Assembly (NCBI GenBank): GCA_040218735.1 | Contig: JAVJQW010000051.1 | Coordinates: forward strand, 1-12,293 | Origin: Deltaproteobacteria bacterium | GTDB taxonomy: Bacteria; Myxococcota; Kuafuiibacteriia; Kuafuiibacteriales; Kuafuiibacteriaceae | Direction of reading: 5' to 3' | Length of the DNA stretch: 12,293 nt | In this document: positions 1-12,293 of the stretch, piece after piece | How positions within the stretch are numbered: position 1 is the first letter of the stretch | Layout of the letters: each line of letters begins with the position of its first letter | Notes under the pieces: model-generated | The model's database searches: none | Seen by the model: the letters and a program-made list of their open reading frames with translations, nothing else | What the model was told of the DNA's origin: nothing | Position numbers and translations under genes: made by a program

Positions 1-1017
1 CAGCCGGTCACGGCCTGGCCGGAAGTACAGCCTCAGGTACTCGCCGCTCAGGTCGTAGACGATCGCACGCTCGCCGCGCGCACGAATCTGATCGAGCAGG
101 TCCTTGCAGGCCGTCGACTTCCCCGAGCCCGGCGAGCCGCAGAGGAGCACGTGGTAGCACTCCTTGCCGGCCTCGAGCTCCACCCCGGCGAGGCGGTAGC
201 CGCCCTCGCCTCCTCCCCCGAAGCGCACGCGCCACTGACGGCGCGCCAGCGCGATCCCGACCGCGGCCCACGCCGCGATGAACACGTAGCCCGCCACGAG
301 GTGGAGCACAGAGCGTCCACCGAACCGCGCACGCTGCGTGACGACCGCGGCCTCGCCGCTTCGAAACGCCCCATCGATCCAGAGCACGTCCGGCGACCAC
401 TCCGGCGCGAGCAGGCCCCGCACCGCGGGGGCCGCGACGAACGCCTCGGCCTTCGCGTAGACCGCGAGCTCCGCCGGCGGGGCGTCGAAGACGACGGAGG
501 CGAGCGGCGCCGCGAGCGCCACACTCGCCAGTCCATGCAGGGCACGCCCTCGGCGACGGCGCTCGCGCTCGTGCGCCGCGTGGTCGCGAAGGATCGCGCC
601 GCGCCGCTGCCGCGCCCCGAAGATCGCTTCGCGGTACGCGCGCAACGCGAGCCACAACAGCAGAGCCGCGACCGTGGAGATCAGGGCCGCGCGCGCGAGC
701 CACTGACGGAAGAGAAAGACGATCGAGCGACGGCCGAACACCTCGAAGTAGCGGCGCTGGATCTGCTCCGCCGTGACGTCGACGTTCGACAAACTGCGCG
801 CGAGCTCGGCGGGAACTTCGTCGAAGACCGAGGCCACGAAGTAGGCCGAGAGGTCGCCCGCGTCCGCCCCCTCGGGGAGCGTTGCGAGGAGCGAAGCGAA
901 GCCGAGCGCCAGCCCGACGACGACACAGAGTGCGACCGCGAAGCCGAGCGCCCTCGCCCACTGCCGGTACTGATGCGCGGCGAAGTCACCGGCCTCGGCG
1001 TAGCCCGGACGTCGCAT
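1..1017 (-). CDS. traD: Type IV coupling protein (TrwB/TraD family), 5' part; runs off the left edge
   Basis: Manual translation from ATG at 1017 is open for 339 codons to the edge (MRRPGYAEAGDFAAHQ...). N-terminal hydrophobic segments are followed by ECYHVLLCGSPGSGKSTACKDLLDQIRARGERAIVYDLSGEYLRLYFRPGRD, i.e. Walker A (115-138) plus the RG.RAIVYD..GEY signature of TrwB/TraD. Starts 3 nt after the stop of the upstream RHH gene. Confidence 0.92.
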   Translation of the reverse strand, partial: MRRPGYAEAGDFAAHQYRQWARALGFAVALCVVVGLALGFASLLATLPEGADAGDLSAYFVASVFDEVPAELARSLSNVDVTAEQIQRRYFEVFGRRSIVFLFRQWLARAALISTVAALLLWLALRAYREAIFGARQRRGAILRDHAAHERERRRRGRALHGLASVALAAPLASVVFDAPPAELAVYAKAEAFVAAPAVRGLLAPEWSPDVLWIDGAFRSGEAAVVTQRARFGGRSVLHLVAGYVFIAAWAAVGIALARRQWRVRFGGGGEGGYRLAGVELEAGKECYHVLLCGSPGSGKSTACKDLLDQIRARGERAIVYDLSGEYLRLYFRPGRDRL

Positions 1018-1020
1018 GAC

Positions 1021-1338
1021 CTACGCCTCGGCTCCACGCGCGGGTCGCGCGTCTTCCTCGCCGTCCTCGTCAGAATCCTCGAGGTAGGCCCACGCGCGCC
1101 GCATGACTTCGTCCACCCGTGCGGCGGGAATCTTGTGGAGCTCGGCCTGGAAATGCTGGAGCTGAATGAGCCGGGCACGGACGTCCATGAGGTGCTCGGT
1201 GAGGTCGCGGAGCGACAGCTGTCGTTCGAGGATCGAAGCCGCGACAGTACGCGCCGGGAGGCGCTCGTCCGCGGCCCGGTCCTCGATCTCGGCCCACGTC
1301 TTCGACTCGATGCGCAGCGTGATCTTCTTCTTCGCCAT
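1021..1338 (-). CDS. Ribbon-helix-helix protein, probable TrwA-like relaxosome accessory factor (105 aa)
   Basis: MAKKKITLRIESKTWAEIEDRAADERLPARTVAASILERQL shows an alternating beta strand followed by two helices, with an acidic C-terminal tail. GGAGG lies upstream of ATG 1338. Position between the putative oriT and the coupling protein matches R388 oriT-trwA-trwB. Confidence 0.75.
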   Translation of the reverse strand: MAKKKITLRIESKTWAEIEDRAADERLPARTVAASILERQLSLRDLTEHLMDVRARLIQLQHFQAELHKIPAARVDEVMRRAWAYLEDSDEDGEEDARPARGAEA

Positions 1339-1438
1339 CGAACAAACCCCTCCCATCCGCTCGGCGCGAGCGGGCGGTGATGCGGGCAGCCCAGCCGCCC
1401 GTTATGACTCATGAAAAGGCACGGTCGAAGCCGCGCCG

Positions 1439-1458
1439 AGCGGCTCTAACGAGCCGCT
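1439..1458. promoter_or_regulatory. Perfect 8-bp inverted repeat in the oriT/trwA-like upstream region
   Basis: AGCGGCTC-TAAC-GAGCCGCT. The repeat is seen directly; its function is unknown. Confidence 0.45.
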
Positions 1459-1534
1459 ACTGTCGTCGACTTGCTAACGCGGTCGCCCGACACACAAACA
1501 TCCGATATCACTCCGGATATCAGCAAACACGACC

Positions 1535-1563
1535 GCAAACGGAGGTTGCATAGTGTGTGATGG
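1535..1563 (+). other. Candidate oriT nic region (MOBF-like), predicted nick at 1558/1559
   Basis: GCAAAC-GGA-GGTTGC is an imperfect inverted repeat running into TTGCATAGTGTGT^GATGG, close to the F/R100-type nic sequence as I recall it (TTGCGTAGTGTGT^GGTG). Non-coding, upstream of RHH-T4CP, and oriented so the MOB genes would transfer last. Confidence 0.65.
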
Positions 1564-1576
1564 TATTCTCAGGGGT

Positions 1577-1593
1577 CTGGGGCGGAGCCCCAG
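1577..1593. other. GC-rich hairpin immediately 3' of the putative nic
   Basis: CTGGGGC-GGA-GCCCCAG, a perfect 7-bp stem with a GGA loop. Confidence 0.55.
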
Positions 1594-1598
1594 TCTGC

Positions 1599-1767
1599 GG
1601 GCCGCGCGGCCCATCTCCCCAAACCCGACGGATCTCGCGACAGCGATCCGACTATGGGCCGCGCGGCCCATCTCCCCAAACCCGACGGATCTCGCGACAG
1701 CGATCCGACTATGGGCCGCGCGGCCCATCCCCCCAAACCCGACGGATCTCGCGACAGCGATCCGACT
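1599..1767. repeat. 57-bp tandem repeat x3 with internal palindrome; candidate parS/sopC-like centromere
   Basis: Units start at 1599, 1656 and 1713 and are almost identical. The perfect palindrome ATGGGCCGCGCGGCCCAT lies at 1654-1671 and 1711-1728, with a 14-bp core at 1599-1612. The array ends 7 nt from the parB stop. Confidence 0.9.
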
Positions 1768-1774
1768 CATCGAA

Positions 1775-2713
1775 CTAGTCCTCCCCGTCAGCCGTCTTCG
1801 CCTCGCGGCGTTCAGCGGCGCGCTTGAGACGGCGGAGTTCCCGCAGAGCAGAGCGAAGGCTCTCCACCGCCTCCTCTGCCTCGGCGGCAGTCGCCGATGC
1901 CTTAAGACGAAGCGCAGGAAGTCGGAAGTTGCCCTTGGCATCAACGAACCCGTCGGTCGTCGGCGCGCTCTTCGCGGCGGCGGTGGGTCCTGCGACGAGC
2001 GCAGCGAGCTGGCGCCGGAACGACCCGAGCGACAAGGGCGGGTCCGCAAGCAGTAGCTCGAAGAGTTGCGTCTGGAGCTCGAGGGGCGCGTCCCAGCCCT
2101 TGAGCTGCTGGAACGCTTCCGCTGCCCGCAGGGGGAAACGAGGGTTCTGTGCTGCCGCCGCGAACGCCGAAGAGCGCTCGGCGCAGGCGTTTAGTGCATC
2201 CAGCCGGAAGATCGTTCGGCGGTTGAGGCCAGTCAGTGCTTCAATCGTTGTTCGCGACCAGCCCCGGTCGAGCGATGCCTTAACCTGACGAGCCTGGTCA
2301 TAGAGTGTGAGGTCGTTCCTGCGGAAGTTCTCAACAAACGCCAGCTGTCGGGCCTGATCGAGGGTGATATTGCGGTAGATGCGCGCGAAAGCGTCGCGCT
2401 TGCCGCAGATCTCAGTGTTCAGAGCACGTACGCGTGAGTGACCCCAGATCGTGTAGTAGAAGGTCTCGGCGCCATCCTGCCGCTGCTCCCAAAGTCCGAT
2501 CGGCTCTAGTTGGTCGTGTTTCGCGATCGACTCAGCCAGTTCGTCGATGTCGTGGTACGTGGAGCGCTGCTCAAGGTCGGCGTGGGTACGGATCCGACTC
2601 AGCGGAACCCAAGCTGCACCTCTAACGGCATCGGAATCGGAAGCCAACGTCTTCGCGACAACGTCTAGTTCCGCTGATGGCTTACGGGGAGGCTGAAAGG
2701 TCAAGTCAGTCAT
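1775..2713 (-). CDS. parB: ParB/RepB/Spo0J family partition protein (312 aa)
   Basis: IDELAESIAKHDQLEPIGL, IWGHSRVRAL (GxxRxxA), ENFRRNDLTLYDQA and HTH GWSRTTIEALTGLNRRTIFRL. Start placed at ATG 2713, overlapping the parA 3' end; the ORF-track start at 2875 lies deep inside parA. Confidence 0.92.
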   Translation of the reverse strand: MTDLTFQPPRKPSAELDVVAKTLASDSDAVRGAAWVPLSRIRTHADLEQRSTYHDIDELAESIAKHDQLEPIGLWEQRQDGAETFYYTIWGHSRVRALNTEICGKRDAFARIYRNITLDQARQLAFVENFRRNDLTLYDQARQVKASLDRGWSRTTIEALTGLNRRTIFRLDALNACAERSSAFAAAAQNPRFPLRAAEAFQQLKGWDAPLELQTQLFELLLADPPLSLGSFRRQLAALVAGPTAAAKSAPTTDGFVDAKGNFRLPALRLKASATAAEAEEAVESLRSALRELRRLKRAAERREAKTADGED

Positions 2714-3485
2714 GGTGTCTATCCAGTTCTGCCGCAAGGCTGGTGTAGTCCTCAGCGCCACGTGAGCGAGGTGCGAAACGAAGGATATCCTGCGCGGAGC
2801 CGGCTGCGCGCACGAGTTCGGCGTTGGTGCGGATGATGGTCTCGCAGCGTGCGAGCTCGATATCCTGTTGTGCAAGGAAGGACGTCTTCAGGGCGTGGTC
2901 CAGGCTTTCGGACGTCGAATCGTGTAACGAGGTGCGACGATCGTACTGGGTCAGAAGCACGAAGGCGCGGGGAGGCTTCGGGCGCGTCTCGGCGACGGAC
3001 GAGAGGCGGCTTAGCGTGCGAACGAAGCTGTGCGCACCGAAGTACTCGGGTTGCATCGGGATGAGCACGAGATCGGCGAGAAACAGCGTGCTCGTGGTAA
3101 GGAAACCAATGGACGGACGAGTGTCGAAGACGACCCGGTCGTAGCCAGACGGAACCACCTTGTGTTGAAACAGATGGCTCGCTGCGGGATCCGTCACGAG
3201 GGAGTACTCAAGCGGGTCGAGGTCGATTGTCGCAGGCAGGAGGTCAAGATTCTCGCGGACGGAAGCGTGAATTACGCTCTCGGCCGTCGCTTGGCGCTGC
3301 AGAACGCTGGCCAGGGAGCCTGAGAGTTCGTCCGGGTTGAGCCCCAGGTGCAGGGTTGCATTCGCCTGGGGGTCAGCATCGACCAGCAGAGTCTTGTGGC
3401 CGCGGTCCGCTAGCGCCGCAGCCAGATTGACTGCGGTCGTTGTCTTGCCGACGCCGCCCTTGAGGTTGGTAACGGTAATGATCAC
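2706..3485 (-). CDS. parA: ParA/Soj family Walker-type ATPase (259 aa)
   Basis: Deviant Walker A KGGVGKTT, LLVDADPQANAT, YDRVVFDTRPS and C-terminal PRSRGAEDYTSLAAEL. No N-terminal HTH. The GTG start overlaps the rep stop (GTGA). Confidence 0.97.
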   Translation of the reverse strand: MIITVTNLKGGVGKTTTAVNLAAALADRGHKTLLVDADPQANATLHLGLNPDELSGSLASVLQRQATAESVIHASVRENLDLLPATIDLDPLEYSLVTDPAASHLFQHKVVPSGYDRVVFDTRPSIGFLTTSTLFLADLVLIPMQPEYFGAHSFVRTLSRLSSVAETRPKPPRAFVLLTQYDRRTSLHDSTSESLDHALKTSFLAQQDIELARCETIIRTNAELVRAAGSAQDILRFAPRSRGAEDYTSLAAELDRHHD

Positions 3486-5026
3486 TTGGCGCTCTCCAGA
3501 ACGTCGAATCCGTGAAAGTCGCTGAGTCGCGTGCGAAGGGCTGCGACATCAGGCGAACCGTGGAAGTCTTCTCGTGGCATGGCCCCTAGCGTTTCGAGGC
3601 GAAGTTCGTGGACAAGACCGGTGATCATGTTGTCGCGAATGGTTGGGTACGCCAGGCGTCCGGCTGGCAGGTCTTGGTCGGCGCGTACTGTGGCTCGGTC
3701 GAGCAAAGCGCCTTCATCGAGCGGAGTGCGCCTGGCGAGCGCGTCGACGTAGCGAGGCCATAGGGCTTCGACTTCTGCGCGGTCGCGATCGCGATCGCGA
3801 TCGCCTTGGCGACGGCTCCGCTCCGCGACCGCCGCGTCGAGGTAACGCCCTACCCCCTTGAGCCAGAGAATCTGTTCGCCCGACTGCGTTCGTCTGTGCA
3901 GGTCGGCTGCGATGACGATTAGCTCCAAGAGTTCTGCGAGCGGGTACTTCTTGAGCCATTCCCGCGCGGTGCTCAAGTCTGCATCGCGCGGCGGGGGCGG
4001 TTCCGCGGTAGCCGGCAATCCGTGGAACTGCCGTTGGAAGCGAACGACGACATCGTTCGCGGGACCTGAGGGCCGGACCGACCTTCCCTTCCCCCTCTCC
4101 GGCTCGTTGATGACGAGTTCGTTTGTTTGAGCTGCGATTCGCCGAAACGTAAAGCGGAAGTCCTTGGGCCGTCGGTCGACCTCGAGTCGAACCGCAACCC
4201 CCAGGCCGTTCAGTCGGGAGAGCGAATCTGCCACGCGGTCAAGGGCGTAGGCGGATGCGCTACGCCCACCCATCTCGAGCCGGCGCGACTGCAGAAGCAG
4301 TTTGTAGCGCGCGAAGTTCTGGCAGCTGGCAACGACCTGTTCGTCCTTCCGCGCGAGTTGGCGGTCGAGCCAACGATACAGAGTCAAGTCGAGGGGCTTC
4401 TCGATCGCAAGCCAGGTTCGAATGTCCAGCGGCTTTGTATACTGGGCCCGAACGGAGTCATAGATGAAGGAGCCCCAACGAATCTTGAAGGGAGTTCCGA
4501 GGCGAAGCTCCGGTCGCACCTCAATCAGCTGATCGAAGAGAGCGGCGTTGACCTTGATGTGGCGCCCAGCTGCGCGATCGTACCAGCGGTCGTGGTGAAT
4601 GCGAGTGGCGGCGATTCGATAGAGCTCGCGGTGGATCGCTGCGAGAGTACGACCGTTCGGGGCGTACTGGCGGTGCGGGTACATGAACCGCGTGAGCTGC
4701 GACAGTTTGAAGTGGACGTGCGGATCCTCGAAACCGTTCTCCTCGCGAGTCATCCAGAGGAGGGCGAGAACAACTCGCTGCGCGATGGCTGTGGGGAGCG
4801 AATCGCCAGACGTCGCGAGATAGCACGTTCCGTCAGGGGAAAGGTCCGCCGTGCGTCGATTAGGAGTCGTTCGAGGGAGAGTGAAGGGGATCTCAACGAG
4901 GTTGAGTTCGTCGTAAGCGATCCGGTCGACGCGATCGAGCTCGAAGAGTGTTGGCTGCTGCTCGCGCACGTCCATAGACATTCCGCCGAGAGGCTTACGT
5001 AATCCTGTATTTCGGTCAATAGTCAC
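3482..5026 (-). CDS. repA: Plasmid replication initiator protein (RepA, probably 'replication initiator protein A' type)
   Basis: Motifs DELNLVEIPF, LPTAIAQRVVLALL, FKLSQL...NGRTLAAIHRELYRI and YTKPLDIRTWLAIEKPLDLTLYRWLD resemble winged-helix plasmid initiators. Adjacent to iterons and coupled to parAB. Start uncertain (GTG 5026 or the downstream MSMD). Confidence 0.8.
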   Translation of the reverse strand: MTIDRNTGLRKPLGGMSMDVREQQPTLFELDRVDRIAYDELNLVEIPFTLPRTTPNRRTADLSPDGTCYLATSGDSLPTAIAQRVVLALLWMTREENGFEDPHVHFKLSQLTRFMYPHRQYAPNGRTLAAIHRELYRIAATRIHHDRWYDRAAGRHIKVNAALFDQLIEVRPELRLGTPFKIRWGSFIYDSVRAQYTKPLDIRTWLAIEKPLDLTLYRWLDRQLARKDEQVVASCQNFARYKLLLQSRRLEMGGRSASAYALDRVADSLSRLNGLGVAVRLEVDRRPKDFRFTFRRIAAQTNELVINEPERGKGRSVRPSGPANDVVVRFQRQFHGLPATAEPPPPRDADLSTAREWLKKYPLAELLELIVIAADLHRRTQSGEQILWLKGVGRYLDAAVAERSRRQGDRDRDRDRAEVEALWPRYVDALARRTPLDEGALLDRATVRADQDLPAGRLAYPTIRDNMITGLVHELRLETLGAMPREDFHGSPDVAALRTRLSDFHGFDVLESAK

Positions 5027-5096
5027 TCACGGTTCCCCGTGTCGTGAGCTTAAGCATGACGCGTGCCAACGAAACTGGGCGGTGGTGGGGCCTGTG

Positions 5097-5129
5097 TTTA
5101 GATCATTTAGATCATTTAGATCATTTAGA
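5097..5129. repeat. AT-rich 9-bp tandem repeat (TTTAGATCA x3 + TTTAGA), probable DNA-unwinding element of oriV
   Basis: Read directly from the sequence. Lies between the iterons and the rep start; each full unit contains GATC. Confidence 0.8.
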
Positions 5130-5171
5130 GGCGGAAAAGCTAAGTATTCCTAGTGGGTTACAGGGTGATTT

Positions 5172-5296
5172 TGTCTACTAGGGTGCGTGGATTTGTTCAC
5201 TGACGTGCGTGGATCTGTCTACTGGGGTGCGCGGATTTGTTCACTGACGTGCGTGAAGTTGTACATTGACGTGCGTGGTGTTCACTGACGTGCGCG
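5172..5296. repeat. Six 18-bp iterons (oriV)
   Basis: TGTCTACTAGGGTGCGTG 5172, TGTTCACTGACGTGCGTG 5194, TGTCTACTGGGGTGCGCG 5216, TGTTCACTGACGTGCGTG 5238, TGTACATTGACGTGCGTG 5260, TGTTCACTGACGTGCGCG 5279. Spacing 22, 22, 22, 22, 19 bp. Confidence 0.9.
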
Positions 5297-5365
5297 AAGG
5301 GCGCTCGTCGAGAGCGCTCGGACGTGCAGTGATCTCGGGATGATGAAGGCTACTAGGAGAGCCTG

Positions 5366-5605
5366 TCAGGGCGCTTCGTCGCCTTGGGGGGGGCGTGTGC
5401 GGAGAGCCGCGGTAGCCAGCGTCCAGAAGCGCTCAATCTCTTGGGGCGTGTGGTGGCCGGACTGGGTGAGGTCGACCATGATGAAGTACTCGAGGCGGGC
5501 ACGCATCGACACGCGCTGAGAGGCGCAGAGGGTCTTGAAAGCGTGAAGCAGCTCGTTATCGAGTTGGAATGTGACGTTCCTGAGGTCCTGCGTCTCCTCG
5601 GACAT
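5366..5605 (-). CDS. Small ribbon-helix-helix DNA-binding protein, ParG/CopG-like (79 aa)
   Basis: MSEETQDLRNVTFQLDNELLHAFKTLCASQRVSMRARLEYFI matches the ParG-type RHH pattern. Co-oriented with and upstream of rep-parAB. Confidence 0.75.
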   Translation of the reverse strand: MSEETQDLRNVTFQLDNELLHAFKTLCASQRVSMRARLEYFIMVDLTQSGHHTPQEIERFWTLATAALRTRPPQGDEAP

Positions 5606-5706
5606 GCTTGGCCGCGGAGGTTGCCACAAGCCCCGGAAAACAGGAAATCAATAAGCGGGAGCTTGAATGACGACCCTTAAATATGTAAACAAGTACCAAG
5701 CGAAAG

Positions 5707-5729
5707 CTAACCACCAAATTGGCGGTTAG
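5707..5729. promoter_or_regulatory. Inverted repeat, candidate operator
   Basis: CTAACCACCAA-A-TTGGCGGTTAG, 11-bp arms with one mismatch, in the divergent intergenic region. Confidence 0.5.
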
Positions 5730-5754
5730 ACAAACTACCCTGACCTCAAGCAGA

Positions 5755-5806
5755 GCGTCGAAATGCGTCAATTCGCGTCGTGACGCGTATTGACGCGAGT
5801 TGACGT
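5755..5806. promoter_or_regulatory. Phased inverted-repeat array, candidate RHH operator
   Basis: GCGTC at 5755, 5765, 5775 and TGACG at 5781, 5791, 5801 (10-bp period). Core arms 5765-5779 and 5782-5796 pair at 14 of 15 positions. Confidence 0.6.
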
Positions 5807-5997
5807 CGTATTCGGCAAGTAATCGGGGCCAGAAAGTACGCGATGTTCGTTTCATCGCGTCGGCACAGGATGTGCTCTAGCAGCGACCGTTCGTCACGAG
5901 CGTGGTGACGTCATCCTGCCCTTCGGGGGCGTGGATGTCCAGGGACCGCGCGTAACCGCCTCTGCCGGTCTGCGGCGGAGGGCAAGGAAACGAGTCA

Positions 5998-6300
5998 ATG
6001 CTGAAACGGATTCGCCATCCGCAGGGATGGGTGCGCCTAGTTGTGTTCTGCGCGGTCTTCGCCTTCACGGAGGCCGTCTATGCCCAAAGCGGCTTTCTGC
6101 GCGACATCGAGAGCAAGGCCACGCAGCTCGTCGACGGCGTCTTGGCCGTGGCGAAGGTGGTGCTCATCGCGGCGCTGATCTTCTTCGGTGTGCAGGTCGC
6201 GCGCGGGGACCGCGAGGCGTGGGGCCGGGCGATCGCGGTGTTCGTGGGCATCTTGGTGGTGTTCCAGGCCAAGAACATCATCGCCTGGATCGGCTCCTGA
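5998..6300 (+). CDS. virB2: VirB2/TrbC-family pilin
   Basis: 100 aa with a signal peptide ending AVYA|Q and two hydrophobic helices separated by RGDREAWGR. AAGGA upstream. First gene of the T4SS operon. Confidence 0.85.
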   Translation: MLKRIRHPQGWVRLVVFCAVFAFTEAVYAQSGFLRDIESKATQLVDGVLAVAKVVLIAALIFFGVQVARGDREAWGRAIAVFVGILVVFQAKNIIAWIGS

Positions 6301-6310
6301 GGTCGCGGCG

Positions 6311-6634
6311 ATGCGAAACCGCGTCTACCGGTCGATCGAGGGGCGCAGCCGAGGCCTTCTGGGTTTCGGCGCGCAGGAAGCCGCCTGTGCGGCGCTGACG
6401 GGCGTTCTCGGATTCTGGGTCCTGGGCCCGGCGTTCGGGCTCGCGTCCGCTGTGGGGGCGCTGGGGGGCCTTCTCGCGTGGCGGCGTTCGGACGGCGACC
6501 GAAGCGACTACGTGCAGGCCGCTCGGCGGCGCTGGCTCCAAGGCCGCCGGGTCTACCGGCTCGTCGAAGCCGACGCCGCGGCCTGCGTGCCGGCGATGGC
6601 GCCGAGCTCGCGGACGGGGAGGGGGCAGGGATGA
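6311..6634 (+). CDS. VirB3/TraL-like inner membrane protein (107 aa)
   Basis: MRNRVYRSIEGRSRGLLGF followed by two hydrophobic segments and a basic tail. Directly follows the pilin, with GAGGT upstream of ATG 6311. Confidence 0.7.
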   Translation: MRNRVYRSIEGRSRGLLGFGAQEAACAALTGVLGFWVLGPAFGLASAVGALGGLLAWRRSDGDRSDYVQAARRRWLQGRRVYRLVEADAAACVPAMAPSSRTGRGQG

Positions 6635-7428
6635 TTCGCAAGTTCGGCCTGGTGGCGGCGGCGGAAGCGCTGCCGAAAGAGATTCCTCCGTTTCCTGTGC
6701 CCGACACCGAGTACGTCCGGCTCAGCGTCGGTCGTCGCTGCTTGAAGCCGCAGGAGATCGTCATCGACTGGCGGCTGTTCGAGACGATGCTGTCGCTCAG
6801 CGCCGGCGTGGTCTGGGTGATCGAAGGCCCCAAGTCGCGTGCGGAATTCGATCAGTGCCGGTTGCTGACGGTGTCCGTCGGACCGAAGGGCGACGAAGGC
6901 GGCAGCTGGGACGCTCGGCCGTTGCCGCGGTTTCCGAGCGCGCGGTCGAAGCTGGGCGAAGTCGTCGGTCGAATCTGGCGGCATGCGTTCAAGACGTACG
7001 CGGTCGGTGCGAACACGGGTCACGTGGACGGCTTCGAAGGGATCGAGCAGCGCGTGCTTCAGCGCGTGCGCCCTCGGACGTGGGGGGCGTTGTGGGAAGC
7101 GCTCTGTGTCGATGGGGAAGGGCATCGCATCCGGGCGCCGCAGTACGAGGCGCAACGGCTGTTGCTCCCGTTTTTGGTGGGCCTGACGGGGGCGATCACC
7201 GAGCGTCGCTCGGCGCGGTTTCGGCTGACGGACGGCCACGAATGGGAGCTGCCGCACGCGCAGTACGAGACGCTGCGCTACGCGCTCGAGCTGTTGTGCC
7301 CGATGGGCCTCGGCCCGAACACGCTCACCTTCGAAGGCGTCGAGCGGGCCCATCTCGACCGCTACGCGCCGACCGACGGCGGCGCGTGGCCCTCGCGCAT
7401 CTTCGTGAAGCGGGGGTGGTTCCGATGA
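6631..7428 (+). CDS. Hypothetical cytoplasmic protein A (265 aa), paralog of the next gene; possible degenerate VirB4-like domain
   Basis: ATGA overlaps at both ends, plausible globular composition (MIRKFGLVAAAEALPKE...), and shared sequence blocks with 7425..8189. Confidence 0.8.
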   Translation: MIRKFGLVAAAEALPKEIPPFPVPDTEYVRLSVGRRCLKPQEIVIDWRLFETMLSLSAGVVWVIEGPKSRAEFDQCRLLTVSVGPKGDEGGSWDARPLPRFPSARSKLGEVVGRIWRHAFKTYAVGANTGHVDGFEGIEQRVLQRVRPRTWGALWEALCVDGEGHRIRAPQYEAQRLLLPFLVGLTGAITERRSARFRLTDGHEWELPHAQYETLRYALELLCPMGLGPNTLTFEGVERAHLDRYAPTDGGAWPSRIFVKRGWFR

Positions 7429-8189
7429 TCGCCAGCCAGCACGGGACATCGTCGGTGTGGTTCGAGCGGGATGCGGAGCCCGACGAGGTCCTCGAGCGGG
7501 ACCTCGTCGAGCTGTCGTCCGCGGGGCGTCTTCAGGCGTGCGGTGAGATGGCGCTGCGTACAAAGCTCGCGCGACACGCCGGCTGCTTCTGGAAGATCGA
7601 TAGCTGGCGGACGCCGGTGATGCCGCTGCCGACCACGCTCGCGCAGCGGGTCGACATCAGGCCGCAGCAGCCGGACATCGTCGCGGAGAGCTGCGCGCAC
7701 GGCATGCCGGAGCCCACGTCGGCGGTGGGGCAGGTGGTGGGCCGGATGTGGCGTTGCGCGTTGCGCGCGTACGTCGTCGAGGGCGCGCCGCCGTGGCAGC
7801 TCGATGCGTTCGAGTCTCTGCTGGCGAGCTTCGCGTTCGCGCACGCGGCGTCGTCGTGGGGTGAGCTCGAGCGCAGCGTCCGCGCGCACTACGCGCACGA
7901 GCACGGGCTGTCGATGCGTGAGGCGAGCGCGCTCGATGCGTGCGTGCCCTTCTTGCGCGAGCTGACGGACGTCGTCGTGCAGCGTGGCTCGGCGCACATC
8001 GTGTTCGAGGGCTTCGACGATCCGAAGCTCCGAATGGCGGGCGTGCATGCACTCTGTCTCGCGCTGGAGTGGCTCCCTCGTATAGCGCTCGCGCCGGAAA
8101 CGGTGCTGCTCGAAGGGTGGGGCCCCGGCACGCCCCGAATCGACTGGCCACGCTCGGTGTCGTTCACGAGCGTGCGGAGGCTTTCGTGA
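7425..8189 (+). CDS. Hypothetical cytoplasmic protein B (254 aa), paralog of the previous gene
   Basis: ATG 7425 overlaps the previous stop (MIASQHGTSSVWFERD...); its own stop overlaps the virB4 start (TGATG). Confidence 0.8.
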   Translation: MIASQHGTSSVWFERDAEPDEVLERDLVELSSAGRLQACGEMALRTKLARHAGCFWKIDSWRTPVMPLPTTLAQRVDIRPQQPDIVAESCAHGMPEPTSAVGQVVGRMWRCALRAYVVEGAPPWQLDAFESLLASFAFAHAASSWGELERSVRAHYAHEHGLSMREASALDACVPFLRELTDVVVQRGSAHIVFEGFDDPKLRMAGVHALCLALEWLPRIALAPETVLLEGWGPGTPRIDWPRSVSFTSVRRLS

Positions 8190-10666
8190 TGGTCGCCGCG
8201 AAGTTGTTCGCGGCGCCGTCGCTGCTGCCGCTGTGGGACGTGCTCGACACCGGCGACATCGTCACGTCGCGCGGTCAGCTGCTCCGCGCGTACGCGCTCA
8301 CGGGTCTCGACTCGGAGCATCGTCCCGCCGCCGAGCTCGAAGCCGCGGCGGCGCAGCTGTACGCCGGTCACGGCGAGCTCGCGGACGGCGCGTTCTTGCA
8401 GTTCGTGGTCGAGGGGCACGACCGCTACGACGACGTGTTCGCCGCGTTCGATGCGGTGCCGCCGCCGGACGACCGCGTGCTGCGGCTTCAGCGCAAACGC
8501 CGCGTGGACTTCCTGCGGTCGAGTGGCCTTCGCCGCTTCGACACCACGCTCGTCGTCGGTCACGTCGAAGGCTTCACGCGCAGCGCGTTTCGACAGCTGT
8601 CGGAGCGCGAGGTCGAGGCGCGCCGCCACGCATCGCGCGAGGTTGGCCGTAGCGTGGTGGGCCTGCTCGAGCGCGCCGGCGTGCGCGCGCGTCTGCTCGG
8701 ACGCGAAGCGATCCTGCGGTCGCTGCATCGCGGCCTGAATCCGTCGCGTGACTTCGCGTGGGCGTGCGATCAGAGCGTCTTCGACGACGACGGCCGCATC
8801 CGTTGGCTGTCGTGCCGCGAGCGCCTCTTCGAGTCGGCGATCGAGGGCGACGTCGACCACGTCCGCTGCGGCGCGCGCTTTCATAAGGTGCTCGTCTTGC
8901 GCGGACTTCCGGACGCCACGCGGTTCACGTTGCCCGAGGCGCTCCTTCACCTGCCGGTCGCGTTTCGCGCGAGCGTCAATTTCATCGTGCCCGACCAGGC
9001 GCGGGCGGGGGCGGTGTTCGAGCAGCATCGTCGTCTCGCGCACGGCGCGACCGGTCGCGACAAGTACGTCGAGGACGCCGGCCGGGCAGGGCGGGTCCGT
9101 GAAGCGAACGCGCTCGCCGAGCTGCTCGCCGAGACGGGACAGAAGCTCGTGCAGGTGGGGATGCAGCTCGTCGTCAGCGGCGAGTCGCCCGAGCTCGTCC
9201 GCGACGAAGCCGAGCAGGCGATCGAGCATCTCAAGCGCTACGGGCTGACCTTCATCGAAGAGACGGCCCGCCACGACGTGGAGCTGCCGAAGACGCTGCC
9301 GGGCATGGCCGTCGCCTTCGACCGGCACAAGCTCGTCACGTCGAACAACGCCTTCGACTTGATGCCCGTCTTCGGCGGTCGGCACGGCGATCGCGATCCG
9401 GTCCTCCTCGTGAAGACGGCTCGCGAGGAGCTGTTCAGCTTCAACCCGGTCGAGCGCGCCCGTGACAACTGGAACGCGACCGTCTTCGGTGCGAGCGGCT
9501 CCGGCAAGAGCGTCACGATGAACATGCTCATCGCGACGGCGATGCTCGCGAACGTGACCCGCGGCCGCGTCATGGTCGTGGACTTCGCGGGCGAGACGAA
9601 GAGCTCGTACCTGCAGGTCGCGCGGCTGTTCGGGGGGCAGTTCGTTCCGGTCGTGAGCCGCGAAGCGGGCGTGGCGATCAATCCGTTCCCGCCGCCGGCA
9701 GTGGCCCTCGACGAAGCGGGGGCGCTCAAGAGCGAGCACCTCAACTTCCTCCTGGTCCTCACGGACCTGCTCCTCACGAACACCGGCGACGACATGGACG
9801 CGGCGCTGCACCGGCAGCTGCTGCAACGCGCGCTGCAGCGCTGCTACGAGGGGCGCACCACGCGCGACGGCGCGCCGACGTACGTCGACATGGCGAAGGT
9901 GCTCGAGGCGATGCGCGGTGCCTCGGACGTCGACCGGGATCGCCTCGAACGCATCCGCAGCCTGCTCGCCGGCTTCCTCGAGAGCCCGGACTCCCGGTTC
10001 TTCACGAAGCCTTCGAACGTCGTCGCCGATGCCTCGTTCGTGATCTTCGACCTCTTCGGCATCGACGGCCTCGCGCCGCAGACGCGCGAAGCGCTGGTCT
10101 TCTTGGTGACCGAATACGTGAAGCGGGTCGCGTTCGGAGAGGAGGGCATCAGGTACGTCGTCCTCGACGAGGTGGCGCAGCTCCTTCGGCGCCCCGAGAT
10201 GCGGCGGCTCGTCGACGAGCTGTACGCGACGGCGCGAAAGCACCGCACCTCGGTGTGGACCGTGACGCAGAACTACGGCTCGTACGTCGAAAGCGGCCTA
10301 CACGAGGTTGTGAAGCTCAACTCGACCACGCAGCTGTTCCTCAGCCACGCGAACGCCGCCGACGTCCGTGGCCGCGTGGCCGACGACTTCGACTTCAACG
10401 AACGCGAGCGGGTCCTGTTCGAACGGCTCGTCACGAAGAAGGGCGACTACTCCGAGGCGTTGATTCGCACCCAGTGCGTCAACGAGCTCGGCGACAAGGA
10501 GCCCGTCACGGCGCGCCTGAGGATCGAGCTGAGTCCCTTCGACTACCAGCTCGCAACGAGCGACGCCGCGGACCGCGAGCGACAGAAGAAGTGGATCGAA
10601 CAGAACCCGACCGCGCCCCTCGCGGCGGTCCTCGATGCGCTGGCGAGAAAGTGGGCGTCCGAATGA
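8189..10666 (+). CDS. virB4: VirB4/TraC-family T4SS ATPase (825 aa)
   Basis: Walker A NATVFGASGSGKS, VMVVD, INPF, Walker B YVVLDEV and ARKHRTSVWTVTQ. GGAGG at 8176-8180 supports ATG 8189 (or GTG 8186). Confidence 0.95.
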   Translation: MVAAKLFAAPSLLPLWDVLDTGDIVTSRGQLLRAYALTGLDSEHRPAAELEAAAAQLYAGHGELADGAFLQFVVEGHDRYDDVFAAFDAVPPPDDRVLRLQRKRRVDFLRSSGLRRFDTTLVVGHVEGFTRSAFRQLSEREVEARRHASREVGRSVVGLLERAGVRARLLGREAILRSLHRGLNPSRDFAWACDQSVFDDDGRIRWLSCRERLFESAIEGDVDHVRCGARFHKVLVLRGLPDATRFTLPEALLHLPVAFRASVNFIVPDQARAGAVFEQHRRLAHGATGRDKYVEDAGRAGRVREANALAELLAETGQKLVQVGMQLVVSGESPELVRDEAEQAIEHLKRYGLTFIEETARHDVELPKTLPGMAVAFDRHKLVTSNNAFDLMPVFGGRHGDRDPVLLVKTAREELFSFNPVERARDNWNATVFGASGSGKSVTMNMLIATAMLANVTRGRVMVVDFAGETKSSYLQVARLFGGQFVPVVSREAGVAINPFPPPAVALDEAGALKSEHLNFLLVLTDLLLTNTGDDMDAALHRQLLQRALQRCYEGRTTRDGAPTYVDMAKVLEAMRGASDVDRDRLERIRSLLAGFLESPDSRFFTKPSNVVADASFVIFDLFGIDGLAPQTREALVFLVTEYVKRVAFGEEGIRYVVLDEVAQLLRRPEMRRLVDELYATARKHRTSVWTVTQNYGSYVESGLHEVVKLNSTTQLFLSHANAADVRGRVADDFDFNERERVLFERLVTKKGDYSEALIRTQCVNELGDKEPVTARLRIELSPFDYQLATSDAADRERQKKWIEQNPTAPLAAVLDALARKWASE

Positions 10667-11643
10667 CTCGCCTTGACGAAGCGGCCTGCGTCTCGACGGT
10701 GCAGCGCACCGGCGAAGGGCAGAGCGGCACGGCGCATGGACAGACTCGCCGCACGAGCCAACCGATCCGACTCATCGGGGGAGCGATCCTTGCCGTGACC
10801 CTCGCGATCCCTCGGCCGGCCTACGCGCTGTTCGGGGAGGAGGATTGGATCTCCGGCCAGAACCAGACGCTCATGGCGTTGCTCTGGGAGGAGCTCGAGC
10901 ACACCACCCAGCTATCCACCCTGATCGCCAACGCGAAGTTCATGGTGGGCTCGGTCAACGAGCTGCTCGCGCTGGCGCGCACCGCGCGGCGCGTCTTCGA
11001 GGCGATCAAGAACTACGACCTCAAGACGCTCGAACGCGACGTCCTCCAGAGCCTTTACCGCGCGATCCCGGAGAGTCAGGAGCTCGCCCAAGAGATCGAC
11101 ACGCTCTACCGCGACGGCCGCGCGATCCACGAGGGCAAGTTCTGGACGCGCATCGGCGCCAAGGACGCGAAGGTCTCGTACCAGGCGAGGAAGCTCTGGG
11201 AGCACGGCTACAAAGCCACGCTGTGGCCGCTCGTCCTGCCGGGCGAGGGCCACCTGCGCCGCGGACCGAGCATCGTCGAGGCGAAGGTCGCGACGCGCTA
11301 CCAGGTGAGCGGTGACGAGGCGCGCCGCGCCTTCGAGCAGAGCGCGATCGCGATCCTCGCCGGCAAGGTGCAGGCGTTCGCGGCGGACGCGGAGCTCAAG
11401 GACCGCGTCGACCTCAAGCGCGAGGCGACCCGCGCGCAGCTCGAGCTTCAGCGCACCGCGGATGCCGCCGAGCTTCGTCGACTTCGCGAGCAGGCCGTCG
11501 CCGAGGACCAAAACGAGCGCGAGGCGCTCGAGTCCTTCCAGCGCCAGATGTCCGGCGGCCTTCGCGCCGGCGCCGAAGACCTCGTCGGTCCGCCTCGCTG
11601 GGCGGACCGCAAGCCCACGAGGAGGTCGGCATGGATCTGGTGA
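10663..11643 (+). CDS. Exported helical T4SS protein, VirB5/TrbJ-like by position
   Basis: ATGA overlap with virB4, signal-like LIGGAILAVTLAIPRPAYA|LF, coiled-coil-like body, located between virB4 and a VirB6-like gene. Start uncertain. Confidence 0.6.
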   Translation: MTRLDEAACVSTVQRTGEGQSGTAHGQTRRTSQPIRLIGGAILAVTLAIPRPAYALFGEEDWISGQNQTLMALLWEELEHTTQLSTLIANAKFMVGSVNELLALARTARRVFEAIKNYDLKTLERDVLQSLYRAIPESQELAQEIDTLYRDGRAIHEGKFWTRIGAKDAKVSYQARKLWEHGYKATLWPLVLPGEGHLRRGPSIVEAKVATRYQVSGDEARRAFEQSAIAILAGKVQAFAADAELKDRVDLKREATRAQLELQRTADAAELRRLREQAVAEDQNEREALESFQRQMSGGLRAGAEDLVGPPRWADRKPTRRSAWIW

Positions 11644-12293
11644 AGATCGACACCTCGATGCTCACGCCGTTCTTGGCGATGGGGCGCGCGATCTTGGGGC
11701 TCGCGTTCGCGCTGTGGATCTTGCGCGAGACGTTCGAGCTGGCGACCAAGGGCCGCTGCGACTTCGCGCGGCCGTTGATCCGGGTCGCGTTCGCCTACGC
11801 GCTCCTGTCGGCCCTGCCGACGATCGGTGCGTGGGCGGCGAGTGCCGCCGCCGAAGGCGGGACGACGATGTTCGCAGCGAACGAGTCGCGTCTGTTCGTC
11901 GCCGCCTACGAACACGCTGTACAAAACCAGATCGGTCCCGCCGCGGAGCCTGGGTCGACGATGGAGATCCTTGGCGCGGTCTCCAGCCTCTTCACGGTCC
12001 GCGGCCTCGTGAATCAGCTGTCGATGATCGTGTACCTCGGCATGCAGGCCAGCAAGCTGGTCGTGCTGCATGTCCTGTGGCCGGTCTGCCTGAGCCTTGT
12101 GGTCGTCGGCGGCACGATCGCCGTCCCGCTCGGCGCCATTCCGGGGAGCAAGGGCATCGAGGGGTGGATCAAGAACCTCGTCGAGGTGTCGCTGTGGCCG
12201 CTCGTCTTCAACGTGATCTTGTCGCTGATGGTCGCCTCGCTCGCGGGGCTCCTGCGGCAGGTGCAGACGATCGACTTTGCGACCCTCTTCGAT
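11631..12293 (+). CDS. VirB6/TrbL-like polytopic membrane protein, truncated at the right edge
   Basis: Not in the ORF track. GGAGG at 11621-11625 and ATG 11631, open for 221 codons (MDLVKIDTSMLTPFLAMGRAILGLAFALWIL...GTIAVPLGAIPGSKGIEGWIKNLVEVSLWPLVF). The late G.ia.pl..iP...gW segment is typical of VirB6-like proteins. Confidence 0.8.
   Translation, partial: MDLVKIDTSMLTPFLAMGRAILGLAFALWILRETFELATKGRCDFARPLIRVAFAYALLSALPTIGAWAASAAAEGGTTMFAANESRLFVAAYEHAVQNQIGPAAEPGSTMEILGAVSSLFTVRGLVNQLSMIVYLGMQASKLVVLHVLWPVCLSLVVVGGTIAVPLGAIPGSKGIEGWIKNLVEVSLWPLVFNVILSLMVASLAGLLRQVQTIDFATLFD

Follow-up and report, generated by a model that had tools for sequence, protein, structure and literature searches.

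The question raised by this locus is what two adjacent genes, A and B, do between a VirB3-like gene and virB4 in the T4SS operon of the window, the whole stretch of 12,293 nucleotides analysed here. The element is plasmid-like, carrying iteron/RepA/ParAB and a type IV coupling protein gene of the VirD4/TrwB type. The 5' part of the latter occupies positions 1..1017 of the reverse strand (PF10412 TrwB_AAD_bind, E 9.4e-17; GC3 0.88), and the gene extends beyond the window. On the forward strand, the gene order is TrbC/VirB2 pilin, VirB3-like, A, B, VirB4/TraC, and two more envelope-type genes. The pilin gene (5998..6300, 100 aa) matches PF04956 with an E value of 1.8e-13 and 50.9 bits, against a gathering cut-off of 27.9.

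The gene at 8189..10666 (825 aa) is, judging from its domain matches, a VirB4/TraC-type T4SS ATPase composed of an N-terminal TraC/VirB4 domain and a P-loop ATPase domain. PF11130 TraC_F_IV (E 1e-10, residues 63–360) and PF19044 (E 9.4e-10, residues 425–501) both score over the Pfam cut-offs, while the NCBIfam models TIGR02746 (E 4.6e-50, 170 bits) and TIGR00929 (E 9.6e-34, 117 bits) both score under the curated ones. The protein has 30 relatives at 23–100% identity, and the GASGSGKS motif is invariant in the 25 that were aligned (P0011, P0029, P0033, P0034 and P0035 were left out as short). A search of genome contigs with VirB4 patterns matched 598 stretches, only one of which was confirmed (a Muribaculaceae locus, 22% identical), the patterns being too degenerate. 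The next gene (10663..11643, 326 aa, GC3 0.90) also overlaps its predecessor by ATGA, at 10663; its product carries a hydrophobic segment at the N-terminus, matches no family and may be VirB5/TrbJ-like, judging from its position. The last gene (11631..12293, GC3 0.91) exits the window and encodes a polytopic membrane protein with 30 hydropathy windows above 1.6 and no match in Pfam, which by the same token may be VirB6/TrbL-like.

The assignment of the gene upstream of A should be noted, since the position of A and B is described relative to it. This gene (6311..6634, 107 aa, pI 11.4) encodes a protein with a hydrophobic hairpin at approximately residues 24–56 (the hydropathy windows that exceed 1.6 begin at residues 24–38) and with a very basic tail. 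No VirB3 or TraL model matches it in searches of Pfam (E ≤ 1) and NCBIfam (E ≤ 0.1). In the available text of PMC6536674, VirB3 proteins are described as small, with one or two transmembrane (TM) helices at approximately residues 15–57 and a gene that lies between those for the pilin and VirB4, sometimes in fusion with the latter. The 107-aa protein is small, its TM region falls within approximately residues 15–57, its gene lies in the interval between pilin and virB4, and a homologous segment is fused to VirB4 in a relative, P0015. Residues 11–82 of P0015 are 47% identical to residues 2–74 of the window's protein (E 1e-6), and the remainder of P0015 is VirB4 (51%). We refer to the gene as VirB3-like on the basis of its size, its hairpin, its position after the pilin gene and this fusion.

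Gene A (6631..7428, forward strand) encodes an orphan protein of 265 aa with a pI of 9.3, and gene B (7425..8189, forward strand) its paralog of 254 aa with a pI of 5.9. Translation gives the same coordinates and frames as the earlier note, and the three overlapping junctions it described are all present in the sequence. The stop of the 107-aa gene overlaps the start of A as ATGA at 6631, A overlaps B as ATGA at 7425, and the stop of B and the start of VirB4 have one base in common (8189) in TGATG at 8187–8191. Purine-rich stretches precede the starts of these operon genes. A and B are translationally coupled through stop/start overlaps on both flanks, so that co-production with the VirB3-like protein and VirB4 is expected.

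A and B are genuine protein-coding genes. GC contents at codon positions 1/2/3 are 0.68/0.50/0.85 in A, 0.69/0.52/0.88 in B, and 0.72/0.44/0.90 in VirB4, whereas the GC3 of long antisense ORFs is 0.68–0.75. The phase of peak GC changes exactly at 6631, 7425 and 8189, and the synonymous codon usage correlates with that of VirB4 with r values of 0.90 (A) and 0.89 (B). The maximum Kyte–Doolittle mean over 19 residues is 1.28 in A and 1.33 in B, and neither protein has a window above 1.6, in agreement with the claim that both lack a TM helix. The N-terminus of A, MIRKFGLVAAAEA, contains a hydrophobic run of only 7 residues, and the N-termini of B and its orthologs are polar. Judging from hydropathy, both proteins would be cytoplasmic.

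The earlier note had regarded A and B as paralogs and had named a shuffle-tested pairwise alignment as one check. The result is strongly significant: the Smith–Waterman score is 135, against 33.8 ± 5.2 for shuffled B (z 19.4), and none of the 2000 shuffles reaches it. BLASTP gives 42 identities in 138 positions (30%) with an E value of 9e-14. The significant segment covers A 101–236 and B 94–231, the C-terminal ~138 residues. The N-terminal ~100 residues alone score 34 against 25.1 ± 4.4, a value reached by 99 of 2000 shuffles; this part is not significant, yet it is collinear. All eight sequence blocks originally quoted in support are found, in collinear order, in the translations and the alignment, and 44 invariant columns are common to A, B and the B orthologs. 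On this alignment, A and B are tandem paralogs. The proposal that the duplication is old is plausible in that A stands at the same distance (27–28% identity) from B as from each of the two B orthologs, though an identity of 30% gives no age, an A ortholog was not found, and B evolves fast.

Searches for relatives returned very little. Over 1.84 billion representatives, an exhaustive profile search found only A and a cluster of B with two orthologs, apart from one spurious match. The latter, P0005 (E 6.7e-5), was rejected; it is an internally repetitive protein of 369 aa in which only 27 profile positions are matched. No ortholog of A was found among these representatives or in 5.8 billion clusters, the sole match being A itself. 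The two B orthologs, P0003 (70–71% identity) and P0004 (55–56% identity), are full length and belong to two other lineages. At the level of the P0004 comparison, B is 55% identical where VirB4 keeps about 85%, so that the divergence of B is approximately threefold that of VirB4. P0004 and a VirB4 relative with 86% identity, P0007, have the same value, 16,768, for their longest contig, a coincidence consistent with linkage of the B ortholog to the same T4SS. The distribution of A and B is very narrow, which counts against a role as T4SS subunits.

The view that the family is unrecognised is borne out by the profile searches, which gave no known family. Pfam has no match at E ≤ 10 and PADLOC no family for A, B, P0003 or P0004; NCBIfam at E ≤ 0.1 and PHROGs have none for A or B. 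No toxin, antitoxin or defence model matches A or B (PADLOC, also with P0003 and P0004, and Pfam), and two equal-sized paralogs are untypical of toxin–antitoxin or defence pairs. Among PDB sequences, the A/B profile has a single match with an E value of 0.74. The structure models, for a family of just four sequences, are poor, with mean pLDDT values of 47.4 for A and 55.7 for B (AF2), though a mainly helical core at approximately residues 95–230 of B reaches 62–86; three Foldseek searches, covering PDB with both models as well as BFVD, gave no match at E ≤ 0.001. In the ESM Atlas, the best feature score of B is 0.90, to an unnamed cluster, nothing usable was returned for A, and the structure TM scores for both are all below 0.4. 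When the profiles of A/B and VirB4 are compared by hhalign, the probability is 0.1, so that no origin of A and B from VirB4 is detectable. By tblastn, A and B match nothing in PLSDB plasmids or in phages, and megablast of the whole window against plasmids gave no match. No description of such genes was found in the collection of open-access papers searched for Myxococcota or myxobacterial plasmids and T4SSs.

How unusual the position of A and B is can be judged from systems that lack them. According to the available portions of PMC6536674, the virB3–virB4 synteny is highly conserved, and those of PMC6536674 and PMC3158045 describe fusions of the two genes as frequent. Among the 25 VirB4 relatives that were aligned, one, P0015, is such a fusion. 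Its VirB3-like segment corresponds to that of the window, with the AWRRSDGDRSDY stretch in common, and its VirB4 part belongs to the same subfamily (51% identity); P0015 differs in being one polypeptide with ~35 linking residues, where the window has 1.56 kb (A and B) between the two parts. In PLSDB, VirB4 matches a single plasmid record, Myxococcus stipitatus pYRE (NZ_CP102771.1), at 29% identity and with 53% of the query covered; the database labels this plasmid non-mobilizable. Like the window, pYRE encodes ParA/ParB and a coupling-type protein, and it has two small genes before VirB4; in pYRE these (96 aa and 102 aa) directly abut VirB4. Contrarily, no frame of its 17.3-kb locus contains an A- or B-like ORF, and its 102-aa gene has no detectable similarity to the VirB3-like gene of the window. 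These cases, together with the two papers, agree with the statement that virB3 and virB4 are normally adjacent or fused. The fusion in P0015 and the small genes abutting VirB4 in pYRE indicate that A and B are an insertion into a normally unbroken pair; this part of the earlier reading holds, whereas the naming of the upstream gene as virB3 is weakened by its failure to match any VirB3 or TraL model. Since related T4SSs evidently work without A and B, the pair is not a core part of the machine.

Comparison with known systems places the operon nearer to the VirB/Trb type (MPF-T-like). R388 trw and RP4 trb resemble the window in the order of pilin, small hairpin protein, VirB4, exported protein and polytopic protein, in the coupling-protein gene nearby, and in the translational coupling of the genes. 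The differences are that two soluble paralogous genes split the VirB3-like/VirB4 pair of the window, and that, apart from the Pfam matches of VirB4, the pilin is the one component of the window's operon to clear a curated threshold; VirB4 itself falls below the NCBIfam cut-offs, and the others have no model. F-type operons (traA-traL-traE-traK-traB-...-traC) are similar in that genes separate the VirB3 and VirB4 homologues and in that the VirB4 of the window scores highest with TraC F-type models. However, the proteins encoded between traL and traC in F-type operons belong to the envelope and have TM or signal sequences (for example the VirB8-, VirB9- and VirB10-like ones), whereas A and B match none of the intervening F-type families and lack a TM-grade segment.

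This comparison bears on the possibility that A, B or both are diverged envelope components, analogues of the VirB8/TraE-type subunits that F-like systems encode between TraL and TraC, which we consider very improbable. The preference of VirB4 for TraC models of the F type (PF11130, and TIGR02746 with 170 bits where TIGR00929 has 117), the several genes between traL and traC in F-like operons, the size of VirB8, which is near that of A and B, and the short basic-then-hydrophobic stretch with which A opens would all suit such an origin. However, an N-terminal TM helix is found neither in A (maximum 1.28) nor in B (1.33), and B and its orthologs are polar at the N-terminus. No VirB8/TraE sequence model matches (Pfam at E ≤ 10 with four members, NCBIfam at E ≤ 0.1), so that the assignment which the earlier note had named as refuting its proposal was not obtained. 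With the weak models (pLDDT 55.7 and 47.4), Foldseek gave no PDB match at E ≤ 0.001, be it to the NTF2-like periplasmic fold of the VirB8/TraE family or to another fold, the predicted core is mainly helical, and the remaining gene order is VirB/Trb-like rather than F-like. That the two frames are non-functional, as chance open frames in sequence of 70% GC or as decaying duplicates, is scarcely credible. Long spurious ORFs are indeed frequent in high-GC DNA (the 12.3 kb contain 79 ORFs of 50 aa or more), A is without an ortholog, and the language-model and AF2 models have low confidence; but codon-position GC and codon usage are like those of real genes and unlike those of antisense or out-of-frame ORFs, both frames are intact with coupled starts, B is kept over its full length at 55–71% identity in two other lineages, and the 44 invariant columns extend over A, B and the B orthologs.

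Passenger or conflict genes are a more serious alternative, though still an unlikely one. A and B would then use the transfer operon for co-expression only and act outside the secretion machine, for example in fertility inhibition, exclusion, anti-defence or regulation. Transfer operons often hold small lineage-specific genes such as entry-exclusion genes, and the very narrow distribution with A as a singleton, the much faster evolution of B than of VirB4, the relatives without the pair (P0015 and pYRE), and the dissimilarity of A and B to any T4SS family are as expected of such genes. The position of the pair is not: cargo genes are usually found in the leading region or at the margins of operons, whereas A and B lie within the best-conserved gene pair that the system has and overlap core genes by 1–4 bases on both flanks. 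Neither GC3 nor codon usage sets them apart from the T4SS genes around them, which argues against a recent foreign arrival, and PADLOC, PHROGs and Pfam give no defence, anti-defence or DNA-binding match. Known exclusion proteins are membrane proteins or lipoproteins, while A and B have no membrane-type segment.

The reading we favour, tentatively and at somewhat less than an even chance, is that A and B descend from an orphan gene duplicated in tandem, that they split the VirB3-like gene from virB4 in a highly divergent conjugative T4SS borne on a plasmid of a high-GC host, probably of myxobacterial type, and that they serve as cytoplasmic accessory subunits. An orphan ancestor gene would have entered between the two genes and then duplicated in tandem to give A and B, which would be soluble accessory subunits of this T4SS lineage only. 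A is basic (pI 9.3) and B acidic (pI 5.9), and the two would most likely form a hetero-oligomer. This oligomer may dock at the cytoplasmic face of the inner-membrane complex, on the VirB3-like protein through its basic tail, on VirB4 through its N-terminal domain, or on both, and may aid assembly or recruit pilin or substrate. The operon position points in the same direction as the proposal of dedicated cytoplasmic T4SS components made at the outset. The fast divergence of A and B fits a peripheral, adaptor-like role over a core catalytic one, though that of B (55% versus 85%) is equally compatible with conflict or cargo genes. According to the part of PMC9259494 available, the R388 protomer consists of one VirB3, two VirB4 and three VirB8 tails, and in it VirB3 is wrapped around the VirB4 N-terminal domain. 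A bolder form of the proposal, which we regard as distinctly doubtful, is that A and B represent a new class of soluble T4SS subunits, a paralogous heteromer physically between VirB3 and VirB4; in one myxobacterial-type plasmid clade, it would reshape the inner-membrane complex on its cytoplasmic side. Such a heteromer might, for example, stand in for cytoplasmic partners of VirB4 that are missing or have gone unrecognised, or it might select substrate.

The T4SS branch of the window is missed by standard typing, its single PLSDB relative is labelled non-mobilizable, and the plasmid biology of such high-GC organisms is barely explored. If A and B are mere cargo, the locus would be a routine case of lineage-specific ORFans within a transfer operon. 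VirB3 and VirB4 are the most tightly linked T4SS gene pair, and the solved structure of the R388 machine has the two proteins in contact, as described in the available part of PMC9259494. A lineage in which two additional soluble proteins are kept between them by translational coupling is a natural experiment in how the cytoplasmic ATPase platform of a T4SS can acquire parts.

The transfer operon lies on the plus strand from 5998 through to the window end. A TrbC/VirB2 pilin gene (5998..6300, PF04956) is followed by a gene for a VirB3-like hairpin membrane protein of 107 aa (6311..6634), gene A (6631..7428), gene B (7425..8189), and a VirB4/TraC ATPase gene (8189..10666) with Pfam and NCBIfam matches. 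The next two plus-strand genes, both characterized by hydropathy, encode a protein of 326 aa, hydrophobic near its N-terminus (10663..11643), and a polytopic membrane protein (11631 onward). The start/stop overlaps on both sides of A and B are those described in the earlier note, namely ATGA at 6631, ATGA at 7425, and TGATG at 8187-8191, and VirB4 overlaps the next gene at 10663 through ATGA too. The cytoplasmic tail of the VirB3-like protein (6311-6634) is unusually basic, and the pI of the whole protein is 11.4.

A and B had been proposed to be tandem paralogs from short collinear blocks, all of which are found in order in the two translations (alignment A1, comprising A, B, and the B orthologs P0003 and P0004). 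BLASTP gives 42/138 identities (E 9e-14), and the alignment score of 135 is far outside the shuffled distribution (33.8 ± 5.2, z 19.4, reached by 0 of 2000 shuffles). The signal sits in residues 101-236 of A and 94-231 of B; the N-terminal ~100 residues taken alone are not significant, since 99 of 2000 shuffles reach their score. Neither protein has a transmembrane segment, as the earlier note stated (Kyte-Doolittle 19-residue maxima of 1.28 and 1.33 for A and B, none above 1.6). In the translations, the N-terminus of A has a short basic-hydrophobic stretch, and those of B and its orthologs are polar.

The coding status of the pair should be noted, since open frames are cheap in DNA of 70% G+C and the presence of an ORF alone says little. 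The window contains 79 ORFs of at least 50 aa, one of them a 784-aa ORF antisense to VirB4. The G+C contents at codon positions 1/2/3 are 0.68/0.50/0.85 in A, 0.69/0.52/0.88 in B, and 0.72/0.44/0.90 in VirB4, while GC3 values of antisense and out-of-frame ORFs in the region are 0.53-0.75. The phase of highest G+C changes precisely at 6631, 7425, and 8189. Synonymous codon usage correlates with that of VirB4 at r 0.90 (A) and 0.89 (B), as against 0.70 for the antisense ORF. These features, together with the full-length conservation of B in two other lineages, indicate that A and B are real genes, and it is very unlikely that they are a non-coding artefact.

No Pfam family is found for A, B, P0003, or P0004, even at E ≤ 10. 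A and B also have no match in NCBIfam, PHROGs, or PADLOC, no tblastn match in plasmids or phages, no usable lead in the ESM Atlas, and no similarity to VirB4 in profile-profile comparison; their profile finds nothing below E 0.74 among PDB sequences. AlphaFold2 models built on the four-sequence alignment (pLDDT 47.4 for A and 55.7 for B) have a mainly helical core over the paralogous region, which in B extends over residues 95-230 and contains blocks scoring 62-86. At these low pLDDT values, Foldseek gives 0 matches at E ≤ 0.001 against the PDB for both models and 0 against BFVD for the B model. Columns invariant in all four proteins include a G-x-x-V-x-R-x-W-R helix start, D-x-F-E, P-F-L-x-x-L-T, and E-G, among which no catalytic motif is recognized. 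An open-access literature search yielded nothing specific to A/B-like genes between virB3 and virB4.

In word-indexed searches of 5.8 billion clusters, A retrieves only itself (1 match among 1710 candidates), and B (1165 candidates) retrieves itself and two others, P0003 (71% identical; labelled by one source as a hypothetical protein of a 'Deltaproteobacteria bacterium' MAG) and P0004 (56%). An exhaustive search of 1.84 billion cluster representatives with a four-sequence profile finds only the B cluster, A, and an internally repetitive protein, rejected as spurious, so that fused, split, or distant forms are absent within the reach of HMMER. By these searches, A and B are a new, very small protein family. 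Global identities of A are 28% to B and 27% each to P0003 and P0004, and those of B are 70% to P0003 and 55% to P0004. A is thus equidistant from all three B-type proteins, which fits the old duplication suggested in the earlier note, placed before the B-type proteins split; the A-type ortholog expected elsewhere is not found, and the A-type gene may have been lost there or be unsampled, or A may diverge very fast. P0004 and P0007, a VirB4 relative, have the same longest contig figure (16,768 bases), consistent with location on one contig. If they are linked, identity has dropped to 55% in B but only to 85% in VirB4, suggesting that B evolves fast and that more distant orthologs could go undetected.

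Passages in the literature describe virB3-virB4 synteny as highly conserved and fusions of the two as common (PMC6536674; PMC3158045), and in the R388 structure VirB3 is wrapped around the VirB4 N-terminal domain (PMC9259494). At E ≤ 1e-20, VirB4 of the window has 30 relatives, 25 of which were aligned after five short ones were dropped. A genome-contig scan with that alignment retrieved a single locus, which is unrelated. Only P0015 (930 aa) among the 25 has a VirB3-like N-terminal extension. Its residues 11-82 match residues 2-74 of the 107-aa protein of the window (47% identity, E 1e-6, AWRRSDGDRSDY in common) and its residues 117-919 match VirB4 (51% identical), so the two parts are joined by ~35 residues, leaving no space for A or B. 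The sole PLSDB record matching VirB4 (29% identity) is the Myxococcus stipitatus plasmid pYRE, in which 96-aa and 102-aa genes directly precede VirB4; a search of all frames found no A/B-like ORF in this 17.3-kb locus of pYRE. The fusion, the pYRE gene order, and the synteny described in those passages support insertion of A and B into the VirB3-like/VirB4 pair. Similarity between the VirB3-like protein and the equivalently placed 102-aa pYRE protein is undetectable.

In a quick maximum-likelihood tree of 28 VirB4 sequences, for which a careful search was unfinished, the window pairs with P0007 (SH-aLRT 100), P0008-P0011 form the sister group of this pair (support 99), and P0015 forms a separate clade with the unfused P0021 (support 100). 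The exhaustive profile search found no A/B homologs in the latter two clades, which is weak evidence of absence given the rate of B. P0015 is a natural VirB3-like-VirB4 fusion within this VirB4 subfamily; as its closest relative P0021 is unfused, the fusion may be recent or a gene-calling artefact. PLSDB/MOB-suite types pYRE (NZ_CP102771.1) as non-mobilizable, yet its region 2541-9389 has genes for a coupling-type protein with a TraM-recognition domain and for a VirB4-like ATPase, the latter behind two small genes. Standard typing seems to miss this T4SS branch.

Judging from sequence, the backbone of the window (56-73% G+C) is plasmid-type. On the minus strand are a ParB-like gene (1775..2875; TIGR00180, E 3.5e-10), a ParA gene (2706..3485; PF13614, E 4e-42), a weak RepA-like gene (3482..5026; PF10134, E 1.2e-5, below cut-off), and the start of a VirD4/TrwB-type coupling-protein gene (1..1017; PF10412, E 9.4e-17), whose N-terminal 339 aa precede the window edge. 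The coupling-protein gene is a hallmark of a conjugative, not purely secretory, T4SS. About six 22-bp iteron-like repeats (5165-5300) and 3.7 copies of the 9-bp unit TTTAGATCA (5097-5129) lie directly upstream of the RepA-like gene as a candidate replication origin. The candidate for a centromere-like partition site is a 57-bp unit repeated three times in near-perfect tandem (1599-1767, 99% matches), directly downstream of the ParB-like gene. Translation of these repeats accounts for the plus-strand 'ORF' 1553..2056. GC3 is 0.70-0.73 in the replication and partition genes (1775-5026) versus 0.84-0.91 in the transfer genes (5998-12293), so the two modules may differ in history, making the plasmid mosaic. 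Between the iterons and the pilin gene is a divergent minus-strand ORF of 87 aa that matches no family (5366-5629, GC3 0.80), and ahead of the transfer operon is a 24-nt inverted repeat (5756-5805, 79% complementary); the two could form a regulator-operator pair. A minus-strand ORF of 111 aa (1021-1356), which lies upstream of the coupling-protein gene and has a weak ribbon-helix-helix match (PF13467, E 0.03, below cut-off), could encode a relaxosome accessory protein or regulator.

What A and B might do has to be weighed among several readings. That they are disguised VirB8/TraE-type envelope components, an assignment that the earlier note named as counting against its own view, is unlikely: they have no transmembrane segment, and none of the four members has such a Pfam match at E ≤ 10. 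The main rival, under which A and B are passenger or conflict genes co-expressed with the operon, is doubtful. It accounts equally well for the narrow distribution and rapid evolution of the pair, but less well for native codon usage and a location within the most tightly linked gene pair of the system.

We tentatively regard A and B as cytoplasmic proteins acting at the base of the T4SS, with a probability somewhat short of even. The two genes share orientation and codon usage with the VirB3-like gene and virB4 and are linked to them by overlapping stop and start codons, and the proteins lack membrane segments. Production of A and B would keep pace with that of VirB3 and VirB4, and the pair would act at the cytoplasmic machine base, probably as a heteromer of basic A (pI 9.3) and acidic B (pI 5.9). 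This heteromer could bind VirB4 at its N-terminal domain, or the VirB3-like protein (pI 11.4) at its very basic tail, and may serve in assembly or recruitment.

Follow-up and report, generated by a model that had tools for sequence, protein, structure and literature searches.

Paralogous, fast-evolving genes at a virB3-virB4 junction encode proteins that lack ATPase catalytic motifs and may be distant relatives of type IV secretion motor ATPases

The window, a 12,293-nucleotide stretch of a Deltaproteobacteria bacterium genome (contig JAVJQW010000051.1 of assembly GCA_040218735.1), carries, on its forward strand, a virB2-virB3-virB4 block of a type IV secretion system (T4SS) that serves a plasmid for DNA transfer. 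The first gene of this operon (5998..6300) encodes a VirB2/TrbC-type pilin (Pfam TrbC PF04956; E, 1.8e-13), and the second (6311..6634) encodes a 107-residue membrane protein with a hydrophobic stretch (KD19, 1.74). No match to the latter was found in Pfam or NCBIfam; we consider it VirB3-like by its position, its size, and the presence of similar small hydrophobic open reading frames (ORFs) at related virB4 loci. Two ORFs follow, A (6631..7428; 265 residues) and B (7425..8189; 254 residues), both predicted to encode soluble proteins. The 826-residue product of the next gene (8186..10666) has a Walker A motif, GASGSGKS, at residue 435 and is a VirB4/TraC-type ATPase, as had been proposed for the neighbor of A and B. 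It matches Pfam TraC_F_IV (1e-10) and P-loop_TraG (9.5e-10), the NCBIfam models TraC-F-type (4.6e-50) and VirB4_CagE (9.6e-34), both under curated cutoffs, and Protein Data Bank (PDB) entry 4ag5 (E, 1.9e-9).

A and B belong to the same operon as the VirB3-like and VirB4 genes, with which they share a strand, zero intergenic gaps, and overlapping stop and start codons. The overlaps are ATGA at 6631-6634 (VirB3-like stop, A start), ATGA at 7425-7428 (A stop, B start), and GTGATG at 8186-8191 (B stop, VirB4 start). Through these overlaps A and B would be cotranslated with VirB3 and VirB4. The original prediction that A and B are paralogs was confirmed by BLASTP (30% identity over 138 residues; E, 9e-14) and by a local alignment score 18.7 standard deviations over shuffles. 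Their third-position GC content is of the coding type (A, 0.85; B, 0.88). Five family members, with identities down to 27 to 28%, have intact frames, and their alignment contains 44 invariant columns, four of them tryptophan. Neither A nor B has a signal peptide, a lipobox, or a transmembrane segment.

Neither protein has the GxxGxGKS motif, an absence that had been noted from the sequence. At the would-be P-loop, A has SVGRRCLKP (residues 32 to 40; 6724..6750), between a predicted strand (27 to 30) and a helix (47 to 57), and B has SSAGRLQAC (residues 31 to 39; 7515..7541); both are without GK[ST]. The B segment is modeled at a pLDDT of <50, and the B model is thus uninformative at this site. 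Walker A, GxxGxGK[ST], is found in 0 of 5 family members versus all 69 of 69 VirB4 homologs, and Walker B, hhhhD[DE], likewise occurs in none of the five. At the Walker B-equivalent position lie NTLTFEGV in A (residues 230 to 237; 7318..7341; predicted strand, 231 to 237), with EG rather than DE, and ETVLLEGW in B (residues 225 to 232; 8097..8120; predicted strand, 226 to 230). The predicted strand at this position ends in E-G, which is invariant across the family. With neither the lysine of Walker A nor the acidic pair of Walker B, A and B would be unable to hydrolyze ATP.

It had further been suggested that the motif order of A and B parallels the C-terminal half of VirB4. All of the quoted motifs are present and colinear: those of VirB4 lie at residues 435 (Walker A), 460, 563, 588, 616, and 656, and those matched to them lie at 32, 59, 148, 173, and 230 in A and at 31, 53, 171, 189, and 225 in B. 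That the similarity itself exceeds chance was not confirmed. Of 300 shuffles per protein, 53 for A and 7 for B reached the best colinear chain of the six VirB4 motifs, which were picked post hoc by the author of that suggestion, and a profile-profile chain was equaled in 69 of 300 column shuffles. BLASTP against VirB4 was not significant (E, 0.83 for A and 8.0 for B), and local alignment to the VirB4 C-terminal part gave z scores of 0.84 and −0.67, respectively. Profile similarity to VirB4 or a coupling protein (T4CP), named at the outset as a test, was not detected by hhalign, in which the family scored no better than its reversed controls. The probability against VirB4 was 0.2 to 0.3% (P, 0.23 to 0.38), and P was 0.81 against the genome's own T4CP family; the positive control gave an E value of 3e-15. 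Pfam and NCBIfam searches likewise yielded no VirB4/VirD4 (FtsK-HerA superfamily) match for A or B.

AlphaFold2 models of A (pLDDT, 58.1; pTM, 0.64) and B (pLDDT, 56.1; pTM, 0.57) both contain a predicted four-helix bundle. In A it spans residues 107 to 191 (6949..7203; helices 107-126, 132-146, 151-163, and 169-191) and is the best-modeled part of the protein (block pLDDT, 59 to 83); in B it spans residues 100 to 186 (7722..7982; helices 100-117, 123-139, 145-157, and 164-186; block pLDDT, 61 to 79). T4SS ATPases top both lists of structure matches obtained with B; with A they come up repeatedly and give the longest alignments. The A model aligned over residues 6 to 265 with TrwB 105 to 388, which, if ungapped, would place A residues 32 to 40 near TrwB 130 to 137. 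B residues 73 to 239 aligned with 288 to 475 of VirB4 (4ag6_C), and its TrwB alignment ends with residue 254 at 383; by these ranges, the 225-232 segment probably sits no more than a few residues from the acidic pair of Walker B. Scores against VirB4 C-terminal domain structures were inside the noise range. The structure alignments stop at TrwB 383 to 388 and TrwK 690, while TrwB runs to at least chain index 424 (residue 494). Both models end one strand past the Walker B-like strand, with no complete ATPase core beyond Walker B. ESM Atlas structures (pLDDT, 0.33 to 0.34) gave no match with a TM score of >0.37, and ESM Atlas features were unusable for A and placed B's P-loop clusters at 0.81 to 0.83, under the 0.9 bar. 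A complex prediction of VirB4 residues 400 to 826 with B scored 0.00 twice and, run without controls, informs neither for nor against binding. The proposal that A and B are pseudo-ATPase copies of VirB4 is partly supported: the catalytic motifs are missing and the predicted structures give a weak fold match to T4SS ATPases, but sequence homology was not recovered.

The family is restricted to one lineage. Relative to two contigs with related elements, C3 and C7, A is an extra 857 nucleotides found only here among these elements. The copies on C3 and C7 are 71 to 72% identical to B, and P0105, from another contig, shares 55% identity with B. Between this element and those on C3 and C7, the VirB4 N-terminal part is 97 to 98% identical and VirB2 is 92 to 94% identical. 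Nucleotide identity is 72 to 88% for B versus 92 to 97% for virB4, and dN/dS is 0.47 to 0.48 versus 0.05. B is a divergence hotspot, and copy number varies, with A present or absent. In 11 of 11 related loci having an upstream flank, the VirB3-like ORF adjoins virB4 directly; the A/B gene is thus outside the conserved core of this type of T4SS and is not needed by it. The family HMM matched none of 19 related loci. Nothing outside the family was retrieved by a word-based search with A, by scans of genome and metagenome contigs with the family alignment, by tblastn against 72,556 plasmids, or from 19 further genomes belonging to this order. A phmmer search of B against 1.84 billion representatives returned two matches, both family members, and a PDB profile search returned FrnE alone (E, 1.1). 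VirB4 as a query against genome contigs found only a 525-bp fragment. A B-skipping join (7428 to 8193) seen in three runs of one study, with a shorter side of 25 to 33 letters, may be a repeat or assembly artifact and was set aside.

A trivial explanation would be that A and/or B is nonfunctional, either a chance ORF or a decaying remnant. Long spurious ORFs are abundant in high-GC DNA, B is under relaxed constraint, and no RNA run appears among the 18 runs listed, but the codon-position GC pattern resembles that of adjoining genes, frames have stayed intact and columns invariant across the diverged family, dN/dS is below 1, codon overlaps flank the pair on both sides, and nearly identical DNA was found in three other runs from a separate study. 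We regard this explanation as highly implausible. The rapid divergence of B beside its conserved neighbors, the presence or absence of A, and the lack of the gene from related loci would also suit passenger or plasmid competition genes (exclusion, incompatibility linked, or antidefense) that diverge through conflict between coresident plasmids and have no motor role. Known entry exclusion proteins have such a signal peptide, lipobox, or membrane-spanning segment, and an entry exclusion or lipoprotein identity for A and B was rejected because neither has any hydrophobic segment; PADLOC found no match, and a passenger gene would not usually be so tightly coupled in translation within virB2-virB3-virB4. 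A passenger role thus seems unlikely.

A stronger contender, though still a doubtful one, holds that A and B serve the T4SS as accessory proteins specific to this lineage, built from a generic Rossmann-like α/β core and a helical bundle and sharing no ancestor with VirB4/VirD4; their likeness to TrwB/VirB4 would be convergent or an artifact of poor models. Against this, T4SS ATPases are a tiny share of the PDB and nevertheless lead the match lists of B and recur in those of A, as described above, and the predicted strands coincide with motifs that had been matched to VirB4 before any model was made. We tentatively favor, at somewhat short of even confidence, the reading that A and B, although noncatalytic, shortened, and diverged to an extreme degree, are related to the nucleotide-binding domain (NBD) plus helical bundle of a T4SS motor ATPase (VirB4 or VirD4/TrwB type), that they entered the virB3-virB4 junction in one lineage, and that they act as accessory subunits. 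Homology to the motor ATPases is suggested by the weak fold match. A B-type gene would have joined the operon at this junction within a single small plasmid lineage; this element carries it in two copies, A and B, and the products would be accessory subunits of the cytoplasmic energy center (VirB4 and/or the coupling protein). Binding to either partner and an adaptor or regulator role are conceivable; by analogy with the all-alpha domain of coupling proteins, which serves for substrates, the conserved helical bundle may be a binding surface. A more speculative and rather improbable extension is that A and B are miniaturized pseudo-ATPases derived from a T4SS motor domain, in which the retained first part of the RecA-like core would be a docking scaffold and the fast-evolving bundle a surface for recognition. 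Coresident plasmids, whose T4SS and coupling protein are almost identical, would thereby have their own substrate or partner specificity at VirB4/T4CP.

The inactive ATPase domains of the type VII protein EccC, raised as an analogy in the original prediction, are FtsK-like, have degenerated, and regulate a neighbor that is active; they lie in a single fused chain, remain recognizable P-loop domains, and bind nucleotide. A and B would instead be separate proteins with no sign of nucleotide binding. Compared with the coupling protein TrwB/VirD4, whose cytoplasmic domain combines an NBD with an all-alpha domain (PDB 1e9r and 1gl7), they lack Walker A and B, a transmembrane anchor, the region past about TrwB residue 383 to 388, and T4CP profile similarity. 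Compared with VirB4 C-terminal domain structures (PDB 4ag5/4ag6 from Thermoanaerobacter; 7o42, TrwK of R388), they lack the catalytic motifs and also the N-terminal VirB4 domain. CagZ of Helicobacter pylori, in complex with Cagβ (PDB 8dol), is, going by its PDB entry, a comparable small soluble T4SS-encoded protein that regulates a T4SS ATPase.

The rvh T4SS of Rickettsiales has a second VirB4 paralog, RvhB4-II, in which, according to PMC4676284, the conserved ATPase active sites are missing; it evolves far more rapidly than the active copy and is believed to join the machine nonenzymatically. A and B resemble it in being T4SS encoded, in missing catalytic sites, in evolving fast, and, putatively, in kinship to VirB4 and a nonenzymatic role. 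RvhB4-II is full length and plainly VirB4, whereas A and B have 254 to 265 residues against the 826 of the neighboring VirB4, give no match by sequence or by profile, would correspond to no more than the opening part of the ATPase core and the helical bundle, and lie within the virB3-virB4 junction of one plasmid lineage. A literature search by topic, on inactive or degenerate VirB4 ATPases in T4SS, brought up no paper and no description of such a virB3-virB4 gene. Catalytically inactive VirB4 paralogs are not known except as the full-length proteins of the rvh system; A and B, if truncated free-standing pseudo-ATPase modules, would add another case, and a far simpler one, and would show that motor domain remnants can drift past sequence recognition yet be retained in the operon. 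Should the fold similarity prove spurious, there remains an orphan, fast-evolving accessory family at this junction, a modest but real result. The plasmids might prove tractable, and if the favored reading is true, the role of an inactive T4SS motor subunit would be testable with natural variants that have one copy, two copies, or, in related T4SS loci, none.

The window is an entire 12,293-bp contig (C30) of an 11.6-Mb assembly of 70 contigs, and its backbone is plasmid-type. The minus strand encodes the N-terminal 339 residues of a TrwB-type coupling protein (1 to 1017; Pfam TrwB_AAD_bind, E = 9.4e-17), a ParB-like ORF (1775 to 2875) without a Pfam match, named solely from the adjoining ParA gene (Pfam AAA_31, E = 4.2e-42), and a RepA-like initiator (rep, 3482 to 5026; Pfam RPA, E = 1.2e-5, under the Pfam cutoff). 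The plus-strand operon encodes, in order, a TrbC/VirB2 pilin (5998 to 6300; E = 1.8e-13), a hydrophobic 107-residue VirB3-like protein (6311 to 6634), the paralogs A (265 residues, 6631 to 7428) and B (254 residues, 7425 to 8189), and an 826-residue VirB4/TraC-type ATPase (8186 to 10666; Pfam TraC_F_IV, E = 1e-10; NCBIfam TraC-F-type, E = 4.6e-50, under the curated cutoff). Stop and start codons overlap at the VirB3-A, A-B, and B-VirB4 junctions (ATGA, ATGA, and GTGATG), GC3 is 0.85 for A and 0.88 for B with the codon-position GC pattern of the neighboring genes, and neither protein has a hydrophobic segment (highest 19-residue Kyte-Doolittle means, 1.28 and 1.33). These properties indicate that A and B are real, co-translated genes whose products are predicted to be soluble.

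BLASTP (30% identity across 138 residues, E = 9e-14) and a local-alignment score 18.7 standard deviations over shuffles confirm that A and B are paralogs. Their reported lack of the P-loop motif GxxGxGKS also stands: Walker A occurs in 69/69 VirB4 homologs and in 0/5 members of the A/B family, and hhhhD[DE] is likewise found in 0/5. At the level of motifs, both proteins are catalytically dead.

In the searches made, the A/B family is an orphan with only five members. With B as query, phmmer retrieved two of 1.84 billion representatives, A itself and a copy 71% identical to B; one more B-type protein, P0105 (55% identical to B), came from a profile search that covered 5.8 billion proteins. P0105 and a VirB4 with 90% identity over the C-terminal part used as query are probably encoded on one contig, since the longest contig of P0105 and the contig listed for that VirB4 are equal in length (16,768 bases). 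No further member was found in family profile scans of genome and metagenome contigs, in 19 additional genomes from this order, in 72,556 plasmids, or among six-frame ORFs of 19 related type IV secretion system (T4SS) loci. In all 11 of those 19 loci inspected upstream (left out were L011 to L013; L024 and L025, which have no upstream flank; and L034 to L036, 23 to 24% matches), the start of virB4 is adjoined or overlapped by a small, hydrophobic VirB3-like ORF, which argues that the insertion of a gene here interrupted a junction that is otherwise fixed.

Two other contigs of the same genome, C3 and C7, carry the same virB2-virB3-B-virB4 block but, unlike C30, one paralog only; the C30 block is longer by 857 nucleotides (6593 to 7450), which correspond to A. 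The C30, C3, and C7 elements resemble co-resident plasmids that differ in their maintenance modules and have the transfer module in common. Relative to C30, Rep of C3 and C7 is 38 to 50% identical and ParA 36 to 38%, and the ParB-like ORF had no counterpart match in either, while identity is 94 to 97% for the coupling protein N terminus, 92 to 94% for VirB2, 86 to 89% for VirB3, and 97 to 98% for the N-terminal 329 residues of VirB4. B is just 71 to 72% identical and is a sharp divergence hotspot among the three elements: nucleotide identity is 72 to 88% along the gene (C30 7425 to 8189 versus C3 5599 to 6360 and C7 5891 to 6652) and then 92 to 97% at the virB4 boundary. The dN/dS of B is 0.47 to 0.48 when C30 is paired with C3 or C7 and 0.20 for the C3-C7 pair, compared with 0.05 to 0.07 for the N-terminal part of VirB4, so B is fast-evolving but still constrained. 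The contigs are broken within common genes, namely, virB4 (at residue 329) and the coupling protein gene.

Near-identical DNA was detected in three metagenome runs of one study (P2; 0.73 to 0.92 of sampled words) and in one run of another (P3; 0.36 of sampled words, most of its contigs fitting only in part), and arrangements with and without A both occur in those runs. In runs X2 to X4, contigs identical to A at 6912 to 7236 lie beside others with 20 differences in 325 nucleotides (∼94% identity), pointing to a second A allele in nature. A joint from 7428 to 8193 in these three runs of one study would skip B; its shorter side spans only 25 to 33 letters, so that an artifact of assembly or of a repeat is possible. 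A 525-bp contig of a separately labeled MAG (L023) encodes the last 83 VirB4 residues at 99% identity, so another bin or sample contains this element or one nearly identical to it.

The original prediction held that the motif order of A and B parallels that of VirB4. All the quoted motifs are present, in colinear order and at comparable spacing, but the similarity does not exceed chance by any sequence measure applied. BLASTP against VirB4 gave E values of 0.83 (A) and 8.0 (B), and local-alignment z scores against its C-terminal part were 0.84 and -0.67. The best colinear chain of the six VirB4 motifs, a post hoc choice that favors them, was matched by 53/300 shuffles for A and 7/300 for B, and when three VirB4 blocks were chained profile to profile, 69/300 column shuffles did as well. 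Nor did the expected profile similarity to the VirB4/TrwB superfamily appear: hhalign of the family gave a probability of 0.2 to 0.3% (P = 0.23 to 0.38) against 69 VirB4 sequences and P = 0.81 against a nine-sequence profile of the clade's own coupling protein, level with a reversed family alignment (same score, P = 0.22 to 0.40). The method works here, as the coupling protein matched the VirB4 C-terminal part with a probability of 98.5% (E = 3e-15). A and B had no match in Pfam, NCBIfam, PHROGs, PADLOC, or a PDB profile search.

AlphaFold2 models, built without templates from alignments of four and five rows with rows common to both, were of low confidence (A, pLDDT 58.1 and pTM 0.64; B, pLDDT 56.1 and pTM 0.57, with residues 1 to 73 below 50). 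In both, a strand is followed by a loop, a helix, one or more strands, and four long helices, and then by a strand, a helix, another strand, and a final strand. The four-helix part is modeled best (A 107 to 191, B 100 to 186), and the strands coincide with the motifs SAHIVFE, TVLLEG, and TLTFEGV originally matched to VirB4. No Foldseek match was as good as E = 0.001 for either model. Thermoanaerobacter VirB4 (ranks 2, 7, and 17) had the top TM-scores listed for B (0.31 to 0.35), whose top 50 also contained HerA twice and a chain of a Legionella coupling complex; for A, where the picture is weaker, VirB4 4ag5_C stood at rank 10 and led its list in TM-score and probability. Of the seven named feature sets that the ESM Atlas displayed for B, six were P-loop NTPase families (0.81 to 0.83, under the tool's bar), a weak lead, and A had no usable match.

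Structure alignment paired A 6 to 265 with TrwB 105 to 388 and B 15 to 254 with TrwB 81 to 383. In TrwB chain indices, the Lys of Walker A lies at 66, the D-E pair of Walker B at 286 to 287, and the next strand at 309 to 314; we take the offset to entry numbering to be +70, from the DeltaN70 construct and K136. If gaps are few, these ranges (rather than a residue-level alignment) would put A residues 32 to 40 near the TrwB P-loop, the invariant hhhhEG strand of A and B at Walker B, and their last strand at the strand after it. With VirB4 4ag6_C, B 73 to 239 aligned to 288 to 475, and in this range-based register the hhhhEG strand of B would also fall at Walker B (chain index 269 to 270, presumably residues 471 to 472 if the construct starts at 203, with which the chain length of 392 agrees).

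The idea of dead VirB4 copies is retained in modified form, with catalytic inactivity established and homology a proposal. We propose, tentatively and at a little under an even chance, that A and B are shortened, noncatalytic, extremely diverged relatives of T4SS motor domains, which would retain the first part of the RecA-like core and the helical bundle and end one strand past Walker B. Because the TrwB scores match or exceed those of VirB4, the source could be VirB4 or, equally, a VirD4/TrwB-type protein. The negative profile tests, and matches of A to glucokinase and macrodomain structures, favor an accessory protein that is specific to this lineage, unrelated to the motor ATPases, and built on a generic alpha/beta-plus-bundle fold, which we regard as possible but somewhat less likely. 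A passenger or plasmid-competition gene would fit the varying copy number, the divergence hotspot, and the lack of such a gene in related T4SSs, but A and B carry no membrane or export signal of any kind and are tightly coupled to the operon, making this explanation unlikely. That the genes are nonfunctional is highly improbable in view of their codon statistics, conservation down to 27 to 28% identity, and dN/dS below 1.

For dead VirB4 paralogs there is a precedent: according to PMC4676284, RvhB4-II of Rickettsiales is a VirB4 paralog without ATPase active sites that evolves faster than RvhB4-I. RvhB4-II is full length and recognizable, whereas A and B are miniature, so they would be a new miniature variant outside the RvhB4-II group. 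Translational coupling with VirB3 and VirB4 suggests that A and B are made together with the inner-membrane complex, which for R388 is described in parts of PMC9259494 as containing VirB4 dimers, VirB3 wrapping the VirB4 N-terminal domain, and VirB8 tails. Within A and B, conservation and the best-modeled fold coincide in the helical bundle, and PMC8740702 and PMC7431656 report that the corresponding all-alpha domain of coupling proteins binds substrates. Together with the plasmid-to-plasmid divergence of B, this context makes it the most attractive mechanism that A and B would act as an adaptor or specificity factor at the VirB4/coupling protein energy center.

Elsewhere on C30, the coupling protein gene is an N-terminal piece only, and a 97%-identical copy continues on contig C47. 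The homolog in the closest related element (L039, G015:C75:1033-2784) is 51% identical with one in-frame TGA; that element has VirB3 directly next to VirB4 and lacks any A- or B-like gene between them. The gap between rep and the T4SS operon holds 3.7 copies of the 9-nucleotide direct repeat TTTAGATCA (5097 to 5129) and about five 22-nucleotide iteron-like repeats (5165 to 5299), a likely replication origin. A 57-nucleotide unit present 3.0 times at 99% identity (1599 to 1767) adjoins, and slightly overshoots, the 3′ end of the ParB-like ORF and is a candidate parS-like centromere site. Downstream of virB4, a gene for a 326-residue protein with one hydrophobic segment (10663 to 11640) and a multipass hydrophobic gene open at the contig end (11631 to 12293), both judged by eye and without Pfam matches, may encode VirB5/TrbJ-like and VirB6/TrbL-like parts, respectively. 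Copies of both genes, 96 to 98% identical, are present on contig C2.
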